Positions 1 to 64,000 of a DNA stretch of 64,000 bases are shown here, in pieces. Location: positions 14,444 through 78,443 of the forward strand of contig CAWGNL010000101.1 in assembly GCA_963823885.1 (NCBI GenBank). The letters are read 5' to 3'. The position numbers and the translations under genes were made by a program. Position 1 is the first letter of the stretch; every line of letters starts with the position of its first letter. The notes under the pieces were generated by a model that searched no databases, had not been told where the DNA came from, and saw nothing but the letters and a program-made list of their open reading frames with translations. Origin of the DNA: an uncultured bacterium (GTDB lineage Bacteria > Armatimonadota > UBA5829).

Positions 1-731
1 AGTTCCGGGACCTTCTTTTCCTGTATTTCGATGAGCTTGGTGCGCAGGGGAACTGTCTTGCCTCGCAGATCCTCCGCCTGGAAGTCTTCAGGGTAAGTGA
101 CCTGGATTACCTTTTCCTCATCCGCGTTCATTCCAATCAGGCCGGCGTCGAAGTCGGGCAGGTTATCGCCTACCTCGGCCACGTTTCGGGTGGGCGCCTC
201 GCCAGGTTTATCGTCGTCGCTTATCTCGACGCGCAGAATGTCGCCGGCCTGAACTGGCCTGCCGGTGACGACGGAGCGTTGGGCATGACGATCCAGCATC
301 TGCTGGATCTCGGCGTCGACGTCTTCATCTTTGACCTCGCGCAAGGTTCGCTCGATTTCAAGGCCGATATACTCGCCCAATTCCACGACGGGACGAAGCG
401 GCACTTTGGCGGTGAAAAGCAGCGGCTCGCCGAAATCGAACTTTTCGAGATGCACGTCGGCCGGCGCGTAGGGCTCGAGCCTGCTCTCTTCCAGGGCTTC
501 CTTGAAGGCAGGCTCCAGCAGCTTATCGGCCACGTGGTCCTTGACCTTTTCTTCATCGATGTAGCGTTCGAGGATCGGCCTGGGGGCCTTGCCCTTGCGG
601 AAGCCCGGAATGTTGACCCGCTTACCGAACTCGGCGTAGGTGGCGTCTACAGCCGAGCCGACTTTCTCGGCATCGACCTCGACTTTAAGCTCCACTTCGC
701 AAGGACTTGTCTGTTCCTGTTTAACAAGCAT
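1..731 (-). CDS. tig: Trigger factor, N-terminal ~243 codons (3' end lies outside the window)
   Basis: Not in the ORF track because the frame is open at the window edge. Reverse-strand translation from ATG (complement of 729-731): MLVKQEQTSPCEVELKVEVDAEKVGSAVDATYAEFGKRVNIPGFRKGKAPRPILERYIDEEKVKDHVADKLLEPAFKEAL... The IPGFRKGKAP ribosome-docking signature and the N-domain layout are typical of trigger factor. Confidence 0.85.
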   Translation of the reverse strand, partial: MLVKQEQTSPCEVELKVEVDAEKVGSAVDATYAEFGKRVNIPGFRKGKAPRPILERYIDEEKVKDHVADKLLEPAFKEALEESRLEPYAPADVHLEKFDFGEPLLFTAKVPLRPVVELGEYIGLEIERTLREVKDEDVDAEIQQMLDRHAQRSVVTGRPVQAGDILRVEISDDDKPGEAPTRNVAEVGDNLPDFDAGLIGMNADEEKVIQVTYPEDFQAEDLRGKTVPLRTKLIEIQEKKVPE

Positions 732-801
732 AAGAGGCTCCACGTGGGTTCATAAAAAAAAGGATACAGGATGCTTATCCTATACCCTATATTCATATAT
801 T

Positions 802-876
802 TGGAGCGGGGGACGGGACTCGAACCCGCGACATCCACCTTGGCAAGGTGGCGTTCTACCACTGAACCACCCCCGC
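802..876 (-). tRNA. tRNA-Gly (anticodon GCC)
   Basis: Reverse strand GCGGGGGTGGTTCAGTGGTAGAACGCCACCTTGCCAAGGTGGATGTCGCGGGTTCGAGTCCCGTCCCCCGCTCCA. It has a 7-bp acceptor stem, D arm, anticodon loop TTGCCAA, T-loop TTCGAGT and an encoded CCA. Confidence 0.9.
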
Positions 877-1238
877 GCATCCGCATATCTGTTTATCGGG
901 CTAATGGCGCACAAAGAGCAGAAACCAGCCCAAAATCACCCTACTCGTAAATGCTAACACACGAAGCCGGCTTTTGTAAAGTAGTTAGGCGCGTCCGTGG
1001 CAAAAAATATGACGGGCTTGCCGATGGACCGCATGGCTTCTCCTTTTGAAACGCGGATTACGCGGAATCTACCGGCGCTACGTGTTTTGTTGTTGTTTCG
1101 GGAAACCCTTTTCCCGAAACGGCAAGAGTGAGACCCAGGAATTTGACGTGGGGGCCGAAATAACGAAGGCCGATGCCATTATCGAGAGTGACAGGTCGTT
1201 CGGTAACGGCATCGGCTGCCGGTCGGAATCCGCGGATG

Positions 1239-1383
1239 CTAGTGCTTAGTTGCATAATTGATTGATAGAATGCTGTAACGGGTGTTTCGGGAATCTTGTT
1301 CCCGAAACTAAGTGCGTATCGGGAACAAGATTCCCGATACACCGGCAAGAATACTATTAGCTATTTATGCAAGTAGACACTAG
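1239..1383. mobile_element. 145-bp MITE-like element, copy 1 (19-bp terminal inverted repeats around a double-hairpin core)
   Basis: Ends are CTAGTGCTTAGTTGCATAA ... TTATGCAAGTAGACACTAG. The core is GTTTCGGGAATCTTGTTCCCGAAAC-taagtgcg-TATCGGGAACAAGATTCCCGATAC. A near-identical inverted copy lies at 59297-59441. Confidence 0.75.
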
Positions 1384-1598
1384 CCTGCATTATTCATGTA
1401 ACGCCTGTTTGCGCAGCACTTTGTGCTCCCCTCGCCCTCACGGGAGAGGGGTTGGGGGTGAGGGTGGAACGCCGCGCTCGATGAGCCGGTGCCTGATTAC
1501 AGCGTTTCCCCCTCACCGGCCCTCTCCCGTCCGGGAGAGGGAGCACGTGCGTGGCGAAACCGAAAGGCTGGTCCATCAATTCGTGAATAATGCGGAGG

Positions 1599-2360
1599 CT
1601 AGTCCATCCACGACCCGCCATTTATCGGCAGGGTCATTCCAGTTATGTATGATGCATCTTTCGATGCCAGGAACACAAAGACCCCGGCAACTTCGTCCGG
1701 TTCGCCTATCTTTTGCAGCGGGATATTCTTCCTGCATCGCTCCATGCTTTCCGGCGAATGCAATGATCTGAGCATGGCTGTATCGATCAGTCCAGGCGCG
1801 ACGCAGTTCACCGTGACGTTGGCTCCCGCGAAGTCTCTGGCCAGCGACCGGGTATAAGCTTCGACCCCTGCTTTCGCCGCCACGTATGGATACACTCCCA
1901 CACCGGCCCGCGCCGAGATTGAGGTAGTGTTTATGATCCTGCCCCCCCCGAGGGCAATCATGGCGGGCATAGAGTATTTTGTGCACAGAAAAACGCTCTT
2001 GAGGTTTGCGGTCACGATACGGTCCCAGAAACTCTCGTCGATTTCACCCAGCGGGCATTCATATCCGGAATCCCCGGCATTGTTTATCAAAACGCTTATG
2101 GGACGCCCAAAGTGCTCGGCTATCGAGTCCACCGCCGCACGCACTGCATCGTCGCTCGTTACGTCCACTTTGACGAGAAAGATATCTCTGCCGGTATCCG
2201 ACTTCACTTTCCGGGCAAGCGCCTGAGCGGAATCGACGCTCTTATTGTAGCAGCAGGCGACATCAGCGCCCAAAGATGCGAACCGCTCAACAGTCGCGGC
2301 CCCAATGCCGGTCCCCCCTCCCGTGATCATGACAACCTTTCCGACGAATTCATCTTTCAC
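1599..2360 (-). CDS. Short-chain dehydrogenase/reductase (FabG-like)
   Basis: 253-aa ORF with the Rossmann motif ITGGGTGIGAA, NNAG, catalytic YxxxK (YPYVAAKAG) and a PG..DT segment. The length is typical of classical SDRs. Confidence 0.9.
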   Translation of the reverse strand: MKDEFVGKVVMITGGGTGIGAATVERFASLGADVACCYNKSVDSAQALARKVKSDTGRDIFLVKVDVTSDDAVRAAVDSIAEHFGRPISVLINNAGDSGYECPLGEIDESFWDRIVTANLKSVFLCTKYSMPAMIALGGGRIINTTSISARAGVGVYPYVAAKAGVEAYTRSLARDFAGANVTVNCVAPGLIDTAMLRSLHSPESMERCRKNIPLQKIGEPDEVAGVFVFLASKDASYITGMTLPINGGSWMD

Positions 2361-2919
2361 GATTACACTGTCCTTTCATAAATTAAGATATGACATCCAC
2401 CCCATCGAGCATATTATGTCCCACCCGGGATATGTCGCTACGATCCTTGGCAATGTCATGTATCCGCATACGGATACGGATACGGCAGTAGATTAGCATA
2501 CATCAACTGCCTTGTCAACCACAAGGCGTGCAAAAGTTCACTACCATCGCATTGTTCGTTGTTTGCGTTGCTGTTATTTCGGGAAACCCTTTTCCCGAAA
2601 CGGCAAAAGTGAGACGCAGGAATTCGGCGTGGGTCGAGACCGTTTCGCTGTTACGGCGACCATCGCTCAGTAGCAGCCGCGATAGCGCGCTCCGGGTCGA
2701 TGCGGCGCAGGCGCTATAGTCGGTGACACATTGGCGGGCGGTTTCGGGAAAAGGGGTTTTCCGAAACAACGGAAACGGGATAATGCCGGACCAGCCTAAT
2801 TAATCCAGGCAAGCCCCCGGCTCTGCCAGGTGACTCGTAGCGTTTGACGCATGCGGAAGTCATCCGTCTAGCGCAACGTTACGCTCTTGTCACCCAGGCC
2901 GTAAATACGTCATTCTGAG

Positions 2920-3321
2920 CAAGTGACCTCGGCGTTGCCCCGGTTACATTAGAAAGAAACCAGCCCCGTTGTTTCGGGACACCCTTGTCCCGAAACCAGC
3001 AGTTTCTTAGGAGCGTCGGACCCCGCGCTGCGGAGTCACGTTATAAAGAAACTCACCCCGGCAGGCTATGCTTCGCGGGCGACTGCCCCGAAGCCGCCGG
3101 CATGGGAGGTTTCTTAGGAGCAAGTGACCTCGGCGTTGCCGCGGTTACATTAGAAAGAAACCAGCCCCCGGTGTTTCGGGAATCTTGTTCCCGAAACTGG
3201 GGAGTTTCTTAGGAGCGTCGGACCCCGCGCTGCGGAGTCACGTTATAAAGAAACTCACCCGGCAGGCTATGCTTCGCGGGCGACTGCCCCAAAGCCGGCG
3301 GCATGGAAGGTTTCTTAGGAG
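2920..3321. repeat. Tandem duplication, 2 x ~201 bp, built from nested palindromic modules
   Basis: CAAGTGACCTCGGCGTTGCC...GGTTTCTTAGGAG starts at 2920 and again at 3121. Each unit carries a GTTTCGGGA(N)TCCCGAAAC hairpin and TTTCTTAGGAG / AAGAAACTC motifs. An inverted partial copy lies at ~60940-61140. Confidence 0.8.
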
Positions 3322-3469
3322 GAACGAAGAATCTGCTTTTACTTTCCGCATGGATCTATGCCGTGACGTAAAAGCAGATCCTTCGCGTTCGCTCAGGATG
3401 ACGTGATTGCTGCGTTCTTGCCAAAGATGCAACGTTTGCCGCAACCCCTCAGGATTGTTGCCCTTCTCC

Positions 3470-4009
3470 TTATCTTCCGAGGTACCTTTCCGAATGCCCC
3501 TGGTGTTCCCGCCAGTTTTTCGTGTACTCCGCTGCCAGCTTGGGGCTTGTGAGTATGAGCACGTTTTCGGCGTTGCTCTCCTCCGCCGCCTTGGTGAAGT
3601 TGAAACTCCCGGTTATGACGGTTGTCCCATCTATCACCATGACTTTGTTGTGGGCTATGGCGTGGGCCGCGTCGATGTATGTGGGGATGCCCGCGCGAGC
3701 CAGGAAGTCGGCCTCGGAGTAATTCGCCGTGCGTTGGCTTTTGTCCAGGATCGCCGACACCTTCACCCCGCGCTTTTGTGCGTTCAGCAGGGCCTTCGCG
3801 ATTGGGACGGAAGTGAAGGAGTATGCCTGAACCAGGACCGTGGATTTCGCCCGGTCCAAGGTATCAACTATTGCCTGCGTGCATCCCCCGCGCGGGGAGA
3901 AGTGCACTCGCCAAGTCGCTGTGCCCTCTCCCTGCCGGTATCCTAAAGCGCAGGTCGCCGCTAAGAGGATGAGGGCTATGAGCAGAAATGGCCGGGGCGT
4001 TCTTCGCAT
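3470..4009 (-). CDS. Phospholipase D-family (HKD motif) protein, Nuc-like, secreted
   Basis: HKD signature AHNKVMVIDGTTVITGSFNFT. I set the start at MRRTPRPFLLIALILLAATCA (signal peptide, ATG complement 4007-4009), because the longer ORF-track start (4189) would overlap two tRNA genes. Confidence 0.8.
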   Translation of the reverse strand: MRRTPRPFLLIALILLAATCALGYRQGEGTATWRVHFSPRGGCTQAIVDTLDRAKSTVLVQAYSFTSVPIAKALLNAQKRGVKVSAILDKSQRTANYSEADFLARAGIPTYIDAAHAIAHNKVMVIDGTTVITGSFNFTKAAEESNAENVLILTSPKLAAEYTKNWREHQGHSERYLGR

Positions 4010-4095
4010 GCGTTTTTGCCTCTCACGAATCGGGGAGGACTCTTTATGCTTCCCCAGAGTCATGGGGCCGACGGGGAGCCTGAACGTAGGGAAAA

Positions 4096-4179
4096 TGGTG
4101 GGCGAGGGGAGAGTCGAACTCCCACACCTTGCGGCAATAGATCCTAAATCTATCGTGTCTGCCATTCCACCACTCGCCC
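4096..4179 (-). tRNA. tRNA-Leu (anticodon TAG)
   Basis: Reverse strand GGGCGAGTGGTGGAATGGCAGACACGATAGATTTAGGATCTATTGCCGCAAGGTGTGGGAGTTCGACTCTCCCCTCGCCCACCA. It has anticodon loop TTTAGGA, a long variable arm, T-loop TTCGACT and an encoded CCA. Confidence 0.85.
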
Positions 4180-4189
4180 AAGGGAACAC

Positions 4190-4265
4190 TGGTGGACGAT
4201 CAGGGACTCGAACCCTGGACCAATGGATTAAGAGTCCACTGCTCTACCAACTGAGCTAATCGTCC
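4190..4265 (-). tRNA. tRNA-Lys (anticodon CTT)
   Basis: Reverse strand GGACGATTAGCTCAGTTGGTAGAGCAGTGGACTCTTAATCCATTGGTCCAGGGTTCGAGTCCCTGATCGTCCACCA. It forms a canonical cloverleaf with anticodon loop CTCTTAA. Confidence 0.9.
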
Positions 4266-4357
4266 ACGTTAGTCACATTGCCGACAGTATTATACCAACA
4301 AGTACGCCGGTCGTCAACCGCCGCTTGGCGTTCCAACCCAGCGCGGGGACCTTCTCT

Positions 4358-4520
4358 GGGTGGCGATTTCCGAATCGCCACCCCACCCGTCCGCCGGATT
4401 TCCGAATCCGGCATGGCATGCTGCCGGTCTAACGGTTGGGTGCCGCGGGTCGGATAGAACCATTCCGACTTACATGTAGCATCCAAGCGGAATGGCGGGA
4501 TTCGGAAATCGCCACCCAGG
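4358..4520. repeat. Palindromic MITE-like element (GGGTGGCGATTTCCGAATCGCCACCC family), copy A
   Basis: The left end GGGTGGCGATTTCCGAATCGCCACCC + CCGGATTTCCGAATCCGG is mirrored at the right end by GGGATTCGGAAATCGCCACCCAGG. The same family occurs at 6499-6716. Partial copies lie at ~35655-35712 and 57155-57192. Confidence 0.75.
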
Positions 4521-4643
4521 AAAGCGGTGCTCCGGTTCAGCGTTCTCACTAACCTCAGCGTCTCAGCGATTCTAAGGACGCTGAAGGGAACACCTTCGTA
4601 TCTGGGGAATAATAGCATAACATCCCTCACCCGGAGCAAAGCT

Positions 4644-6439
4644 ATGGCTGACGAGAAGGTTACGCTGACAATAGATGGGCACACGGTCAAGGTCCCCAAG
4701 GGAACGACGGTCATGCAGGCGGCGGAGACGCTTGCCATCCGCATTCCACGGCTCTGCTATCACCCCAGGCTTCACCTCGAAGGCTCCTGCAGGGTCTGCC
4801 TGGTCGATGCGGAAGGCATGCGCAACCCCATCGCGTCGTGTTCTTTCCCCGTGATGGAGGGGATGGTCGTCCACACCAACCCTCCCGAGATCAGGGAGAT
4901 ACGCCGCACGATCGTCGAGCTTTTGGTCGACAACCACCCGATGGACTGCCAGACCTGCGAGCGCGACGGCAACTGCGAGCTTCAATACCTTGCCTATGCC
5001 TGCGGAGTCAGAGAGCGCAATTATCACGGCGAGAAGAAACACTACGAGAAGGATTTCAGCTCCGTTTCGGTGATCCGCGACCCGGATAAGTGCATTCTCT
5101 GCGGCCGCTGCGTGCGGATTTGCGCGGAAGTGCAGGGGGTCTCCGCGCTGGGCTACGTCAATCGAGGTTTCAAGACCAACGTGGCCCCGGCTTACCATGC
5201 GCCATTTGCCGAGAGCGTTTGCATCACCTGCGGGCAGTGCATCAACGTCTGCCCGGTGGCTGCTTTCCTGGAAAAGGATTATACCAGGGATGTGATGGCG
5301 GCGCTGGCGGACCCGGAAATGCACGTGGTCGTCCAGATCGCTCCGAGCGTGAGGGCATCGATCGGGGAGGGGTTCGAACCAGCCGCCGGGGATTCCGATG
5401 ACCGGCCAGACCGTGGCCGCGCTCAGGCGGCTAGGCTTCGACCGGGTATTCGACACCCAAATGGGGGCGGATATGACCGTAATGGAAGAAGCATCGGAGT
5501 TTGTTTATCGGCTGTATCACGGCGGCCCGCTGCCTATCATAACGAGTCTGTTCCTCCGCGTGGATGAAGTTCGCGGAGCATTTCTACCCCGATTTGCTCG
5601 ACAATATCTCCACCACCAAGTCGCCGATGAGCATTCTAGGCTCGCTTGTTAAGACCTACTATGCCGAGAAGAACGGCATCGATCCGGCGAAGATTTTTAG
5701 CGTGGGCGCCATGTGCTGCACGGCGAAAAAATTCGAGTCGTTCAGGCCCGAGCAAAGGCTGCCAGACCTCGACGCGCCGTCGGTGGACCGGGTGCTCACT
5801 ACCCGCGAACTGGTGTGGATGATCAAAAACGCGGGCCTCTCTTTCGTCCATCTCCCGGTCGAGGAGTTCGACCCGGTGCTGGGGATGTCCACGGGCGCGG
5901 GCGCGATCTTCGGGGCGACCGGCGGGCTTGCGGAAGCGGTGTATCGGACGGTCTACTGGCTGCTGACGGGCGAGACGCTGGCCGAGGTCATCGTCCGCGA
6001 GGTCCGGAGCGTGGCGCAGGGGGTCAAGCGCTGGACCGCGAAGGTTGGGGACCGCGAACTGCACTTCGGGGTGGCGCACGGCCTCGGCGACGCGCACAAG
6101 CTGCTCAAAATGGTGCAAAAGGGCGAGGAGGAGTTCCATTTCGTCGAGATTATGGGCTGCCCTGGCGGCTGCATCGGCGGCGGCGGCCAGCCTTATGCTC
6201 GCGCGGGCGAAGGGGTCCCGCTGGACATCGAAAACCTGAAGAAACGCGCCGAGGCGCTTCGCGGCATCGACGCCGGGAAGGTCCTGAAGCGCTCTTATGA
6301 AAATCCGGACGTGGTGAGGGTCTACAAAGATTACCTCGGCGAGCCTCTGAGCGAGAAGTCCAAGAAGCTCCTCCACACCCACTACCTGCCCCGCCTTCCT
6401 CACGGGGTCTGGAACCCCGACGTGCTGAGGACGGATTAG
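4644..6439 (+). CDS. [FeFe]-hydrogenase catalytic subunit, CpI-like multi-cluster architecture; two frame breaks (~5390, ~5562)
   Basis: Three abutting frames: ORFs 4527..5567, 5398..5652 and 5564..6439. Motifs: 2Fe-2S region (CYHPRLHLEGSCRVC), HPMDCQTCERDGNCELQ, two 4Fe-4S motifs (CILCGRCVRIC, CITCGQCINVCP), and H-cluster motifs MCCTAKKFE and EIMGCPGGCIGGGGQP. Start is MADEKVTLTIDGHTV. Confidence 0.8.
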
Positions 6440-6498
6440 CCCGGGTAGTGGAAAGTCGAAAGTGGAAAGCCCGGAACCACACCCAGTAACGAGTCCAC

Positions 6499-6716
6499 CC
6501 TGGGTGGGGATTTCCGAATCCCCACCCCAACGCCAGATGAGGGATTTCCGAATCCCGCCTTCCGCTTAGGAGCCGCGGCAGCTGCGCAGAGTGCGCTTAT
6601 AAGCGGAACCGTTCAGCCGGGCGCCTAACCTCTGGTCTGGTTCGGTAGCGTGTTTTGCCGGATTCCGAAATCCGGCGGGATGGGTTCGGGTGGCGATTCG
6701 GAAATCGCCACCCAGG
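6499..6716. repeat. Palindromic MITE-like element (GGGTGGCGATTTCCGAATCGCCACCC family), copy B
   Basis: CCTGGGTGGGGATTTCCGAATCCCCACCCC ... GGGTGGCGATTCGGAAATCGCCACCCAGG with an inner CCGGATTCCGAAATCCGG hairpin. It lies directly downstream of the hydrogenase gene. Confidence 0.75.
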
Positions 6717-6760
6717 TGAGTAGGACTCGTTTCTCGTTACTCAGCACTCGTTACTCGTTC

Positions 6761-9434
6761 TCAGTTCGCCGTGTGAACTACTCCGACCACGTAAGGCGGA
6801 GTGCCTTCCAGGCTGCCGGTGAGATAAATAGTCCGGCTGGATGCGTCGTATTCCGTGAAGAACAGCGTTCCCGCGCCTGGCCCGCGGTCGACATTGGCCA
6901 GGTTGCCGTTCGAGTTGGTCGACGGGTCGAACCCGGCGTTGGCGGGAAGCGTGAACCGCGCCCGGAATACTCCCGAACCGTCGTCCGCAGCGGTTATCGG
7001 AATCGCCGCACCCTCTGACAGGGACTGGCTGGACTGAGCGGACGACGACGACCCCTGCGAAGAGTGCGCGCCCGTCCAGCAGGCAACGAATGCTTCCGCA
7101 TCCTCGATATCGATCTTGCCGTCGCCCTGCACCGTCCAGTCGGGCCAGGTCGTGCCGGTATACGGGGCCAGGTCGTAAATGCCGTCAACGGCTGGATCGA
7201 ACACAGGCGCGGACGCCGTGTGCCACCTTACCCATTCCTGGATGAACAGGGTCGCGTCCAGAATGTTGACCACGCCGTCGAGATTGAAGTCGCCCGGCAG
7301 GCCCGCCGACGTGGCCACCGTCAGCGCATCGCAGCTCCCGATCACAAGGTCCTGCGTCCCGGCCGAAGTCGCGGCCGTAAGGGTAATGGACTTCACTATC
7401 TCAACGCTCGCGGCGGGGCTGGCGATGCTCGCGGTCACGGCGATCTGCCGGTTCTGAGCATCCCATTCCGTGTAGAACTGCGAGACATCCTTGCCCGGCT
7501 CAACGCACGCCAGGTTACCACTCACGACGGTCGTGTCCACGGTCATTGCCTGCGGTATGCCTATGTAAAGGGTGACGGTCTGCGGCAGGGATGGATCGTT
7601 GACCACGATATGAGGCGTCTCGAAGGTAGCGCCCGCGTTTGCCGACACCTGGTTCGGCGCGAACTCGGCAGCCGGGACGGTGGTAAACCGCCATACGTAG
7701 GGCGCGGCTATGTTCGTGCCGTCCGAGCTCTCGGGCGCCCGTGCCCACAGTGCCGGTATAGGTTGTGCCGGGGAGCATGTTGGCGTGGCTGATAGTCAGC
7801 GTTGTGCCGTCGCCGCTCCACGAGAAAACAGGGGTGTCCAAACCAGGCGGGATCGTCACGGCGAGTTCGGTCGACGAGGGGTCCATGGCGATGTTGAACT
7901 GGATGACGACGTTTGCATCCAAGTCCACACAACCCGCGGAGTCCGCCGGCTGGACCGAGACCACCGACGGGGCGGTCTGAGATGAATGCACGGTCAGGGT
8001 CGCGGCGGTGCCCGCCGTAACGGTCGGGTCGATGCTGCTTGCGACCGTGCAGGTGAGCGAGACCGAAATGTCCTTGCCGGTCGCGTTGGCGGGAGCGGTG
8101 TAAGTCGGGTTCTGGACCGCCGGGCTGGGGCTGAACGAGCCGCCCGCGCCTGAGTCGGACCAGAGATAGACCACCGGGTCTCCGTGTGAGTCGCTGGCGG
8201 CCGCGCTGCAGGCGGTCCGGCCCCCGGCAGCGACCGCGGCGGGGTTTGCGGCCGCGAGGCCGACGATCACGATCGCGTTCGGCGACTGGACAGGCGTGGG
8301 CTGGCTTACCGGGACAACGAGCGTGCCCGAGCATGCCTGCTGAGTTGTGGAACCCGCGTAGCTCGCTGCGATCTGCCAGTTGCCCACGGTCGAAAGCACC
8401 TTGCTCGAAGTGAACGTTCCATCCAGGCCGGTCGAGACCTGGCTGGTCGAGGTGTTGCCCGCCGAATCCGTAAAGGTGAGAGTCAACGGGACCTGACCTG
8501 CCGGACTGAACACGCCTTTAACGGTGACGCTCTGGCACGCCGTGGGATTAGTGGGAGTGGCAGTCAGCAACAGGGCGGTGACCGCCTTGTTGCTCACGGC
8601 CACCGCCGCGGTGGCAGAGCTGGACTGGTAGCCTGTGGCGCCGGCAAAACTTGCTCGTATCGAATATGCGCCGGTGCTCGACGGCTGGAAGCTCGTTTGA
8701 TAGGACCCAGTGGAATCCGTGGAGACGGCCGACGTGGTAACCACGCTGCTGGGATTGGTGATACTGATCGTTATCGACTGCACCATGGCCGGCGTCAACT
8801 GCCCGGTGAGCGCGACGGTCTGGTTGACCACGCTGCTCGCGGGGTTTGCCGCGATGCTCAGCCCGGTTGCGGTAACGTTGGGCGGAGGCACGGACATGGC
8901 AGCGGCCGCGATGCCATTTACGGGGTCATATACTGAAACCGCGGTAACGGTCAGCGTGTCGCCGGTGGTTGCATTGGAGGGCACGGTCACTTCAGCAAAG
9001 CACGGGCAGTAGCCGCCAGGGACGATGAGCGTGGTGCCGGTGCTGGTGATGTTGGTCTGCTCGGAGGGTTCGTGGATACTGTCCGCGTTATCATCGTAGA
9101 TTATGGCGACCGGCCAGCCGTTTGCCGAACTGATCGAGAGGCTCATTCGATCCGTGCCGTTGCCGGTGTTTATTATTTTCATGGGGATGTAGACGCCCTG
9201 GCCGGCAACGGTCTTGCCTGCCGGAGGACTGGACGTAATGCTCACCCCCGCTGCCTGGAGGACGGTGAGAGTTACGCTTGCCGGGTTCGCGTTGTGGGTC
9301 TGCTCCAAAGCATCTGTGTAGGTGGCCCCAGCGGTCAACTGAATGGTTGTTCCGGGCGGGAGCCCGACTCCGAGGGTCACGGAGGGGCAACCAAACAACA
9401 GACACAGTAATACTAGGCAAGTTGTGCGCTGCAT
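6761..9434 (-). CDS. Large cell-surface protein with Ig-like repeats and a C-terminal dockerin-like module; one frame break (~7725)
   Basis: ORFs 7515..9566 and 6761..7648 join as ...TYTGTVGTGAR / SDGTNIAAPYVWRFTTVPAAEF... Start is MQRTTCLVLLCLLFGC (lipoprotein-like signal, ATG complement 9432-9434, AGGA upstream). The body is T/S/A/V-rich beta-repeats. Dockerin/EF-hand-like pairs: GDFNLDGVVNILDATLF and GDGKIDIEDAEAF. Confidence 0.65.
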
Positions 9435-9692
9435 AGCTGACATCCTTGTTGACGAATAGGCTGATTTGCGGGCCGACTTTGGCTGATGGTCCGCTACCAC
9501 GTTGTTCCGTGAGCAAGAATGGGGGACGCCTGGTAATGCTGCGAGTTTATTGCTGGGCAGAAGCATGGGTAAGATGACTCGTAACGCGCGGGGCCGGAAC
9601 CAACCGGCCGGTTGGAAGCGTATTGGGAAGAAGTTCTACTTGACTGCAGGGCGCATGGGCGGAATAATAAAGGTAGTGGTGGCTTAGCGCTG

Positions 9693-9834
9693 GCAGCGGG
9701 AACTCGAAGGCCTTGATGCCGGTGACTGCGCCGGATTGTCGTTCCGCCGCATATATGGGGCGGTGCCGTGCGTGCAGCGGGAACTCGAAGGCCTTGATGC
9801 CGGCGACTGCGTCGAATTGTCGTTCCCGCCGCAT
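9693..9834. repeat. Two tandem half-units of the GCAGCGGGAACTCGAAGG...TTGTCGTTCCCGCCGC palindromic family
   Basis: GCAGCGGGAACTCGAAGGCCTTGATGCCGG.GACTGCG.CG.ATTGTCGTTCC(C)GCCGCAT occurs twice, starting at 9693 and 9774. Full-length elements lie at 52391-52581 and 60643-60834. Confidence 0.75.
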
Positions 9835-9906
9835 TTATGGGGGCGATCGCGTTGCGAGTGGGTCCCGACTTTCTGACTTTCGACTATTCCGGAGGAGGCA
9901 AGCAAA

Positions 9907-11046
9907 ATGTTCTTGAAACCTTGGGCGCGGTGTGGATTGTTATTTGGGCTGCTGGCGATGTCGTTGGCGGCGTGGGGTGATGGCTCCAAACTGGCGACCG
10001 GAGATTTGGTGGGGATAACGGTCGACGGCGAGCAGGAGCTTTCCAAAGCTTATCAGATAAACAGGGATGGCTGCATTACCATGCCGATGGTCGGTGCGGT
10101 AAAGGTGGCTGACTTGAGCCCATCGGATGCGGCGGCCGCTGTCTCGAAGTCGCTCCAAAAGATTCTGGTCAACCCGCAGGTGACGGTGGTGTTCATGGAG
10201 CGTGTCAAGATGCAGGTTTTTGTGGTAGGCGAAGTGAAGAAGTCAGGGCTTATCGAGATCGGCGATGGCGACAGGGTCATCCAGGCGCTGGCGGCGGCGG
10301 GTTACGACGATACGGTTGCCGATCTTTCCCGGGTCGCCATACACAGGGGCGACACCGTGATCCCCGTCGATCTGACCAGGTACCTTCACGCACAGGATCT
10401 CACGGCAAATCGCGAGCTTCAATCCGGGGATACTATCGTCGTGCCGTCGAAAGTCGAATCCATAGGATCGGTGCAAGTGGCGGGACAGGCGACCAAGACG
10501 GGGTCGTTTACATTGACCAAGGGAATGACTTTCAAGGAACTGATGGGACTGATCGGCGGCGCGACTGTGGAAGCGGATACCGAGAAGATCTCTATCAAGC
10601 ACGAAAAATCCACCGAGCAGATACCCGTTAAGTATAAAGAGGCGATGGACGGCGATCCGACGGCGGACCTGGTTCTCCAACCCAACGACCTGATTTACAT
10701 CCCGCGTTTGGAGACATCGTTCTATACCGTGATTGGCGGGGTCAACAGGCCGGGGCAGTTTCCCGTGAAAGGCAAGATGACCCTCAGCGAGGCGATAGGC
10801 GAAGCCGGCGGGCCGACGCCTGGAGTAGGCGACATGCGCAAGGTGCAGCTCATGCGCGCCGCGGACCCGAAGACCAATAAGTCGGAGACGCTCAATGTAG
10901 ATCTGTCCTCGTCCTTCAAGAACGCCAGTGCGGAGCCTCTTGTGGAGCGCGGCGACGTGATAATGGTCGCCGTGCATACGCCGAAGACGACCATGCTCGA
11001 CATATTTCGCGAGTTAACACCGTTGGGGTGGCTGTTGAGGCCGTAA
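9907..11046 (+). CDS. Polysaccharide export protein (Wza/GumB-like; Poly_export + SLBB repeats)
   Basis: 379 aa with a signal peptide. The N-terminal motif GDLVGITVDGEQELSKAYQINRDGCITMPMVGAVKVADLSPSDAAAAVSKSL is typical of the family, and soluble-ligand-binding beta-grasp-like repeats follow. It sits in an exosortase locus. Confidence 0.8.
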   Translation: MFLKPWARCGLLFGLLAMSLAAWGDGSKLATGDLVGITVDGEQELSKAYQINRDGCITMPMVGAVKVADLSPSDAAAAVSKSLQKILVNPQVTVVFMERVKMQVFVVGEVKKSGLIEIGDGDRVIQALAAAGYDDTVADLSRVAIHRGDTVIPVDLTRYLHAQDLTANRELQSGDTIVVPSKVESIGSVQVAGQATKTGSFTLTKGMTFKELMGLIGGATVEADTEKISIKHEKSTEQIPVKYKEAMDGDPTADLVLQPNDLIYIPRLETSFYTVIGGVNRPGQFPVKGKMTLSEAIGEAGGPTPGVGDMRKVQLMRAADPKTNKSETLNVDLSSSFKNASAEPLVERGDVIMVAVHTPKTTMLDIFRELTPLGWLLRP

Positions 11047-11665
11047 TTCGAAGGGCTGGGGGCTAGGAGATCGGGAAGGGAAGTCTGCGCCGGTGGCTTC
11101 GTTCCGGGCATTCTTGCCGTCCCCCTGTCTTCTTGTAAGCTTGCCCGGTTGTTCTTCCAACCCCCAGCCCCCAGCCCCCAGCCCCTGACTCTTAACTCCT
11201 GACCTAAAATTGTCGGAAAATGTCGAAGGAGTTTGCTTTTTCGGCGGGTAACTCTACTTAGAGCGCGTGCGCCTGGAAAATGCAGGCTATTTTTTGCGGC
11301 CGATTGTTTGAAGGTCCGTGCGGTTGGGGTAATAGGGGCCTGAGTACAAGAGCAGCCTGTAGGCCAATGGGGCCGCGTGTTGGGAACCCACCCGCCGGCC
11401 GGTTGGTTCAATCCCACTTGGCGGATCACGTAGGAGTCGTTTTCGGGCGAGGCTGGGAATCTCGTTCTTTTTTGGTTTCGGCGTTTAGATAGCACTACGG
11501 ATGGTAAAAATCTATTCAACACAGGCTCGTGTCTGTGTGCCCGGCTGGGTGGATTGGAGTACCCAATCAATCGGAATGCAGCGCGCCGGGTCGATGAGTC
11601 GGCGCGGATTCGATGGGCGCGGAGCATTTGCTCAATCAAGTTAACGATGGAGGAGGATACAGACA

Positions 11666-12319
11666 ATGAGGAAAACGATCGCTTTGCTGATGGTTGCGGG
11701 TGCGATGGTGTTGGCGATGGCTGCGGGTGTAACCGCTCTGCCGACTTACATCACGGATACCGCTGGGCTCGGAAGCGCGACCCTGGATGGCTTCACCCTC
11801 TGCACGCCGAGCACACCCCCCGGAGGCGCGTTCACGTCGGGCATACTGAGTGAAGGCACCTTGAATGTCTACAGCTACGAGATGGCGGTAAGCGGGGGGA
11901 CTCTGTGGGACTACGCTATGGTGAACACCACGAACAATCCGGCTACGGGCCAGGCGTACCAGATCAAGAGCTTCAGCGTGGATTACACTCTCACCGGGTT
12001 CCCGCAGAGTTCTTTTACCAATGAAGCGAGCAACCTCATCGGTTGGAGCTATGTCTGGGCAGGCGTCAACGGCCTCACCATGGACTTTTCGACCACGAAC
12101 ACCAGCGACTACCTGACCGGTGGCGCCTGCGGGCAGTTCAACGTAGAGACTCCGGCGAGTGTGTCTATGCAGGACCTGGCCGGAACCGGTTCGAACGGCC
12201 ATTCATTCAACGGTTACGTGTGTGGTCCTCAGGCGGTTCCTGAGCCGATAAGCGTCATCCTTGGTTTCCTGGGTCTGGCGAGCGTCGCCGGTTTCAGGCG
12301 GCTTCGAACGAAGTCATAG
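11666..12319 (+). CDS. PEP-CTERM sorting-domain protein
   Basis: 217 aa with a signal peptide (MRKTIALLMVAGAMVLAMA). The C-terminus is VPEPISVILGFLGLASVAGFRRLRTKS: PEP motif, TM helix, basic tail. It is a paralogue of 12744..13361. Confidence 0.9.
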   Translation: MRKTIALLMVAGAMVLAMAAGVTALPTYITDTAGLGSATLDGFTLCTPSTPPGGAFTSGILSEGTLNVYSYEMAVSGGTLWDYAMVNTTNNPATGQAYQIKSFSVDYTLTGFPQSSFTNEASNLIGWSYVWAGVNGLTMDFSTTNTSDYLTGGACGQFNVETPASVSMQDLAGTGSNGHSFNGYVCGPQAVPEPISVILGFLGLASVAGFRRLRTKS

Positions 12320-12353
12320 TTACTTTCGACAATCAGCTAAGTGCACAAAGCAT

Positions 12354-12386
12354 GGAGCGGGGCCCCGTTGGGGCTCCGCTCTTTAA
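12354..12386 (+). terminator. Rho-independent terminator
   Basis: GGAGCGGGGCCCC-gttg-GGGGCTCCGCTC followed by TTTAAC, 35 nt after the stop codon. Confidence 0.55.
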
Positions 12387-12561
12387 CATATAGCGTGCAG
12401 CGGAAAGCCCGGAACCCTCGTCCGCCGCGCAGGCTGCCCAACACCCAACACCCATCACGGCATCACCCTCTCTTCGCCAGATTTAAGACCCCGCGCGTTC
12501 ACACCTCGTACTATTACTGTGCAGGTGCACAAGTATTTCCACCTGTTTTTGCACATATCTG

Positions 12562-12590
12562 TTGACTTGGTACGATTTGTGAAGTATCAT
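12562..12590 (+). promoter_or_regulatory. Sigma70-type promoter (TTGACT-17-TATCAT)
   Basis: -35 TTGACT at 12562-12567, a 17-nt spacer, -10 TATCAT at 12585-12590. This leaves a ~150-nt leader before ATG 12744. Confidence 0.45.
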
Positions 12591-12743
12591 GTGAATAGCT
12601 GGGCAATTCGAAGTTGCCAGCTAACAGCACCTGAGGAACGCCGGTTTCGACCGGGTTTGCGCGCGCCGGGTCGATGGGTCGGCGCTGATTCAATGGGCGC
12701 GGAGCATAGCTCAATCAAGTAATCAAAAAGGAGGATACACAAA

Positions 12744-13361
12744 ATGAGAAAAATGATCGCCCTGCTTATGGTGGCAGGGGCACTGGTGTTGGCGGGTACC
12801 GCATACGCAGGCGGGATTTACATCTCGGACCTGGGTCAGCTCGGAAACGCCACTGTGGATAGCTTCACCCTCTGCGGCACGAGCACGTTCACGTCGAGTC
12901 CCGGCTTCGGCTATCTCACCTGCTACAGCTACGAGATGGCGGTGAGCGGAGGGACCTTGTGGGACTACTGCCTGCAGAATAACTCGTACTACCCCGCAAC
13001 GGGCAGCGCGTTTCTGATCAGGAGCTTCACAGTCGATTATACTCCTACCGGGATCCCGGTGAGTGATTTCACTAACGTCACAAGTGACCGCGGTTGGGGC
13101 TCCAACTTTTCAGGTTTCACCCTGAACTGGAACACGACCGAGGGTTCCGCAGCGTCACTGAATGGTGGCGACGTGGGACAATTCAACGTGGAGACCCCGC
13201 AGCTTCCGTACGAGATGGAACTGGTGTCATCCGGGCAGGATGGCGCCGCATTCACCGGCTCTGTGTGTGGTCCGGCCGTGGTTCCCGAGCCGGTCAGCCT
13301 CGTGCTTGGCTTCCTCGGTCTGACGAGCGTTGCCAGTTTCAGGCGGCTTCGACCGAGATAA
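12744..13361 (+). CDS. PEP-CTERM sorting-domain protein
   Basis: 205 aa with a signal peptide. The C-terminus is VPEPVSLVLGFLGLTSVASFRRLRPR. It shares YSYEMAVSGGTLWDY and GQFNVETP blocks with the upstream paralogue. Confidence 0.9.
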   Translation: MRKMIALLMVAGALVLAGTAYAGGIYISDLGQLGNATVDSFTLCGTSTFTSSPGFGYLTCYSYEMAVSGGTLWDYCLQNNSYYPATGSAFLIRSFTVDYTPTGIPVSDFTNVTSDRGWGSNFSGFTLNWNTTEGSAASLNGGDVGQFNVETPQLPYEMELVSSGQDGAAFTGSVCGPAVVPEPVSLVLGFLGLTSVASFRRLRPR

Positions 13362-13399
13362 TAGTCAGTGACTTTCGATAATCAGGTGCGCAAAGCAAG

Positions 13400-13430
13400 G
13401 AGCGGAGCCCACAGCGGCTCCGCTTTTTGC
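13400..13430 (+). terminator. Rho-independent terminator
   Basis: GAGCGGAGCC-cacag-CGGCTCCGCT followed by TTTTT. Confidence 0.6.
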
Positions 13431-13515
13431 ACAGTAGCGGGAGGGCAGAGGACAGCGAATTTTGAATTTTGAATTTGGACTCGTTACTCGTTACTCAGCA
13501 CTACTCTAGCCCCCA

Positions 13516-15309
13516 TCACCTATCCGACGGCCCGATGCCGTATATCTGGATGTCGTCGGGATCCAGAGGGTTGCTTTGCCGCAGAATCTTCAAGTCAGAG
13601 AGTGTCTCGGAAACGGCAAAGTTGCGCCGCAGCCTGGGGAGATTATCGCGGATGAACTTCTCCTTCTCGCCGGTGAGGCCTAGCTGCTGGATTATTTGCT
13701 TAAGGCCCTTGTCGGGATCCGCCATATATTCGCGCCAGAGCCGGACGCGGTGCAACACGTACCATATTTCACCCTTGGAGTACGACTCGCACTCGGGGGT
13801 CAGAATTACGACCTGGGCGGTAAGGTCTTTCGCGGAGACCGCGAGAGCATCCTTGTCGGAGTATGGCAGCCAGACAGCCGTGCACTTGCTGCGCCAGGCG
13901 GCGACCCACGGCACGTCCGTATAGATAATCCCGTTCGTTCCCATGTCGCCCAGTTTAGCGAAGTATCTGTCCGCCGCGCTTTGCTGGTCTGTTCTCCGAT
14001 CGCCTGTCGGGAAGGCGACCAGTGTCACGGCCTCCATCGCCGCGATAAACACAAATCCCCCGATGAGGACCTTGGCGTAAAACGGATGCATTTTCTTCGC
14101 GTCCACGAGCAGCAGGAAATAGGCCGACGCCAGCACCGCGGCCGGAGGCGCCAGCAAGATAATCGCGTTCATGGACAGATTGAAGACCGCGGCGCACACC
14201 ACCAACAGCGGCGCCAGGGCATACATCAATCCTCTGACAGCGTTCGCCTCGGCGCTCCTAAACCTGTACATCATCCCGACAATCGCGAAAGGCAGCCCCA
14301 GCAGGCCCAGCATGGGTATGATCTGGCGGACCACATCCATCGAGACGCCGAAAAACTTCCAGGCGAAAGAGGCGAAGTGGTCGAAGGGAAAAAGCATCAC
14401 CGTGGAGATTTGCCGGTTTGCCGGATCCGTCGAGCGGAAAAACGTCTCGCTCGGAAACGCGGTGGTATTCGATGCGATCTCCCAGGCGTTGACGCCGAGC
14501 ACCGGAAAGCCGGTCAGTTCATAATTCCTATAGGCCCAGGGCGAGACGATCAAAAGGCTTGCCGCCAGGAATGCAATCAGGCATAGTCTTCTTGCGCTGC
14601 CCGTTACGGCGAAATAGACCGCCAGGGGGACTATGAGGAATATCAGAATATGATGGGTGTAGTAGAGCAGAGCAAGCAATACGCCGGCAAGGACGGCGAA
14701 CACGAGTGCCTTTCCCGTCCGGCCGCTCTCGCAACCTCGATGATGCCCTGCGACCGTGCACAACAGCAGGGTCAACCACAAAGCAGCCATTGGCCACTCT
14801 CCGCCGGAGGCGCCCACTCGCAGCAACGGTGTGCTGGCTCCAAATATAACCGCCGCCAGCAGGCCCGCGCGCGAGTCGAAGAGCACCAGCCCCAGCAGGT
14901 ATACCGCGACCATTGTCAGGCAGAAGAATATGAGGCAAGGCCAGATCGCCGTCTGGTCCCCGGCGCCCTTCAAATCGAAAAAAGCCGAGACCGTGTACGG
15001 GAAAAGAGGGGCGTGGTTCGTCTCGATGTTCACCTGGCCGGCCTCGAGGAGCCCCGCGTTGAAGGGCCTGATGAAGCGCGTGGTGAAACCCCTGCCTTCC
15101 GCAATATTCCTGGCAACCTGGGCGATGTCGCAGGTTTCCCGCTGGGTCACGCCAGTATATGTCTGCTTGTAAAACAGCGCGGCGAACGCAACCATTCCCG
15201 CCAAAACACCCATCACAATAAAAGTGCGCCGCAGAGAGGCACTGCGTTGGGTAAGCCCGAGACCGTTCGGAGCTTGGGCTGTTTCACTCGGCGCATGTTC
15301 GATATCCAT
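13516..15309 (-). CDS. Multi-pass membrane glycosyltransferase, ArnT/PMT (GT39/GT83)-like
   Basis: 597 aa with more than 10 hydrophobic helices. The first-loop motif DIAQVARNIAEGRGFTTRF is typical of ArnT/PMT-type enzymes. A soluble C-terminal domain follows. It sits in the polysaccharide locus. Confidence 0.6.
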   Translation of the reverse strand: MDIEHAPSETAQAPNGLGLTQRSASLRRTFIVMGVLAGMVAFAALFYKQTYTGVTQRETCDIAQVARNIAEGRGFTTRFIRPFNAGLLEAGQVNIETNHAPLFPYTVSAFFDLKGAGDQTAIWPCLIFFCLTMVAVYLLGLVLFDSRAGLLAAVIFGASTPLLRVGASGGEWPMAALWLTLLLCTVAGHHRGCESGRTGKALVFAVLAGVLLALLYYTHHILIFLIVPLAVYFAVTGSARRLCLIAFLAASLLIVSPWAYRNYELTGFPVLGVNAWEIASNTTAFPSETFFRSTDPANRQISTVMLFPFDHFASFAWKFFGVSMDVVRQIIPMLGLLGLPFAIVGMMYRFRSAEANAVRGLMYALAPLLVVCAAVFNLSMNAIILLAPPAAVLASAYFLLLVDAKKMHPFYAKVLIGGFVFIAAMEAVTLVAFPTGDRRTDQQSAADRYFAKLGDMGTNGIIYTDVPWVAAWRSKCTAVWLPYSDKDALAVSAKDLTAQVVILTPECESYSKGEIWYVLHRVRLWREYMADPDKGLKQIIQQLGLTGEKEKFIRDNLPRLRRNFAVSETLSDLKILRQSNPLDPDDIQIYGIGPSDR

Positions 15310-15466
15310 GTCGATCTCCTCGCAATAGTCGAAAGTCGCAAAGTCGCAAAGTCAAAAGTCGGGACTCCCGCACGCGGGTAAGCCCCCCGGCTGGGTGGCG
15401 CCTCGCCTGTTCGGGCAGATTTGCAAAGGTGATAGATGATGGGTGTCGGAGGAAACTTCCCTTCCA

Positions 15467-16666
15467 TCACCTATCCCCCGACACCCCACACCTGCAAGCC
15501 GCCGCTTCCTCGTAGATGCGTTCGAGCTTCTCGACGCTGGATTGCCAGGAGTAACGCGCAAGGACCTCCGCTCGGCCTTTTTGGCCGATCCGGGCGGCTT
15601 CGTCGGGTCGCTCGAAAAGCCGCGACACCCTCTCGATTACCTGCTCCGAACTCTGAGCTTCGATGGTCCCGGGGCAGTCGCTTCCGAACGGTCTCAGCCC
15701 CGATGGGCTGGCTACCACCGGCACGGCCATGGCCATTGCTTCCAGCACCTTGTTCTGGATTCCCACTGCCACCTGCATTGGAGCCACGGCCACGGCGGAT
15801 GAATCGATGTATCTCCTGATGTCGTCGACGTATCCGGTGACTGTTATCCCCGGCTTCTCGCCAAGATTTCGCACCTCGACCGGGGGATCACTGCCCACAA
15901 TCAGGTACTCGGCGTCGGGCCACTTGTTTCGGAGCGCGGGGAAGACGTTTTCCGCGAACCACAGCGCGGCCTGCGCGTTGGGATAATAGCTCATCTTTCC
16001 GCTAAAGACAACCCGCCGCCGGGCCTTATCGCTGCCGAGCGGCGCGAAGTACGCGGTATCGACGCCGTTGGGTATCACACTGACTTGAAGAGCCGGCTCA
16101 AGACCGATTAGAGCGTTTCTCTCGGATTCGCTGGTGATGACCACCCGGTCGAACCGCCTGAGAAATCTTGGCTCGAAACGGCGCAGTTTCCATGCCTCCT
16201 CAGCCATCACGAACTTGCCGATGGGATTGCGCTTGGAGCGCGCCATCTGGCTGAAAAGCCCGGTCAGGCAGTCGACCGCATCGAAGACCACGGGCACGGC
16301 TGGCCCATTTGGCGCGAAGTGAGCCGACCGCAGATGTTCCACATGCACCACATCGAAGTGGACCCGCAAGAGTAAGCCGTCGACCACATGTTCATAGCGG
16401 GAGAGCGGCAGAACGACGTGCACATCGGGTAAGGGCTGGGCAGCGCCAGCAGTGACTGCGAAAACCCCCGAAGCCTGGAGTGGGGAACTATTCTTATATC
16501 CTGGACATAGCGCGCCAGTTCGTCGATGCCTTCGCTCTTCGCCCCGCCCAGCTCTCCCAAGGCAGCGACGTAGACCTTGTGCCGCTTTCCAAGCTCCAGG
16601 GCGATGTGAAACGTTCTGACCCTGATCCTGGATGGAACATAAGGCGCTACAAAAGAGTACGTTCAT
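15467..16666 (-). CDS. Glycosyltransferase family 4 (PEP-CTERM/exosortase-associated sugar-transferase type); two frame breaks (~16650, ~16440)
   Basis: The C-terminal GT1/GT4 core is intact (VVFSGKMSYYPNAQAALWF...GIQNKVLEAMAMAVPVVAS). The N-terminus reads MNVLF / VAPYVPSRIRVRTFHIALELGKRHKVYVAALG...RIVPHSRLRGFSQSLLALPSP / DVHVVLPLSRYEHV across three frames. Confidence 0.7.
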   Translation of the reverse strand: MNVLFCSALCSIQDQGQNVSHRPGAWKAAQGLRRCLGRAGRGEERRHRRTGALCPGYKNSSPLQASGVFAVTAGAAQPLPDVHVVLPLSRYEHVVDGLLLRVHFDVVHVEHLRSAHFAPNGPAVPVVFDAVDCLTGLFSQMARSKRNPIGKFVMAEEAWKLRRFEPRFLRRFDRVVITSESERNALIGLEPALQVSVIPNGVDTAYFAPLGSDKARRRVVFSGKMSYYPNAQAALWFAENVFPALRNKWPDAEYLIVGSDPPVEVRNLGEKPGITVTGYVDDIRRYIDSSAVAVAPMQVAVGIQNKVLEAMAMAVPVVASPSGLRPFGSDCPGTIEAQSSEQVIERVSRLFERPDEAARIGQKGRAEVLARYSWQSSVEKLERIYEEAAACRCGVSGDR

Positions 16667-16926
16667 ATTGCACCGCGGTTAAGTTTATAGCTGAAAGCGG
16701 AAAGTGGAAAGCCCAGATACCATCTCCACTGAGTGCTGGGTAACGAGTGACGAGCGCGCCGAACGCTCCCGAGACAGCGCGAGCGTCGCCTGCCAGCCCT
16801 AACGGTTGAAACCGGGGCTACAAAGCACGAAGTCGGCCTTCGCCGACTGGAGGTGCAGTCCCCGAAGGGGACTTTGTGCTGCCGTAGCCGCGAATTCATT
16901 CGGCGGAGGCTTTCCACTTTCAGCTT

Positions 16927-18132
16927 TCAGCTTTCCATTCCCCTCCCCTCCGCCATCATCTCATAAAGTCCGAGCAGGCGCTTGCCCAGAACCTCCCACG
17001 AGTACTTCCGGCAGACAAGCTCCCGTGCTTTTCGGCCCAAATCGGCGGCTATTTCAGGGTTTTGGAGCAGGCGCGTCACCGCGCCGGCGAACTCGCGCGC
17101 GTCGTCCGCGATCAGCAGATGCTCCCCCGATACGACTTCCAGCCCCTCCGCTCCGACCGATGTGGAGACTATGGGAAGCCCCATCGCCATTGCATTTAGA
17201 ATCTTCACCCGTACTCCGCTTCCCGAGCGCAAGGGGACGACAAACACAGCGCAATCCCGCGCGGTATCAAGTTCGTTTGCGACATAGCCGGTGACCCTCA
17301 CCGCCGGGTCCGCCGCCAGTGCCCGGATCGCCGCCACCGGGCGCTGACCGGCAATTGTCAGCGTGCAGCCGGATACCTCTTGCCGCACCAGAGGGAAAAC
17401 CTCGCGGTGGAAATAAAGCATCGAGTCGACGTTCGGCGGCCAGTACATCGTCCCGATCGAGAGGATATTCCTCGACTCGGTTCGCTCGAGACCGCTGAAG
17501 CGTTCCACGTCTACTCCGATCGGCACGCTGAAAATGTTCACGAGCGACGGCTCGAACTCCTTAAGCTTGGCCCTGTCTTCTTCGCTTACCGTGATGACCA
17601 GATCGCATTTCCGGCAGGCATCCAGTTCCAGGCGGCGGAGCTTGGGCCACTCGATCTTCGCGTAGGAGCGCATCGCGGCGCTCTCCGCGGCGCCGGCGAG
17701 CCGTTCGATTATCATCGATTCCACGTTATGATGGTCCAGGACCGTTTTGAATCCGCCATCGAAGTCGACGAACTGCGCCATCTGCAGGTGGTCTATATGA
17801 ACCACATCCGGCTTAAACGCCTGGGCCGCTGCCGCGACCGCGCGGCGCATCCCGGCCCGGTAGTCCCTCGTAACGACGAACGACCTGCCAAGCGCGAGGG
17901 CAGCCACGAGGTCGCGCGCCTGCCTGAGCTTGCTCCGAGACAATGGAACCGTATTCACGGGGCAGATTTGCGCCAGGTCGCCGGCTCGGGCGGCTTCGTC
18001 CTGGGTCCGAACGTAGGCAAGCACCCGGACTTCATGCTCGCCGGCCAGTGCCCTGAGTGTGTAATGAGACTTTATCTTGCCACCGGAGTCCAGCGGAAGT
18101 GGAAACAGGTGCGCAAGGAACAGGATCTTCAT
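16927..18132 (-). CDS. Glycosyltransferase family 4 (PEP-CTERM/exosortase-associated sugar-transferase type)
   Basis: 401 aa, intact: MKILFLAHLFPLPLDSGGKIKSHYTLRALA... and the GT4 C-terminal block RSGSGVRVKILNAMAMGLPIVSTSVGAEGL. Confidence 0.85.
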   Translation of the reverse strand: MKILFLAHLFPLPLDSGGKIKSHYTLRALAGEHEVRVLAYVRTQDEAARAGDLAQICPVNTVPLSRSKLRQARDLVAALALGRSFVVTRDYRAGMRRAVAAAAQAFKPDVVHIDHLQMAQFVDFDGGFKTVLDHHNVESMIIERLAGAAESAAMRSYAKIEWPKLRRLELDACRKCDLVITVSEEDRAKLKEFEPSLVNIFSVPIGVDVERFSGLERTESRNILSIGTMYWPPNVDSMLYFHREVFPLVRQEVSGCTLTIAGQRPVAAIRALAADPAVRVTGYVANELDTARDCAVFVVPLRSGSGVRVKILNAMAMGLPIVSTSVGAEGLEVVSGEHLLIADDAREFAGAVTRLLQNPEIAADLGRKARELVCRKYSWEVLGKRLLGLYEMMAEGRGMES

Positions 18133-18306
18133 AGTAACGAGTGCTGAGTAACGGGTAACGAGTAGCGAGTCGAAATTTTAAATTTTAAAATTTTGAATTT
18201 TGAATTAGGGAAGGGATCCAGCAACCCGGTGGAGATCCCCTTTCAATTCAAAATTTACAATTTAAAATTTCAAAATTTGCTGCTTTCTGCCCCCTGCTCT
18301 CCCTTC

Positions 18307-18948
18307 TCAGCTTCCCTTCAAACAAGTCGTCAGCGGTTTGTCCGCGTCTTGGAGAAACCTACCGGCTTGTGCCAGCGCGTCTTTTTCCGAATTGGGCATG
18401 GAGACACTCAAGCGGATAAATGCCCATCCGTACTTCCTGGGCTGCAATCTGTCGAGGGCCATCGCCAACTGCTGCCAGATGAAATTGGCCTGCGTGCGCT
18501 CACCGGATGCGTACCAGTAGATTATCAGTTGCCTGTCGCTTTCCGATCTGGCCGTGATCTTGACGGCCCCCACCCGCTTGCGGTTGTAGGGCACCGTAGT
18601 GTAGCCTTGGGTGACAAGCTCGTAACCCTGCGCAGGGTAGCATCTTTCGGGCCGGTGGACAAATCCGCGCCGCCCGTATTTGCGGTACACGATCAGCAGT
18701 TGCAGGTACTGATCCGAACCGGGTTCCGAGTAGATCCTGCACAAATACGAGTCCGCGTCGATGTCCGCGAGCGTCTGCTTGTCGATAAGTTGGTCCGTTC
18801 CCCGATACGGACCGATTCTTTTGGGGAACGATGTGAAATCAGCGGAAAACTTTGCCTCGGCAGGCTGTGACCGTATCAAGCAGCCCACAATACCCGCTGC
18901 CACGAGCATCAACAATACTACGATGTACTTCGGCTTCTGCTCAGCCAT
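18307..18948 (-). CDS. epsI: EpsI-family exosortase-associated protein
   Basis: 213 aa with an N-terminal membrane anchor and the HRPERCYPAQGY motif (H-x-PE-x-C...G signature of EpsI/DUF3485). It lies immediately downstream of the exosortase and overlaps it by 31 nt. Confidence 0.8.
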   Translation of the reverse strand: MAEQKPKYIVVLLMLVAAGIVGCLIRSQPAEAKFSADFTSFPKRIGPYRGTDQLIDKQTLADIDADSYLCRIYSEPGSDQYLQLLIVYRKYGRRGFVHRPERCYPAQGYELVTQGYTTVPYNRKRVGAVKITARSESDRQLIIYWYASGERTQANFIWQQLAMALDRLQPRKYGWAFIRLSVSMPNSEKDALAQAGRFLQDADKPLTTCLKGS

Positions 18949-19823
18949 TCAAGCCCCCAGTTTATCAGGAACATAAGCCCAATTGCGATCAAGAAAAGAA
19001 GCGGGCTGGACCACTCGTGGTATATGTTTTGCGCCACATCCTCTCCCCATTGCCATCCCACCAAGGCGAGAGATGTAATCCTGACCACGTTCGCGACAAG
19101 AGCAATCGGGAGTGACAGGCAGAAAAGGAGCCACTTGAACTTAACCGGCAGGTGGGTAATGTAAGCGAAGGTGGCCGTAACGAAAACCAAAGCCGCGAGG
19201 GACCTCATACCGCTGCACCCCTCTACCACCTCGAATTGGTAGACCGAGAAATCCGCGCACGTGACAGTGAGCCTCACGCCGCTGTGAACCACGGCTATGT
19301 GCATCAGGCCCAGCAAATGCGCAGTCGCCCCGCTGGCCCAAAGCTGCATCGGGAAACCGATTGTGTCGCGTACCTCTCCCGTAACGGGAATCACGAATAG
19401 CATCAACGCCAAGGGAAACGCAAGGACCTTTACAAGGCTGGCACTGTGCAAATACAGGCATAGTCCCACCAAGCAGATGAGAACCGAATAAGCCGACGGC
19501 CCTGAAATATCCAGGCCCACCCCGGCCAGGTGCATCACAAGCGCCATCGCCACCAGCGCCAGCCCCCATGCGCAGGGTTTGCGCTCCAGCCTTGCGACCT
19601 CGGGCCATTTTCTCCAGGTGAAGTATGCCGAGACGAAAGGCGCCAGAAACGCAAGCGAATCCTGCATGTCCGCCAGTGCTTTTACCCAGAAGAATCGCAA
19701 CGTCTGCGCGTACACGAAAACGGCGGCTGCCACTATCGCGGCCAGCCACAACAATTCCGCATTCTTGAACTTAGCTGCTTTTGCCTCTACCGCGTGCATA
19801 TCCCTTGGCTCCGGTATATTCAA
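18918..19823 (-). CDS. Exosortase (EpsH/Xrt family)
   Basis: 301 aa, polytopic. It has the exosortase signature region FEVVEGCSGMRSLAALVF and a later NVVRITSLALVG segment. Neighbours are EpsI, GT4 enzymes and PEP-CTERM substrates. Confidence 0.85.
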   Translation of the reverse strand: MNIPEPRDMHAVEAKAAKFKNAELLWLAAIVAAAVFVYAQTLRFFWVKALADMQDSLAFLAPFVSAYFTWRKWPEVARLERKPCAWGLALVAMALVMHLAGVGLDISGPSAYSVLICLVGLCLYLHSASLVKVLAFPLALMLFVIPVTGEVRDTIGFPMQLWASGATAHLLGLMHIAVVHSGVRLTVTCADFSVYQFEVVEGCSGMRSLAALVFVTATFAYITHLPVKFKWLLFCLSLPIALVANVVRITSLALVGWQWGEDVAQNIYHEWSSPLLFLIAIGLMFLINWGLEWLSRSRSTS

Positions 19824-19829
19824 CTTAGG

Positions 19830-19915
19830 TGGCGGAGGCGAGAGGATTCGAACCCCTGGGGCTTTCGCCCAATGGTTTTCAAGACCACCGCCTTAAACCA
19901 CTCGGCCACGCCTCC
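19830..19915 (-). tRNA. tRNA-Ser (anticodon TGA)
   Basis: Reverse strand GGAGGCGTGGCCGAGTGGTTTAAGGCGGTGGTCTTGAAAACCATTGGGCGAAAGCCCCAGGGGTTCGAATCCTCTCGCCTCCGCCA. It has anticodon loop CTTGAAA, a long variable arm and an encoded CCA. Confidence 0.85.
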
Positions 19916-20097
19916 GCGGATGTCACCTAGATTATACCGTAAGGGAGGTCAAAAGTCGAAGGTCAGAAGTTGAAAGTCGGAAACTTTGCCTATCGTGTCG
20001 TTCCCGCCGCCGCATAGGTGGGTCGTAATAATCAATGCTCTTCTAGGCGGCTTTATGTGTTGAGCAAGACTTTTTCTGCTTATTTTTTGTTTCACTA

Positions 20098-20126
20098 TTG
20101 ACACGGTGAGTCAAATCGCGTATACT
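20098..20126 (+). promoter_or_regulatory. Sigma70-type promoter (TTGACA-17-TATACT)
   Basis: -35 at 20098-20103 and -10 at 20121-20126, upstream of the response-regulator gene. Confidence 0.5.
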
Positions 20127-20190
20127 CGACTCTGATGAGGTGGGCCGCAAGGCAATTCAAAATAACGACAACCGAGGTAGGCTTTGTAAG

Positions 20191-20941
20191 ATGGAAGTGC
20201 AGGGCGCGTTAAAAAAAGATGAAACAGGAGCATCCAAAACCAGGGTGCTGGTTATAGACGACGAGGAGAACGTCTGCGAACTTATTTCACTCTATTTTGA
20301 AAAAGCCGGTTACGAGGTGGTGAGCAGTCCGGATGGCAACAACGCCGTAGACTTGATCCGCTCTCAGAAACCGGACGTGCTAATTCTGGACCTTATGCTG
20401 CCTGGCGTGGATGGGCTGGAGGTCTGCAAGGAAATCCGCAAGCTCACTAATATTCCTCTGATTATGCTCAGCGCAAGGGTTGATGAGGTGGATAGAGTCC
20501 TGGGCTTGGAGATCGGCGCGGATGACTACGTAACAAAGCCATTTTCGCCCAGGGAGCTTTTGGCCAGGGTAAAGGCTGTCTTGCGAAGGTCCGTGTATAT
20601 TCCCATTCCCGACGAGGAAGAGGTACTCGAGCCTTCCGGGCCTTGCAATCAGCAAGATTTCTCGGGAGGTGTTAGTTGGTGAGGACCGCGTGAACCTCAC
20701 CCCCAAGGAGTTCGATCTTCTTTGGTATCTGGCGTGCAATCGCAACAGAGTGTTCACTCGCGAACAGCTTCTGGAACAGGTCTGGGCGTATCAGGAGTTT
20801 TACGGTGACGAGCGCACCGTCGATCAGCACATCAAGAGGCTGCGCAGGAAAATCGAGACCAACGGAAGTCCGTGCCGCATCACCACGATTTGGGGAGTCG
20901 GCTACAAGTTCGAGATCAGGGAGCCGGTCGCCGCACAGTGA
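20191..20941 (+). CDS. OmpR/PhoB-family response regulator; one frame break (~20635)
   Basis: The receiver domain (RVLVIDDEENV...DVLILDLMLPGVDGLEV...KPF) is in ORF 20140..20682. The winged-helix domain (VNLTPKEFDLLWYLACNRNRVFTREQLL...TIWGVGYKF) is in ORF 20669..20941. They join as ...EEVLE/LPGLAISKISREVLVGEDRV. Confidence 0.8.
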
Positions 20942-21168
20942 CCGCCGCTTGATACGCAACCGATGGGGCAGGCCAAAGTGCCTGCCCCTAATTGTTTGTG
21001 GGCAAGAATTTTCATCACGAAAGCACGAAGATACGAAAACACGAAAGTTGTATCGGGATGCTGAACTCCCCTTTCGTGTTTTCGTGATTAAATCCGGTTG
21101 CCAGGTTTTCACCGCCACCCCAATACGGGAAGCATGTTAATAGAAAGCCGATTGTTGGAGGTGACGCG

Positions 21169-21781
21169 ATGAGAAGAACGCGTTTGCCTGGATTGTTCTT
21201 GGTGGTTCTGACACTGCTTGGGACAGGGTGTTACGGATCGGCGGTGATAGTGCAGCCCGGTTTCCAACAGATAAGCGAGGGCATGCGGCAGACACCGGCG
21301 AGTGCGATCGAAATGAGCTTCCTTTCGAAACATAATCCCACTCGATGCGGGCGCGGTCGGGATGTCGAAACTGGCCGCTTCCAAAGCGGCGCATCCCGAA
21401 CTGCGGCGATTCGCTCGGCGCGTAGTGGATGAGCGGTCCTCCGAGAAGGAAAGGTTCATCTCTTGGCTGCTAGCTATGTACGGGGACGACGGAGTCCCTC
21501 AGGTTACGCCGTTCGCCGCGGATCGGCAGGTCGCGGACTACCTGGATGGAGTGTGCTGCTCCGATTTCGAAATCCGGTATGTGCTGGCGATGATAGAGCA
21601 CGATGCCGGGGCTCTGGCTATAGCCAATGCGGCGAAAGGGACATCGCTGCACGGCAGGATAGATCAAGCCGCGTTGGACGTGGCGGCGGAGCGAGCGGCG
21701 GAGATTTCCCAGTTGCGGCAATGGCTCTATTGCTGGTATGGCATCAACGCCTCGGTTGCCGCCCCTCGCGTCAAATGCTGA
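21169..21781 (+). CDS. DUF305-family (ferritin-like) lipoprotein; one frame break (~21335)
   Basis: Lipobox LLGTGC. It has two DUF305-like halves: FLSK../PLDAGAVGMSKLAASKAAHPELRRFARRVVDERSSEKERFISWL and YVLAMIEHDAGALAIANAA...AAERAAEISQLRQWL. Confidence 0.6.
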
Positions 21782-21794
21782 GAGCCGAGATATA

Positions 21795-21846
21795 AGGTTA
21801 TAGGGTTTCAGGGGAAGGGATCACGCACATCCCTTCCCCTATAACC
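21795..21846. terminator. Long hairpin between convergent genes (possible bidirectional terminator)
   Basis: GGTTATAGGGTTTCAGGGGAAGGGAT-cacgcac-ATCCCTTCCCCTATAACC. Confidence 0.4.
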
Positions 21847-21879
21847 CTAGAACCCTAAGCGCCTAGCCGCGTGCCGCCT

Positions 21880-22830
21880 TCATCTCCCGAGGAGTAACCC
21901 TAGCGCCAGCAGGACCGGCGTAGCCAGATTGATCAGCACATTCATACCCAAATAGGGGACCAGGCGGGGAATATCGGAATGGTGGCGCAGCACACCTCGA
22001 GCCGTGGGAATGGCAATGAGGAGGGTCGCCAAGCCGAGCAGCGCCGGCCTCGGAAGATACGTCCATAGGACACCGGCGAGGATCGTCAGGTAGGCAGCGG
22101 CGAGGAAGAGCACATAGATGATGCTGCATCTCCGCGGGCCGAGCACTACGAGTACATGCTTGCGCCCCACGCTGCGATCTGCCTCGATATCGGGGAACTG
22201 GTTCAACAGCAGCAGATTGTTGACCAGGAAGAACGGGATCAGAGAGGCAACCCACGCCAGCGGCGTCGCGTGACCGGTCAAGGCCACCTGCGTGCCGACG
22301 ACCATAAGGGGCCCAAAGCCCAATCCCGGGGCAACGAGGCATAATGCCGGTTGACGTGTGAGACGGGGAGTATACGCGATGATAATGATCAGCCCCACGA
22401 CTCCGATTGGCAACAAGGCTAAGCTATGCAATCTGAGGAAGAACGCTCCGATTGCAGCGGTAATCCCCAGTGCGGTTCCCCCGGTCACCAGCGCCACCCA
22501 TGCCATTTCCGGATGTTCGGGCAATGCGCCGCTGCCACCACTGAATGGCGTGCGCGTCGTGCGGGTGTCCAAATCGCTTCGGAAATCGCAATACTCGTTG
22601 AGGGCGTTGACGCTGATATGCGCTGTCACCCCGCCAACGAAGACCAGCAGCACATGCCAGATGTGTAGAGTCCCGAATCCTCGCGCGCACGTCGCGATAC
22701 CGAGGAGGACACACGCAATCGGCAGTGCCAGAAACGGCACGCGCATCGGCCCTAGAACACATCGGGCAAGTCGCACGTACGAACTCAAGGCTCGGGGCTT
22801 GTATTCCTCGGTATTCCTTATCCTATCCAT
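21880..22830 (-). CDS. UbiA-family prenyltransferase (MenA-like)
   Basis: 316 aa with ~8-9 TM helices. Asp-rich motifs are NALNEYCDFRSDLD and FPDIEADRSVGRKH. Confidence 0.8.
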   Translation of the reverse strand: MDRIRNTEEYKPRALSSYVRLARCVLGPMRVPFLALPIACVLLGIATCARGFGTLHIWHVLLVFVGGVTAHISVNALNEYCDFRSDLDTRTTRTPFSGGSGALPEHPEMAWVALVTGGTALGITAAIGAFFLRLHSLALLPIGVVGLIIIIAYTPRLTRQPALCLVAPGLGFGPLMVVGTQVALTGHATPLAWVASLIPFFLVNNLLLLNQFPDIEADRSVGRKHVLVVLGPRRCSIIYVLFLAAAYLTILAGVLWTYLPRPALLGLATLLIAIPTARGVLRHHSDIPRLVPYLGMNVLINLATPVLLALGLLLGR

Positions 22831-23043
22831 GTTTTTCCTTGGGCTGTGGTAATAACTCGCACGGCAAGCTCAGCAGGCCGCCCATAAGAAGTATAGCAGT
22901 TGGGACACGGTTTTGCCAGATGTGGGAGGAAGTCGAAAGTCTGAAAGTCTGAAAGTCGAAGCCATGCGAGTTCCCGCCGCATAGAAGGGGGACATTTCCC
23001 AACCTTTAACCTTGAACCTTTAACTTACAACCGCGCCTTGACA

Positions 23044-23072
23044 TTGACAACCGTGCGAACGCGTGTTAAGCT
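23044..23072 (+). promoter_or_regulatory. Sigma70-type promoter (TTGACA-17-TAAGCT)
   Basis: -35 at 23044-23049 and -10 at 23067-23072, ~140 nt upstream of fabZ. Confidence 0.4.
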
Positions 23073-23213
23073 ACAGACTGAGAAATGAAATCGGAAGTCA
23101 GAGGTTAGACCCCGGCCGAGAGGCGATTCCCGAGCTATATCTCGGCGACAAGAGATAGACACTCCGCAGCCGGTTCCCGACTGACGACTGACGACTATTT
23201 CGAAGGGACTCTA

Positions 23214-23645
23214 ATGATCGACATCGAGCAAATTCGAAACACAATCCCGCACAGGTATCCATTCCTTCTGATCGACCGCATTTTGGAGGTCGATGAAGAG
23301 GGCACGCGCTGTGTTGGGATCAAGAATATCACGGCGAATGAAAAGATCGTCCAGAGCCTGATGCCGGACATGATGGTATTTCCCGGCGCCATGCTGGTGG
23401 AGCACATGGCTCAGGTCGGGTGCTACCTGCTGCTCTCGAAACCCGAGGCAAAGGGCAAGCTTGCATATTTCGCGGCGATAGACAACGTTCGGTTCGAAAA
23501 GCCGGTCATCCCCGGTGACACGGTCGTGACCACGGTCCAGCTTGTCACCGGGCGCCGTGGCATTTGGAAGATCAGGGCCGAATCGCGCGTCGGCGACACA
23601 ATTGTCTGCGGCGGCGATCTCACGTGCGCGCTTGTCGATTACTAA
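23214..23645 (+). CDS. fabZ: 3-hydroxyacyl-ACP dehydratase FabZ
   Basis: 143 aa: IPHRYPFLLIDRILEVDE... FPGAMLVEHMAQVG ... hot-dog fold signature. Confidence 0.92.
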   Translation: MIDIEQIRNTIPHRYPFLLIDRILEVDEEGTRCVGIKNITANEKIVQSLMPDMMVFPGAMLVEHMAQVGCYLLLSKPEAKGKLAYFAAIDNVRFEKPVIPGDTVVTTVQLVTGRRGIWKIRAESRVGDTIVCGGDLTCALVDY

Positions 23646-23829
23646 ACGGGAGCAGATAGCTCGATGGCTGAAGGGAATCGCTGCTATCCGGCTATCTGGC
23701 CATGGGCGGATAGTTCAATAGCGGATAGCCTGATGGTGAAGGGAGCCATGTTTGGGCCGCAACCATCCGGCCATCCGGCCATCGGGCCATGTTGGCAAAT
23801 CCCGGCTTTTCTGAGATAATGGACTCAGT

Positions 23830-26800
23830 ATGCTACAATCGTTGATGACTTTACTTCCGGCTGCCGCCGGCAACTCCGGGGGCACTCGCCGGCGCAGGCG
23901 AGGCGGCAGGCCCGAGCAGGCCGGTGGCCCGGATAGCTCCAAAAAGCCGATACGCGAAGATGCGGGCAATTGGATTTGGATTCACGGCCACGAGCAGCCG
24001 GGAAACTTCTACCTCTATGTTCGCAAGACCTTCCAACTGTCCTCCAGCCCCGCTAGAGCTATACTCAAAACCGGCGCCGTCACCAAGTACAAGCTGTACG
24101 TGAACGGCCGGTATGCCGGCAAGGGACCGGCTCCCAGCGGCGAAGGCTACGTCTACTACGACACCCACGATATCACGAATCTGCTCACCAAGGGCGATAA
24201 CGTGGTCGCGTTCCTGGTCTACTACATCGGCGGCGCGCCCGTCAGTCCGGCCGCGCCACCGCCCGGGCTGATCTGCAAGATAGAACTCGAAGAAGGCGGC
24301 GCCGTCGACTACATCGCAACCGACGAGTCCTGGAAGGTGCGCCGCGCCACCGACTGGACCGACGCAGGCGGCCCCCTGGCCGAGGGTCTCGATTTCCAGG
24401 AAGTCTACGATGCCGCCGCCGCGCTAAGCCTCTGGAATGCCGTGACATTCAACGAAAAGGGCTGGGAGAGCGCGGCGATTGTGGGCGTCGCGCCCTCCAT
24501 GCCGTGGGGCGAGCTGGTGCGGCGCGAAATACCGCGGCTTGCGGAAGAGCGCCTCCTTCCGCGGGCCATAGTAGGACTCTTCAACTCCCCGGAAAGAGCA
24601 AAAGACACGACTCCCGCTCAGACGCCGGCGATCATGGCCGCATCCGAGCTTGCCGGCCTCACCGCCGGCAGCGTAAAGAACGCGGACAAGCTCCTCGTCG
24701 AGGAGGGCGAGACACAAGTGAAGACACCGCGAAGCGATCGCGGTGTTGTCCTGCTGCTGGACTTTGGCCAGGAGGTCTTCGGAAATGTCGAAATCGGCGT
24801 AGCCGGATCGGGAACAGGGATAATCGACCTCGGCTATGGCGAGCTGCTTGAAGACGGCCGCGTCAAACCCGACCGCGGGGACATGAAATACTCGGACCGC
24901 ATCATCCTGGGAAAAGGCCGGCTTGATTGGCAGAGTTTCGAGCCGAGGGCTTTCAGGTTTATCCAGATCGAGTTCAGGTGGCTCTCGAAGGATGTTTCGC
25001 TGAGTTATGTGAAAGTCAATCAGACCACCTACCCCGCCGCGGTCTCCGCGAGCTTCGAGTGCAGCGACAGCATGCTAAACGATTTGTGGAGAGTCGGGGT
25101 CCGCACCGCGAAACTATGCATGAACGATACATTCGTCAACTCCCCCTGGCGGGACCGCGCGCAGTGGTGGACCGACGCGATGATCGTATCGGAAGTTGCC
25201 TACTATGCCTTCAATGACACCAAGCTTCTCCAGCAGGGCCTGCGCCAGTTCGCCGACTCTCAGAGGCCCGATGGCCGGATCGCGGCGGTCTACCCTTCCG
25301 GTGTCGAGCAGTATGTGCCCGACACCTCGCTGTTCTGGGTATTCTCTGTCCTGGAATGCTGCGCCTTTACCGGGGACTCCGAAATGGTCGGCGAGCTTTA
25401 TCCGGCGGTGAAGCGGCTGCTTGGTTGGTTTGCTTCATTCGAGGGTCAAGATGCTCTGATAGGTAACGTGCCGGGAGAGATGTTCATCGACGCGGCCGAC
25501 CTGGACAGGCGGGGGGAGTCGACCGCGCTCAACTGTCTCTACCACGGAGCGCTGCGCGCGGCGTCGGCGCTCGCGGATATCGCTGGGATCGAGGCCGACG
25601 CCCAGGCATGGCTGGATGCGGCGAACCGGCTCAAACTCGCCGTGAACAAGCACCTCTACTCGCCTCCTCACGGCCTTTATGCTGAGTGTCGGGTCGATGG
25701 CAAACTCGTTGAGAGATTCAGCCGGCAGACCAACGTGCTGGCGGCGTTGTTCGATATAGCCGACCACTACCGGAAATCGAGCATTTACCGGCAGGCCCTT
25801 GACGGCGCTCTGCCGGGAATCCCGACACCTTACTTCGTGACGCTCCTACTGCAGGCGCTTTATGCCGGCGACAGGCACTACGAAGCCCTCGATATCATTC
25901 GCGGGAAATGGGGCGGGATGCTCAGGGCCGGAGCAACCACGCTCTGGGAGTACTTCAGCCAGGACGGCACACTCTGCCACGGCTGGTCCACCGGACCGAC
26001 CCGGGACCTGCTGGCCGAGTATGTGGGGATAAAACCCGTCGCGGGCCGGCACAGGTTCTCCGTGACCCCGCATCCGGGCGACCTGAGCTGGGCGCGCGGC
26101 TCGATCGAAACCGGTTGTGGCAAGTTGGAAGTGGGCTGGCAGGTGTCGAGGAACTCGCTGGAGATCAAGATCGACATTCCGCAGGGCGTCAAAGTCGACA
26201 TATACCCGCCCGCGACGCCGACCGATCTGGTCACATTGGATGGCAAGCAGCAGCAGGCAGACGTGATAACGATAATCGGCGGTGCCCATTTCGTGAGGGT
26301 CAGAGCGGTCAAGCCGCCTGCGAGACCGGCGGCGCCGGTCGACAAGTCGCTCGAGCCGAAGCCCATGGCGCTCGTGGAGGTGCTGGAAAACACTTACCAC
26401 TTCGGAAGGCGCCGGGAGATAGGCGAGCGGCGTCCACGGCGCAGGCCCGCCAGAGCGGAAACCGGCACTGTCGAGATAGATGTTCCCATCCACGGTGAGC
26501 GGTCCGCGGACGAGATGACCCCCGAGGAGATCGGGGAGGCGCTGGGCGTCGACGTTTCCGAATTGGAAGTGCTGGCAGCGGCCGATATCGACGAGGAGCC
26601 TTCGCAGGCCGCGGAGCAGACATCCGGCGAAGGTGACCAGTCCGCGGACGAGACGCGGCGAAGGAGCCGGCGCGGCGGACGGGGGAGACGCGGGCATGGC
26701 AGGACCACCGGCCAGGAAGCCGGCGAAGCCCAGGTCCCAACTCCGCAAGGCCCAAGCGAGCCCGCGATAGTCCACGAGATGCCTGCGACGCCGCGGGAAC

Positions 26801-27207
26801 TCGGGGAGATCGGCTTCGCTCCCGCGGGCGCTGCCCAGCCCAGAAAAAGGACCCGGCGCGGCGGAAGGCGTCATCGCCACGGCAGGCCGACCTCCGATGT
26901 GGAAATGATCCACGAAGAAGCCGTCCTGACGCCGGAAATCGCCATCCCGCCGGAAGCCGGCCACGCAGGCCCGCCGCCAGGCGAGCAGGCTGAGGCCGCG
27001 CCGCAGCCCAGGAAGAGAACGCGCCGCGGCGGACGCGGACGCCACAAGTCCGAACGAGAAACCGCGCCTGAGGGGCCGACCACGCCGGAGCCGCCGCCCG
27101 CCGAGCATGTGTCTGAACCGGTCGGCGGCGAACAAGCCAAACCCAAGCCCAGGCCACGCAGGCGAAAGCCGAAGCCAAAGCCGCCGGAGGGGGAAAACGC
27201 GGGCTAA
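23830..27207 (+). CDS. GH78-like (alpha-L-rhamnosidase-type) six-hairpin glycosidase with a ~300-aa Arg/Pro/Glu-rich C-terminal tail
   Basis: 1125 aa. The N-terminal beta-domain (WIWIHG...FYLYVRKTF...YKLYVNGRYAG) and the (alpha/alpha)6 region (DRAQWWTDAMI...SQRPDGRIAAVYPS...TLWEYF...LCHGWSTGP) resemble bacterial rhamnosidases. The tail from ~26311 is low complexity. Confidence 0.7.
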   Translation: MLQSLMTLLPAAAGNSGGTRRRRRGGRPEQAGGPDSSKKPIREDAGNWIWIHGHEQPGNFYLYVRKTFQLSSSPARAILKTGAVTKYKLYVNGRYAGKGPAPSGEGYVYYDTHDITNLLTKGDNVVAFLVYYIGGAPVSPAAPPPGLICKIELEEGGAVDYIATDESWKVRRATDWTDAGGPLAEGLDFQEVYDAAAALSLWNAVTFNEKGWESAAIVGVAPSMPWGELVRREIPRLAEERLLPRAIVGLFNSPERAKDTTPAQTPAIMAASELAGLTAGSVKNADKLLVEEGETQVKTPRSDRGVVLLLDFGQEVFGNVEIGVAGSGTGIIDLGYGELLEDGRVKPDRGDMKYSDRIILGKGRLDWQSFEPRAFRFIQIEFRWLSKDVSLSYVKVNQTTYPAAVSASFECSDSMLNDLWRVGVRTAKLCMNDTFVNSPWRDRAQWWTDAMIVSEVAYYAFNDTKLLQQGLRQFADSQRPDGRIAAVYPSGVEQYVPDTSLFWVFSVLECCAFTGDSEMVGELYPAVKRLLGWFASFEGQDALIGNVPGEMFIDAADLDRRGESTALNCLYHGALRAASALADIAGIEADAQAWLDAANRLKLAVNKHLYSPPHGLYAECRVDGKLVERFSRQTNVLAALFDIADHYRKSSIYRQALDGALPGIPTPYFVTLLLQALYAGDRHYEALDIIRGKWGGMLRAGATTLWEYFSQDGTLCHGWSTGPTRDLLAEYVGIKPVAGRHRFSVTPHPGDLSWARGSIETGCGKLEVGWQVSRNSLEIKIDIPQGVKVDIYPPATPTDLVTLDGKQQQADVITIIGGAHFVRVRAVKPPARPAAPVDKSLEPKPMALVEVLENTYHFGRRREIGERRPRRRPARAETGTVEIDVPIHGERSADEMTPEEIGEALGVDVSELEVLAAADIDEEPSQAAEQTSGEGDQSADETRRRSRRGGRGRRGHGRTTGQEAGEAQVPTPQGPSEPAIVHEMPATPRELGEIGFAPAGAAQPRKRTRRGGRRHRHGRPTSDVEMIHEEAVLTPEIAIPPEAGHAGPPPGEQAEAAPQPRKRTRRGGRGRHKSERETAPEGPTTPEPPPAEHVSEPVGGEQAKPKPRPRRRKPKPKPPEGENAG

Positions 27208-27465
27208 TTACCCATTTTCATAAGCTCACTATGTGCCGAGAACGACAACCCACCTGTGCGGCGGAACGACAAGCCGAGATGACGTCCTGGATAGAGCCCT
27301 TCGAGTTCCCGCTGCCGGGTGATTTGGCTTCGTTTCGCAATTTCTCTTATGCCGGGCCGGCCCTTGGGCACGGCGGCCTGGTGATTGGGTATATCGCGAA
27401 CTGCCAGGCGTACAGATGCGCCGCCCGATCGCCCTTCGCGGCGGTAATCGGCCGAAGCGTCACGC

Positions 27466-30400
27466 CTACGGGGCGATCCGCGCCCTCCACGGCCACGTCC
27501 AGGCGCTGTCCGTGCACTTGATGAACGGCGGCATCGGACAAGCTATGTCGCCATCCTCATCGAGATAGACATAAACAGCCTGAGGGTTGATCAAGGCCCT
27601 GCTGCCATCGGGCAGCGTCGTCAGCGCAGCGCCCATGATATCGATGGTGGCCATGGTATCGACCGATGCCGCGACCGAAGTCCCTAGACTAAGCACCAGC
27701 CTCGGCGCTGGAGTACCGGGTTCGAACCACTCCTTTATTGCAAGGGTCTGGCCGCCGTCAAGTATTTCAACAACATCCTCGCACGGTAAATTAACCACGC
27801 TCCCGTCTTGCTGTGACAAGGCCCATCCGATATTCCCGACTTGGCTGTCCAACTGCTTGAACCAATCGGTCTGCAAGACCCAGGAGTCATCGTAATCGGT
27901 GGGTGGCCCGATTGGTCCGCCGCCCGGCTCGGCTTCGCCGGGAATGGTGGCCACGTCGCCGCCGAATGAATCGTCATCAGCGGCCCTTACCGACATCGTC
28001 ATGGACTCGCCGTTCGGAGACGTGTCGGGATAGCACAGATATATGCGATCGGGGTTGATCCACTGGTCGTCCTCATAGTCGCTGTTCACGTAGGTCGTGC
28101 CCAATATCGTCAGCCCCTGATACTTGCTGAGACCGGTATACGCGCTCACAAATACGGGCCACCACATGTTCCTGGCTTCCGGGACGCTCGAACCCGTCAT
28201 CTTGGGGCTGATAATCCAGTCATGGTGCCGGCAGCGCAGTACTCCATTGGAAACGCCGGTACCGGTCTGGCTTTCAACCAGAGCATTTTCCAGCCGGACC
28301 TTGCTGCCCTCTTCAAGCTCCTGTATGTCGCCCGAAGAGTCGGTGGTAACGAACACTCCGGTAAAATGCCCATCCCAGGTCGACCAGGACCAAGTCGGCT
28401 CCTTCGCGGCCTGGGTGTAGGACTCGGAGTAGGCATTTGTCAGTGTGAGGTCGGGGTTGGTCCCCGGCGGCGTTTGGGCGGTGTCCCGCATCCTGACGCA
28501 CCTTACAATGTTGGCGCCTATCTTGAACGAACTGCTGATTCCGGTAACCGCTACATAGTCTCCCAGGCCGGGCTTTGCCAGGCTCCCGCAGTATACCCGC
28601 ACTCCCACCGGGCTTGCCGAACTATCCGGCGCGCTCCCGTCCAAGGGCACTATAACCGGAGCGCCCCGCACGTTCCCATCCCGGAGGGTGCTTCCGTCGC
28701 CTATATAGAAGCAGTCGCTGCCAACGTAAGTGATGCTGCCCCACACGCGGACCAGCAAGCCGACGTTGAGCAGACCGGTACCGTTGAGGACACCCGGGGA
28801 ACCGGCGGGCGCTGAGCCTCCCAGCATTTTGTTAGTCATCCCCAGCGGCGACGGCACGCTTTGCGAGCCTACACTGTCGACCTCCGTGGCCTCAATGTAA
28901 CGCTCTCTGGGTGTAGCGCCGCTCACGGTCTTGTGTATGATGCCGTTGATCGTCACCACTTCGCCCTCGACCACCTCGCCGGCGCTCGTTTCGACGCGTA
29001 TGCCGCCGGATCTGTCCGCGTCCTCCACGTAAAACGCATTGGGCAGGCTCGAAGCGTTGTCTCCGAGCGTGGTGCAGTCGGTTCCGGCGGTGACGACGAC
29101 GTTGACCAGCATCCCTGTGCTGTCGTCCGCGGTCTGGGAGACGAGGCTGCCGATGCTGGGGGTGGTGTTGGTGTTATTCGCCAGCGTTATCTGCTGGAGC
29201 GCGCCGTAATACGACGAGCCATCTTCGTAGCGGGCTATCACCTGAAGCTGATAGGGCCCATCCGGGAAAGACGTATTCACTTGCCATTGGTAGGGACTCG
29301 CCGAGCACGTGGTTAGGAGGATGGGACCGCCGGAGACGAACAGCCAGAACTCCACGCTTGATGGGACGATATCGCCCTGTGGGGTCGCGGATATCGTGTC
29401 CCCCGCACTTACTATCCAGGAGGTTCTGCTGTCGAGCGATATCGCCTGTATGGTGCTGTCCACGGTGAACGTCGCGCTTCCGGTGACGGAACCCACGGCC
29501 AGGCCCTCCTGTACCGCCGTCGCCCGGATGGTATAAGCGCCATTGGCAAGTCCGGTCGTGTTCCATGTCGTATAGTAGGGAACGCTCGTATCGGTTGCGA
29601 GCGTCGAGGTTATGCCAGAGGAATCCACGAGATCGAACTCCACCTGCGCGATGCTGCCCACCGCCGTCCCCTCGAAATCGGCTTCCGGGTCCACCCAGAG
29701 CGTAACTGTACCCGGCAACTCTCGTTTCATCGGCGGGCGACGGGTCGATAAACAGGATGGAGGGATGAACCTGGAACGGAGCCATCATCGGATCCCCGAC
29801 CGCGACCTCCATCCAGCCGAGCGAGGCAAAACCCATATATGCGCTTTCGGCCCATGAATATCCTGTGGCATACTCGTATAGTATCGTCTGGGGGCTTATT
29901 GCGCCTGCATACGGCTCAGCCACATTTCCAGTGGTTGCGCTGGCGCCTTCGCGGATCAGCTCGGCCGCCAGTGACTGCTTGATTTGCGCCATGTAGGTAA
30001 CGCCCTGCCCGGCGGAATTGATGCAGGCGCTCCAGATGTCGGTCGTGGGCACAGGCTGAAGGGTCAGCGTCTCTGATGGATACACGCCCACAGCCTGACC
30101 GGGAAACTGCGGGTCGTTGCTGGGACAGGTGATCGTGAAGTAAGTGCTGCCGCCGCTCGGCCACTGGATGCCGCTTAACGGAATGCTGGCTGTGGGCACG
30201 ATCAGAGTATGGCCCTCGTTGGTGATTTGCGCTGTGCCGTTGAACGCCGCGGAGTCGATTGCCCCGCCGGTACTGTCGCACAGGGTAAGCATGAAGTTGT
30301 GGTACAAGCTGCAATTGAAACTGGGGTTCCCGCCGCTGAGATAGCCCGCACCCTGATAAGGCCACAGATAGACCTTGAGGTAGTTTGCCTCGACGTTGGA

Positions 30401-32393
30401 GGTGTCGGGAAACACCGAGATGTACACCGGCGCCCTCAGAGTCCTGCCGTCCGTCGATACGTCGTCCGTGATGGCCGCCGCGCCGGGGAGGTAGGTGTTG
30501 AACGGCGGGAACCATGTAGTGTCCGAGAAGGAGGAGTAGTCGTAATTCCCACTGAAGCTGTATCCAATGAGATTAGCGCCGTACATGTCAAACGTATTCG
30601 TGGCCCAGTCCAACGTCCCCCCGACGTAGATGTCGCCTATTATTCCGGTCCCGGCGAGCGCGTCGACGAAATCCTCCCCATACGGCCTCGAGAAGTTGCC
30701 CGGGTCGGGGCACTGCTCCAGCACCCAGTTTCCCGTCGAGTCCAGCGCCGCCCGGCCAGCGGAATCCGACGCGACGGACCGCGATATGAGGGCCATTACG
30801 TCCGTCGGGCGGCCCGCCGAATCGGCAGGCTGTGAAAACGCATCCAGCCTTGTGGCGAGATACCGTAAGCGCCAGTGCATCGTGGGCGGGGTGAACTCCT
30901 GCCCCCAGGTAGCCGCGCCCGTGGAGTCGAGCGTGCCGGGCTGGATATGCGAGCCGCTGACGTACGCCAGATTCGGACCCGCCGGCCCAGGCGGCGGATG
31001 CCGCCGCTCCCGCCGGTCCCGAAGAATTGCTCGTCCACGCGCCGTTGTTATATATCCAGAGGGTTTGTCCGCCGCGGGCTATCGCCAGATGCGCGGCGTC
31101 ATACACAGCCAGGTCGACCGCGCCGGTCGGCGAGCCCTGGGGGACTGCCCAGTTCGTGCCGTCAGTAGTTTGCAGTATGCTGCCGTTCGGCCCGATTGCC
31201 CAGCCCGCGCTATCCTGCATCCAGATTCGGCGGGCAGCGCCACCGGTATATTGAGTCTGTCCAGCTTGTTCCGGCGTTCGTGCTGTGGTATATCCCGCCG
31301 CTGCCGGAGACCCAAACGGATGCGGAATCGGCGGCAGCGACGTACGCCGGGGTAAAGCCTGACGGCAAGGACCCCGTCGGGCCGCTCATGTTATCCGAAC
31401 GCCACAGGCCGTAGGAGTAGGTGCTGCTTGACAGCGGGGTCGCCACGACCGCCCACCAGTCTCCCGAGGTATCGTATGTCGAAAGACTCAAGAAAGACCG
31501 GGGGATGCCCGATGGCGATCCCGGCAGCGATTCGGGAACCCACGTTTGCCCGGCATTTTGGGTCTCGAGGTAGCTGCCCAACGCCGTGCATGCGATGGCT
31601 GTATTTGCGTCTATCACGTAAATGTCACTGACCTGGCTGTAAATAAAGCCCTTGTTGGGGTCCAGCACCGGCTCCCAGTCCCACGCGCCACTGGAACAGA
31701 CGCCGCAATAAAGGATTCCCAAACCACCCGCCGCCACAGCGTGAGTGTCGTCGAACATCCTGGTTATTGTGAATCCAGGGGGCGGCCCAGCCACATCGTT
31801 ATAAACGCTTGTCCTGAACACGCCGAAATCCATGGGAACGCCGCCGCCGTCCTGGCTAGCCGGGTTGTAATGATTGTTGATGCCTATCCCAATCGGCATC
31901 ACGCCCCAACTCTTGTTGGTGTCGACGCTGAGCGGATTAGACGCCGATGCATCTGAAAACAGGAGGCTCAGAACGGCATCGACGCTCGATGTTCTTTCGG
32001 AACTTGACACCATCAGAGGAATTCCGTAACACAGGACCAGGGCCTTTACATCGTGCGAGGGGTCCGTGACGGAGAAGCCGGGGCGAGAGGAAAGTTGGGA
32101 GAGAAGGCCGGGATGGCCGTTGTAGTCGTTGAGGATGTGGTGGAAGAGGTCGTCGGGCGATGTGGATTCGCCGGGAAACGGCCAGTAGACGCCGATCTCT
32201 TGAGAAGGATTCAGGCCCCTGGCCGCCACGTACGCATCGCACACTGCCTTGCTTGTCGACCAATCTGGTACAGATCGGTAGGGCCAGCACAGTTGTAGAT
32301 GACCGCTACGTCTCCCGGGAGCAGGGAGGCCAATGTCGGTCCGCTGAATGTCGCCAACAGGACCGGGATCAGCGCAAGGCGGAGCGACCCGAC
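27466..32393 (-). CDS. Very large secreted protein (TIGR03790-like module with BNR/Ycf48-like insert, then Ig-like/beta-rich domains); four or more frame breaks
   Basis: Four same-strand ORF-track fragments abut: 31210..32244, 30588..31220, 29174..30880 and 27466..29730. Content: signal peptide SLRLALIPVLLATFSGPTLA + VAVIYN.../SKAVCDAYVAARGL, BNR-like STNAGTSWT and TTDGTNWAV, then NVAEPYAGAI...VGDPMMAPF, then tandem Ig-like units. Frame changes lie near 32263, 31255, 30985 and 29735. The start is unresolved because the frame is continuous with the upstream PEP-CTERM gene. Confidence 0.55.
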
Positions 32394-32963
32394 CCTCCTC
32401 GACGCGCAGAACCCCACCGCTAGGATGCCAACGAGGAGGACTGCGATGCCAGACGGCTCCGGGACGACGGTCACGAGAAAGTAGTAACTGGGGCTGACGG
32501 TGGCCTGAAAAATGCCCAGGGACCCCCCTCCCTGCGCCCCGCCTTCCATTTGAGACCAGATACAGACGGGATCGCCCTCGGAGGGAGCGCTCCAGAGGCT
32601 CGCGTGCATCTGCGACGGGTCGTAGTCTGTGTAGCAGGCGAAGCTCATCACGGCGTTGGTGAACCCACCGCCGAACGTAAACGGCAGGGCCAAGCTGTCC
32701 GCGCTGCTTGCTGCAGTGGTGCTGGGGACCGTCACTATCCGCGCTTCGTTGTCAGGCGAGGTGGGGTCCGTTACTTGGAACGGGCCGTACGTGCCCACGA
32801 GCGAGGTGAAGTGACCGTCGAGGATGTCCGGTCCGTTGAGGAACGACAGTTGGACTCCGAATATGTCGACGTACCACCCGGCCTGTAGCGTGGCCGAGTT
32901 TGCTGCTGTCTGGAGGCCGATCATCGGCATGGCCGCCAGCAAAATGCACATTACTTTTTTCAT
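32394..32963 (-). CDS. PEP-CTERM protein, tandem paralogue 3 (no stop codon before the next gene)
   Basis: Start is MKKVMCILLAAMPMIGLQ (ATG complement 32961-32963, overlapping the upstream stop as ATGA). The C-terminus is VPEPSGIAVLLVGILAVGFCASRR. The frame then runs on into the signal peptide of the downstream protein (ORF-track end 32211). Confidence 0.75.
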
Positions 32964-33577
32964 CTTAGTTTCTCTCCTCTTGCCTGTAGTGTTGTGTCTG
33001 CGTAAGTCGTGCCGCTGGCCATGCAGAAGCCCGCAGCGCAAAGTCCCACAATGAGGGCGGCCATGCTCGACGGCTCCGGGACCACAGTGACCAGAAAGTA
33101 GTAATCAGGGCTGACGAGCGATTGGAAGATGTTCGGGTCGCCCGCCTGCGCCCCGCTCTGCATTTGCGACCAGATGCATACGGGTCCGCTTCCTGACGGA
33201 GCGCTCCACAGGCTCAGGTACATCTGAGAGGGGTCGTAGTCTGTCTGCCAGCTAACCTGCATGACAGCGTTGGTGAACCCACCGCCGAACGTAAACGGCA
33301 GGGCCAAGCTGTCCGCGCTGCTTGCTGCAGTGGTGCTGGGGACGGTAACAAATCGCGAGTAGTTCTTGATTGATCCGGGGTCGGTCACTTGGAACGGACT
33401 GTACGTGCCCGGAGGCGTGGAGAACTGGCCGTCGATGAGCGCCGGTCCGTCGAGAAACGACAGTTCCGCCCCGTATATGTTCACATACCACCCGGCCTGC
33501 AGCGTGGCCGAGTTCGCTGCTGCCTGGAGGCCGATCATCGGCATGGCCGCCAGCAAAATGCACATTACTTTTTTCAT
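32960..33577 (-). CDS. PEP-CTERM protein, tandem paralogue 2
   Basis: Runs from MKKVMCILLAAMPMIGLQAAANSATLQAGWYV... to VPEPSSMAALIVGLCAAGFCMASGTTYADTTLQARGEKLR. Both gene junctions are ATGA start/stop overlaps. Confidence 0.85.
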   Translation of the reverse strand: MKKVMCILLAAMPMIGLQAAANSATLQAGWYVNIYGAELSFLDGPALIDGQFSTPPGTYSPFQVTDPGSIKNYSRFVTVPSTTAASSADSLALPFTFGGGFTNAVMQVSWQTDYDPSQMYLSLWSAPSGSGPVCIWSQMQSGAQAGDPNIFQSLVSPDYYFLVTVVPEPSSMAALIVGLCAAGFCMASGTTYADTTLQARGEKLR

Positions 33578-34200
33578 CTTAGTTTCTCTCCTCTTGCCTG
33601 TAGTGTTGTGTCTGCGTAAGTCGTGCCGCTGGCCATGCAGAAGCCCGCAGCGCAAAGTCCCACAAGCATCCCCCAGAAGCCGGAGGGTTCGGGCACGACG
33701 GTGACTTCAAAGTAATAATTGGAGGAAGTCAGGGGATCGAGCACGGCGGTGTCCGCTCCCTGACTTCCGCTCTGAGTCTGCGACCAGATGCAGGCCGGGC
33801 CGCTCCCGTAGGGCTGCTTCCACAAGCTCAATTGCATCTGTGAAGCATCGTAGCTGCTTCCCCACCCGAACTCGATGAGGGCGTTCGTCAGACCCGCAGT
33901 CGTCGCGAGGGGGAGGGTAAGGCTGTCGGCGGGCCCTGCCTGCACTGTGGCGGGCACCGTGACGTAGCGCTCAATGTCGCTGTAATAGCCGCCCCCATCC
34001 GATACGAGGAACGGCCCAACCTGTCCTGTCGCGCCAGTGAAGTTGCCGTCGTAGAGCGTCAGTTGGCCGTTCTCATAGCACTCGGCCTCGACTCCGCCTA
34101 TGTTCACATACCACCCGGCCTGCAGCGTGGCCGAGTTCGCTGCTGCCTGGAGGCCGATCATCGCGATGGCCGCCAGCAGAACGCACATTACTTTTTTCAT
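33574..34200 (-). CDS. PEP-CTERM protein, tandem paralogue 1
   Basis: 208 aa, from MKKVMCVLLAAIAMIGLQAAANSATLQAGWYV... to VPEPSGFWGMLVGLCAAGFCMASG... An AGGAGGG RBS lies 8 nt upstream. Confidence 0.85.
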   Translation of the reverse strand: MKKVMCVLLAAIAMIGLQAAANSATLQAGWYVNIGGVEAECYENGQLTLYDGNFTGATGQVGPFLVSDGGGYYSDIERYVTVPATVQAGPADSLTLPLATTAGLTNALIEFGWGSSYDASQMQLSLWKQPYGSGPACIWSQTQSGSQGADTAVLDPLTSSNYYFEVTVVPEPSGFWGMLVGLCAAGFCMASGTTYADTTLQARGEKLR

Positions 34201-34274
34201 CTTGTTTTCCCTCCTATTGTTGTGTTGGTGTTGTAGGATGTCTTTCTCATTGTCTTGCTCCTTCTAAAGATCAC

Positions 34275-34290
34275 TGCATATGTCATGCCA
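34275..34290 (-). promoter_or_regulatory. Candidate sigma54 (-24/-12) promoter TGGCATGACATATGCA
   Basis: The reverse strand reads TTTTGGCATGACATATGCAGT. GG and GC have the canonical spacing, and there are 2 mismatches to TGGCAC-N5-TTGCA. It lies ~75 nt upstream of the first of three PEP-CTERM genes. Confidence 0.5.
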
Positions 34291-34385
34291 AAACGTCCGT
34301 TATCTCGTATATCACCTCCTTAAATTCGTATCACCCGCGCGGGTTGCCGCAGCCGCTCGACCTAACGCTCCGCCGGCAGTCGCGT

Positions 34386-34444
34386 CTTGGGTTCGTTTCG
34401 TAAAATCATTTCCATCCGTCGTGGCTTGGGTTCGTTTCGTAAAA
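34386..34444. promoter_or_regulatory. Two perfect 20-bp direct repeats (CTTGGGTTCGTTTCGTAAAA), possible activator binding sites
   Basis: Copies at 34386-34405 and 34425-34444 are 39 bp apart start to start. They lie ~95-170 bp upstream of the sigma54-like element. Confidence 0.35.
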
Positions 34445-34479
34445 ACGATAAATGCCACCGGTCGGCGGGATCCCCCGGA

Positions 34480-35003
34480 TCATCGCTCCTCCACATCGGA
34501 GGACACCTGCACGTCCAAGACCATCGGAGGAGGCACCGCCTCCCCCCCGCGCGCTGCCTGCAAGCGCTGAAGCTCATGCCATGCCTTGTACATTGCCCGA
34601 TAGATTGTCGTCTCATACCTGGAGAGCTTGCTAAACGAATTCGGGCCATCGCTGTCCGCGAGGAAAACCATCCCCACATCGCCGCCTCCGGTCAGGGATC
34701 GCGGAGTCCCGCTTCAAACGTGCCTTTTTCGACGGCACGAATCCTGCGAAGCCGCCATCTCGAGGTGATAATAGTCTCCGCGAACATCTCTTCACTCTCT
34801 CCCACAGGATGCAGGCTTGCGCGCATCCGCTGTTCCATGCGGGCAAACTCCACGCTGTCTTCAGTTTCGAGAACGGCCTGGGATGACAGAATCCCGTGCT
34901 TAAGAGAGTTCCTGGCCGCTATTTGTTTTCCAGTTTGGGTTATCGGCCCAATCGATAATCCGCCGTTTCGTCGACTAGCCTCAATCTTTTTCAGCGTTGA
35001 CAT
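34480..35003 (-). CDS. Hypothetical protein; one frame break (~34685)
   Basis: ORFs 34692..35036 and 34480..34677 join. Start is MSTLKKIEASRRNGGLSIGPITQTGKQIAARNSLKHGILS, with GGAGG 5 nt upstream of ATG 35003. I did not recognise a family. Confidence 0.5.
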
Positions 35004-35202
35004 GATTACCTCCCTAACGCGGCGTGGCCGCAACAAAACTTAGCTCAGAGCCGGCGTCATTTGCCGCGGGTCGGCTGGGGGTAAGCGCCGCCATCGACAA
35101 TCAGCCTGCCTGCATTATACCCGCGGTTTTGCCAATAGTCAATGGCTTGTTATGCCGATGGATTATTGCCGCATTCGCTATCGATGTGTAGACTCTGGTG
35201 TA

Positions 35203-35571
35203 ATGAGCCGACCGCACTCGGAGATAAGACCCGCTCTGGCGAACCTCGCCAGGCGAATAAAGGAACGCAGGAGCATCCTGGGACTTTCCCAGGAGAGACT
35301 GGCTGAACTCGCCGGCCTGAGCGTCAACTTTCTTGCACAAATAGAGATCGGAGAGAAGACACCCTCGATGAGGACTCTAGTGCGCCTGGCGCGGGCGCTG
35401 GAAGTTCCGGTTCATAAGCTGCTGGAGGAAGATACCGGCGGCAAGTGGCTGGACGAGGGGAAAAGTATCCTGGTGGGGCTGGAGGGCCTAAAGGAAACCG
35501 ACGCGATGTTCGCGCTGGGCTTGTTCCGCAGTACCGTCGAGCACCTTAAGGGCAAGCATCGCAGCCGCTGA
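35203..35571 (+). CDS. XRE-family helix-turn-helix transcriptional regulator
   Basis: IKERRSILGLSQERLAELAGLSVNFLAQIEIGEKTPSMRTLVRLARALEV is a classical Cro/C1 HTH. It is divergent from the hypothetical gene above. Confidence 0.8.
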   Translation: MSRPHSEIRPALANLARRIKERRSILGLSQERLAELAGLSVNFLAQIEIGEKTPSMRTLVRLARALEVPVHKLLEEDTGGKWLDEGKSILVGLEGLKETDAMFALGLFRSTVEHLKGKHRSR

Positions 35572-36266
35572 CCGGATCCGCCAAATTCGGCACGCCGTGC
35601 AATTTGCACAGGATTTCCAACTGCCGGGCGCCAAACCAGCAGCACGCCCGGCCCGCTTCGGAAATCCGGCCAGATGGTGGGCGGTGATTCGGAAGTCGCA
35701 ACCCAGGTAACTCTCGCGGCGGAAGGCGCCATGCGTGCAGCGGGAACTCGAAGGACTCATCCCAGGCATTGCCTCGAACTGTCGTTCCCGCCGCACAGTG
35801 GGCTTGTCGTTCCGGCGCATAGGTGGGTTGTACTCACGAACAGTGAGCACTTACCTACACATGTGTTTTTCGCGTTTTCCTTATTTCGCGCTTTCGCGAT
35901 TAGGTCCCTTCCGTCGCGTTGCAAATCAGGAGCTTGCTCAGAGCGTGTAAAGATAATGGGGTTTCACCCCAGACCCCACCAAAGGCTTCGCCTCTGGACT
36001 CCACCAGGAGCCAGTGGCCCCTGGACCCCCGACTCTTTTGTTCTTATTTTTGGGAGTTTTCCTCTATGTCCCCCCGCGGTGGGGTGGTCTTCGGTCAGAG
36101 GCTGACTCCCGGGGGACGTAGAGGAAAACTCCTACGGGTAGAAGCAAAAACCGGGAAGGTCAAGGAAACACCTGTTTCCTTGCGGGGTGCAGGGGCAGAG
36201 CCCTTGCCGGGAGTATGAGGGCGGAGCCCTCATATTTCTTTACACGTTCTCAGTGGCGCTACTCGT

Positions 36267-36930
36267 CTACTCCGGCTCGGTCTGGCGCTTGATCTTCTGC
36301 TTCTCCCCGATCTTGCCCGCCAGCACGGGCGCGTCGACGAACGCATAGATCTGAATGAACACGGAGGCGCAGCCGAAGATGATGGCGGGGGCGTTCATCT
36401 CTCGAAGAAAAACGAACGGACGCTGGCCCATCGGGTAGGCCGTGACATCCGGGCAGAAAATGTAAAACATCAGCCAGCAGACCAGGCATCCCACGAACAT
36501 CCAAATCCCCTTGACCAACTGCCCGCAGTAAACATGCCCCGAAACCGGGAGCCACCGAAAGAAGCGCGGCCACGACGGGGTTTCGTTCGGGAGTGGATGC
36601 GCGCTTACCCGGATTCTCCAGCATTTCCCTCAAGAGAGCCTGTTGACGCACGCCCTCCGCTATCTGGAGCGTGGCCTTGGCGAACTTCTCTTCGGCTGAG
36701 GTTCGCGTGGGGTCCTCGGTGTAAATTCTCTTGTACTCTTCGGCGGCCGCCTCCAGCTTGCCGTTGGCGAAGAGCATATCCGCGGCAAACTCATGGGCAT
36801 CGAGATCGTCCGGCGCGATATCGAGGACCTGGCGAATGGCACGGGTGGCCTCGACATAATCACCACGCATCCGGTTGACGCGCGCCGCGGTCATCAATCT
36901 GTCAAACTCAGCTTGTTCGCGAATGTCCAT
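36267..36930 (-). CDS. TPR-repeat protein with C-terminal membrane segment pair; one frame break (~36525)
   Basis: The N-terminal TPR-like helices are in ORF 36259..36930. The hydrophobic C-terminus (VKGIWMFVGCLVCWLMFYIF...AIIFGCASVFIQIYAFV) is in ORF 36267..36518. Confidence 0.55.
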
Positions 36931-36999
36931 AGCAGTCTTAGGGGCTAGCCCCTAGCCCCCAGTCTCTCCGCGGTTTCTGTCCAAAGAGACTCGATATCG

Positions 37000-37290
37000 T
37001 CAGTACTCGCGCTCCTGGGGATCGAATATGTGTACCACGACATCGCCGTAGTCCACCAGCACCCACCGGGCCTGCGCGTACCCTTCGGCATGGTCCTTGC
37101 GCAAGCCCTCTTTCTTTCCATCCAGCAGCAGGGCGTCCGCGAGAGCCTTGATGTGCGTGTTGGATGTACCGCTGGCGATCACGAAGTAGTCCGCAATCAG
37201 CGTGCGGCCTCGAAGGTCGATGACATCAACATCGAGGCGCCTTCTTTTCCACGAGGATATTGCGTATTATTTCGAGCTTCGATTCAGTTT
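37000..37290 (-). CDS. rsfS: Ribosomal silencing factor RsfS (iojap-like); apparent frame break near 37243 and no clear start codon
   Basis: DVIDLRGRTLIADYFVIASGTSNTHIKALADALLLDGKKEGLRKDHAEGYAQARWVLVDYGDVVVHIFDPQEREY is typical RsfS. The expected N-terminal helix (LEIIRNILVEKKA) sits in another frame. Confidence 0.65.
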
Positions 37291-37444
37291 CTATACTTTA
37301 CTCCCGGTAAAACAGGTGTTAGGTGCTGGGTGTTGGAAGGGACCGCCCCCCTTCCTAAAGCGGCGCAGCCGCAACCAAAAGGGCTATCGCCGGAAAATCA
37401 ATACAGCCTTTGCGCAATTCGGAAGGTCGGTGGTTTCCTCTTAG

Positions 37445-37761
37445 GAGCTCGAGCGCCCTCCCAGAAACAATTTGTTGTCGCTAAGGCGGATTCGACGGCG
37501 CACCGCCTTTGGGTTTTCCGCTTTATGGTTGTTAAGGGATGGCCGATGAGCTATACTTGCTTTGCCTGGGCGGAGGGTAGGGCAACGCTGGGGAGCTCTC
37601 CCGAGCCGACTCAGGTGTTGTTCAAGGGATGGGGGTGGAAATCTCCGCCCCCTCCAAATCATCCCTTAACAACCGAAAAGCGAAAAACCCGACCGCCTGC
37701 CTTGGTCAACTGCCACCGTAAGGTGGCCACTTTTCCCCAGCGAAGTCTGGAGAAAAGCGTA
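37445..37761 (+). repeat. 317-bp highly structured non-coding element, copy 1 (inserted into another repeat)
   Basis: Boundaries come from comparison with the uninterrupted host repeat at 54044-54210. Internal long helix: GGGTTTTCCGCTTTATGGTTGTTAAGGGATG ... CATCCCTTAACAACCGAAAAGCGAAAAACCC. It also has a GNRA-capped hairpin GCCACC-GTAA-GGTGGC. An inverted copy lies at 42708-43026. Confidence 0.75.
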
Positions 37762-37850
37762 GTATCTTACAACTGAAATCCGGGGTGGCCTTTGAAGTTC
37801 AGTACAGCTTGTATAGGATTTCAGTTGTAAGATACTAACACCCAATGCTG

Positions 37851-39098
37851 CTATTCGCTATAGTTTCTGCCCACGATCACCGTCACGTCGGCTGCGCCTG
37901 GCGCGTGCGGGACGTCTTCCCTGATATCGTCGCACTTGAGAAGCTTGGCTATCCGCTGCACGGGCTCCGTCTTGCCCTTGTGCGTGATGATGCAGCTTTG
38001 GTCATATTTGAAGTTCGGCGCGTTGCTGGTGCGCGTGACCTCGAAGCCGGCCTTCTTGAGCTGGTCCGCGACCTTATTGGCCATCCCGACAACCCCGCTG
38101 CCGTTCAGGACTTCCACCTTGGCGGAGTCCCCTCCGACGCTGCCCTGGAAAAGCAGATAAGTATTGGCCACCTGAGCTATCTGCTCATAGTCGGGAAGCC
38201 AGTAGCTGGCGTCGTTCTTTCTGCCGGAGCCGCCGGGAAGCAAGACCATCGCTATCTGCTCCGGCTTGATATCCTTGAAATAATCCGCCATTCCCGCCCA
38301 GTCGGACATTTGCATGTCGGAGTATAGGTATTTGCAATCGTAGGCCGTTGCGAGCACCTGCATCCGTTCTCGCTTTGTCGGCATGCTCAGCACGCGGTTT
38401 GCCAAGGCCCGCATGAATACTGCTGGCGAATGGTCCGGCCCGCGGGCACTTTCTTGCCACCCACCATCCTGAACCCGCTGTCGCCGATGCCGGATCGTGC
38501 CGGAACCGCACGTAACCTTCGGCCTGAACTCCGTTCAGGAGCTGCTTTTGGGGGCCGGCATGCGATTTATGTACAGGTCCTGATGGCGGTCCGAGTAGCG
38601 CATATCTTCGTCGACCACAATATATACGCCGCCGACCAGGTCCACCATGCCCCTCAGGCCGGAGCACGTCATATCGACATAATAGTCGATGGGCACGCCC
38701 ACCAGGTCCTGCACTACCTGCTCCGCAAGCTTCGGGCCGCCGATGGCGTTTGCCGCGTTGATTTTGTGCGTCCCGTGACCGGGTATCTCTACCCGGGTGT
38801 CGCGGGGGATGGAAATAGCTCGCACCTCCCTGGTCTGCGTGTCTATCCCGAACAACACGAGGCTGTCCGAAAGGCCGTGTCCGCCATGCTTAGCCCCCGC
38901 GGAGTTGTCCTCGCCAACCATCAGGATTCTGACGTATCTTCCCTTGCCTTGGAACGGCGCGGCGAACAACCCGCCCCAGCCGGTGTGCAAGCTGGTCATG
39001 GAAGGCAGCATCACGGCAAGAAAAGTCCCGCCCGCAATGCCTACCGCCGAGCCAAGCAGAATCACCAGAATTACGGCTATCCAGGACGTACCTTTCAT
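37851..39098 (-). CDS. LytR-CpsA-Psr (LCP) family protein; three or more frame changes between ~38420 and ~38560
   Basis: The N-terminal anchor and LCP core are in ORF 38535..39098 (MKGTSWIAVILVILLG...ILMVGEDN...LSDSLVLFGIDTQTREVRAISIPRDT...). The segment QLLNGVQAEGYVRFRHD is in a second frame and GDSGFR...RTIRQQ in a third. The LytR_C-like end is in ORF 37851..38414. Confidence 0.75.
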
Positions 39099-40640
39099 CA
39101 GTTTACCTTTCTGTCCAAGCCGAGCGCCGGAGAATTGCCGAGGTACCGGGAATCTTGTTCCCGATACGTGATTAGTTTCGGGGACAGATTCCCGAAATAC
39201 CCAATTACGGCTATCCAGGACGTACCTTTCATCAGTTTACCTTTCTGTCCAAGCCGAGCGCCGGAGAATTTGCCGGTGTATCGGGAATCTTGTTCCCGAT
39301 ACGTGATTAGTTTCGGGAACAAGATTCCCGAAATACCCAATTACGGCTATCCAGGACATTACCTTTCATCAGTTTACCCTTCTGTCCAAGCCGAGCGCCG
39401 GAGAAATTGCCGGTGTATCGGGAATCTTGTTCCCGATACGTGATTAGTTTCGGGAACAAGATTCCCGAAACACCCAAATTACGGCTATCCAGGACGTACC
39501 TTTCATCAGTTTACCTGCCGGTGTATCGGGAATCTTGTTCCCGATACGTGATTAGTTTCGGGAACAAGATTCCCGAAATACCCAATTACGGCTATCCAGG
39601 ACGTACCTTTCATCAGTTTACCTTTCTGTCCAAGCCGAGCGCCGGAGAATTTGCCGGTGTACCGGGAATCTTGTTCCCGATACGTGATTAGTTTCGGGAA
39701 CAAGATTCCCGAAATACCCAATTACGGCTATCCAGGACTTACCTTTCATCAGTTTACCTTTCTGTCCAAGCCGAGCGCCGGAGAATTTGCCGGTGTAACG
39801 GGAATCTTGTTCCCGATACGTGATTAGTTTCGGGGACAAGATTCCCGAAATACCCAATTACGGCTATCCAGGACGTACCCTTTCATCAGTTTACCTTTCT
39901 GTCCAAGCCGAGCGCCGGAGAATTTGCCGGTGTATCGGGAATCTTGTTCCCGATACGTGATTAGTTTCGGGAACAAGATTCCCGAAATACCCAATTACGG
40001 CTATCCAGGACGTACCTTTCATCAGTTTACCCTTCTGTCCAAGCCGAGCGCCGGAGAATTTGCCGGTGTATCGGGAATCTTGTTCCCGATACGTGATTAG
40101 TTTCGGGAACAAGATTTCCCGAAACACCCGAAAAACTCTTCAACGCATTCCGGTATCAGATACCTTTGCCGGTGTATCGGGAATCTTGTTCCCGATACGT
40201 GATTAGTTTCGGGAACAAGATTCCCGAAATACCCAAAATACCCAATTACGGCTATCCAGGACGTACCTTTCATCAGTTTACCCTTCTGTCCAAGCCGAGC
40301 GCCGGAGAATTTGCCGGTGTATCGGGAATCTTGTTCCCGATACGTGATTAGTTTCGGGAACAAGATTCCCGAAACACCCAAATTACGGCTATCCAGGACG
40401 TACCTTTCATCAGTTTACCTGCCGGTGTATCGGGAATCTTGTTCCCGATACGTGATTAGTTTCGGGAACAAGATTCCCGAAATACCCAATTACGGCTATC
40501 CAGGACGTACCTTTCATCAGTTTACCCTTCTGTCCAAGCCGAGCGCCGGAGAATTTGCCGGTGTATCGGGAATCTTGTTCCCGATACGTGATTAGTTTCG
40601 GGAACAAGATTCCCGAAACACCCAAACACCCAAACACCCA
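39099..40640. repeat. 1.5-kb tandem array: 10 units of [double-hairpin palindromic core + duplicated 5' end/upstream region of the LCP gene]
   Basis: CCTTTCAT (complement of the LCP ATG) recurs at 39230, 39367, 39504, 39611, 39747, 39884, 40020, 40271, 40408 and 40515. Units are ~134-137 bp or 107 bp, plus one 251-bp unit. The core is GCCGGTGTATCGGGAATCTTGTTCCCGATACGTGATTAGTTTCGGGAACAAGATTCCCGAAATACCC. Confidence 0.9.
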
Positions 40641-42625
40641 AAATTTAGAAATTCGTGCTTACCGTTCCGGTACAATCCCTTTTCCCTAATAAACTCTTCA
40701 ACGCATTCCGGTATCAGATACCTTATCGACTTTCCGGACCGCACCCGCTCGCGCAATTCGGTCGACGAAATGTCCACCGCGGGCATCCGAAGCCTGACAA
40801 TTCGCCCGGCAAAGTCTTCGGGCACCGCCGGGAGCGCATCCGAACACGGCCTGCTTGCGGCGACTATGATTGCCATCTCCGCCAAAGCGTGAGGCTCGCG
40901 CCAGGACATAAGGTTCGCGGCCTCGTCCTCGCCCATCAATAGATAGACGCGAGTTCCCTCGCCATAATCCGCAATTATTTGCCTTACAGTATCTATTGTA
41001 TACGACACGCCGCCGCGGTCAAGCTCCAGCGTGGATGCCTCGAAGTGAGCGTTGCCTTCCACGGCCATACGGACCATCTCGTGGCGCAATCGAGCGTCGG
41101 CGATCGGCTGTCCCGACTTGTGGGGCGGGTCCGCCGCCGTCACGAAAATCACCCGTTCCAGGCCCAACTGCTCCCACGCCTGTTCGGCAAGTATCAGATG
41201 GCCATAGTGAATGGGGTCGAACGTGCCCCCCATCAATCCGATGCTTCGTGTGCGCCCGGGTGTTTCGGGATTTGAGGAGCGAGCACAGTCGTTTGGCATG
41301 CGGCGCAAACGTCGTATTCGCTCCGGAAATCCCGAAACAGTCACGCTGGGCTTTCGCACTTCCATTATCCCCTCGAGCTGCCCGCTGCCCGTAACCACGT
41401 ACTTGTAGGTAGTTATCTCTTCCAGCCCCATCGGCCCGCGAGCGTGGAGTTTCTGGGTCCTGATGCCCATCTCGGCTCCCTTACCAAATTCGTACCCATC
41501 GGTGAAGCGAGTCGACACATTCACGAACACCGCGGCGGCATCCACTTCCTTGCTAAAACGGACGGCCGCGCTGTAATCTTCGGTGACAATCGCCTCCGAG
41601 TGGCCGCTGCCGTATTTGGCGATGTGCGCTATCGCCTCCCCCACTCCGGAGACCACCTTGACCGCCAGGATCAGGTCCAGGTATTCGGTTTCCCAGTCTT
41701 CCTCGGTCGCCTCCGTCAGGCCCGGCACGATGGCGCGCGTTTTCTCGCAGCCGCGAATCTCGACACCGGCGTCGGCCAGGCGCTTACATATATTTGGAAG
41801 AAAGTCAGCGGCAATTTGTTCGCTCACCAGCAAAGTTTCCGCGGCATTACACACGCTGGGGTTCTGTACTTTCGCATTGAATGCGATCTCCCCGGCCATT
41901 CTCGGGTCCGCTTTAGTGTCGACGTAGACGTGACAGTTGCCGTCGCCGTGCTCGATTACCGGGATCGTCGAGTTCTCGACCACCGTCCGAATGAGGCCCT
42001 TGCCCCCGCGCGGGATCAGGCAGTCGATGTAGGCTTTCATATTCATGAGCTCGCGCGCCGCAGCGCGGTCGGTGGTCTCGATGATTTGCACCGCTCCTTC
42101 GGGCACGCCCGCGCACGAAGCAGCCTCGCGGATAAGCCGCGCGATCGCGAGGTTCGAGTTTATCGCCTCGGACCCGCCGCGCAATATGACCGCATTGCCG
42201 GCTTTCAGGCACAGCGCGGCGGCATCGGCGGTGACGTTGGGCCGGGACTCATAAATAATGCCGATCACACCGATCGGCACCCTGACCTTGCGGACTTCCA
42301 TCCCGTTGGGCCGGATATAGCCCTCGATGGTCTCGCCAACGGGATCGCGCAGGCCCGCTATCTGCCGCACGCCATCAGCCATCTGGGCGATCTTTTTATC
42401 GGTAAGCTCCAGGCGCTTTAGCATGGCCCCGCTCAGGCCGGCGGCTTGGGCCGCGGCGAGGTCCCTTTTATTAGCTTCAAAAATGGCGGCCTTATTCGCC
42501 TCGAATGCATCCGCCATCGCAAGCAGGGCTTTGTCCTTCACGCTGGTTCCCAGCACGGCCATCTCGCGCGCCGCGGCCTTCGCCTGCTTGCATTTGAGTT
42601 CTACTTCGCTCACTTCCGACTCCAC
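40592..42625 (-). CDS. proA: Single 677-codon ORF: gamma-glutamyl-phosphate reductase (ProA, ~41372-42625) read through a repeat-derived linker into nicotinate-nucleotide adenylyltransferase (NadD, ~40650-41251)
   Basis: ProA: ...IGIIYESRPNVTADAAALCLKAGNAVILRGGSEA...CNAAETLLV...TYKYVVTGSGQLE. NadD: IGLMGGTFDPIHYGHL...ISSTELRERV...IRYLIPECVEEFIREKGLY. The linker VTVSGFPERIRRLRRMPNDCARSSNPETPG is encoded by a palindromic repeat (41258-41345). The last ~20 codons also run into repeat DNA. Confidence 0.8.
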   Translation of the reverse strand: MESEVSEVELKCKQAKAAAREMAVLGTSVKDKALLAMADAFEANKAAIFEANKRDLAAAQAAGLSGAMLKRLELTDKKIAQMADGVRQIAGLRDPVGETIEGYIRPNGMEVRKVRVPIGVIGIIYESRPNVTADAAALCLKAGNAVILRGGSEAINSNLAIARLIREAASCAGVPEGAVQIIETTDRAAARELMNMKAYIDCLIPRGGKGLIRTVVENSTIPVIEHGDGNCHVYVDTKADPRMAGEIAFNAKVQNPSVCNAAETLLVSEQIAADFLPNICKRLADAGVEIRGCEKTRAIVPGLTEATEEDWETEYLDLILAVKVVSGVGEAIAHIAKYGSGHSEAIVTEDYSAAVRFSKEVDAAAVFVNVSTRFTDGYEFGKGAEMGIRTQKLHARGPMGLEEITTYKYVVTGSGQLEGIMEVRKPSVTVSGFPERIRRLRRMPNDCARSSNPETPGRTRSIGLMGGTFDPIHYGHLILAEQAWEQLGLERVIFVTAADPPHKSGQPIADARLRHEMVRMAVEGNAHFEASTLELDRGGVSYTIDTVRQIIADYGEGTRVYLLMGEDEAANLMSWREPHALAEMAIIVAASRPCSDALPAVPEDFAGRIVRLRMPAVDISSTELRERVRSGKSIRYLIPECVEEFIREKGLYRNGKHEFLNFGCLGVWVFRESCSRN

Positions 42626-42707
42626 AACGGCCCGTAGGGGTGGACCGCCGTGTCCGCCCTCAAAGGGCCAGCACCATTATACCGCAATTAGAGGTTAGAC
42701 GTAAGAG

Positions 42708-43026
42708 GTAAGAGACTACGCTTTTCCCCAGACTTCGCTGGGGAAAAGTGGCCACCTTACGGTGGCAGTTGACCAAGGCAGGCGGTCGGGTTTTTCGCTT
42801 TTCGGTTGTTAAGGGATGATTTGGAGGGGGCGGAGATTTCCACCCCCATCCCTTGAACAACACCTGAGTCGGCTCGGGAGAGCTCCCCAGCGTTGCCCTA
42901 CCCTCCGCCCAGGCAAAGCAGGTATAGCTCATCCGCCATCCCTTAACAACCATAAAGCGGAAAACCCAAAAGCGGTGCGCCGTCGAATCCGCCTTAGCGA
43001 CAACAAATTGTTTCTAGGAGGGCGCT
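42708..43026 (-). repeat. 317-bp highly structured non-coding element, copy 2 (inverted relative to copy 1)
   Basis: Near-identical reverse complement of 37453-37770. It lies in the proB-proA intergenic region. Confidence 0.75.
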
Positions 43027-43032
43027 AAGCGC

Positions 43033-44151
43033 CTAAACTCCCAGCACCATGTTATCCCTATGAATCACCTCGTCGTAATCCTTGCGCCCGAGAATCTTGG
43101 GTATTTCGCTCGACCGCTTTCCTCTGATAAGCTGGATTTCCGAGGCGGCATAATTCGTGAGGCCCCTGGCGATCCGGCATGAATCTTCATCGACCACCGA
43201 TACCAGGTCGCCCACGTCGAAGCCGCCCTCGCAGCCGGTGATTCCCGCCGCAAGCAGGCTCGTTCCCCTGCCGATAAGCGACTTCTTCGCGCCCTCGTTC
43301 ACCGTCACGCTGCCTTTCACCTGGCCGCCGAACGCCAGCCACCGCTTCCAGTGGCTCAGCCCGTTGAGGCTCGCAAGAAACAGCGTGCCGGCAGGCTTTC
43401 CCGCCACGACATCCACGATCACGTTGGGCCGCGCCGCGCCCGCTATCACCACGCGCACGCCGGAATTGACGGCGATCTTGGCGGCTTCGATCTTGCTCTT
43501 CATTCCACCGCTGCCGCTCGTGCCCACGCCGCCGGCAAGCGCTTCGATATCCGGGGTAATCGATTCCACCCGCTGGAGCAGCGCGCATGGACCGCCGAGC
43601 CTGGGGTCCGAATCGTACAAGCCGTCCACATCGGAGAGGTTCAACAGCACATCGGCGTCGACGCACGCGGCCACAAGCGCGGCCAGGGTGTCATTCTCTC
43701 CAAACTTGATCTCCTCGGTCGCCACGGTGTCGTTTTCGTTGACTATGGGCACCGTGCCGAACCGGAGCAGCGTGCGGAGGGTATTGCGGGCGTTTAGATA
43801 CCTTACGCGGTCGTTTACGTCGTCGCGGGTGAGGAGCACCTGCGCGGGGATAACTCCGTGCCGCGAAAACGCTTCCGCGTAAAGGCTCATCAGCGAACTC
43901 TGCCCGATGGCCGCGCTGGCCTGCAGATCGGGGATGTTTCGGGGACGCTTCGCTAGACCCAGCCGTTCCATTCCGGCCCTGATAGCGCCCGACGAAACCA
44001 GGATCACGCCCTTTCCCCGGTTCTTGACCTCGGCGAGCTGCCCCACCAGCCCCGCCACCTTCGCGCGGTCGAGTGCACCGGAGTCGCCCACGAGGCTGCT
44101 CGTGCCCACCTTGACGACTATTCGATTGACTGATCTGCTAGTATCCTTCAT
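43033..44151 (-). CDS. proB: Glutamate 5-kinase ProB (with PUA domain)
   Basis: MKDTSRSVNRIVVKVGTSSLV...SSGAI..G...VPIVNENDTVATEEIKFGENDTLAALVA... I place the start at ATG complement 44149-44151. The longer ORF-track N-terminus (to 44313) is translated palindromic repeat DNA. Confidence 0.88.
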   Translation of the reverse strand: MKDTSRSVNRIVVKVGTSSLVGDSGALDRAKVAGLVGQLAEVKNRGKGVILVSSGAIRAGMERLGLAKRPRNIPDLQASAAIGQSSLMSLYAEAFSRHGVIPAQVLLTRDDVNDRVRYLNARNTLRTLLRFGTVPIVNENDTVATEEIKFGENDTLAALVAACVDADVLLNLSDVDGLYDSDPRLGGPCALLQRVESITPDIEALAGGVGTSGSGGMKSKIEAAKIAVNSGVRVVIAGAARPNVIVDVVAGKPAGTLFLASLNGLSHWKRWLAFGGQVKGSVTVNEGAKKSLIGRGTSLLAAGITGCEGGFDVGDLVSVVDEDSCRIARGLTNYAASEIQLIRGKRSSEIPKILGRKDYDEVIHRDNMVLGV

Positions 44152-44441
44152 CAGAAAACTCGAACTCCATGCCGTGAATGCGAACGACGTCGCCGTGCTT
44201 ACCGGGTGTTTCGGGAATCTTGTTCCCGAAACTAAGTGCGTATCGGGAACAAGATTCCCGATACACCGGCAACTAAGTGCGTATCGGGAACAAGATTCCC
44301 GATACACCGGCAACGACGTCGCCGTGCTTAAGTGCGTATCGGGAACAAGATTCCCGATACACCGGCTTGACTGATCTGCTAGTATCCTTCATCAGAAAAC
44401 TCGAACTCCATGCCGTGAATGCGAACGACGTCGCCGTGCTT
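44126..44441. repeat. 75-bp perfect direct duplication of the obg-stop/proB-start junction, flanking a 166-bp insert of palindromic hairpins
   Basis: 44126-44200 and 44367-44441 are identical (TTGACTGATCTGCTAGTATCCTTCATCAGAAAACTCGAACTCCATGCCGTGAATGCGAACGACGTCGCCGTGCTT). The insert holds one GTTTCGGGAATCTTGTTCCCGAAAC hairpin and three TATCGGGAACAAGATTCCCGATAC hairpins. Confidence 0.9.
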
Positions 44442-45662
44442 TGCCCCTAAGTCACGCAGGCTCTTTATTACTCCCGTTCTCTCCAGTTGGCGATGCAGCC
44501 GGCGCAAGGCATATTCGTTATTCACATCGGTGCGCATTACCATGACCTCGACGGGCCGGCCCTCGACGACAAACTCCCCGTCGCCGGTCTTTCGCGCTTC
44601 CCACGAGTCCGGGGCCGGCTCGACCGTGAAGCGCACCGCTTTCTCCACGGCGACTTCCTCGCGGGGAAGCTCTTCGAGCAAAGCCGCGACCCTGTACAAA
44701 AGAGGCTGGATGCCATCGCCTGCCAGCGCCGATATTTCGAAGACTTCCAGCCCGCGGCCCTCGAGTTCGACCTCGAGCCGATCGGCGATCTCCCTGGCCC
44801 CAGGCACATCTATCTTGTTGAGCGCGACTATCTGGCCGAGACCGGAGAGCTTCTCGCTGTGGGCCCTGAGTTCGTCGTTAATGGCATCGAAATCGTGCAT
44901 CGGCTCGCGCCCGCTGTAGCCGGAAACGTCGATCAGGTGGACCAGCAGGCGCGTCCTCTCGATGTGGCGAAGGAACTGATGCCCCAGCCCGACGCCTTCG
45001 TGCGCCCCCTCGATAAGGCCGGGCATATCCGCCACCACAAACGAGCTATCCGCCACTTTCACCACGCCCAGGTTCGGCGCCAGGGTAGTAAACGGATAAT
45101 CCGCTATCTTGGGCTTGGCGGCTGAAATCTTGGATATGAGAGTCGATTTTCCAACGCTCGGGTAGCCGATGAGACCCACATCCGCCAGTAGTTTCAGTTC
45201 GAGGACCACTGTGACCTCGTCGATCGGCTCGCCCTTTTCGGCGAACTTGGGGGTCTGCAAAGTGGAGGTCGAAAAGCTCGCATTTCCTCTGCCGCCACCG
45301 CCGCCCTTCGAGGCGACATACTCCTGACCACCGGTTATGAGGTCAGCGGCGGGCTTTTCATCGCCGGCCACATAAACGATCGTGCCGACCGGAACGCGCA
45401 AAACCAGGTCCTCGCCGTTGCGCCCGTGCCTGTCGTTGGGGCCGCCATCCCCTCCCCGCTCGGCCTTATAGTGTTTCTGATAGCGCAAATCGACCAGGGT
45501 GCCAAGCTTGGCATCGGCGCGCAGGATCACACTGCCGCCCCGACCGCCGTCGCCGCCCGAAGGTCCCCCACGCGGCACGAACTTCTCGTGGCGAAAGGCA
45601 ACGATGCCATCGCCCCCGTTACCACCTTTCACGAAGATTTCAACCCGGTCTACAAATTGCAT
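44379..45662 (-). CDS. obg: GTPase Obg/CgtA
   Basis: 427 aa: MQFVDRVEIFVKGGNGGDGIVAFRHEKFVPRGGPSGGDGGRGGSV (Obg fold), G-domain GYPSVGKSTL...DMPGLIEGAHEG..LG, NKID, and an OCT-like C-terminus. Confidence 0.93.
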   Translation of the reverse strand: MQFVDRVEIFVKGGNGGDGIVAFRHEKFVPRGGPSGGDGGRGGSVILRADAKLGTLVDLRYQKHYKAERGGDGGPNDRHGRNGEDLVLRVPVGTIVYVAGDEKPAADLITGGQEYVASKGGGGGRGNASFSTSTLQTPKFAEKGEPIDEVTVVLELKLLADVGLIGYPSVGKSTLISKISAAKPKIADYPFTTLAPNLGVVKVADSSFVVADMPGLIEGAHEGVGLGHQFLRHIERTRLLVHLIDVSGYSGREPMHDFDAINDELRAHSEKLSGLGQIVALNKIDVPGAREIADRLEVELEGRGLEVFEISALAGDGIQPLLYRVAALLEELPREEVAVEKAVRFTVEPAPDSWEARKTGDGEFVVEGRPVEVMVMRTDVNNEYALRRLHRQLERTGVIKSLRDLGAKHGDVVRIHGMEFEFSDEGY

Positions 45663-46040
45663 ATTTTTACGATTGGAAATCTAATCGCGAAAACGCGAAA
45701 TAGTGCGTTTCGGGAAAAGGGTTTCCCGAAACAACAAACAACAAATGACGCTCCGTCTGCATATCCGGCGTACGTGCCACGCGTGCAGCGGGAACTCGAA
45801 GGACTTATGCCAGACGTTGCCTCGGATTGTCGTTCCCGCCGCATAGTGGGCGATTGTGCCCGATTCCAGCGATTCCCCCTCACCCCAGCCCTCTCCCATC
45901 CGGGAGAGGGAGCCCAAAGTGCCGAGTCCAGCGCCGCAATCCTGGACGCATCGTTGCGCCAGAACTCCCCTCGCCCTCACGGGAGAGGGGCCGGGGGTGA
46001 GGGTGGAACGCCGCAAATTGGAAACAGCGCGTTTCCCCGC

Positions 46041-46616
46041 TCACTCGGCCAGCCGGCTCATTACCCAGGCCACGTTCTCCGCGAATCGATCGACCGTTTC
46101 GAGTCCTTCCTTGTCGTTGGACACTTCTCCTGCCTCGCGGCCGAATGCGATGTTCCAGTACGACGACCCGGGCACGATCATATCGTTAATCAGGAACCAG
46201 TAAACAAGCTGGGCGAAGGTGAAGTTTTGTCCGGCTCGCCGCGCAACCGTTATCGCTCCGCCGACTTTCCGTGAGAAAAGGTTGCCGTTGGACCGCGAGG
46301 CATATCCCGCACGGTCCAGAAGCGCCATCATCTGCGGAGTGGCTGACCCGAAATAGACCGGCGAGCCGACGATGATCGCGTCAGCTTCTTTCAACGCGGA
46401 GAAGACGCTGTCGAAGTCATCGTCCTCGATCGCGCACTTGCTGTCCTGCCGCCGGCGACACTCGCCGCACGCGACGCACCCTTTGATGGTCTTGCCGGCC
46501 AGCGTGACGAACTCGGCCTCGATCCCTGCCGATTCGAGCTTCGCCAGAGCCCGCCGTATCAGAATTTCCGTGTTTCCACGACGCCTGGGACTTCCACAGA
46601 TACCAATTGCTTTCAT
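46041..46616 (-). CDS. NADPH-dependent FMN reductase / iron-sulfur flavoprotein-like protein
   Basis: 191 aa: MKAIGICGSPRRRGNTEILI..., Cys cluster CVACGECRRRQDSKC, and GSPVYFGSATPQMMALLDR, a flavodoxin-like fold. Confidence 0.75.
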   Translation of the reverse strand: MKAIGICGSPRRRGNTEILIRRALAKLESAGIEAEFVTLAGKTIKGCVACGECRRRQDSKCAIEDDDFDSVFSALKEADAIIVGSPVYFGSATPQMMALLDRAGYASRSNGNLFSRKVGGAITVARRAGQNFTFAQLVYWFLINDMIVPGSSYWNIAFGREAGEVSNDKEGLETVDRFAENVAWVMSRLAE

Positions 46617-46979
46617 TTCACGCCTCTTTGCAGGTTATACCTTGAAGTGCCGGCGACTGAGCGGCGGGGCCAAGACCAAGGATAATAGCATAACGGCAGC
46701 GCAATTCTTCATAGGTCCGTTCCGCCGATCCATTTGAGAGTCTTCAATAGGTTTCCCTCGCGAGGTCCACCCCTAAGATTACCGGGTTCTCCACTAATAA
46801 TACTATAGACAGAAAGTCATAAATTGGCAAAGTCGGAGAGCGCTTCCCATAAGTGCACGGTGACCTGGCGAATAAATTCGCGGCTACAGCGACACGAAGT
46901 CCCCCTTCGGGGACTACCTATGCGGCGGACCCTAATTTCGACTTTCGATCCTTTGGACCTTTGATTTTCGGAGCGCACT

Positions 46980-49295
46980 ATGGGTGATGGAAGCGATGAA
47001 CTCCTGGACATATTCCTGGCTGAATCGAGGGAGCATCTTGCCGATATAGAAACCGACCTGCTTGCCTTCTTCGTCCTATACGCCACCGACAAGTCCCCTT
47101 CGGAGATCACCGCATTCTTGGGAATCGACGAGGAGAAGATACTGCAGTTCACAAGCGACGAGGATGGCGAGCCTATAGATCCCCCGGTCGAGCCGGAAAC
47201 CGGCTGCGAGGCGCCTGCCGCCGAAGAGCCGCCGCAGCTCGAAAGTGAAGCGGCTCCCGAACTGGTCCGGGAGCAGGTCGAAACCCAGGAGCCATCCGCT
47301 GCGCCCCCAACGGCCCCCAAAGCCAATTCGGCGGTTCCGGCATCGTCGGAGACGAGCCTGCGGGTAAGCGTTCATCTGCTTGAATCGTTGATGAACCTGG
47401 CGGGCGAATTGGTCCTGAGCCGGAACCAACTTCTCGAGTCGATCTCTCAAGACGGACACCCGCCTCATCCACGCCAGCGGCCAGCGCATCGACATGGTGA
47501 CTTCCGAACTGCAGGAAATCGTCATGCTTACCCGAATGCAGCCTGTCGGCAATGTGGTGAACAAGTTCTCACGAGTGATCCGCGACATGGCCCGCGAGTT
47601 GGGCAAACAAATCGACCTTCGCGTCTCGGGCAAGGAAGTCGAGATGGACAAGACCATAATCGAAGGCCTGAGCAATCCTCTTACGCACCTGGTGCGCAAT
47701 GCGGTGGATCACGGTATAGAAGCGCCGGCCGACCGCGTCCGGCTGGGCAAGCCCTCCAGGGGAACGGTGGACATCAACTTTTGTCACAAGGCCGGTCAGG
47801 TAGTCATAGAAATCAAGGACGACGGCAATGGCATCGACGTCCGGAAAGTGACAAAGGCGGCACTGGCGATCATCCCCTCGCTATTGGTGTCGATAGAGGG
47901 CGACAAGTACACCATCCCGCAGGTCAACGTCAGAGAAATGATTTCCGTGGCGGCCGACCAGGTCAAGGAAAGAATTGAAGTCGTCGGCGACGCTGAGGCG
48001 CTCAAGGTGCGCGGCGAGTTGATCCCGATAATGCACCTTGCCAGTGTGCTTGGGATTCAGCGCACTTATGTCGGCGCCGACGGCGAGCGTTATCCGGAAA
48101 GGCGCCTGAGGCTTGCGGACCGCAGGTTGACCAGGGCGAAGCAGTCCGGCACGGGGATTTCCGGCGCGGCGTCAAAATCCGCGAGGCGCAGCAGCCCGAG
48201 GAGCGCTCTCAACACCGTCGTTGTGACCGTCGGAGCGCTGAAATACGCTCTGGTGGTCGAAGAACTGCACGAGACGGTGGAGATCGTTGTCAAACCTCTT
48301 GGAAGGCATCTGAAGGGTTCTCGCGAGTACACCGGCGCAACGATTTTGGGAGACGGGAAGGTGGCGCTGATCCTGGACATCGCCGGGATCGCCGAGAAGG
48401 CAGGCCTGGCGTCCATGGCCGCAAGCGCGCAAACACAAGAGCCGGTGGACGACGAGGCGGTGGCGGATTCGACCGAGGCGCATGCGTTCCTGCTGTTCCA
48501 CAACGGTCAGGACCACTGCGCGGTCCCGTTGGGCCTCGTGGCGCGGGTGGAGCGCGTGAAGGCCGCGCAAGTGCGGACACTGGCCGGGCGGCGCACAGTC
48601 CGGTACCGGGGAGGCAGTCTACCGCTTGTCGCCTTGAGCGACGCGGTCGGCGTCGAGGAGCTTGCAGGCGACGAGGACCCGGTCGTGATCATCTTCGAGG
48701 TGTCCGGTAACGAAATAGGCCTGCTCGCGACGGAGCCGGTCGATATAGTCGAGGCGGAGGTTGCAATCGACGAGTTGGCGCTCAGGCAGACCGGCATATT
48801 CTGGGTTCAGCAATCATCGAAGGTCGCACTACGTTGGTTGTGGATATCTTCGGCTTGGTCCGGGCGGCGCATCCTGAGTGGGTCGAGGCAGCCGCGCCGG
48901 CGCCTGCTTCAAGATCCTCGTCGGCTGTCAGCGTGCTATTGGCCGAGGACTCCGCCTTCTTCCGAAACCAGGTCAAGAAATTCCTGGAAGAGGCCGACTA
49001 TGAAGTTGTCGCCGCCGAAGACGGCCAGCGGGCATGGGATTATCTGAGGAAGAACCCGGACACGATCAAGCTCGTAGTAACCGACATCGAAATGCCCAAT
49101 CTGGACGGCCTCGGCCTCACACAAAACATCAAGTCCGACCCACGACTTTCACACCTGCCGGTGATCGCGCTGACGACGCTGGCTGATCCGGAAGACATGG
49201 CGCGTGGCAAAGCCGTTGGTGTCGACGATTATCAGATCAAGCTGGACAAGGATAAACTGCTGGCCGGCGCAAGAAAACTCTTGAAGGCCGCCTAG
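46980..49295 (+). pseudogene. cheA: CheA-like histidine kinase / CheW / receiver hybrid, degenerate (frame breaks ~47460 and ~48800; Hpt His and ATP-lid/G2 box missing)
   Basis: The dimerisation region is LRVSVHLLESLMNLAGELVLSRNQLL. N-box and G1 are present (NPLTHLVRNAVDHGIE...VVIEIKDDGNGID). The sequence then jumps to LAIIPSLLVSIEGDKYTIPQVNV (CheW-like) with no F/G2 boxes. The C-terminal receiver is SVLLAEDSAFF...VVTDIEMPNLDG...IALT...YQIKL (ORF 48834..49295). Confidence 0.6.
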
Positions 49296-49514
49296 CAAGC
49301 GAACGAGGGGACAGGCGAGCGCTTCTCTCCGCACCGAGACGACTTGTGCGGTGCGGAAAGTTCTGGGCTCCGCGCTCTCCGCTAAATGCTATTTTCTGAG
49401 GAATCAAGCATGAAGCTGTCGGCTTCACCACTATAGAGTGAAAGTGACAGCGTGTGCTCGCGGGTTGCAAACCCGGGGAACTGGGTCCGGCGTTCGGAAA
49501 GGCCGGACCATCGG

Positions 49515-50003
49515 CTAAGATTGAGCATCGCCGGCAAGAACAAGCAGGCCATCGCCTATTGCCGCAGCCAACTGCCGGTCGCGGTCGCCGAGAACAAGGC
49601 ACTGGATTCGCTGCGAAAACAGATGGTCAATGAAACCAAGGACGCCTATGATTACGGCAGCCACATTGTCGGAAACGCCACCCCGGTCAAGGATAGCAGC
49701 GGCAAGGTCATAGGCGCGATCGAAATAGTAACCGATCAGACCGCGCTGATGACCGTCATTAAGAATGCGGCTCAGACAGTCGACACTCTCGCGAGCGCCT
49801 CCACGGAGCTCTCCGCCATCTCGCAACAGATGACCACCGACTCCGGCGAAACCTCGGCCAAGTCCAACACGGTTGCCTCGGCGGCCGATGAAATGAGCGT
49901 CAATACCGTTTCGGTGGCCTCCGGAATGGAGCAGGCGACCGCCAACCTCAACACGGTGGCAACCGCCACGGAGGAGATGACGGCCACGATAGGTGAGATC
50001 GCT
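49515..50003 (+). pseudogene. Methyl-accepting chemotaxis protein remnant (no N-terminal sensor/TM; signalling domain cut off by repeat DNA)
   Basis: PAS-like ...ATPVKDSSGKVIGAIEIVTDQTAL, then MCP signalling-domain heptads ASTELSAISQQM...ASAADEMSVNTVSVASGMEQATANLNTVATATEEMTATIGEIA. This ends abruptly in a GAAAG-type repeat at 50004. Confidence 0.65.
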
Positions 50004-50350
50004 GAAAGCGGAAGGTGGAAAGTGGAAGGCCCGGAACTTCCGCCGGCACGCCGCCGCCGGCCAGCCCGCCCTCACCTTGTCCCAGGCCCCTCTGCTCATG
50101 TAAGAGATCAGTCTTTGTGAGAATGGCAGCCATCACTATTCGGCGGGAACGACAAATCGAGCGTCTGCTTCAACCCGGCGCCTTCGAGTTCCCGCCGCAT
50201 AGGTGGGTTGTACTCACGATCCGTGAGCAGTTATCTGCTCATCGTCCCATTGCTTGAATGTCCTTATGCCTGTATAATGCCTGAAAGCGCGGCTTCGGGC
50301 TTTCCGCTCTCCGCTTTCCACTAAACGCTATTCTCAAAGGGAGAAAGACC

Positions 50351-52159
50351 ATGATCGAGACAACCACGCTCGCCTGGGACCTGAGCGACCTTTTTCACGG
50401 CATCGAAGACCCGAGGATCGAAGAGTCCCTGAATGACGGCCTCGCGCGGGCACGGGAGTTCGCGGCCAAATATCGAGGCAAGATCGACAGCGCCGAGCTT
50501 ACCGCGACCACGCTTCTTGAGGCAATTCGCGAATACGAGAACCTGGCTCAGGACTTGGCGAAGCCGTCGAACTACGCCGCGCTCGTCTTTTCGTCCGATA
50601 CCAGCAAGTTCGAGAACGGCGCTTTCCTGCAGCACGTACAGGAGAGGCAGACGGCGATCTCACTGGAGACGATCTTCTTTGAATTGGAACTGATGGCCGC
50701 GGCCCCGGCAATTATAGAAAGGCTCGCGGCGGACCCGATTTTGCAGGGCTATCGCCACTTTATCCAGGCGTCCCGGCTGTTTCGGGAGCACCGCCTCAGC
50801 GAACCCGAAGAGAGGATCATCGAGGAAAAGGCCAATACCGGTGGCAGGGCGTTCGAAAGGCTCTTCGAGCAGTCCGTTTCCACGATCGAGTTCAAGTTGA
50901 CGGTCCACGGCGAGGAACGGACCCTCACCGAGCCCGAGGTCCTGGCGCTGATGCGCGACCCCGACCGCGAGGTCAGAAAGGCCGCCGCGGCTTCGTTCAC
51001 GGACGGGCTCGTGAGAAACGGCATGCTGCTGACATTCATATTCAATACTCTGGTCTTCGACAAATCCATCGATGACAGGCTGCGGCGATATGACTATCCC
51101 GAGCAGGCGCGCAATACCGCCAACGAGCTGGACGCCCAAACCGTGGAGACCGTCATGTCTACCTGCGTGGAGCGATACGACCTGGTCGCCCGCTATTATC
51201 GCACGAAGCGCGAGATACTCGGCTGCGACAAGCTTATGCACTACGATCGCTACGCTCCGCTCTTCGAGACCAGGCAAGAGGTCGGCTTCGACGAGGCGCG
51301 GGAGACCGTGCTCATCTCGTTCGAGCGGTTCTCCGGCACAATATCCGAGGCCGCGGGGAAGTTCTTCGCCGGCGGTTGGATCGACGCCGAACCGCGCAAA
51401 GGCAAGCGCGGCGGCGCATTTTGTATGTACGTCACCCCCGACTTGCACCCTTACGTTTTCCTCAATTACCTGAACCGCAAGGACGATATCATGACCCTCG
51501 GCCATGAGCTTGGCCACGGGGTGCATGCGTATCTGTCGCGGGCGAACTCTTATGTCAACTTTTCCAGCGCGCTGCCGGTGGCCGAGCTCGCAAGCACTTT
51601 TGGGGAAATCCTGGTCTTTGGCAGCCTGGTCGCCAAGTCCGATCTGGAGGACAAACTCGCCCTTTACGCAAGCAAGATCGAGGAAATCTTCGCCACCATT
51701 TTCCGCCAGGCCGCGATGTATCGCTTCGAGCAGGAACTGCACCGCGCGCGCCGGGAAAAAGGGGAACTCACAACCGAAGAGATCGGCGATATGTGGCAGC
51801 GCAACATCCAGGCCATGTTTGCCGACTCCGTGGAGCTGGGTGAAGAGCATCGAAACTGGTGGATGTATGTCGAGCACTTCATCGGCTCGCCGTTTTATGT
51901 GTATGCGTATTCGTTCGGCGAGCTGCTGGTGATGGCGCTGTACTCGATGTATCGCCGCGAAGGCGAGGCATTCGTGCCTAAATATCTGGATATGCTCAAG
52001 GCCGGCGGGTCGTGTTCGCCACAAGAGCTGCTCGCCCGCGTCGGGATCGACATCAAAGACCCCGAGTTCTGGCGCGGAGGGATGAAGATAGTCGAAGAAA
52101 TGATAGCGGATTTCGAGAAGCTTTACGAAGAGTGGAAGGGAAGGTTAAAGGTTGGGTGA
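50351..52159 (+). CDS. pepF: Oligoendopeptidase F (M3B family)
   Basis: 602 aa with the zinc motif TLGHELGHGVHAYL and a downstream E (ELASTFGE). Length and N-terminal W.L.DLF motif fit PepF. Confidence 0.9.
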   Translation: MIETTTLAWDLSDLFHGIEDPRIEESLNDGLARAREFAAKYRGKIDSAELTATTLLEAIREYENLAQDLAKPSNYAALVFSSDTSKFENGAFLQHVQERQTAISLETIFFELELMAAAPAIIERLAADPILQGYRHFIQASRLFREHRLSEPEERIIEEKANTGGRAFERLFEQSVSTIEFKLTVHGEERTLTEPEVLALMRDPDREVRKAAAASFTDGLVRNGMLLTFIFNTLVFDKSIDDRLRRYDYPEQARNTANELDAQTVETVMSTCVERYDLVARYYRTKREILGCDKLMHYDRYAPLFETRQEVGFDEARETVLISFERFSGTISEAAGKFFAGGWIDAEPRKGKRGGAFCMYVTPDLHPYVFLNYLNRKDDIMTLGHELGHGVHAYLSRANSYVNFSSALPVAELASTFGEILVFGSLVAKSDLEDKLALYASKIEEIFATIFRQAAMYRFEQELHRARREKGELTTEEIGDMWQRNIQAMFADSVELGEEHRNWWMYVEHFIGSPFYVYAYSFGELLVMALYSMYRREGEAFVPKYLDMLKAGGSCSPQELLARVGIDIKDPEFWRGGMKIVEEMIADFEKLYEEWKGRLKVG

Positions 52160-52390
52160 GTTCAGGCAGCCACCGCACCATATAGCGGAGTCGTCTTTAA
52201 GACACTGATCGGTCAAGTAGGCCGATCCGTGGCCATATCGAAGCACGGTTACAGGAGGCCGCCCTTCGATACACCTAGCCTGATCTCGGCACTCAGGGCT
52301 GGCGGGTTCCGAATTCCCGTGGAACTGGACTCACTCTAAAGGTTGGGAAGGGATCCGTTCCCTAACCTTGAAGGGGGCAACCCTTACTTT

Positions 52391-52581
52391 GCGGCGGGAA
52401 CGACAAATAGAGCGTCCGCTTCGACCCGGCGCCTTCGAGTTCCGGCTGCACGCATAGCACTCGCGCCGGGCGGATGCAGACCGCTCCTCTCTCGCGGGCA
52501 GAAGGCGCCACGCGTGCAGCGGGAACTCGAAGGGCTTCATGCCAATGGTTGTCTCGCCTTGTCGTACCCGCCGCATAGGGG
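52391..52581. repeat. Full-length ~190-bp nested-palindrome element (outer arms GCGGCGGGAACGACAA / TTGTCGT(A/T)CCCGCCGC; inner arms CCTTCGAGTTCC.GCTGCACGC / GCGTGCAGCGGGAACTCGAAGG)
   Basis: The nested arms can be read directly. A second full copy lies at 60643-60834. Half copies lie at 9693-9834, ~27232-27320, ~35731-35830, ~45775-45850 and ~50125-50225. Confidence 0.8.
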
Positions 52582-52973
52582 GAGCTGCCGTTCTCATGAA
52601 ACTGAGCTGTTCCGTGAGAACGTCCGCCAGAGGACCTCAAAAAAACAGGCTTCGTCGGTATACACCGCGAAGCCCGAGGGAAGGAGGAAAAAGATGGTTT
52701 GTTTGTGCCACTATAATCATTCCATGAGATTCTCCGAAGTCACCAAAGTTTTTTAGCAATCGCGAAGTTTTTTTTCAGCAAAGGGCAGGAATAAGTCCGG
52801 TGGCTTGCTAACTCATGTGCGGGCGGAGACGTTCTGTTTTCGGCAAGGACGCAGCAAACATGTCTGAGCACTCCCGCGAAGAATCTGCTTTTAGCTTACG
52901 GGCGGGATTCGCGCGGCAAGCAAAAGCAGATTCTTCGTCGTGCCTCTTCCTAAGAAACCTCTCCGGTTTCGGG

Positions 52974-53546
52974 AAAAGGGTTTCTCGAAACAACGCGCAC
53001 GCCGGGGCGGTTTCTTAAGGAAACTGCCGCGCAAAATCGCGGTCGGGCGCTCAAAATGACATGGTTTAGGGCCTGGATACATCTTCCCCGATGTTTCGGG
53101 ATTTCGGGCTGATCAGATCCGACGAGCCAGCCTAGGCCAAAATCCCGAAACATCCAAAATGACCTCGCGAAGTTTCGGGATTTCCGGAGCGATTACGACG
53201 TCTGCGCTGTATGCCGAACCGCCGTGCTCGCTCCTCAAATCCCGAAACACCGGGCGTGGAAAAGGGTTTCTCGAAACAACGGGCATGCCGGGGCGGTTTC
53301 TTAAGGAAACTGCCGCGCAAAATCGCGGTCGGGCGCTCAAAATGACATGGTTTAGGGCCTGGATACATCTTCCCCGATGTTTCGGGATTTCGGGCTGATC
53401 AGATCCGACGAGCCAGCCTAGGCCAAAATCCCGAAACATCCAAAATGACCTCGCGAAGTTTCGGGATTTCCGGAGCGATTACGACGTCTGCGCTGTATGC
53501 CGAACCGCCGTGCTCGCTCCTCAAATCCCGAAACACCGGGCGTGGA
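52974..53546. repeat. Tandem duplication, 2 x 286 bp, composed of several GTTTCGGGA...TCCCGAAAC-type hairpins
   Basis: AAAAGGGTTTCTCGAAACAAC starts at 52974 and again at 53260. The units are near-identical through ...CCCGAAACACCGGGCGTGGA. Confidence 0.85.
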
Positions 53547-53623
53547 CCTATTGCGGGTTGAGAGTCCGGATTCTAACTTCTTACTTCTTACTTCTAACTT
53601 CTATTTTCAGGGGAGGCGCGCAA

Positions 53624-53957
53624 ATGAAAGAAGTCGTTCTTATCGGCAGCGATCAGACTCGGTGGGCCGAACAGAGAGCTTGGCCGGATGCTGATGGCAA
53701 ATACGCTCAGGCTCCTTGCGGGTCGCGATGACAAGCCAAAGTATATCGTTCTCTGGAATGGCGGGGTGAACCTCGCGCTCGGCGGCTCGGAGTCGATCGA
53801 ATATCTGAAGGCACTCCAAGCTGACGGCGTGCGGATCATCCTCTGCCGCACCTGCGTGGACTATTTCGACATCGAAAGCAAAATCGCCGTGGGCACGATA
53901 CAGTCGATGGTGCGGATACACGACATCCTCGCCGGACACGAAGTGCTCACAATTTAG
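53624..53957 (+). CDS. Small DsrE/YedF-C-terminal-like protein; one frame break (~53655)
   Basis: MKEVVLIGSDQ / LGGPNRELGRMLMANTLRLLAGRDDKPKYIVLWNGGVNLALGGSESIEYLKALQADGVRIILCRTCVDYF... GGAGG lies 8 nt upstream of ATG 53624. This resembles the ~110-aa DsrE-like proteins I know from sulfur/selenium-relay contexts. Confidence 0.55.
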
Positions 53958-54043
53958 GGGCTAGGGGCTGGGGGCTAGGGCCGGACATTCCCTGCAGGTA
54001 ACGTCGTCCTCTTGCCCCCTACTAACCCTATAGCCCTATCAAC

Positions 54044-54210
54044 CCTAAAGCGGCGTAGCCGCAACCAAGAAGGCCATCGCCGGAAAATCAATACGGCCTT
54101 TCCGTAATTCGGAAGGTCGGTGGTTTCTTCTTACGTATCTTACAACTGAAATCCGAGGTCACATATCAAAGTTCAGTACAGCTTGTATAGGATTTCAGTT
54201 GTAAGATACT
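54044..54210. repeat. 167-bp repeat, uninterrupted copy (empty site for the 317-bp element)
   Basis: CCTAAAGCGGCGTAGCCGCAACCAAGAAGGCC...GGAAGGTCGGTGGTTTCTTCTTAC|GTATCTTACAACTGAAATCC...GGATTTCAGTTGTAAGATACT. The copy at 37354-37836 is the same sequence split by 317 bp at the marked point. Confidence 0.8.
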
Positions 54211-54244
54211 ATTAACCCTACCAACCTTACCGCCCCCCTCCTGC

Positions 54245-54274
54245 TTGACACAGCTCTAGCGCTGCACATATAAT
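54245..54274 (+). promoter_or_regulatory. Sigma70 consensus promoter (TTGACA-18-TATAAT)
   Basis: -35 at 54245-54250 and -10 at 54269-54274, ~200 nt upstream of hppA. Confidence 0.5.
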
Positions 54275-54478
54275 CTTGTTGGCTGCAATGCGGCAGCAGG
54301 GCCGCGGGTGAGGTCCGCCGCGGTGGCCTCGCCGCTGATCTCGCGCAAAGTTGCGAGGCGCGGCCTTTTGTTTGTCTCATAATTAGCCTTAAAAGGGGGA
54401 AACTTTAAGTGTCACTACGAGCGACTGGAAGCCGAAGGCGCCGCTTCACGCGGTCGTGGACTTGGCCGATATGCCAAG

Positions 54479-56923
54479 ATGCTTGCCCTGTTGGCTGTTG
54501 CCGGCGCGATGAGCGTCCTCGCGCCGAATGCCGCGTTCGCAAGCGAAGCGATCTCGCTGCCGCGATTCGAGGGTCTCCCGATGATGTGGCCCTCGGTCTA
54601 TATCGTGCTGGTGTGCGCGGTCATCGGTCTGTTTTTTGGCCTGATGTGGTTCAGGTCCATCCTCAAGGAAGATCCCGGCTCACGCGGGATGGTTGCCGTC
54701 TCCGAGGCCGTTCAGGAAGGCGCGATGGCCTACCTGAAAAGACAGATATCGACAATGATATGGTTCGTCATCATCATCGCCATCGGGCTGATCTTCCTGT
54801 ATAGGGGAGTCGAAGGCTTTCAAGCCAAGGATCGCATATTCAATGCCATTCCGGTTTACATAGGGGTAGCCATTGCCTTCGTCTGCGGGGTAGCCGCTTC
54901 GTATCTGGCTGGTTTCATCGGCATGATGATGGCTGTCCGTGCCAACGTGCGCGTTGCCAACGCGGCTTTGGGCAGCTTCAAGAAAGCCTTGTATATAGCG
55001 TTCCGCGCGGGCGGCGTGTCGGGAATGGCCACGGTCGGGCTTGGCCTCCTGGGCGCCTGCTCGATGTTTATCCTCTTCGGCAACGAGTCGATGAAGGTAT
55101 TGATCGGCTTCGGCTTCGGCGGGTGTCTGGCGGCCCTGTTTATGAGGATCGGCGGCGGCATCTACACCAAAGCCGCGGATGTGGGCGCCGACCTGGTCGG
55201 CAAGGTGGAGCAGGGTATCCCCGAAGACGACCCCAGAAACGCCGCGACTATCGCCGATAACGTCGGTGACAACGTCGGCGACTGCGCCGGTATGGCCGCG
55301 GATGTCTTCGAGTCTTACGAAGTCACGCTGGTTGCCGCGATCATCCTTGGCGCCGCCGCATCGACCTCGCTGAAGTTGGGCGCCGCCGGCCTCGCGCTGG
55401 TCGTCTACCCGCTGCTGATCAGAGCGGTCGGAGTCGCGGCCTCCATCATCGGCATCTACGCCGTCAGAGGCGCCGACGATCTGGCAATGAACCCGATGAA
55501 GCCGATCAACACCGGATTCTGGGTGTCCGCAATTTTGTCGACAATCGGTTTCTTCGCGCTGTCCTATCACGTTTTTGGCCGGACAGTGCCGATCCGCGGT
55601 TTCGAGTGGTGGAGATTTGCCGCCGCGAACCTGAGCGGTATCATTCTTGCCCTCATAATCGGGAAACTCACCGAGTACTATACGGCTACCGATTGCAAGC
55701 CGGTCACGGAGTGCGCCAAGGCCGCAAAGACCGGCCCAGCCACGATTATCCTGTCCGGATTTGCCTCGGGACTCGAGTCCAGCGTTTGGTCGGTGGTCGC
55801 GATTTGTCTATCGATCCTCGCGGCGATGCTGCTGTTCAAGGGCGAGCCGGCGATGTCCGCTTACGGAATTGCTCTGGCGGGCCTGGGGCTGCTTACCACC
55901 ACGGGCTTTATGCTCGCAATGGATACATACGGACCCATCTCCGACAACGCCAACGGCATCTTCGAGATGTCCGGCGCGCTTAAGGATGCCGGCGAAGACT
56001 CCAACGCCCACAAGATCGTGGCCAAGCTCGACGCTGTCGGCAACACCACCAAGGCCCTTACCAAGGGGCTGGCGATCGCCACCGCGGTTATCGCCGCGAC
56101 CGCATTGTTCCGCTCGTTTATGGCCGACGCCCGGCTGCTCGACAACGGTATCCGCCTCGACTGGACGGTGGTATTCGTAGGCCTGCTGATCGGCGGCGCG
56201 GTCCCGTTCCTGTTCTGTTCGTTCGCGATCAACGCGGTCAGCCGCGCGGCGTTCCAGCTTGTCGAGGAAGTCCGCAGGCAGTTCCGCGAGATCGTTGGGA
56301 TTATGGATTACGATCCTCGCTCGGGCTCCGATAAGGGCAAGCCGGACTATCAGCGCTGCGTCAACATCTCCACCGCGGCGGCTCAGAAAGAGCTTATGAG
56401 CCCGGCCGTTCTGGCCTTGTGCGCCCCGATACTGGTCGCGTTCGGTTTGGGTTTTGGCGCTAAACCGACCCCCGGCGGCTACGTCCTCGAAGGCGCCGCG
56501 GCGCTCGGCGGCTTCCTTGCCGGCGCTATTCTCTCGGGACAGCTTATGGCCGTCACGCTTTCCAATACCGGCGGTCTGTGGGACAACGCCAAGAAGAAGA
56601 TCGAAGACGGGATGTTCGGCGGCAAGGGTTATCCCGAACACAAGGCCGCGGTCGTCGGCGATACCGTTGGTGATCCGTTCAAGGATACAGCCGGCCCCGC
56701 CTTAAACCCGCTGATCAAGGTGATGAACCTCGTCGCGATCCTGCTCGCGCCGATTGCAATCCAACCGATATCGGACGTCGTTCGCGCGGTGATCGTGATT
56801 ATCGCGGTCGGCGGCCTGGTCGGCGCCACCGCGTGGAGCAAGCGCGGCGGAATCGAGAGCGAAGGGGGCGGACCATCAAACCCTAACATTATCGAGGACG
56901 AGCGAGAGACCGTGATGGTTTAG
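54479..56923 (+). CDS. hppA: Membrane-bound proton-translocating pyrophosphatase, K+-independent type
   Basis: 814 aa, polytopic. Motifs: GGGIYTKAADVGADLVGKVE, DNVGDNVGDCAGMAADVFESY, and DAVGNTTKALTKG. The Lys in GNTTKA is the known K+-independence determinant, versus GNTTAA. There is an N-terminal signal-peptide-like extension (AFASE). Confidence 0.92.
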   Translation: MLALLAVAGAMSVLAPNAAFASEAISLPRFEGLPMMWPSVYIVLVCAVIGLFFGLMWFRSILKEDPGSRGMVAVSEAVQEGAMAYLKRQISTMIWFVIIIAIGLIFLYRGVEGFQAKDRIFNAIPVYIGVAIAFVCGVAASYLAGFIGMMMAVRANVRVANAALGSFKKALYIAFRAGGVSGMATVGLGLLGACSMFILFGNESMKVLIGFGFGGCLAALFMRIGGGIYTKAADVGADLVGKVEQGIPEDDPRNAATIADNVGDNVGDCAGMAADVFESYEVTLVAAIILGAAASTSLKLGAAGLALVVYPLLIRAVGVAASIIGIYAVRGADDLAMNPMKPINTGFWVSAILSTIGFFALSYHVFGRTVPIRGFEWWRFAAANLSGIILALIIGKLTEYYTATDCKPVTECAKAAKTGPATIILSGFASGLESSVWSVVAICLSILAAMLLFKGEPAMSAYGIALAGLGLLTTTGFMLAMDTYGPISDNANGIFEMSGALKDAGEDSNAHKIVAKLDAVGNTTKALTKGLAIATAVIAATALFRSFMADARLLDNGIRLDWTVVFVGLLIGGAVPFLFCSFAINAVSRAAFQLVEEVRRQFREIVGIMDYDPRSGSDKGKPDYQRCVNISTAAAQKELMSPAVLALCAPILVAFGLGFGAKPTPGGYVLEGAAALGGFLAGAILSGQLMAVTLSNTGGLWDNAKKKIEDGMFGGKGYPEHKAAVVGDTVGDPFKDTAGPALNPLIKVMNLVAILLAPIAIQPISDVVRAVIVIIAVGGLVGATAWSKRGGIESEGGGPSNPNIIEDERETVMV

Positions 56924-57216
56924 AAGTTAGAGGTAAGAGGTTAGACCGAAGGCAATAGCTGACGGGTCTAACCTCCTACCTCCGACATGTTACTCGGCTT
57001 GGCCGGAACCGGATGCAACCGAAGGCTGGATCGTTTCGGGATTTCCGGAGCGACTGCGACGCTTGTGCCATATGCAAACGACCGTGCTCGCTCCTCAAAT
57101 CCCGAAACACCGGTATACCTGACAGGTCTAACCTCTTACCATCTAGAGATTCCACCTGGGTGGCGATTCGGAAATCGCCACCCAGAAAAGAACATCTAAC
57201 TTCGAGGGATAGCACG

Positions 57217-57821
57217 TTGCTCTGGGGCGGCGCCAGAACTGATGAACAGCTCTTTCAAGATGCCAAGAGAGGCGATGCCGGCGCCCTCGGCAAGCTTCTC
57301 GAATTCCATCGGGCCGGGCTTACGAGATGGCTGACCAGGGGCTGGCCGGCACTGACCGCGGAGGAAATAGAAGACGCGGTTCAGGAGTGTTTCCGTCAAG
57401 TCCTGAGCCAGTTCGATGGTCTTCGGATTCGGTCTTCATTTCGCACCTACCTTTACAGCGTCGCGCGAAACCGCTGCCTGGACATCAAGAACCGGAAGAA
57501 GCAATGTGTCAGCCTGGATGGAGAAAATCCGCCTGAAATCCCGGATCCATCATCAGCGAAGATCGAGCAGTCCGCCATCCTCTCGCAGGACATCAAGTCG
57601 GTCCTGAGCCACTCTCTTCCGAGCAGCAGCTCATCCTCAAGCTCGTAGTGCTCGATCACCGCACGTGCACGGAGGTCGCCGCCCTGCTGGGAACGTCTGT
57701 CGCCACGGTCTCCCGCAACCTGCAAAAAAAGATCCTGCCGACAATTAGACTTCTCCTGGAAGACTATAATCCCTGCAAGATTGGCGAGGTCCAGCGCGCC
57801 AAAGTAAGTGGAGGCAAGTGA
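57217..57821 (+). CDS. ECF-type sigma-70 family factor; one frame break (~57603)
   Basis: Region 2 (AVQECFRQVLSQFDGLRIRSSFRTYLYSVARNRCLD) is in the frame of ORF 57013..57648. Region 4 (LSSEQQLILKLVVLDHRTCTEVAALLGTSVATVSRNLQKK) is in the next frame. I propose a TTG start at 57217, with GAGGGA 7 nt upstream. Confidence 0.7.
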
Positions 57822-59198
57822 AGTGAAGTGTCCTGGTCCGATCCGCATACTGGAAGACTGGGTTCGGCGCAGACGCGGGGAGCCGCGGCGCTACACCGAC
57901 CACGCGCTCGACTGCGCCGCATGCACGCAAGTTTTCGATGGCATGAATGCTGCCGAGGAACGGCTGAGGCCGCTCGACCTGAGCGCCTCGGAGGGGCACC
58001 TGACTCCGGAGCAGCAAGCGGCATACGTGGAAAGAAAGCTTTCACAAATGGAGCGCGGGCAGGCGATCCAGCATATTGCCGATTGTTCGGATTGCCGCGA
58101 GGCGGTCGTGGCGTTGTCGGAGCTGGTCGGCGCGCCAATCCTGTCGCGGGCTGGCTGAGGGTTCCGGCAAGACGCCCCATGGTTTTTTCGGTTTCGGTGG
58201 GGTTGTCTCTGGCTTTGGCGTGCCTGGTGGTGTTTGCGATTGTGCGGACCATGCAGCCGGCGCCATCCGGGGTTTTCAAGGAGGCAAAGACGCCGTCGAA
58301 TATCGCGACCCACCCTGCGCCTCCTGTGAAAATAGCGGAAAGCGGAAAGCGGAAAGCGGAAAGCGCGGAACTTCCGCCCGCACGGGTTGCTTCGGCCGCA
58401 GAGCGAAGCGCCGCGACCGAAGCCGGGCCCGAAGGGCCCGCGCAACGTCACGCCGGGGCGGGGAAGCCGGCGGAAGGGCCTTTGGAGGCGGCTTCGAGCG
58501 GCGCGCATTTCCCGGCAGCGTCCTTCGATAGGGCCAATGTGTCCGCCAAACCTGCCGAGGTGGCCTCCTCGGCGTGGCGCATGCACGGCAACTACCAGGC
58601 CCGGATGGACAATAGTCCTGCTTTGCGGACTTCTAAGGCGGCCGGCGAGGCGCCACAGGCGGACTCCGCCGGCGCCCGACCGGTCCGGGTTGCGCTGCGG
58701 CAGGGGGGTAGTTCACTGAGCTCCGCGGCCGCGGGCCTGATCGAGAAACAGATCGAGGCGCTCGGCAGCCACCCCGTGGTTGTTCGCCTCACCGGGGAAA
58801 ACGTTTCGAATGCGTCTGCTCCACGCTGCGATTGGGAGGTATCGGAACAGGTCGAGGTCGGCCAGACTCCGCGGTCGTTTGCAGCGACGCAACAACAGAC
58901 CCGCAAATCGACCATAATCCTATCTTTGCGGTTGCGAGACACGCGAAGCGGTAAGGACGTGTCAGTGCGCTTCCAGCGAGAGGTGGCCGGTGGAGACTCG
59001 AATGAGCAGGCGCTTCAGGCACTGGTCGCATCCTCTGTCCGCGAATACCTTCAGAGAACCGAGTTAGTCTCCTCGACGGAGTCTCCCGCTGAGTCCTCGC
59101 CGTCCGGACAAAACACCACCGCGGGGGCGAAGCGGTCCCCGGAGCAAACCGCCCCCAGTGCCCCACCCCAGGCCCCCGATAGAAAACCCCAAGAATAA
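57808..59198 (+). CDS. Anti-sigma factor (zf-HC2 N-terminus, one TM, Ala/Pro/Ser-rich outer domain); one frame break (~58150)
   Basis: ORF 57808..58158 has HALDCAACTQVF and HIADCSDCREAV (zinc-binding anti-sigma motifs). The TM segment MVFSVSVGLSLALACLVVFAIV and the rest are in ORF 57828..59198. It overlaps the sigma-factor stop. An alternative GTG start lies at 57823. Confidence 0.65.
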
Positions 59199-59296
59199 AT
59201 CTTGAGTAGTGCAAAAAAGATGAACGTCATCCAGCCAAAATAGTTGAGCGAAGATGGAGGTCTGGATTCTAACTTCCAACTTCTAATTTCTAACTT

Positions 59297-59441
59297 CTAG
59301 TGTCTACTTGCATAAATAACTGATAGCATTCTTGCCGGTGTATCGGGAATCTTGTTCCCGATACGCACTTAGTTTCGGGAACAAGATTCCCGAAACACCC
59401 GGTACAGCGTTCTATCAATCAATTATGCAACTAAGCACTAG
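59297..59441. mobile_element. 145-bp MITE-like element, copy 2 (inverted relative to 1239-1383)
   Basis: CTAGTGTCTACTTGCATAA...double-hairpin core...TTATGCAACTAAGCACTAG. It is near-identical to the reverse complement of copy 1. Confidence 0.75.
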
Positions 59442-59458
59442 TTTCGGAGGTATCGACT

Positions 59459-60602
59459 ATGTTTAAGTGGCGGATTGTTATTGTATCGGTCCTGACGGCG
59501 ATCGCGGTGTCGCAGCTTGGCTGGACGGTGTGCCCCCTTTTCGCCCAGGAAAAGGGAAAGGTCTCTCAAAAAGATCCGGGGAGCGCGGCGCTGTCCAGGA
59601 TCGAGGGTCTGAGTGTCGGCCAAAGGCAGGAGTTTGGCGGGCTGACCGTATTCCCGATCACCGGTGGGAGCATCGGCGGGATCAACTACCTGACGTTCGA
59701 CGATGCCATGCGCAAGGGCGTGCTCATCGTAAGCGAAAAGGGGTCCGGAGAGGTCAATATGGTGTGCGTTCGCAACAAGTCGAGCCAGCCGGTGTTCGTC
59801 ATGGATGGCGAGGAGATCGTAGGCGCCAGGCAGAATCGAATCGTGAACAGCAGCGTGATGATCCCGACAGACAGACTCGTCGAGCCTGCCGGTGAACTGC
59901 GTGGAACACGACCGCTGGATCGGCGCCTCGATGCAGTTCAAAGCCGGCGGGACCCAGCTTTTTGCCAGCGCCCGGCAGGCGAACGATGAAGCCGTAACCA
60001 GAAACTATGCGGCGAGTCCGTCCGAGGGTCCCCAATCGGACCAGACCATGATCTGGAATAAAGTGGCCGGCAAGCGCGCCGCTTTGTCCGTAGGCCCCGA
60101 GTCCGGGCCAATGCACGAGGCATACGCAAAATATGAGGGCGACATCAACGACTACATCAAGCATTTCAGGACGATTGACGGCCAGGTGGGCGCGCTGTTT
60201 GCGATTAATGGCGTCATCATCGGCGCGGACATTTTCGACAAGCACCAGACCTGCGAGAAACTCTTCCCCAAGCTCGTGAAATCCTACGCGCTCGACGCTA
60301 TCGCGTCCAGAGACGCCGCCAAGTCTCACGCGGCGGTTACCGCGCGGCAGGCCAGGGAGTTCCTGCATTCGGCGCTGGCGAAGGGCGTGTCGGTGAGCGA
60401 CTACGCAAGCCCAGGCGAAGGACGCGATGTCCGCATCAAAGGGACGCGAATCAACGGTTCGAGCCTGGTAGACCGAGGTACCCCAGTGCACATTGCGCTG
60501 TTTGCCCTGGCCGAGGAGGCCGATTCGGTCCCGGCGTCCGGCCCAGACTCAGGGATCGGCCCGATTATTCCGGCGACACAGCGAAGAATCTTGCGACAGT
60601 GA
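59459..60602 (+). CDS. DUF6569-like protein with signal peptide; one frame break (~59875)
   Basis: ORFs 59459..59989 and 59892..60602 join as ...NRIVNSSVMIPTDR / SSLPVNCVEHDRWIG... The blocks LTVFPI, YLTFDDAMRKGVLIVSE, VFVMDGEEIVGARQNR and VNCVEHDRW match the family as I remember it. Confidence 0.5.
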
Positions 60603-60642
60603 AGGCGTAAGCGCTCACTCTTCACGAGTGCAGCCCACGTAT

Positions 60643-60834
60643 GCGGCGGGGACGACAAGTCGAGCGTCCGCTTCATCCCGGCGCCTTCGAGTTCCCGCCG
60701 CACGCATAGCACTCACGTCGGGCAGATGCAGACCATGCCCTCTCTCGCGGGCAGAAGGCGCCACGCGTGCAGCGGGAACTCGAAGGGCTTTGTGCCTTGT
60801 GATTATCTCGACTTGTCGTTCCCGCCGCATAGTG
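60643..60834. repeat. Full-length ~190-bp nested-palindrome element, second copy
   Basis: GCGGCGGGGACGACAAGTCGAGCGTCCGCTTCATCCCGGCGCCTTCGAGTTCCCGCCGCACGC...GCGTGCAGCGGGAACTCGAAGGGC...CTTGTCGTTCCCGCCGC. Confidence 0.8.
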
Positions 60835-61172
60835 GTGGTCGCCATTCTCACAAAGAGTGAACTCTTACGACCGCGCGGCGTGTTGACAGTAAGAGTTCAC
60901 GGTCTATGAGTTCAACTTCTCGCACCATGTCATTCCGAACGAATGTGAGGAATCTCAACCTTTCGGATGAGCCTCACGCACCGGAATAAGAATCCAAGCG
61001 CAACGTTGAGATTCCTCGCTACCCGCTCCTAAGAAACTCCCCAGTTTCGGGAACAAGATTCCCGAAACACCGGGGGGTGGGTTTCTTTCCAATGTAACGG
61101 CGACAGCGTCGCCGTCACTTGCTCGGAATGACATATGCGGTGACACGTACTCACAATCCGTGAGTGTTACTG

Positions 61173-61201
61173 TTGACAACTAAACGGGCAATGCGTATAC
61201 T
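61173..61201 (+). promoter_or_regulatory. Sigma70-type promoter (TTGACA-17-TATACT) for the peptide/radical-SAM/ATPase cassette
   Basis: -35 at 61173-61178 and -10 at 61196-61201. The predicted start site is ~61208, about 40 nt before ATG 61247. Confidence 0.55.
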
Positions 61202-61246
61202 CAATTGCAATGGTTGAGTTATCGCGAAGAAAGGAGTAATCGCAAA

Positions 61247-61435
61247 ATGTCAGGACTTATCAGAGTAGCATTCAAGAAACAGGATGTCCGGATTGACAGT
61301 TCCGGTAAGGTCGTTATCGACGATCCAGAACTCACCGAGTTCGTCAAGAAGGTATTGGAGAACTCGGCGAACGAGGGGGATGTCTCCGGCTATTCCAGCG
61401 ACGACATAAACTACAAGTGTAATCCGGGTTGCTGA
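61247..61435 (+). CDS. 62-aa candidate precursor peptide (acidic leader-like region, C-terminal YKCNPGC)
   Basis: MSGLIRVAFKKQDVRIDSSGKVVIDDPELTEFVKKVLENSANEGDVSGYSSDDINYKCNPGC. An AAGGAG RBS lies 9 nt upstream. The stop overlaps the start of a radical SAM gene. The ORF-track start at 61205 would precede the predicted transcription start. Confidence 0.6.
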   Translation: MSGLIRVAFKKQDVRIDSSGKVVIDDPELTEFVKKVLENSANEGDVSGYSSDDINYKCNPGC

Positions 61436-62475
61436 TTAGGAGTAACGCGTCACGTGATCGGTCGGAACAATTGAAACACCGTGTCGACTGCGAACGCGCG
61501 TGGGAACGGGTCGTTGCGGGTTCGCTGGACCCGCGGCGACTCCACCTGATCTTGCTCCCAACTGAAAAATGCAACTTCCGGTGCACGTACTGCTACGAGA
61601 ACCACACGCTGGGGGAGATGAACAGCAGTCAAGTTGCCGCCGTCAAGCAACTGCTGTCCGCGCGAATGCCCGACCTTCGCACGCTCGACATCGAGTGGTT
61701 TGGCGGTGAGCCGCTGCTTGCGCAGCCGGTGATCACGGACATATCCAATCACATCCTCGATGCGATCAGCGGGCGCCCCGAACTCCACTACGCGGCGGGC
61801 ATGACTACTAACGGATTCCTGCTCGATCCGCCCACCTTCGCCCGGCTCACCTCGCTGGGCATCCGCGGGTTTCAGATTTCGCTGGATGGAACAGGCCCGC
61901 GGCACGATCTAACCCGCCGGACCAAGGGCGCCAGTGGCACATTCGATACGATCTGGCGCAACTTGCTGGCCATCCGCCAGGCCTCGGATATCGAAGCCAG
62001 GGTCAAGCTGCGAGTGCACTTCTTTCCCGGCAACCGCGAGGACCTGCCATCACTGCTCGACACGATAGCAGCCGAGTTCGGCGGAGATCAGCGCTTCCGG
62101 GTCCACCTAAAGGCGCTCGGAAGGCTGGGCGGTCCGAACGACGACAGCTTTCCCTGGTTTGCGTCCGAAGACGACAAGTGTTCGGCCGAAAGCATGCTCA
62201 CCTCCAGAGTCCCGGAGCATATGCTTTACCGGATTCCGGAGCCGGCCGTCTGTTATGCGGCGCAAGCCAATTCGCTTGTGATATATCCGGATTGCACCGT
62301 CGGGAAATGCACGGTTGCGCTGGAGGATCCCAGGAACAGGATAGGGGTATTGGGCGTGGACGGCGCCTTGCGGATAGACCAGGAACTGTTCTCCTCCTGG
62401 ATGGGATGGCTGCGGGAAGATGACCTCGCGTCCGCAAGCTGCCCTTATCGCGAAAGTATTTGCCGGAATGAATGA
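61429..62475 (+). CDS. Radical SAM enzyme with SPASM/twitch-like C-terminal Cys cluster (peptide-maturase-like)
   Basis: LLPTEKCNFRCTYCYE (CX3CX2C), WFGGEPLL, and the C-terminal cysteines CYAAQANSLVIYPDCTVGKCT...SCPYRESIC. The TTG start at 61429 is tentative; the next in-frame candidate is 61471. Confidence 0.75.
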   Translation: MLIRSNASRDRSEQLKHRVDCERAWERVVAGSLDPRRLHLILLPTEKCNFRCTYCYENHTLGEMNSSQVAAVKQLLSARMPDLRTLDIEWFGGEPLLAQPVITDISNHILDAISGRPELHYAAGMTTNGFLLDPPTFARLTSLGIRGFQISLDGTGPRHDLTRRTKGASGTFDTIWRNLLAIRQASDIEARVKLRVHFFPGNREDLPSLLDTIAAEFGGDQRFRVHLKALGRLGGPNDDSFPWFASEDDKCSAESMLTSRVPEHMLYRIPEPAVCYAAQANSLVIYPDCTVGKCTVALEDPRNRIGVLGVDGALRIDQELFSSWMGWLREDDLASASCPYRESICRNE

Positions 62476-64000
62476 AACCCGCTTTTATCAATCTGGTGGT
62501 ACGCTCAGCGCTGATGCCCCGTCCTACGTGGAGCGCCAAGCCGACCACGATCTGTTCACCCAGCTTCTGGCCGGTGAGTTCTGCTACGTCCTGACCGCCC
62601 GGCAGATGGGCAAGTCGTCGCTGATGGTTAGAACGGCCAGGCGGCTGAAGGAATCGGGCGTCTCGGTGGCAGTGCTGGACCTGACAGCTATCGGCCAGAA
62701 CCTCAGCGCCGAGCAATGGTACGATGGCCTGCTGAGCAAACTGGGGCAGCAACTGCGCCTGGAAGACGAAATCGAGCAGTTTTGGACGGATCAGGGCAAC
62801 CTTGGTCCTCTTCAGCGGTTTATGACCGCCATCCGCGACGTAGTGCTGCGTAAGACCGCTGGGCGCGTTACGATCTTCATAGACGAGATAGACCAGGTTA
62901 GAAGCCTCGCTTTTCCCACGGACGAGTTCTTCGCTGGCATCCGCGAATGCTACAACCGGCAGGCCAGCGACCCGGTTTTCGAGCGGCTGACCTTTTGCCT
63001 GATTGGAGTTGCAACTCCGGCAGACCTGATCGCGGATGTTCGGACCACTCCGTTCAACATAGGTCGCCGTATCGAACTGGGTGATTTCAAATATGAAGAG
63101 GCCCTGCAATTAGCCCGGGCGCTGGCGCGGGATTCGGAGGTCGCCAATGCGCTCTTGAAGAGAGTGCTGTATTGGACCGGTGGACATCCTTACTTAACGC
63201 AGAAGCTCTGCATGGAACTGTCCGCTCGCACGGTGACAGGCGCGGCTGAGGTGGATAAGGTATGCGATGATATCTTTCTTTCGCGAAAGGGCCGCGGAAC
63301 CGACGATAACCTGGTATTTGTCCAAAACCGAATCCTGAAGTGCGAGGGCGAAGTCGCCGATGTTCTCGATACATACCGGCAGTTTATCCGCGGCAAGCAC
63401 GTAAAAGACGATGAGTCCAGCGCCGTGGTTGCTGTTCTGCGGCTGTCCGGAATAGTGCGAGTCCACGATGGCTGGCTCGAGATTCGCAACAGGATCTACT
63501 CCCGAGTGTTCGACCGAAGCTGGGTGACGCAGAACATGCCGGGAGCCGAGATCCGTCGTCAGCGGAGAGCCTACGTGCAGGGATTGCTGAGGGCCGCGCT
63601 GGTTTTCGGTGTCTTCCTGGCTGTAGCGGGCATTCTGGCTATCAGCGCAAACCGGGAGCGGAATCGAGCGGAAACGGCGCTTGCGCAGGCGCGCCGCGAT
63701 CGCGATGCGGCCAGGGATGCTTTGTCGCGCGAGAGCGCGGCAAAATGGTCCGCGCGCGCTTTCGCGCGAGTGGCGCTGGCCAAGTCAGCGGATGCGCAGC
63801 GCGCGGCTGAACAGGCGAAGAAGTTGGCACAGGAAAAAGGCCGCTTACTCGAAAACGGGACTTGGGCGGCGGATAGCGGCCCTCGATCCCTTCAAATCCT
63901 GCTGGAACGGGGACGGGCTCAACTCCGCAAAGGCCAGGCGCTGCAGGCTTCACTCAGCCTCAGCCAGGCATACTCGCGAGGAAGTAAAGACCCGGCTTGC
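62468..64000 (+). CDS. AAA-like (AAA_35/STAND-type) ATPase with TM helix and coiled coil; 3' end outside the window
   Basis: Not in the ORF track because it is open at the window edge. MNETRFYQSGGTLSADAPSYVERQADHDLFTQLLAGEFCYVLTARQMGKSSLM (P-loop), RVTIFIDEIDQV (Walker B), ...YWTGGHPYLTQKLC..., TM LVFGVFLAVAGILAI, then an Arg/Ala-rich coiled coil. ATG 62468 overlaps the radical SAM stop by 8 nt. Confidence 0.7.
   Translation, partial: MNETRFYQSGGTLSADAPSYVERQADHDLFTQLLAGEFCYVLTARQMGKSSLMVRTARRLKESGVSVAVLDLTAIGQNLSAEQWYDGLLSKLGQQLRLEDEIEQFWTDQGNLGPLQRFMTAIRDVVLRKTAGRVTIFIDEIDQVRSLAFPTDEFFAGIRECYNRQASDPVFERLTFCLIGVATPADLIADVRTTPFNIGRRIELGDFKYEEALQLARALARDSEVANALLKRVLYWTGGHPYLTQKLCMELSARTVTGAAEVDKVCDDIFLSRKGRGTDDNLVFVQNRILKCEGEVADVLDTYRQFIRGKHVKDDESSAVVAVLRLSGIVRVHDGWLEIRNRIYSRVFDRSWVTQNMPGAEIRRQRRAYVQGLLRAALVFGVFLAVAGILAISANRERNRAETALAQARRDRDAARDALSRESAAKWSARAFARVALAKSADAQRAAEQAKKLAQEKGRLLENGTWAADSGPRSLQILLERGRAQLRKGQALQASLSLSQAYSRGSKDPAC

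Follow-up and report, generated by a model that had tools for sequence, protein, structure and literature searches.

A stretch of 64,000 nucleotides from an uncultured bacterium, referred to here as the window, contains a strongly folding, non-coding element of about 317 bases in two inverted copies. The question raised by this locus is whether such an element is a structured RNA, as the initial annotation preferred, or a mobile DNA sequence, and what it carries in the latter case.

Copies, limits and neighbouring genes

A repeat search of the window returned a single inverted pair of this kind, 37452-37770 and 42708-43026 (319 nt, 98% complementary). These coordinates overshoot the element because the right flanks of the two copies, TATCTTAC and TCTCTTAC, are alike, and the limits given below were set from about 104 aligned genomic copies. 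The two inverted copies described earlier are thus real and 98% identical with corrected limits, and the helices named in that description were also found. ORFs within the element are chance ORFs only, which supports their previous interpretation as by-products. Both strands folded far better than shuffled sequences (z = -6.3 and -5.5). Each copy is preceded by a flanking TAG before its left end and has its own TAG as its last bases, and such insertion-type junctions agree with the earlier view of the element as an insertion.

37442-37444, forward strand: TAG (target triplet) directly to the left of copy 1 (104-copy alignment)
37445-37762, forward strand: copy 1, a putatively non-autonomous element of 318 nt with its own TAG at 37760-37762 (repeat search, copy alignment)
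42716-43032, reverse strand: copy 2, sense to the proB-proA operon (repeat search, copy alignment)
43033-43035, reverse strand: stop codon TAG of proB, forming the left flank of copy 2 (ORF 43033-44313, reverse strand)
43036-44313, reverse strand: proB (AA_kinase and PUA domains)
40595-42625, reverse strand: proA/nadD (Aldedh and CTP_transf_like domains)

The domains of the neighbouring genes confirmed proB and proA/nadD, and hence the reported position of copy 2 between proB and proA. Since more than 100 copies are present in the genome, the pair formed by copies 1 and 2, to which a possible role in inversion had been attributed, is not special.

Copy number and insertion site

The window belongs to a 5-Mb, 69%-complete Armatimonadota MAG in which the element is present approximately 120-146 times. 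Blastn gave 123 matches of at least 200 nt, which refutes the idea of a two-copy feature; 104 of them were near full length, and the best 40 were 98-100% identical. Judging from these alignments, such copy number and near-identity apparently represent a recent burst. Promoter and core (described below) were retained in 116 genomic copies. A small (318 nt), non-coding sequence in so many copies corresponds to a MITE in the general sense. On the other hand, terminal inverted repeats (TIRs) are absent and inverted similarity between the ends is confined to CGCTT, so assignment to the classical TIR-type MITEs was rejected; no DDE insertion sequence (IS) with TIRs similar to the element ends was found in the genome.

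The left flank was (T)TAG in 128 of 146 copies. Among unique non-hairpin right flanks, a bias was observed for C at +4 (40/54), T at +5 (42/54) and T at +6 (35/54). With a slash marking each junction, the pattern is flank-TAG / element...TAG / NNNCTT-flank. TAG is found on both sides and may be either a 3-bp target duplication or element-borne; one copy had TAA/TAA and four copies were discordant. The genome also holds variants with the same ends and other middles. Distances from left end to right end clustered near 250 nt (83 copies), 220 nt (19) and 100 nt (5), and no long form of the element is present in this genome.

Copy 1 belongs to a subfamily nested in a 167-bp hairpin MITE, which has about 270 copies in the genome:

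37354-37444, no strand assigned: portion of the 167-bp hairpin MITE to the left of copy 1, which splits it (91% identity to 54044-54133)
37763-37837, no strand assigned: hairpin part of the same MITE, TATCTTACAACTGAAATCC...GGATTTCAGTTGTAAGATAC (repeat and copy alignments)
54044-54211, no strand assigned: uninterrupted paralogue of the 167-bp MITE (repeat search)

The right end of the element abuts this hairpin in 65 of 119 copies, and the composite of two repeat halves around the 317-base element has been duplicated as a unit 10 times or more, the inner junctions being the same each time. An interrupted 167-bp repeat and an intact version, as initially reported, are both real, but 54044-54211 is a paralogous MITE copy and not an allelic empty site.

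The probable parent insertion sequence

Two metagenome contigs (L092 and L093) contain a complete IS of 1913 bp that starts directly after TAG with GCGCTTAGCGCCCGGTTAGAAACAATTTGTTGTCGCTA and ends with GCCACCGTAAGGTGGCCACTTTTCCCCGGCGAAGTCCGGGGAAAAGCGTAG, has a 548-aa ORF on the opposite strand and is inserted into an IS5-like gene at TAG/TGCCTT. A relative, G031, has the same IS divided over contig ends. Nucleotides 1-41 and 267-320 of the element match the two ends of the L092 IS:

37445-37483, forward strand: left-end module common to the autonomous IS, TAG followed directly by GCGCTTAGCGCC...ACAATTTGTTGTCGCTA (93% identity over 41 nt to the L092/L093 element)
37709-37762, forward strand: right-end module common to the autonomous IS (96% identity over 54 nt to the L092 right end)
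37712-37727 and 37730-37757, forward strand: GNRA hairpin and terminal hairpin of the right end, then GCGTAG (sequence)

The same left end is also present on other internal variants in the genome and on G031, and the right-end hairpins have homologues in IS family members of other phyla. These shared ends, together with the copy number, argue for a high-copy non-autonomous IS derivative and against the earlier opinion that the element is closer to a structured RNA than to a MITE.

The protein of about 548 aa had no sequence match in Pfam, NCBIfam or PDB. Its family comprises more than 3000 clusters from many phyla, all annotated as 'hypothetical', and among GTDB species representatives the loci of the IS family number at least 560. 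Multi-copy members with CTA/.../CTA junctions, NNNCTT flanks, left ends starting with GCSCTTAG and right ends closing with a hairpin and GCG are present in one MAG of the Gammaproteobacteria and in one of a deltaproteobacterium. The pattern TAG / ...TAG / NNNCTT was thus met in this genome, in L092 and in two other phyla. By Foldseek the protein weakly matched 4cij_D, a rolling-circle initiator of the Rep_trans type (probability 0.47, E = 0.06, TM 0.29); profile searches gave no match at all. The window element has in common with this family its ends, junction triplets, left-end start, right-end hairpin with GCG and NNNCTT flanks, whereas it contains no gene, and tblastn detected no copy of the transposase gene in this incomplete assembly. 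Therefore, we infer that the element would be mobilized in trans here.

A promoter and a structured RNA-like core

The 225-base middle of the element is foreign cargo, in which a promoter is followed by a folded motif:

37511-37541, forward strand: 5' arm of a 30-bp inverted repeat, including the -35 box (pairs with 37660-37690)
37529-37557, forward strand: sigma-70-like promoter, TTGTTA (37529-37534), 17-nt spacer and TATACT (the only promoter-like site in 37400-37850)
37561-37655, forward strand: conserved structured RNA-like core with P1 CCUGGGCGG/CCGACUCAGG and AGGGUAGGGCAACGC... (model R2, 75.5 bits, E = 5.6e-17; covariation, alignment A4)
37660-37690, forward strand: 3' arm of the inverted repeat, which in RNA would pair with an internal copy at 37617-37631; its conserved tail GAAAAGCGAAAAACCC is 37675-37690
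42823-42917, reverse strand: RNA-like core of copy 2 (model R2)

Homologues elsewhere have an extended -10 (TGnTAnAnT) 5-8 nt upstream of the motif. The -35 box falls within the 5' arm, which places this arm upstream of where transcription probably starts, and the 'closing helix' of about 30 bp noted previously is a DNA-level inverted repeat.

The initial annotation had suggested searches with covariance models and a test for compensatory changes. No Rfam family was matched: the window gave only tRNAs at the gathering threshold, the element gave nothing credible at E<=10, and eight loci from other genomes had no match at E<=0.5. Copies in this genome showed no compensatory signal (31 double changes versus 179 broken pairs); variation among them was equal at paired and unpaired positions, and no signal of selection on the helices was seen. 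In contrast, strong covariation was observed for the core across 30 homologues from other genomes, with 95.7% of cells paired and double changes in 16 of 20 pairs; the score in this alignment (A4), which had been fitted to the model, was 0.409 versus 0.128 for shuffled alignments (0/500 reached it) and at most 0.096 with the pairing slid. G-U pairs in the core occur on this strand only. The core of about 95 nt thus behaves like a structured RNA, in partial support of the initial proposal, but the 317 nt are not one RNA. It should be noted that the local copies have one P4 pair broken and are 2 nt short in the conserved GAGCG; being off consensus at two near-invariant places, they may be weakened.

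With models R1 and R2, the core was found in 20 of 401 Armatimonadota genomes and in 5 of 32 tested genomes of other phyla, one of which had as many as 22 copies. MAGs of Acidobacteriota, Planctomycetota and Verrucomicrobiota contain it, and the covariation model also detected it in three viral contigs. It usually adjoins transposase or integrase genes (rve, IS110 and tyrosine recombinase). The inner module stands alone with arms of the 30-bp type at two further sites of the genome (C83) and also in G031. An orientation of the centre opposite to that of the outer ends was seen in G031. The middle of the element contains a candidate new small RNA borne by mobile elements.

Alternative explanations

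If the whole 317 nt were a single structured ncRNA gene (ribozyme-like or protein-binding) in two copies, the very stable predicted fold, the GNRA loop preserved between genomes as GUAA or GCAA and the single replacement of an A-U by a G-C pair in the terminal hairpin would be accounted for. However, there are about 120 copies with insertion-type junctions, the ends are those of an IS and the middle is replaceable, the -35 box lies in the 5' arm of the long helix, the centre is flipped in G031, the reverse strand folds equally well, and Rfam has no match; this reading is thus highly improbable. Movement of the element by IS200-like Y1 (RAYT-like) transposases, as a REP/REPIN- or PATE-type repeat, seems more improbable still. 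The genome does contain 68 Pfam-level Y1_Tnp gene matches (184 tblastn segments), and the hairpin ends with (G/T)TAG next to them resemble REPs, but all Y1 genes are flanked by other hairpins (GGTGTTTCGGGAAC..GTTCCCGAAAC and variants) and never by the element's ends, and the IS with identical ends encodes the different, ~548-aa protein. PATE or IS200/IS605 membership was rejected on these flanking hairpins and on the lack of a Y1_Tnp match in the partner protein, and REP/REPIN-RAYT membership because the element does not form a REP doublet that flanks or matches a RAYT gene. The IS91/Y2 HUH group was also rejected, since the single IS91-like gene of the genome (PF04986, at C25) is unrelated to the element ends and the partner protein has no such domain.

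Two other readings concern the inner module only. That it acts as a folded single-stranded DNA signal (single-strand-origin-like or transposition-assisting) and not as RNA is unlikely, although it deserves more weight than the above: the parent IS has hairpin ends, no TIRs and a protein with a weak Rep-like structural match, the long inverted arms would restore a double-stranded -35 region in a hairpin, and covariation does not separate RNA from single-stranded DNA. Nevertheless, the motif is also seen on elements of the IS3-like and IS110 types and in between genes for tyrosine recombinases, and none of these requires a single-strand origin; moreover, many genomes have the promoter directly upstream of the motif without a 5' arm, and G-U(T) wobble pairs are frequent. 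The 30-bp inverted repeats that bound the module, and its separate occurrence with arms at the two other genome places and in G031, might instead suggest a second, nested TIR-type MITE, functionless and conserved through recent spread. Across genomes, though, the arms vary with compensation and the centre is conserved, the reverse of a TIR-type MITE; the 5' arm is missing in homologues of other phyla and phages, and the double changes in 16 of 20 pairs come from distant genomes. This possibility is therefore considered very unlikely.

Proposed mechanism and significance

On the basis of current results, the element is very probably a non-autonomous, MITE-like derivative of the ~1.9-kb IS, with a promoter and the gene of a small structured RNA as its cargo. 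It retains the IS ends alone (41 nt left, 54 nt right) and is presumably moved in trans by the ~548-aa protein of the family. The element lies directly 3' of TAG, has TAG as its own last bases and favours NNNCTT on the far side, a sequence that mimics its first bases (GCG CTT AG); such mimicry explains the pile-up beside related element ends and after TAG stop codons, for example that of proB. The mechanism may be a site-specific nick-and-join reaction, single-strand or rolling-circle-like. As cargo, the promoter and small RNA gene would have replaced the transposase gene, and the predicted RNA would consist of the ~95-nt core, then a long hairpin and finally a tail with the conserved AAAGCGAUAAACC. 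Phages as well as IS3-like, IS110 and integrase-bearing elements of several phyla appear to carry this RNA motif. Our best guess is that the cargo RNA acts in trans and benefits mobile elements. More tentatively, and perhaps with about one chance in three, the inner module could represent a new class of small structured RNAs, hitch-hiking on unrelated mobile elements and giving them an advantage (countering host defence or controlling mobility, for example), the MITE burst having multiplied a promoter-driven copy more than 100-fold and the parent transposase having a fold new to transposition.

A repeat in an uncultured bacterium is thus connected to a very large IS family annotated as 'hypothetical protein'; it defines the ends of that family precisely and gives a target rule covering both sides (TAG / NNNCTT), so that a transposition assay could be directly designed. 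The covarying, promoter-linked motif, absent from Rfam, is present on mobile elements and phages of at least four phyla and, if expressed, would be a new class of mobile-element RNA. In addition, insertions that fold strongly and bear a promoter number more than 100 and are located beside stop codons and inside operons, as between proB and proA; they may alter mRNA stability and read-through, and such repeats fragment assemblies of this MAG and its relatives.

Comparison with known systems

Like MITEs and PATEs, the element is short, non-coding and high-copy, has only the ends of an autonomous IS and inserts at a fixed short sequence in intergenic regions; with PATEs it also shares a richness in hairpins and the lack of long TIRs. 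PATEs are gene-less elements derived from IS200/IS605, whereas the parent IS here is not IS200/IS605 and its protein has no Y1/HUH profile match. The two-sided target and a cargo consisting of a promoter-equipped, structured RNA-like motif further distinguish it from both groups. IS91, ISCR and Helitron elements likewise have no TIRs, a hairpin inside one end, a fixed short target and, if TAG here is element-borne, no obvious target duplication, but the partner protein has no Y2/HUH domain and the target is not GTTC/CTTG. The genome is rich in REP-like hairpins and RAYT-like genes, and a TAG-type motif beside hairpins recalls REP/REPIN-RAYT systems; however, these RAYT-like genes have other flanking hairpins, and the element is far longer and composite. 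Finally, a candidate promoter-driven structured RNA is reminiscent of known mobile-element RNAs (IscB/TnpB omega RNA, IS110 bridge RNA, RNA anti-CRISPRs and phage sRNAs). In contrast with these, the motif has no Rfam match and no guide-like variable segment was identified in it, and its association is not with a single enzyme family, since it is found with rve, IS110 and tyrosine-recombinase genes as well as in this MITE.

Copies of the element and their insertion sites

The 317-bp element of the initial annotation was found to be real: a repeat search of the window recovered two inverted copies (37452-37770 and 42708-43026; 319 nt, 98% complementary). True limits were set by aligning 104 near-full-length genomic copies with their flanks, which showed that a flanking TAG precedes each window copy and that each copy is closed by a TAG of its own:

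37445-37762, plus strand, copy 1 of the 317-bp element (104-copy alignment)
42716-43032, minus strand, copy 2 of the 317-bp element (104-copy alignment)
43033-43035, minus strand, TAG at the left junction of copy 2, identical with the proB stop codon (ORF and domain search)

Copy 2 indeed lies between proB and proA, with proB (AA_kinase and PUA domains) and proA-nadD (Aldedh and CTP_transf_like domains) on its flanks. Copy 1 splits the 167-bp repeat, a hairpin MITE, and an intact version is present at 54044-54211 as described; however, this 'empty site' is paralogous and not allelic, because the alignment revealed a single insertion into the MITE in the copy 1 subfamily, after which the composite was copied at least 10 times with identical inner junctions. 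The MITE itself (window 37354-37444 plus 37763-37837, and 54044-54211) occurs in about 270 copies genome-wide and is also located between TAGs (slash, junction: TAG/TATCTTACAAC...GCCGCTT TAG/). Its right end resembles that of a third element family (CCTTCTTGGTTCCGGCTCCGCCGGGTTAG) in G031, a relative from the same order, with compensatory changes in the hairpin; like the 317-bp element, the MITE probably belongs to this IS superfamily as a further non-autonomous member.

The host MAG (5.05 Mb, 129 contigs with the window as C101, 69% complete) is extraordinarily rich in repeats, with 454,868 megablast self-hits, and contains 123 copies of the element of at least 200 nt, the top 40 being 98-100% identical (blastn). 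Left flanks were unique DNA ending in (T)TAG, with TAG in 128 of 146 cases and the preceding T in 64 of 109 unique left flanks. On the right, the element adjoined the end of the 167-bp MITE (TAG/TATCTTACAAC...) in 65 of 119 copies, whereas the remaining 54 unique flanks favored C at +4 (40), T at +5 (42) and T at +6 (35). The left TAG and this right-flank bias thus define an insertion site, TAG/NNNCTT, which resembles the element's own beginning (TAG/GCG CTT AG). Targeting of stop codons was rejected as a rule, since 22 of the 109 unique left TAGs (~20%) terminate an ORF of 100 codons or more, compared with 11.7% for random TAGs, a mild enrichment only. Many copies are themselves broken by small elements (for example, C70:54059, C59:16414, C68:76850 and C86:8312), including a 136-bp REP unit and an IS66-type MITE with GTAAG...CTTAC ends; the interruption point is often ...GGGTTTTCCGC/TT, and elements of this genome are nested in several layers.

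An autonomous parent with the same ends

Other elements of the host genome have the first ~40 nt and the last ~55 nt in common with the 317-bp element and differ in their middles, with distances between left end (LE) and right end (RE) clustering near 250, 220 and 100 nt. A long form was not found when LE and RE were paired over distances of up to 6 kb, and neither RE-only and LE-only fragments nor multi-copy ORF clusters revealed an autonomous partner with these ends in this genome. The three parts (right-end module, left-end module and middle) were each found apart in G031, where both ends of an autonomous IS could be identified at contig breaks. Next to the left end lies the C-terminal part of an opposite-strand ORF; beyond the right end come a promoter, then a leader and an N-terminus (MQTNDEFTQYYSELLEGAYDCVDR). 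A G031-specific DNA pattern had no match in metagenomes; a shorter end pattern, used in a scan of metagenome contigs for the right-end hairpin, retrieved a complete 1913-bp element on two contigs (L092 and L093). Its first 41 nt and last 54 nt are 93% and 96% identical, respectively, to those of the window element, it contains a 548-aa ORF, and its site of insertion is an IS5-like transposase gene (...GTTGTA-TAG/element/TGCCTTTGC). The L093 contig starts with an RE-TAG-LE junction, which could represent a tandem copy or a circle; head-to-tail junctions with one common TAG are present both here and in the host genome (C58_91061).

The gene for the 548-aa protein had no copy in the 69%-complete host assembly, which keeps only a promoter/leader remnant of a related IS member (C25:13601-13672). 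Upstream of the transposase gene, a promoter and leader (GCTATATTCCCATTACGTGGGCGGATG..GGAAGCTTTCYCTGGGGAGGGTTTGGTTTCCTC) were seen to be conserved in L092/L093, in two G031 loci (L037 and L051) and at C25:13560-13700 of the host. This region is ~90% conserved across subfamilies with differing ends, and the leader may be a regulatory 5' UTR.

A search with the 55-aa C-terminus (phmmer, 1.84 billion representatives) gave 285 matches, including P0101, a 549-aa protein of full length that agrees with both termini, and phylum-wide tblastn with the same query found G031 only. The family comprises more than 3000 clusters, all 'hypothetical' and mostly on contigs of ~2 kb, and at least 560 loci in GTDB species representatives of many phyla. 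No sequence match to Pfam, NCBIfam or PDB was found, and literature searches yielded no description of such an IS family. In the AF2 model (pLDDT 72), only a C-terminal winged helix was clear; Foldseek against PDB returned nothing at E<=0.001, and for the catalytic part the only match, a weak one (probability 0.47), was to a rolling-circle initiator of the Rep_trans type. Conserved motifs of the protein are YDCxDRI, HYxFHIxD, NGHEW and EYSRN. The end hairpins have homologues in more distant members of the family, and in two MAGs (Gammaproteobacteria and a deltaproteobacterium) multi-copy elements show the same junction triplets as the window element, with an LE starting GCSCTTAG, an RE ending in a hairpin plus GCG, and NNNCTT flanks. 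On three metagenome and MAG contigs (L094, L095 and L089), 549-aa members immediately follow a diverged paralogue whose C-terminus is ...TEKLTALAA*, an arrangement of tandem related elements that matches the tendency of the 317-bp element to insert beside related ends.

Several other transposases of the host were considered as mobilisers. Y1_Tnp (RAYT-like) genes are flanked by hairpins of the GGTGTTTCGGGAAC...GTTCCCGAAAC type and not by the ends of the element; IS66, IS5-like, IS630-like and IS4-like elements have TIRs unrelated to these ends, and IS21 lacks them. An IS91-like ORF on C25 adjoins sequence resembling the interior of the G031 element, which turned out to be the promoter/leader remnant of the related IS. 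This split gene (C25:13843-15058, minus strand, two frames) is the only Y2_Tnp gene of the host and is unrelated to the element's ends; it was inserted beside a truncated Y1 element and the remnant. No Y2 gene was found in G031. The Y1 (IS200-like) genes are of note in their own right: ~70-100 genes were found, with 68 Pfam-level hits and 184 tblastn segments (C41, C43, C45, C87, C96 and others; for example, C96:81594-83685), many in head-to-tail tandem arrays of ~670-bp units with GGTGTTTCGGGAAC..GTTCCCGAAAC hairpins on either side. Genes of this type usually occur once per genome, and such amplification is unusual.

A folded motif and a predicted promoter in the middle

The helices named in the initial annotation are present, and both strands of the element fold much better than shuffled sequences (z = -6.3 and -5.5), so that folding is not strand-specific. 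Compensatory change among the genomic copies, the test proposed at the outset, did not inform on the helices either way: the 104 copies contain 31 double changes and 179 broken pairs, and paired and unpaired positions vary equally (0.037 vs 0.043). Such a lack of signal is to be expected after a recent burst of copies. In the terminal hairpin, a single clear swap from A-U to G-C was seen, which RNA and hairpin ends in DNA would explain equally well.

The middle (225 nt) shares no similarity with the autonomous IS. When it was aligned with one copy from a metagenome (L090) and two from G031, the 30-bp arms proved to vary with compensation, whereas the centre is conserved. A covariance model of this ~95-nt centre (R1) was applied to 401 Armatimonadota genomes and detected the motif in 20 of them, from 18 genera and mostly with 1-4 copies per genome. 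Its refinement (R2) detected the motif in 5 of 32 genomes from outside the phylum, namely Acidobacteriota (22 copies), Planctomycetota (13) and Verrucomicrobiota, as well as in both viral records tested; an exact-pattern scan found it in three viral contigs. The IMG/VR contigs (L208/L210 and L209), of very different G+C content, carry the motif with promoter and AAACC tail, and an Armatimonadota host is unlikely for the AT-rich one. In a 30-sequence alignment, 95.7% of cells were paired, G-U pairs were frequent and 16 of 20 pairs showed double changes; the covariation score was 0.409, against 0.128 in shuffles (0 of 500 reached it) and at most 0.096 with the pairing slid, values favored by the fitting of the alignment to the model. 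The conserved sequence, CGG-AGGAUAGGGCAACGC-loop-GCGACC(C/U)GAGCGCCG, is followed by a variable long hairpin and a conserved tail, CCCAAAGCGAUAAACC (also written AAAGCGAUAAACC). Copies of the motif in other genomes are preceded by an extended -10 box at a distance of 5-8 nt. The corresponding features in the window and the contexts of the motif elsewhere are:

37529-37557, plus strand, promoter-like site TTGTTA-17-TATACT, the only such site in 37400-37850, separated by 3 nt from the motif, which starts at 37561
L181, L184, L189 and L218, motif in rve-type IS elements, after the stop codon and before the element end
L187, motif after an IS110 transposase gene
L180, L193 and L200, motif between tyrosine recombinase genes

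The proposed '30-bp closing helix' has the -35 box in its 5' arm, which makes it a DNA-level inverted repeat, probably outside the transcript. Promoter and 5' core are retained in 116 copies of the host genome. The window copies score 75.5 bits, and with one P4 pair broken and 2 nt of the conserved GAGCG missing they may be impaired. Two further module copies outside the 317-bp element (C83:74609 and C83:260045, strand-relative indices and not plus-strand coordinates) have different arms (GTCGAAACGGAAG / CTTCCGTTTCGAC) and -10 boxes (TGGGTACAAT / TGCTATAAT) and are nearer the cross-genome consensus than the MITE-borne copies.

Rfam searches by gathering threshold and E-value gave only tRNAs and chance hits, with nothing at the motif loci of other genomes, and no description of the motif was found in literature searches. 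Mimicry of a CRISPR repeat by the tail (AUAAACC) was considered; the one CRISPR-like array found in the host (C114:16618 onward; at least 12 repeats containing TCTTAATCCCCTTGCGGGAATT, ~75 nt apart) has an unrelated repeat.

Mobilisation and nature of the element

The element and the IS have the same ends and the same junction and target pattern, with hairpin ends, no TIRs and head-to-tail junctions that share a TAG. Such features suggest that the 548-aa protein would mobilise the 317-bp element in trans, with cleavage and joining presumably 3' of TAG and possibly by a single-strand or rolling-circle-like route. The original structured-RNA reading needs to be divided: the whole element is a non-autonomous IS derivative and not an RNA gene, but its cargo looks like a structured RNA, the predicted fold and promoter of this candidate being shown by comparison across genomes. 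The parent of the 317-bp element is a very large unannotated IS family, and the cargo appears to belong to an undescribed class of structured RNAs that mobile elements carry.

Follow-up and report, generated by a model that had tools for sequence, protein, structure and literature searches.

A tandem REPIN cluster in an Armatimonadota operon, probably amplified together with a former nadD/LCP gene junction

Introduction

Between nadD and an LCP gene, an uncultured Armatimonadota bacterium carries about 1.5 kb of tandem repeats in which the start of the LCP gene recurs many times. The original prediction described this region as 10 extra copies of a gene start, each fused to a double-hairpin palindromic core, and proposed that it arose by repeated insertion or duplication at one gene junction. 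How did this junction come to be copied, and do the copies serve the gene that they imitate? We addressed these questions in the whole stretch of DNA surrounding the array (64 kb, the window) and in related genomes.

Results

Architecture of the array

The array spans 39099-40642 on the minus strand and contains 12 copies of a 68-nt double-REP palindrome (REPIN), with host-derived "spacers" in between. Tandem Repeats Finder detected periods of 136-137, 244 and 273 nt (39069-40626, scores 804-1320) and an 8-nt stutter of 3.4 copies (40616-40642); these arrays and the counts of cores and gene starts confirmed that the repeat is real. The LCP start, CTGATGAAAGG, occurs 11 times, as the real start at 39098 and as the 10 extra copies predicted, and the gene is joined to the last of the series only. 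Array and neighbouring genes had been placed on one strand, which holds and can now be specified as the minus strand. Start-to-start spacings of 134, 137, 137, 107, 136, 137, 136, 251, 137 and 107 nt agreed with the unit lengths first given (about 134-137, 107 and 251 bp). Two counts changed: there are 12 palindromic cores rather than 10, and the supposedly single 251-nt unit resolves into two, of which one is a REPIN with a nadD fragment and without a gene start. The 12 units (105-145 nt) are arranged head to tail, each as a REPIN plus its adjoining flank, with near-invariant REPIN columns. The spacers comprise nine of 68 nt (LCP -38 to +30, hereafter S), two of a 40-nt short form and one 34-nt nadD fragment. 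The anatomy described at first (a palindromic double hairpin, RBS, ATG, 10 LCP codons, short units and a nadD fragment) was thus borne out.

The nine long units fall into two haplotypes. A GGGTGT head with AGAAGGG defines haplotype G (U1, U3, U5 and U10), and a GGGTAT head with AGAAAGG defines haplotype A (U6, U7, U8, U11 and U12); the two variable sites are about 90 nt apart and perfectly linked over all nine. Read from nadD towards LCP, all on the minus strand, the array begins with a stutter of the REPIN head (40624-40642; GGGTGTTT, about three copies). U1 (40488-40623) is a 68-nt REPIN followed by S, and U2 (40380-40487) is short, its REPIN being followed by 40 nt (LCP -9 to +30, plus one T). 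U3 (40235-40379) carries S and a duplicated head fragment, GGGTATTT. U4 (40130-40234) holds the copy of the nadD 3' region in place of a gene start; as predicted, this 34-nt copy (40133-40166) is identical to 40691-40724 at 34 of 34 positions, and the match extends to neither side. A plain REPIN plus S makes up U5 (39993-40129), U8 (39584-39719) and U11 (39203-39338). In U6 (39856-39992) a 1-nt insertion after ATGAAAGG shifts the frame of the decoy, U7 (39720-39855) has two substitutions in its REPIN and a C>A change in codon 4 of S, and U10 (39339-39475) has a 1-nt insertion in codon 4. The second short unit, U9 (39476-39583), is identical in form to U2 and lies within a higher-order repeat, in which a 300-nt block recurs at an offset of 904 nt with 99% identity (39360-39659 and 40264-40563). 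The terminal unit, U12 (39069-39202), is the most diverged; it combines the most degenerate REPIN with the genuine spacer, whose RBS and ATG (39098) run on into LCP.

The core palindrome and its REP family

Judged by its sequence, the array core is a REPIN of a REP family that is tied, in relatives, to a REP-associated tyrosine transposase (RAYT). Each REPIN consists of two 30-nt REPs, CCGGTGT[A/T]TCGGGAATCTTGTTCCCGA[T/A]AC, arranged tail to tail so that the heads face outward. The 17-nt REP core, CGGGAATCTTGTTCCCG, had 33 matches in the window, compared with 0.02 expected, and the REP was found at five window loci outside the array. A search of genome contigs with the core listed at least 30 matches, the source genome not among them; among the matches listed, the 30-nt REP with its GGTGT head was present in several Armatimonadota MAGs. 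Core matches in Haliangiales, Kofleriaceae, Beijerinckiaceae and Bacteroidetes bins had no GGTGT head and were taken as unrelated. The two myxobacterial ones among them (L006 and L025) have flanks in common, as homologous genes do. The REP has neither a GTAG nor a CGTC tag; its head is GGTGT and its stem begins GT[A/T]TCGGG.

When folded as RNA, the REP doublet formed a single stem of about 24 bp across both REPs. Folding of whole units, which had been suggested at the outset, gave one long stable hairpin per internal unit (MFE -57 to -62 kcal/mol, z -5.2 to -6.6), and none of 200 shuffles was as good. The fold of U12 was weaker (MFE -43 kcal/mol, z -1.9, versus -57 and z -5.2 for an internal unit). 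At the gathering threshold, Rfam matched four tRNAs in the window and nothing else. A CRISPR array was rejected, as the repeat is a 68-nt REP doublet and the spacers are both repeated and self-derived (nine long and two short copies of the LCP junction and one nadD fragment).

The link to a transposase comes from related MAGs. In one of them (L001), inverted REPs at 2199 (plus strand) and 2834 (minus strand) flank a 177-aa ORF (2281-2814) that matched NCBIfam NF047646, REP-associated tyrosine transposase (85.5 bits, cutoff 80), and Pfam Y1_Tnp (PF01797; score 24.9, cutoff 23). Partial homologues of this protein adjoin REPs in two further genomes (L008 and L009). A tblastn search with it found no RAYT in the 64-kb window (best E = 0.63), and the role of a RAYT at this array therefore rests on relatives.

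The flanking genes and the duplicated junction

Upstream, the array adjoins a fused proA-nadD ORF of 677 aa (40592-42625, minus strand), in which NadD homology covers 41233-40664. The ORF runs into the first REPIN and stops in the REPIN linker at 40592. ProA is a separate protein of 415 aa in relatives; here, a 77-nt palindromic element (41262-41338) bridges proA and nadD. Downstream lies the LCP gene (37854-39098, minus strand; LytR_cpsA_psr and LytR_C domains), which is collinear with its relatives after correction of three frameshifts within about 200 nt (around 38440-38570). LCP may itself be a pseudogene. Many other repeats are scattered through the whole operon.

In three relatives (L031, L032 and L034), nadD and LCP overlap or abut, and the spacer is absent. 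The spacer is therefore an old gene junction. Its upstream part is confined to the array, and the idea that the 38 nt 5' of the ATG belong to the mobile element was rejected accordingly. Both ends of S carry AATT/CT, and the first REPIN of the array can be read as bordered by AAATT/AATT on both sides, as a MITE with a short target duplication would be. A fixed REPIN target motif AATT(CT) was nevertheless rejected, since it fits the nadD/LCP locus alone: other REP copies have no flank in common, and AATT is missing at the obg/proB cluster. A protein search gave the window's own contig and then relatives, but no genome of the same species (the closest relative has a ProA 86% identical), so an ancestral empty or single-copy site is inferred rather than observed. 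Scanning of metagenomes with the 21-nt LCP start gave one match, in the unrelated gene of an HD-GYP regulator, which we ascribe to chance.

A parallel case is found in the same operon. At the obg/proB junction, a 75-nt segment is exactly duplicated (100%) on either side of a REP cluster, all on the minus strand. The first copy (44367-44441) comprises the obg 3' end with its stop codon and the RBS, ATG and nine codons of proB, and is continuous with obg; a REP, 17 nt from the duplicated segment, another REP and a REPIN make up the cluster (44201-44366); and the second copy (44126-44200) is continuous with proB, which starts at 44151. A third example occurs in the relative L032, where a fragment of the rsfS 3' end, with its stop codon, accompanies each of three REPs. 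With this exception, flank duplications were absent from 12 other REP loci. The comparison with obg/proB and L032 suggests that REP-linked duplication of gene junctions is a general process. Simple (REPIN+S)n amplification cannot account for the obg/proB layout, S-REPs-S, in which the first copy has no REP on its left, unless an extra step such as precise excision of one REPIN is added. The RAYT-associated and dispersed REPIN core, the nadD/LCP overlap in relatives and the obg/proB duplication were all absent from the first reading of the sequence.

Origin of the array

The array is probably a REPIN cluster, amplified in tandem and seated in the formerly overlapping junction of the nadD stop and the LCP start, with the gene-start copies carried along as passengers. 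One REPIN would have inserted in the nadD tail, about 38 nt upstream of the LCP ATG. An illegitimate joining between LCP +30 (GTAATT) and the REPIN's outer head would then have produced a tandem of [REPIN + 68 nt]; its cause would be either a RAYT that nicked the REP head and transferred the strand there or a slip on AATT(CT) microhomology. Since the duplicated 68 nt hold the RBS, ATG and 10 codons, the last copy leaves LCP intact. Unequal homologous exchange or replication slippage between units would have caused growth and reshuffling to 12 REPINs, and further joinings at REPIN ends would have yielded the short units and the unit with the nadD fragment. Repeated duplication at one junction, as originally proposed, is supported by the junctions themselves: there are seven distinct types, every one exactly at a REPIN outer head, where a single insertion would give two. 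Later unequal exchange is indicated by the two linked haplotypes and the 904-nt higher-order repeat.

A possible but less favoured explanation assigns the duplications to the RAYT itself. The enzyme would nick at the REP head and at a distal host site tens of nucleotides away and join the ends, by one-ended strand transfer or by nicking, extension and rejoining, which would create 68-75-nt "target duplications" directly. REPINs would in this manner colonise overlapping, translationally coupled junctions with neither gene destroyed, and growth would come mainly from repeated RAYT events. Such an activity would account for the independent duplication of two junctions within one operon (68 nt at nadD/LCP and 75 nt at obg/proB), for the duplicated gene 3' end in L032 as a third case, for the position of all secondary breakpoints exactly at a REP head and for AATT/CT at either end of S. 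It also has a precedent in TnpA_REP of E. coli, which cuts away from its binding site with low specificity and, in vitro, builds tandem BIMEs through strand transfer (PMC3333891). However, eight of the ten junctions of LCP +30 with a REPIN are identical by descent (GTAATT/GGGTAT), sharing a head variant that is missing from the other genomic copies. The haplotype blocks and the higher-order repeat likewise point to homologous exchange as the main amplifier. Moreover, no common motif was seen at the obg/proB and L032 breakpoints or beside other REP copies, the window has no RAYT, and the founding junction is explained just as well by AATT microhomology, with no enzyme involved. A broader version appears unlikely: here, RAYT cutting and rejoining of REPIN ends to distal host sites would produce the 68-75-nt junction duplications as a "safe landing", and the array would in addition act as a rheostat for LCP.

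Possible effects on LCP and reliability of the assembly

Amplification with passengers also agrees with the state of the decoy starts. They open reading frames of 20-58 aa (20, 35, 43, 44 or 58). The 43-aa peptide, which all long units had been thought to encode, comes from two of the 10 starts, in one of them with two substitutions. Because the ORF lengths vary, with frameshifts and substitutions, the gene-start copies look like passengers and not like a selected device. The last spacer is continuous with LCP, and copy number therefore cannot shift the LCP reading frame, which makes classical phase variation of LCP unlikely.

By the sigma-70 consensus, which may not suit this phylum, no promoter was detected in or near the array, and an internal LCP promoter was rejected; LCP is therefore probably read through the array. 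Its transcript would likely have a 1.5-kb leader with 12 very stable hairpins and 10 decoy starts. Translational coupling between nadD and LCP has likely been lost, and the probable effect of the array is lower or uncoupled expression of LCP, not a switch. The nine matches to intrinsic terminators all lie on the antisense strand, and sense-direction termination of this type was rejected as well.

That the array is a selected regulatory module tuning LCP expression seems improbable. Conceivable routes are stabilisation of the nadD message, attenuation of read-through, decoys that titrate ribosomes, a relay of termination and reinitiation, and a copy-number rheostat. Enterobacterial REPs are indeed mRNA stabilisers and attenuators, the units retain an RBS-like GAAAGG or GAAGGG with an ATG (except U4, which has no gene start), and five of the 10 decoy ORFs end at most 4 nt from the next ATG, the last overlapping the real ATG as TGATG; the lack of a detectable promoter is also compatible with such a module. 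Selection for regulation is harder to reconcile with the inconstant frames and lengths of the decoys, with an LCP frame indifferent to copy number, with the missing spacer at this site in relatives, with a sense strand devoid of terminator-like sites and with an LCP gene that is possibly a pseudogene; an operon full of other repeats suggests tolerance rather than design.

We regard it as highly improbable that the array, or most of its copies, was created by mis-assembly of a repeat-rich metagenomic region: although the contig is a 78.6-kb piece of a MAG, clustered frameshifts in nearby genes suggest noisy long-read data and no second assembly of the species was found for comparison, the units are non-identical with linked variants that form haplotypes, the spacers are of three types, a higher-order repeat occurs, and similar small clusters occur at obg/proB and in an independent short-read MAG. 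With linked variable sites in its nine long units, the array is not simple assembly stutter. Single-base indels within units may be assembly errors. Given the LCP frameshifts, the assembly is error-prone, and single-base differences and the exact copy number are thus uncertain.

Discussion

We conclude that the array belongs to a known kind of repeat cluster, of which it is a large representative, and is not a new regulatory device. To our knowledge, it is among the largest ordered REPIN clusters. The original prediction had assumed that duplicated host gene starts are not carried along in known REP/BIME or MITE arrays, and this premise of novelty fails, since tandem REPIN or BIME clusters with flanking DNA have been published for SBW25, other Pseudomonas and E. 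coli. A close counterpart is found in P. fluorescens SBW25, where near-identical head-to-tail units consist of a REPIN with its flanks (f1-REPIN-f2), and REPINs are also dispersed as singlets and linked to a RAYT that has these REPs on both sides (Bertels & Rainey, 2011; PMC3116915). The SBW25 clusters usually have two units, the largest having four REPINs (about 700 bp; PMC3116915), whereas 12 REPINs occupy 1.5 kb here. Furthermore, the co-amplified flank in our case is a functional gene junction (the upstream gene tail, RBS, ATG and 10 codons), the host belongs to Armatimonadota, and the REP head is GGTGT rather than of the GTAG type.

RAYT-driven local amplification is known from in vitro evidence and models (Ton-Hoang et al., 2012; PMC3333891). 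The models for BIME-2 and TnpA_REP of E. coli share with the array the local tandem amplification of REP units with variable linkers, and their enzyme, which cuts at some distance from the hairpin and joins strands again (PMC3333891), would leave breakpoints where REPs end, the pattern of this array. BIME linkers, in contrast, are short family-specific motifs (PMC3333891), and those of the array are host gene sequence; TnpA_REP has been studied as an enzyme, whereas the REP family described here is known from sequence, and much of the array's growth looks like homologous unequal exchange. In the REP superfamilies tagged with GTAG or CGTC, flanking DNA of variable length is carried along and REPs overlap stop codons or ORF ends, much as nadD reads into the first REPIN (Di Nocera, 2013; PMC3733652). 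Those tags are absent here, and gene-start duplication is not described for those families. The MIRU-VNTR loci of Mycobacterium (Supply et al., 1997, as reviewed in PMC3184786) are, in that review's account, similar in that tandem units lie inside operons between co-transcribed genes; the ORFs of MIRU units also overlap stop and start codons of their neighbours, which those of the array may resemble. By analogy, a locus variable in copy number is expected. As the review presents them, MIRU units measure 40-100 bp, share one sequence across about 40 loci and lack a REPIN core, compared with a 137-nt unit here. The ORFs of the array are heterogeneous by comparison, and only its palindrome is dispersed, the gene-junction part being unique to the locus.

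If the "safe landing" of REPINs were true, they would enter translationally coupled operons with both genes kept, and these loci would be in vivo footprints of an amplification by nicking, extension and rejoining that has so far been seen in vitro only. The array, together with another repeat, also calls for caution in annotation: it yields 10 false gene starts and a false C-terminal extension of NadD, and with that repeat a spurious fusion of ProA to NadD. The locus could serve as a VNTR marker in this lineage. More broadly, the findings add Armatimonadota to the range of the REPIN-RAYT system, through a REP family with neither GTAG nor CGTC tags. The operon offers a readable record of cluster formation, with one full insertion, five secondary junctions at REPIN heads and haplotyped units, and its sister case at obg/proB is a junction duplication in which both overlapping genes are whole. 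Together, the array and the obg/proB locus provide natural substrates for testing RAYT-driven local amplification.

Structure of the array

Tandem Repeats Finder recovered the array at 39099-40642, calling periods of 136-137, 244, and 273 in the interval 39069-40626 at a maximum score of 1320. The window contains 33 copies of the 17-nt core CGGGAATCTTGTTCCCG, whereas shuffling predicts 0.02. Unit spacings agreed with the original prediction (start-to-start 134, 137, 137, 107, 136, 137, 136, 251, 137, and 107 nt), as did the ten extra LCP starts, CTGATGAAAGG being present 11 times, that is, ten plus the genuine LCP ATG at 39098. On the minus strand, 12 units make up the array, U1 at the nadD end to U12 at the LCP end, each opening with a 68-nt palindromic element (GGGT[G/A]TTTCGGGAATCTTGTTCCCGAAAC-TAATCACG-TATCGGGAACAAGATTCCCGATACACCGGCA) followed by a host spacer. 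In nine units this is a 68-nt spacer, S, comprising the 38 nt that precede the LCP ATG and the first 10 codons (...GCCGTAATT); U2 and U9 have a 40-nt version beginning 9 nt before the ATG, and the spacer of U4 is 34 nt of nadD coding sequence with no start. The predicted nadD fragment is thus present (40133-40166 = 40691-40724, 34/34, identity extending on neither side), but the 251-nt unit said to carry it is U4 plus U5. The S of U12 is the only copy that runs on into LCP itself (...GTAATT-CTGGTGATT...). The element head next to nadD is stuttered, with GGGTGTTT about three times; the nadD ORF extends into this first element and terminates within the linker, at 40592.

Homology to the proteins of a relative placed the surrounding minus-strand genes as obg (45662..44382), proB (44151..43036), proA (42595..41369), nadD (41233..40664), then the array, LCP (39074..37854; ATG at 39098), and rsfS (37233..37003), followed by a TPR gene; the best named ProA matches in a protein search were from Armatimonadota. 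The operon order in the nearest relatives for which context was available is rplU-rpmA-(serpin)-obg-proB-proA-nadD-LCP-rsfS. Among the loci fetched from related MAGs, the nadD stop overlaps the LCP start in L031, L032, and L034 (by 1-4 nt), 50 nt separate the two in L035, and no repeat was found at nadD/LCP in any of these four; in relatives, obg shares 17 nt with proB. Compared with relatives, LCP requires three frameshifts, all in one direction and confined to about 200 nt (38380-38640), and the TPR gene requires one (~36584), and rsfS is without its first ~25 codons. Either noisy long-read assembly or gene decay would account for this, and single-base differences between units should therefore not be over-read. 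A 77-nt palindromic element at 41262-41338 (GTTTCGGGATTTGAGGAGCGAGCAC...AAATCCCGAAAC), with other copies at 53172-53248, 53458-53534, and 57033-57108, is read through in frame between proA and nadD, resulting in an apparent 677-aa ProA-NadD fusion that is found in no relative.

The repeated core is a REPIN

The element consists of two 30-nt REPs, CCGGTGT[A/T]TCGGGAATCTTGTTCCCGA[T/A]AC, arranged tail to tail with their GGTGT heads outward. In RNA folding, units had minimum free energies between -57 and -62 kcal/mol (z between -5.2 and -6.1), values matched by none of 200 shuffles. The core had been described as two hairpins; it is palindromic, but the folding run yielded one long hairpin across both REPs, which identifies the element as a REPIN. 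REPs or REPINs also lie at 1276-1348, 3177, 44200-44368, 59332-59404, and 61048, and exact matches were found in several Armatimonadota MAGs among the matches listed, the source genome not being among them. In one related MAG (locus L001), a 177-aa ORF lies between two REPs in inverted orientation whose heads face outward. This ORF has HVH and YxHxNP motifs; it scored 85.5 bits on NCBIfam NF047646, "REP-associated tyrosine transposase" (RAYT; cutoff 80), and also exceeded the curated cut-off of Pfam Y1_Tnp. Partial homologues adjoin REPs in two further MAGs. These associations indicate that the array core is a member of a REP/REPIN-RAYT family; its REP is without the GTAG/CGTC tag of the best-known REP superfamilies. 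A search of the 64-kb window found no RAYT, an absence that is not surprising at that length.

Several other repeats occur in the window. The REPINs at 1276-1348 and 59332-59404 are nested, in opposite orientations, in a larger shared palindromic element with flanks AGTTGCATAATTGATTGATAGAA...AAGAATACTATTAGCTATTTATGCAAGTAG. Palindromes at 1095, 2601, 2741, 2971, 45707, 52966, and elsewhere share the stem GTTTCGGGA...TCCCGAAAC and differ in their loops (e.g. GTTTCGGGAAACCCTTTTCCCGAAAC, GTTTCGGGACACCCTTGTCCCGAAAC), which suggests several REP subfamilies or one under compensatory evolution. A 286-nt non-coding segment built from two other palindromic element types is tandemly duplicated at 52972-53543 (2 copies, 99%). 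The dispersed family GCAGCGGGAACTCGAAGG...TTGTCGTTCCCGCCGCA is not related to the array core and is represented at least six times (9663-9834, 35707-35803, 45755-45851, 50139-50231, 52390-52576, and 60642-60829). A 614-623-nt unit repeated about three times in tandem at 32406-34219 (72-94% identity) probably represents repeated domains of coding sequence. Finally, two inverted copies of a 319-nt repeat, 98% complementary to each other and with no Rfam match, occupy the LCP/rsfS (37452-37770) and proB/proA (42708-43026) gaps, with a partial third copy near 54044-54133; the pair brackets proA-nadD-array-LCP and could mediate inversion of this 4.9-kb segment.

Origin of the spacer and of the array

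The upstream 38 nt of S occur nowhere else in the window, nor in 35 fetched loci, and this confinement to the array marks them as local host DNA that does not belong to the mobile element. In the reading frame of nadD, CTAAATT joined to CTCCGG...AACTGATG gives ...EFLNSPALGLDRKVN*, and the TGA of this reading shares 1 nt with the LCP ATG, the geometry also seen in L031. Based on this match, we infer that S is the former junction of the nadD tail and LCP start, the first REPIN having probably inserted in the nadD tail between ...AAATT and CTCC.

Seven distinct junction types join a REPIN end to unique DNA: nadD tail/T-head; A-head/S(-38); LCP+30/T-head as AATT/GGGTAT (8 copies) and as AATTT/GGGTGT (2 copies); A-head/S(-9); A-head/nadD 40724; and nadD 40691/T-head. 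A lone insertion would yield two types; the remaining five are one-sided, all exactly at REPIN outer heads. The eight AATT/GGGTAT junctions have a common head variant (A for G) seen in no other genomic copy and so are copies of one founding event. Moreover, the nine long units show perfect linkage between two variable sites ~90 nt from each other (four units G/G, five A/A; Fisher calculation, P ~0.008), a 300-nt block across three units is repeated 904 nt away with 99% identity (39360-39659 = 40264-40563), and the most decayed REPIN is the LCP-proximal one. We suggest that a few illegitimate joinings specific to REPIN ends created the new junctions and that unequal homologous exchange or slippage between 136-nt units accounted for the bulk of amplification. 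The proposal of duplication at one gene junction holds. Selection is probably the reason that S spans the junction, as only products with both a complete upstream gene end and a complete downstream gene start would survive.

The founding junction could have arisen by RAYT nicking and strand transfer or by a slip on AATT(CT), common to the nadD tail and LCP codons 9-11, and the two routes fit equally well. E. coli TnpA_REP cleaves with low specificity at a distance from the hairpin and assembles tandem BIMEs in vitro (PMC3333891). The same product would result if a REPIN inserted transiently at LCP+30 on one sister chromatid and then exchanged with the REPIN resident on the other.

Flank duplication at other REP loci

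At obg/proB, an exact 75-nt segment occurs twice on the minus strand, at 44367-44441 and 44126-44200 (75/75, no extension), and comprises the obg 3' end (20 codons and the stop) in 14-nt overlap with the RBS, ATG, and first nine codons of proB. The first copy is contiguous with obg and the second with proB, and thus both genes stay whole; the DNA between the copies contains a REP, the initial 17 nt of the segment, another REP, and a REPIN. The duplication leaves a decoy proB start at ~44392. Under a (REPIN+S)n model, this S-REPs-S structure would need one extra step, such as precise excision of the first REPIN, an event that is documented for REPINs (PMC3116915), and it is the weakest point of that model. 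Flank duplication beside REPs recurs in another genome: at 9590-9750 of L032, three head-to-tail REPs lie 3' of rsfS, each with an rsfS 3'-end piece including the TAG stop. Flanks are tandemly duplicated at three of the six window loci of the array REP type (the array, obg/proB, and 2917-3324) and at none of 12 other REP loci checked. The 2917-3324 locus is a 201-nt composite element in tandem, copy 1 with the loop GGGACACCCTTGTCCC and copy 2 with an array-type REP; GTTTCTTAGGAG motifs recur within the element, and a related copy, not duplicated, lies at ~61048.

Possible effects on LCP expression

The ORFs opened by the extra LCP starts do not encode a conserved 43-aa peptide, as had been proposed: their lengths are 20 aa (four), 35 (two), 43 (two, one with substitutions), 44, and 58, with 1-nt insertions after two of the starts, and nothing suggests selection on the peptide. 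Five of these ORFs end at most 4 nt from the ATG that follows, and the final one runs into the true ATG (TGATG); some termination-reinitiation relay is thus physically possible, though as a consequence of the unit geometry. No sigma-70-like promoter was found in 38800-40900, and terminator-like sites numbered none on the sense strand and nine on the antisense strand. Hence, the LCP transcript probably includes 1.5 kb of upstream RNA that contains 12 hairpins of ~24 bp, and our best guess is that the array lowers and uncouples LCP expression. On/off phase variation of LCP is unlikely because copy number cannot shift its frame. We also consider it rather improbable that RAYT made the junction-preserving duplications and that the array acts as a rheostat on LCP.

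Relationship to known REPIN clusters

Carriage of host gene starts had been regarded as new for REP/BIME arrays; however, REPIN clusters with flanking DNA are already published, and the array belongs to this known kind of REPIN/BIME cluster. SBW25 has 16 tandem REPIN clusters, the largest of four REPINs and >700 bp, and 12-REP tandem arrays are also described (Bertels & Rainey 2011; PMC3116915); enzyme data and amplification models for REP arrays were provided by Ton-Hoang et al. (PMC3333891). In the GTAG/CGTC-tagged families of Di Nocera et al. (2013; PMC3733652), flanking DNA of differing length likewise accompanies the repeats. MIRU minisatellites (PMC3184786) similarly occupy operon junctions and have ORFs overlapping neighbouring genes, but are without a REPIN core. 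What is particular to this array is its size, its phylum, its untagged REP family, and its passenger DNA, which is a functional gene junction and has a counterpart at obg/proB in the same operon.

Follow-up and report, generated by a model that had tools for sequence, protein, structure and literature searches.

A REPIN cluster between two copies of the obg/proB junction in an uncultured member of the Armatimonadota

REPs and REPINs are among the commonest repeats in bacterial genomes, and the REP/REPIN-RAYT systems are those reportedly set out in Nunvar 2010, Bertels & Rainey 2011 and Ton-Hoang 2012. Ordered REPIN clusters, of which there are 16 in strain SBW25, are tandem repeats 'including the flanking sequences' (PMC3116915), for which a mechanistic explanation has never been put forward (PMC3337134). 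Template-switch models for duplications with microhomology at their junctions are established in E. coli (long-distance template-switch, PMC1428787).

The stretch of DNA analysed here, referred to as the window, is 64 kb long and comes from an uncultured bacterium of the Armatimonadota. Between obg and proB in the window there is an insert of hairpins, with a copy of the gene junction on either side. This insert can be identified as a REP/REPIN cluster, that is, one of short palindromic non-autonomous elements mobilised by a HUH/Y1 RAYT. As in the REP/REPIN-RAYT systems of Pseudomonas fluorescens SBW25 and the BIMEs of E. coli, there is a multicopy short palindrome with a conserved 5' motif, here CCGGTG, inverted doublets form one long hairpin, and a single small HUH/Y1 gene lies between inverted hairpins. 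Unlike in those systems, the host belongs to the Armatimonadota, for which no literature description of RAYT systems was found, and the element lies in a former gene overlap rather than in pre-existing extragenic space.

The head-to-tail units of REP or REPIN plus flank in the array at 39137-40623 and at loci L036 and L040 of relatives are like the ordered clusters of Pseudomonas. At obg/proB this likeness extends only to the inner repeat of REPIN plus 18 nt of host; on the outside the order is flank-REPIN-flank rather than (flank + REPIN)n, the outermost junctions are native, and the flank is a coding junction of known ancestral state. A short direct duplication beside strong hairpins, with several junctions clustered, is also what template switching or slippage at palindromes produces, but unlike template-switch filler the sequence inserted here is a discrete mobile element whose ends are fixed, and its primary junctions are nearly without microhomology. 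The islands that tyrosine integrases target to tRNA genes are similarly flanked by a gene-end direct repeat that leaves the interrupted gene whole; here, in contrast, an insert of only 166 bp carries neither integrase nor cargo, and the repeat was copied from the host rather than borne by the element. No report was found of a REPIN splitting overlapping genes through junction duplication, and literature searches, whether for long duplications of a target or for a REP inserted where genes overlap, yielded no precedent. The arrangement is a variation on known REP/REPIN biology. An earlier, sequence-only reading of this DNA was right that both genes are preserved, while the mechanism of very long target duplications that it proposed is unsupported.

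The element and its RAYT

The repeat unit consists of CCGGTG and a 25-nt palindrome (GTTTCGGGAATCTTGTTCCCGAAAC), with CCGGTG ahead of the palindrome at most sites. Some units stand alone, and others are paired in an inverted doublet with the fold of one long hairpin. There are 33 copies of the 17-nt core in the 64-kb window, where 0.01 would be expected, which excludes chance, and the core scan found the exact core at 30 or more loci, distributed over at least 8 MAGs of the Armatimonadota. The arms of the doublet are 28 nt long and 93% complementary; inverted doublets are present in the window and in L007, L008, L017, L027, L032, and L033. All of the window copies are intergenic or in 3'-terminal codons, and reading frames that run into a REP are seen in the nadD tail and in L006 (ORF 1104-2267). 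The doublet between obg and proB at 44201-44270 is identical at 70 of 70 nt to two other doublets of the window, with sharp ends, which suggests that it moved as a discrete unit.

The candidate mobilising gene that the sequence-only reading had suggested is found in relatives, as RAYTs in L006, L040, and L041, but not in the 64-kb window itself, where Pfam scans of about 40 ORFs revealed no transposase or RAYT. In L006, a RAYT of 177 aa (ORF 2281-2814) is flanked by inverted copies of the exact 30-nt hairpin of the window. It carries the motifs PDHVHIL and LDYTHANPV, scores 85.5 bits against NCBIfam NF047646 'REP-associated tyrosine transposase' (cut-off 80) and 24.9 against Pfam Y1_Tnp (cut-off 23), and matches PDB 4er8, the structure of E. 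coli TnpArep. A tblastn search with an E. coli RayT sequence served only as a lead to L006, the match being then confirmed independently. There are about 120 homologues of this RAYT, several of which are called RayT by JGI. On either side of the RAYTs of L040 and L041 are hairpins that co-vary, having the same foot and another top (GGGAAGCTTGTTCCC in L040, GGGATTTCCAATCCC in L041).

In L037 (1079-1337), a REPIN-plus-REP on one side and a further REPIN on the other enclose the first ~10 codons of a RAYT (VKWKNIDIGAC), apparently what a deletion has left of the gene. A composite element of ~150 bp with CTAGTG...CACTAG ends and a REPIN at its centre is present twice in the window (1240-1385 and 59297-59443). 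The two copies are oppositely oriented, and the composite might be a MITE-like vehicle of larger size. An Rfam search of the hairpins matched no known RNA family. A CRISPR array was also considered and rejected, since the would-be spacers were copied from the neighbouring host junction and there is no cas match among the scanned proteins of the window.

The obg/proB junction and its insert

The features of the locus are as follows.

43033-44151, minus strand: proB (glutamate 5-kinase), intact, residues 1-373 colinear with relatives
44126-44200, minus strand: left junction copy, used by proB, with the ATG at 44151 and GGAG upstream of it; before the ATG, a non-functional copy of the obg tail
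44201-44270, unstranded: complete REPIN doublet (two inverted REP hairpins), with 70-nt identity to the doublets at ~59331-59400 and ~1279-1347
44271-44311, unstranded: 41-nt exact tandem duplicate of a half-REPIN (GATAC-type hairpin, loop, and foot)
44312-44329, unstranded: third copy (18 nt) of the obg-side end of the 75-mer, AACGACGTCGCCGTGCTT
44330-44366, unstranded: half-REPIN (loop and GATAC-type hairpin) adjoining the right junction copy
44367-44441, minus strand: right junction copy, used by obg, with its last 20 codons and TAG stop (44379-44381), then a non-functional copy of the proB start
44379-45662, minus strand: obg (GTPase ObgE, 427 aa), intact, with the C-terminal EFEFSDEGY kept in homologues

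The two 75-mers are, as had been claimed, identical (100%), with a start-to-start spacing of 241, and both contain ATGAAGGATACTAG, the 14-nt overlap of the obg stop and the proB start. The reading frames confirm that obg takes its end from the right copy and proB its ATG at 44151 from the left. In the nearest relatives compared, which are Armatimonadota with ~75% Obg identity, the obg/proB junctions are uninterrupted overlaps of 14 nt (L001/L003), 17 nt (L004), and 8 nt (L038), the arrangement that the sequence-only reading had proposed looking for. Aligned to these relatives, the obg-side and proB-side copies of the window merge into one gap-free colinear junction, and the comparison shows that obg and proB ancestrally overlapped, by 14 nt. 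The overlaps in relatives, together with the conservation of the Obg C-terminus among homologues, mean that the element entered a constrained gene overlap. That an element has split overlapping genes while leaving both of them intact, by way of the duplicated junction, is borne out by the junctions of relatives and the colinear merge.

Intermediates with a REP in the obg tail were sought among Obg homologues longer than 429 aa and rejected, as these have their additional residues at the N-terminus or internally and every C-terminus is native. The exact Obg of the window was found on one contig only. One homologue, P0039, has at residues ~98-142 an in-frame insert of ~45 aa that is like a translated GC-rich repeat (..HPSPPHTGEGAEG..) and resembles the repeats of the window near 1420-1460. 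Judging by this case, coding regions may also take up repeats without loss of frame.

The insert between the 75-mers is 166 bp (44201-44366) and has four hairpin units, with cores at 44212, 44244, 44285, and 44340. Its composition of hairpins and a third partial copy of the host junction is as the sequence-only reading had it, but the exact match of the third copy, AACGACGTCGCCGTGCTT (44312-44329), to the obg-side end of the 75-mer is 18 nt rather than 19, the preceding base being different. With the full and the partial host copies called A75 and A18, the order on the coding strand is obg_body-A75 / GCCGGTG-hairpin-GCACTT / A18 / GCCGGTG-hairpin-GCACTTAGTT, continuing with GCCGGTG-hairpin-GCACTTA-hairpin-ACCCGGT / A75-proB. 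Of these blocks, the final one before A75-proB is the complete REPIN, and the one between it and A18 is the exact 41-nt duplicate. The predicted fold of the insert has -57 kcal/mol (z = -8.8). The part consisting of A18 and a REPIN is a tandem duplicate of the REPIN plus the first 18 nt of host, one hairpin of which was later lost. Parsed in this way, as REPIN, 41-nt duplicate, and A18 plus REPIN, the insert has A75-REPIN-A75 as its simplest precursor.

The primary junctions, GTCAA/GCCGG and CCGGT/AAGCA, have a microhomology of 0-1 nt. T microhomology of 1-3 nt is present at five of the six host-to-REPIN junctions, and the 5' end of the REPIN, (T)GCCGGTG, is constant across the six different junction contexts, which looks more enzyme-defined than random.

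Upstream of obg, the sequence at 45663-46040 is rich in repeats, and the next gene (46041-46616, minus strand) encodes an FMN reductase. In relatives, obg is preceded by rplU and rpmA (L21/L27), neither of which has a match anywhere in the window. The lack of these two genes before obg, and the presence of the FMN reductase gene beyond, indicate that synteny breaks at obg.

Flanking repeats elsewhere and the nadD/lytR array

At 33 other exact-core sites in relatives, the longest direct repeat between the 200-nt flanks is 6-10 nt, compared with 6-19 nt at 170 random controls; this survey is skewed to short-read MAGs, in which long arrays cannot be held, though a 75-nt repeat would still assemble at k = 141. 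A transposon with a fixed target-site duplication would show direct repeats of one characteristic length around most of its copies; here, 33 of the 33 non-window sites are at control level. The lack of long flanking repeats at these sites indicates that duplication of the junction is not a property of insertion. The sequence-only reading had proposed that a single insertion mechanism, characterised by very long duplications of the target, was shared between loci, and held that a general lack of long direct repeats around the core hairpins would speak against it. None of the 33 sites lies within direct repeats longer than 10 nt, as for random controls, and the proposal is not supported.

The mechanism had been proposed to be shared with an array at 39-40.6 kb, between nadD and lytR, on the ground of a similar length of the duplicated host segment. 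The features of the array are given here.

39069-39136, minus strand: native copy of the host segment, with the lytR ATG (39098), the ribosome-binding region, and the former nadD tail
39137-40623, unstranded: array of 12 REPIN doublets and host-segment spacers
40592-40666, minus strand: present 3' end of nadD, running into REPIN H12 (tail ...FRESCSRN and stop)

Eight of the spacers are full copies, of 69-70 nt, of a segment covering the end of nadD and the start of lytR, two are truncated copies (41 nt), one is 78 nt long (a full copy and 9 extra nt), and one is a 38-nt piece copied from ~70 nt inside nadD. The array unit is bounded by AATT on either side. The host segment, A', contains the lytR start and, in the nadD frame, 12 open codons to a TGA that overlaps the lytR ATG, so that nadD and lytR, too, were once tightly joined; their overlap in L001 is 4 nt. 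The order is nadD_body/(REPIN + host)x12/lytR, in which nadD adjoins a REPIN with no host copy between. The architecture is therefore not that of obg/proB, in that nadD no longer has its own tail, its last residues being encoded by the hairpin, which also means that, unlike at obg/proB, the two genes have not both been preserved. To explain the array it is enough that a REPIN inserted 12 codons ahead of the nadD stop and was then amplified in tandem together with its flank, without recourse to a long target duplication. Next to it, proA and nadD form a single frame of 677 aa with a linker of ~45 aa (40592-42625, minus strand), where in L001 they are separate genes with 2 nt between them; the single frame may reflect either a true fusion or the loss of a stop.

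These results bear on whether transposition itself might duplicate 18-75 nt of target, either through the filling in of wide staggered breaks or through a RAYT that joins the 5' end of the REPIN to a nascent 3'-OH, with re-priming upstream. That the insert lies exactly between the two copies, the junction microhomology of 0-1 nt, the constant REPIN 5' terminus in six junction contexts, and the similar sizes of the host segments at the two loci (75 and 68-70 nt) would all fit such a coupling. We nevertheless consider it unlikely, given the 33 other sites without a flanking repeat above background and the array, where nadD adjoins a REPIN with no host copy between them. In addition, Y1 transposases of the IS200/IS605 type, RAYTs included, are known to insert without target duplication. 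A RAYT spread coupled to replication, in which (T)GCCGGTG is joined to a nascent 3'-OH and synthesis resumes 18-75 nt upstream, is in our view quite unlikely. If true, it would explain both A-REPIN-A and the constant 5' terminus in six contexts, as well as the tandem clusters of REPIN and flank in Pseudomonas and E. coli; most of its events would go unseen or be short, with retention of long ones where genes are rescued. The near absence of microhomology and the constant REPIN 5' end are what keep an enzyme-linked route under consideration, if only as an improbable one.

Local duplications are found at further sites. In L036 there are two copies of a REP with a 95-nt flank (125-nt unit), and in L040 (1178-1450) six tandem units of a REP and 31 nt (61 nt), in alternating variants, lie directly upstream of the RAYT, which echoes the REPIN clusters next to the RAYTs of Pseudomonas. 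A metagenome scan for arrays of the exact core found two loci only, L036 and L037. The window itself has five local duplications, every one of them in palindrome-rich DNA, including those at 2917-3321, 9693-9842, and 52972-53546. With the 12-unit array, the 41-nt repeat, L036, and L040, these show that hairpin DNA here is prone to local duplication.

Two of the five have features of their own. The first is a tandem duplication of 201 bp (2917-3321), the copies of which hold different REP variants at one position, GGGACACCCTTGTCCC and GGGAATCTTGTTCCC; this suggests that a REP was replaced in place. In the other, at 52972-53546, a 286-bp unit is present twice, with 99% identity, and contains long hairpins with the REP foot (GTTTCGGGA...TCCCGAAAC) and interiors of ~40-60 nt.

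The frequency of local tandem duplications in the window might suggest that the duplication came first, a 75-nt tandem A-A uncoupling the genes and a REPIN landing later in the new non-coding spacer. Every step would be ordinary and no intermediate deleterious. The REPIN must, however, have hit the joint of the two copies exactly, for which a coordinate-based estimate gives ~1/43 for a random hit in the neutral spacer, and the 18-nt third copy with the same end point would be a second coincidence. This order of events is distinctly improbable.

An assembly artefact, in which the assembler made or altered the repeat structure, is very improbable. The window comes from a MAG, on a single 78.6-kb contig, and cheA, ARPP-1, lytR, and hydrogenase genes look frameshifted, so base-level quality is imperfect. 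Against an artefact, both novel junctions (the end of A with the REPIN, and the REPIN with the start of A) must exist in reads, the outcome is two complete frames that are colinear with relatives, the two 75-mers are identical, the same contig has the 12-unit array, which implies repeat-spanning long reads, and repeats of REP and flank are present in independent assemblies.

The genes cheA (46980-49047), ARPP-1 (59459-60602), and possibly that of the FeFe hydrogenase (4527-6439) are split into overlapping frames, and lytR (37851-39098) has an in-frame stop near 38535 and ~50 residues out of frame. These are either indel errors of long-read assembly or pseudogenes.

Origin of the duplicated junction

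The conserved overlap means that the ancestral sequence is known to the base and that every product junction can therefore be read; a simple tandem duplication is thereby excluded and the range of pathways narrowed. The reading that we favour, with moderate confidence, is transposition of a REPIN followed by duplication of the junction through slippage or template switching at the hairpins, filtered by selection; a copying error at hairpins, rather than an unusual transposase, is the most likely source of the duplication. Such replication-error routes are favoured because long flanking repeats are absent elsewhere and because duplication of a REP with its flank is frequent.

A 70-nt REPIN doublet would have arrived by transposition at the obg/proB junction with its 14-nt overlap, and a replication error at the hairpins would then have duplicated 75 nt of host junction around it. 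This might have been one complex event of slippage or template switching, in which the REPIN was copied and A re-copied. Alternatively, the REPIN might have been in the obg tail, with a tandem duplication of REPIN and A and then the precise loss of the first, obg-proximal REPIN. The insert would have grown by local slippage, through the duplication of the REPIN with 18 nt of host, the loss of one hairpin, and the exact 41-nt duplication, with selection keeping A-REPIN-A. This would be the arrangement seen because it is the only one with the element between overlapping constrained genes in which both frames are whole. We infer the order and number of these steps and the role of selection.

Several points count against the favoured reading. 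A plain duplication of REPIN and flank gives REPIN-A-REPIN-A or A-REPIN-A-REPIN and never A-REPIN-A, so that either an additional, precise loss of a REPIN or an event with several switches has to be assumed. REPIN excisions in Pseudomonas have been reported as mostly asymmetric rather than clean, which counts against a precise loss. The sequence-only reading had itself put forward template switching at hairpins as a possibility, which is compatible with the reading favoured here. The 0-1 nt of microhomology at the primary junctions is weak for slippage. Nor is there a RAYT in the 64-kb window.

The exact junctions could be had without precise excision by recombination between two insertion alleles, one with a REPIN at the proB-side boundary and one with a REPIN at the obg-side boundary, with a crossover within the REPIN, for which ~70 nt of homology is enough for RecA. 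This would require two deleterious insertions within 75 nt in one population, where there is no evidence of a target hotspot, and it is exceedingly improbable.

The locus illustrates one way in which non-coding space, and a possible regulatory hairpin, can arise inside a packed essential operon while function is kept. The cost of the split is that the translational coupling of obg and proB is broken. The duplicated proB start of the right copy opens an ORF of 39 codons (MKDTSRSVKPVYRESCSRY..., 44260-44392, minus strand). A second ORF, of 44 codons (44138-44272, minus strand), leads out of the hairpins into the duplicated obg tail, with its stop on the proB ATG, and could restore translational coupling to proB.
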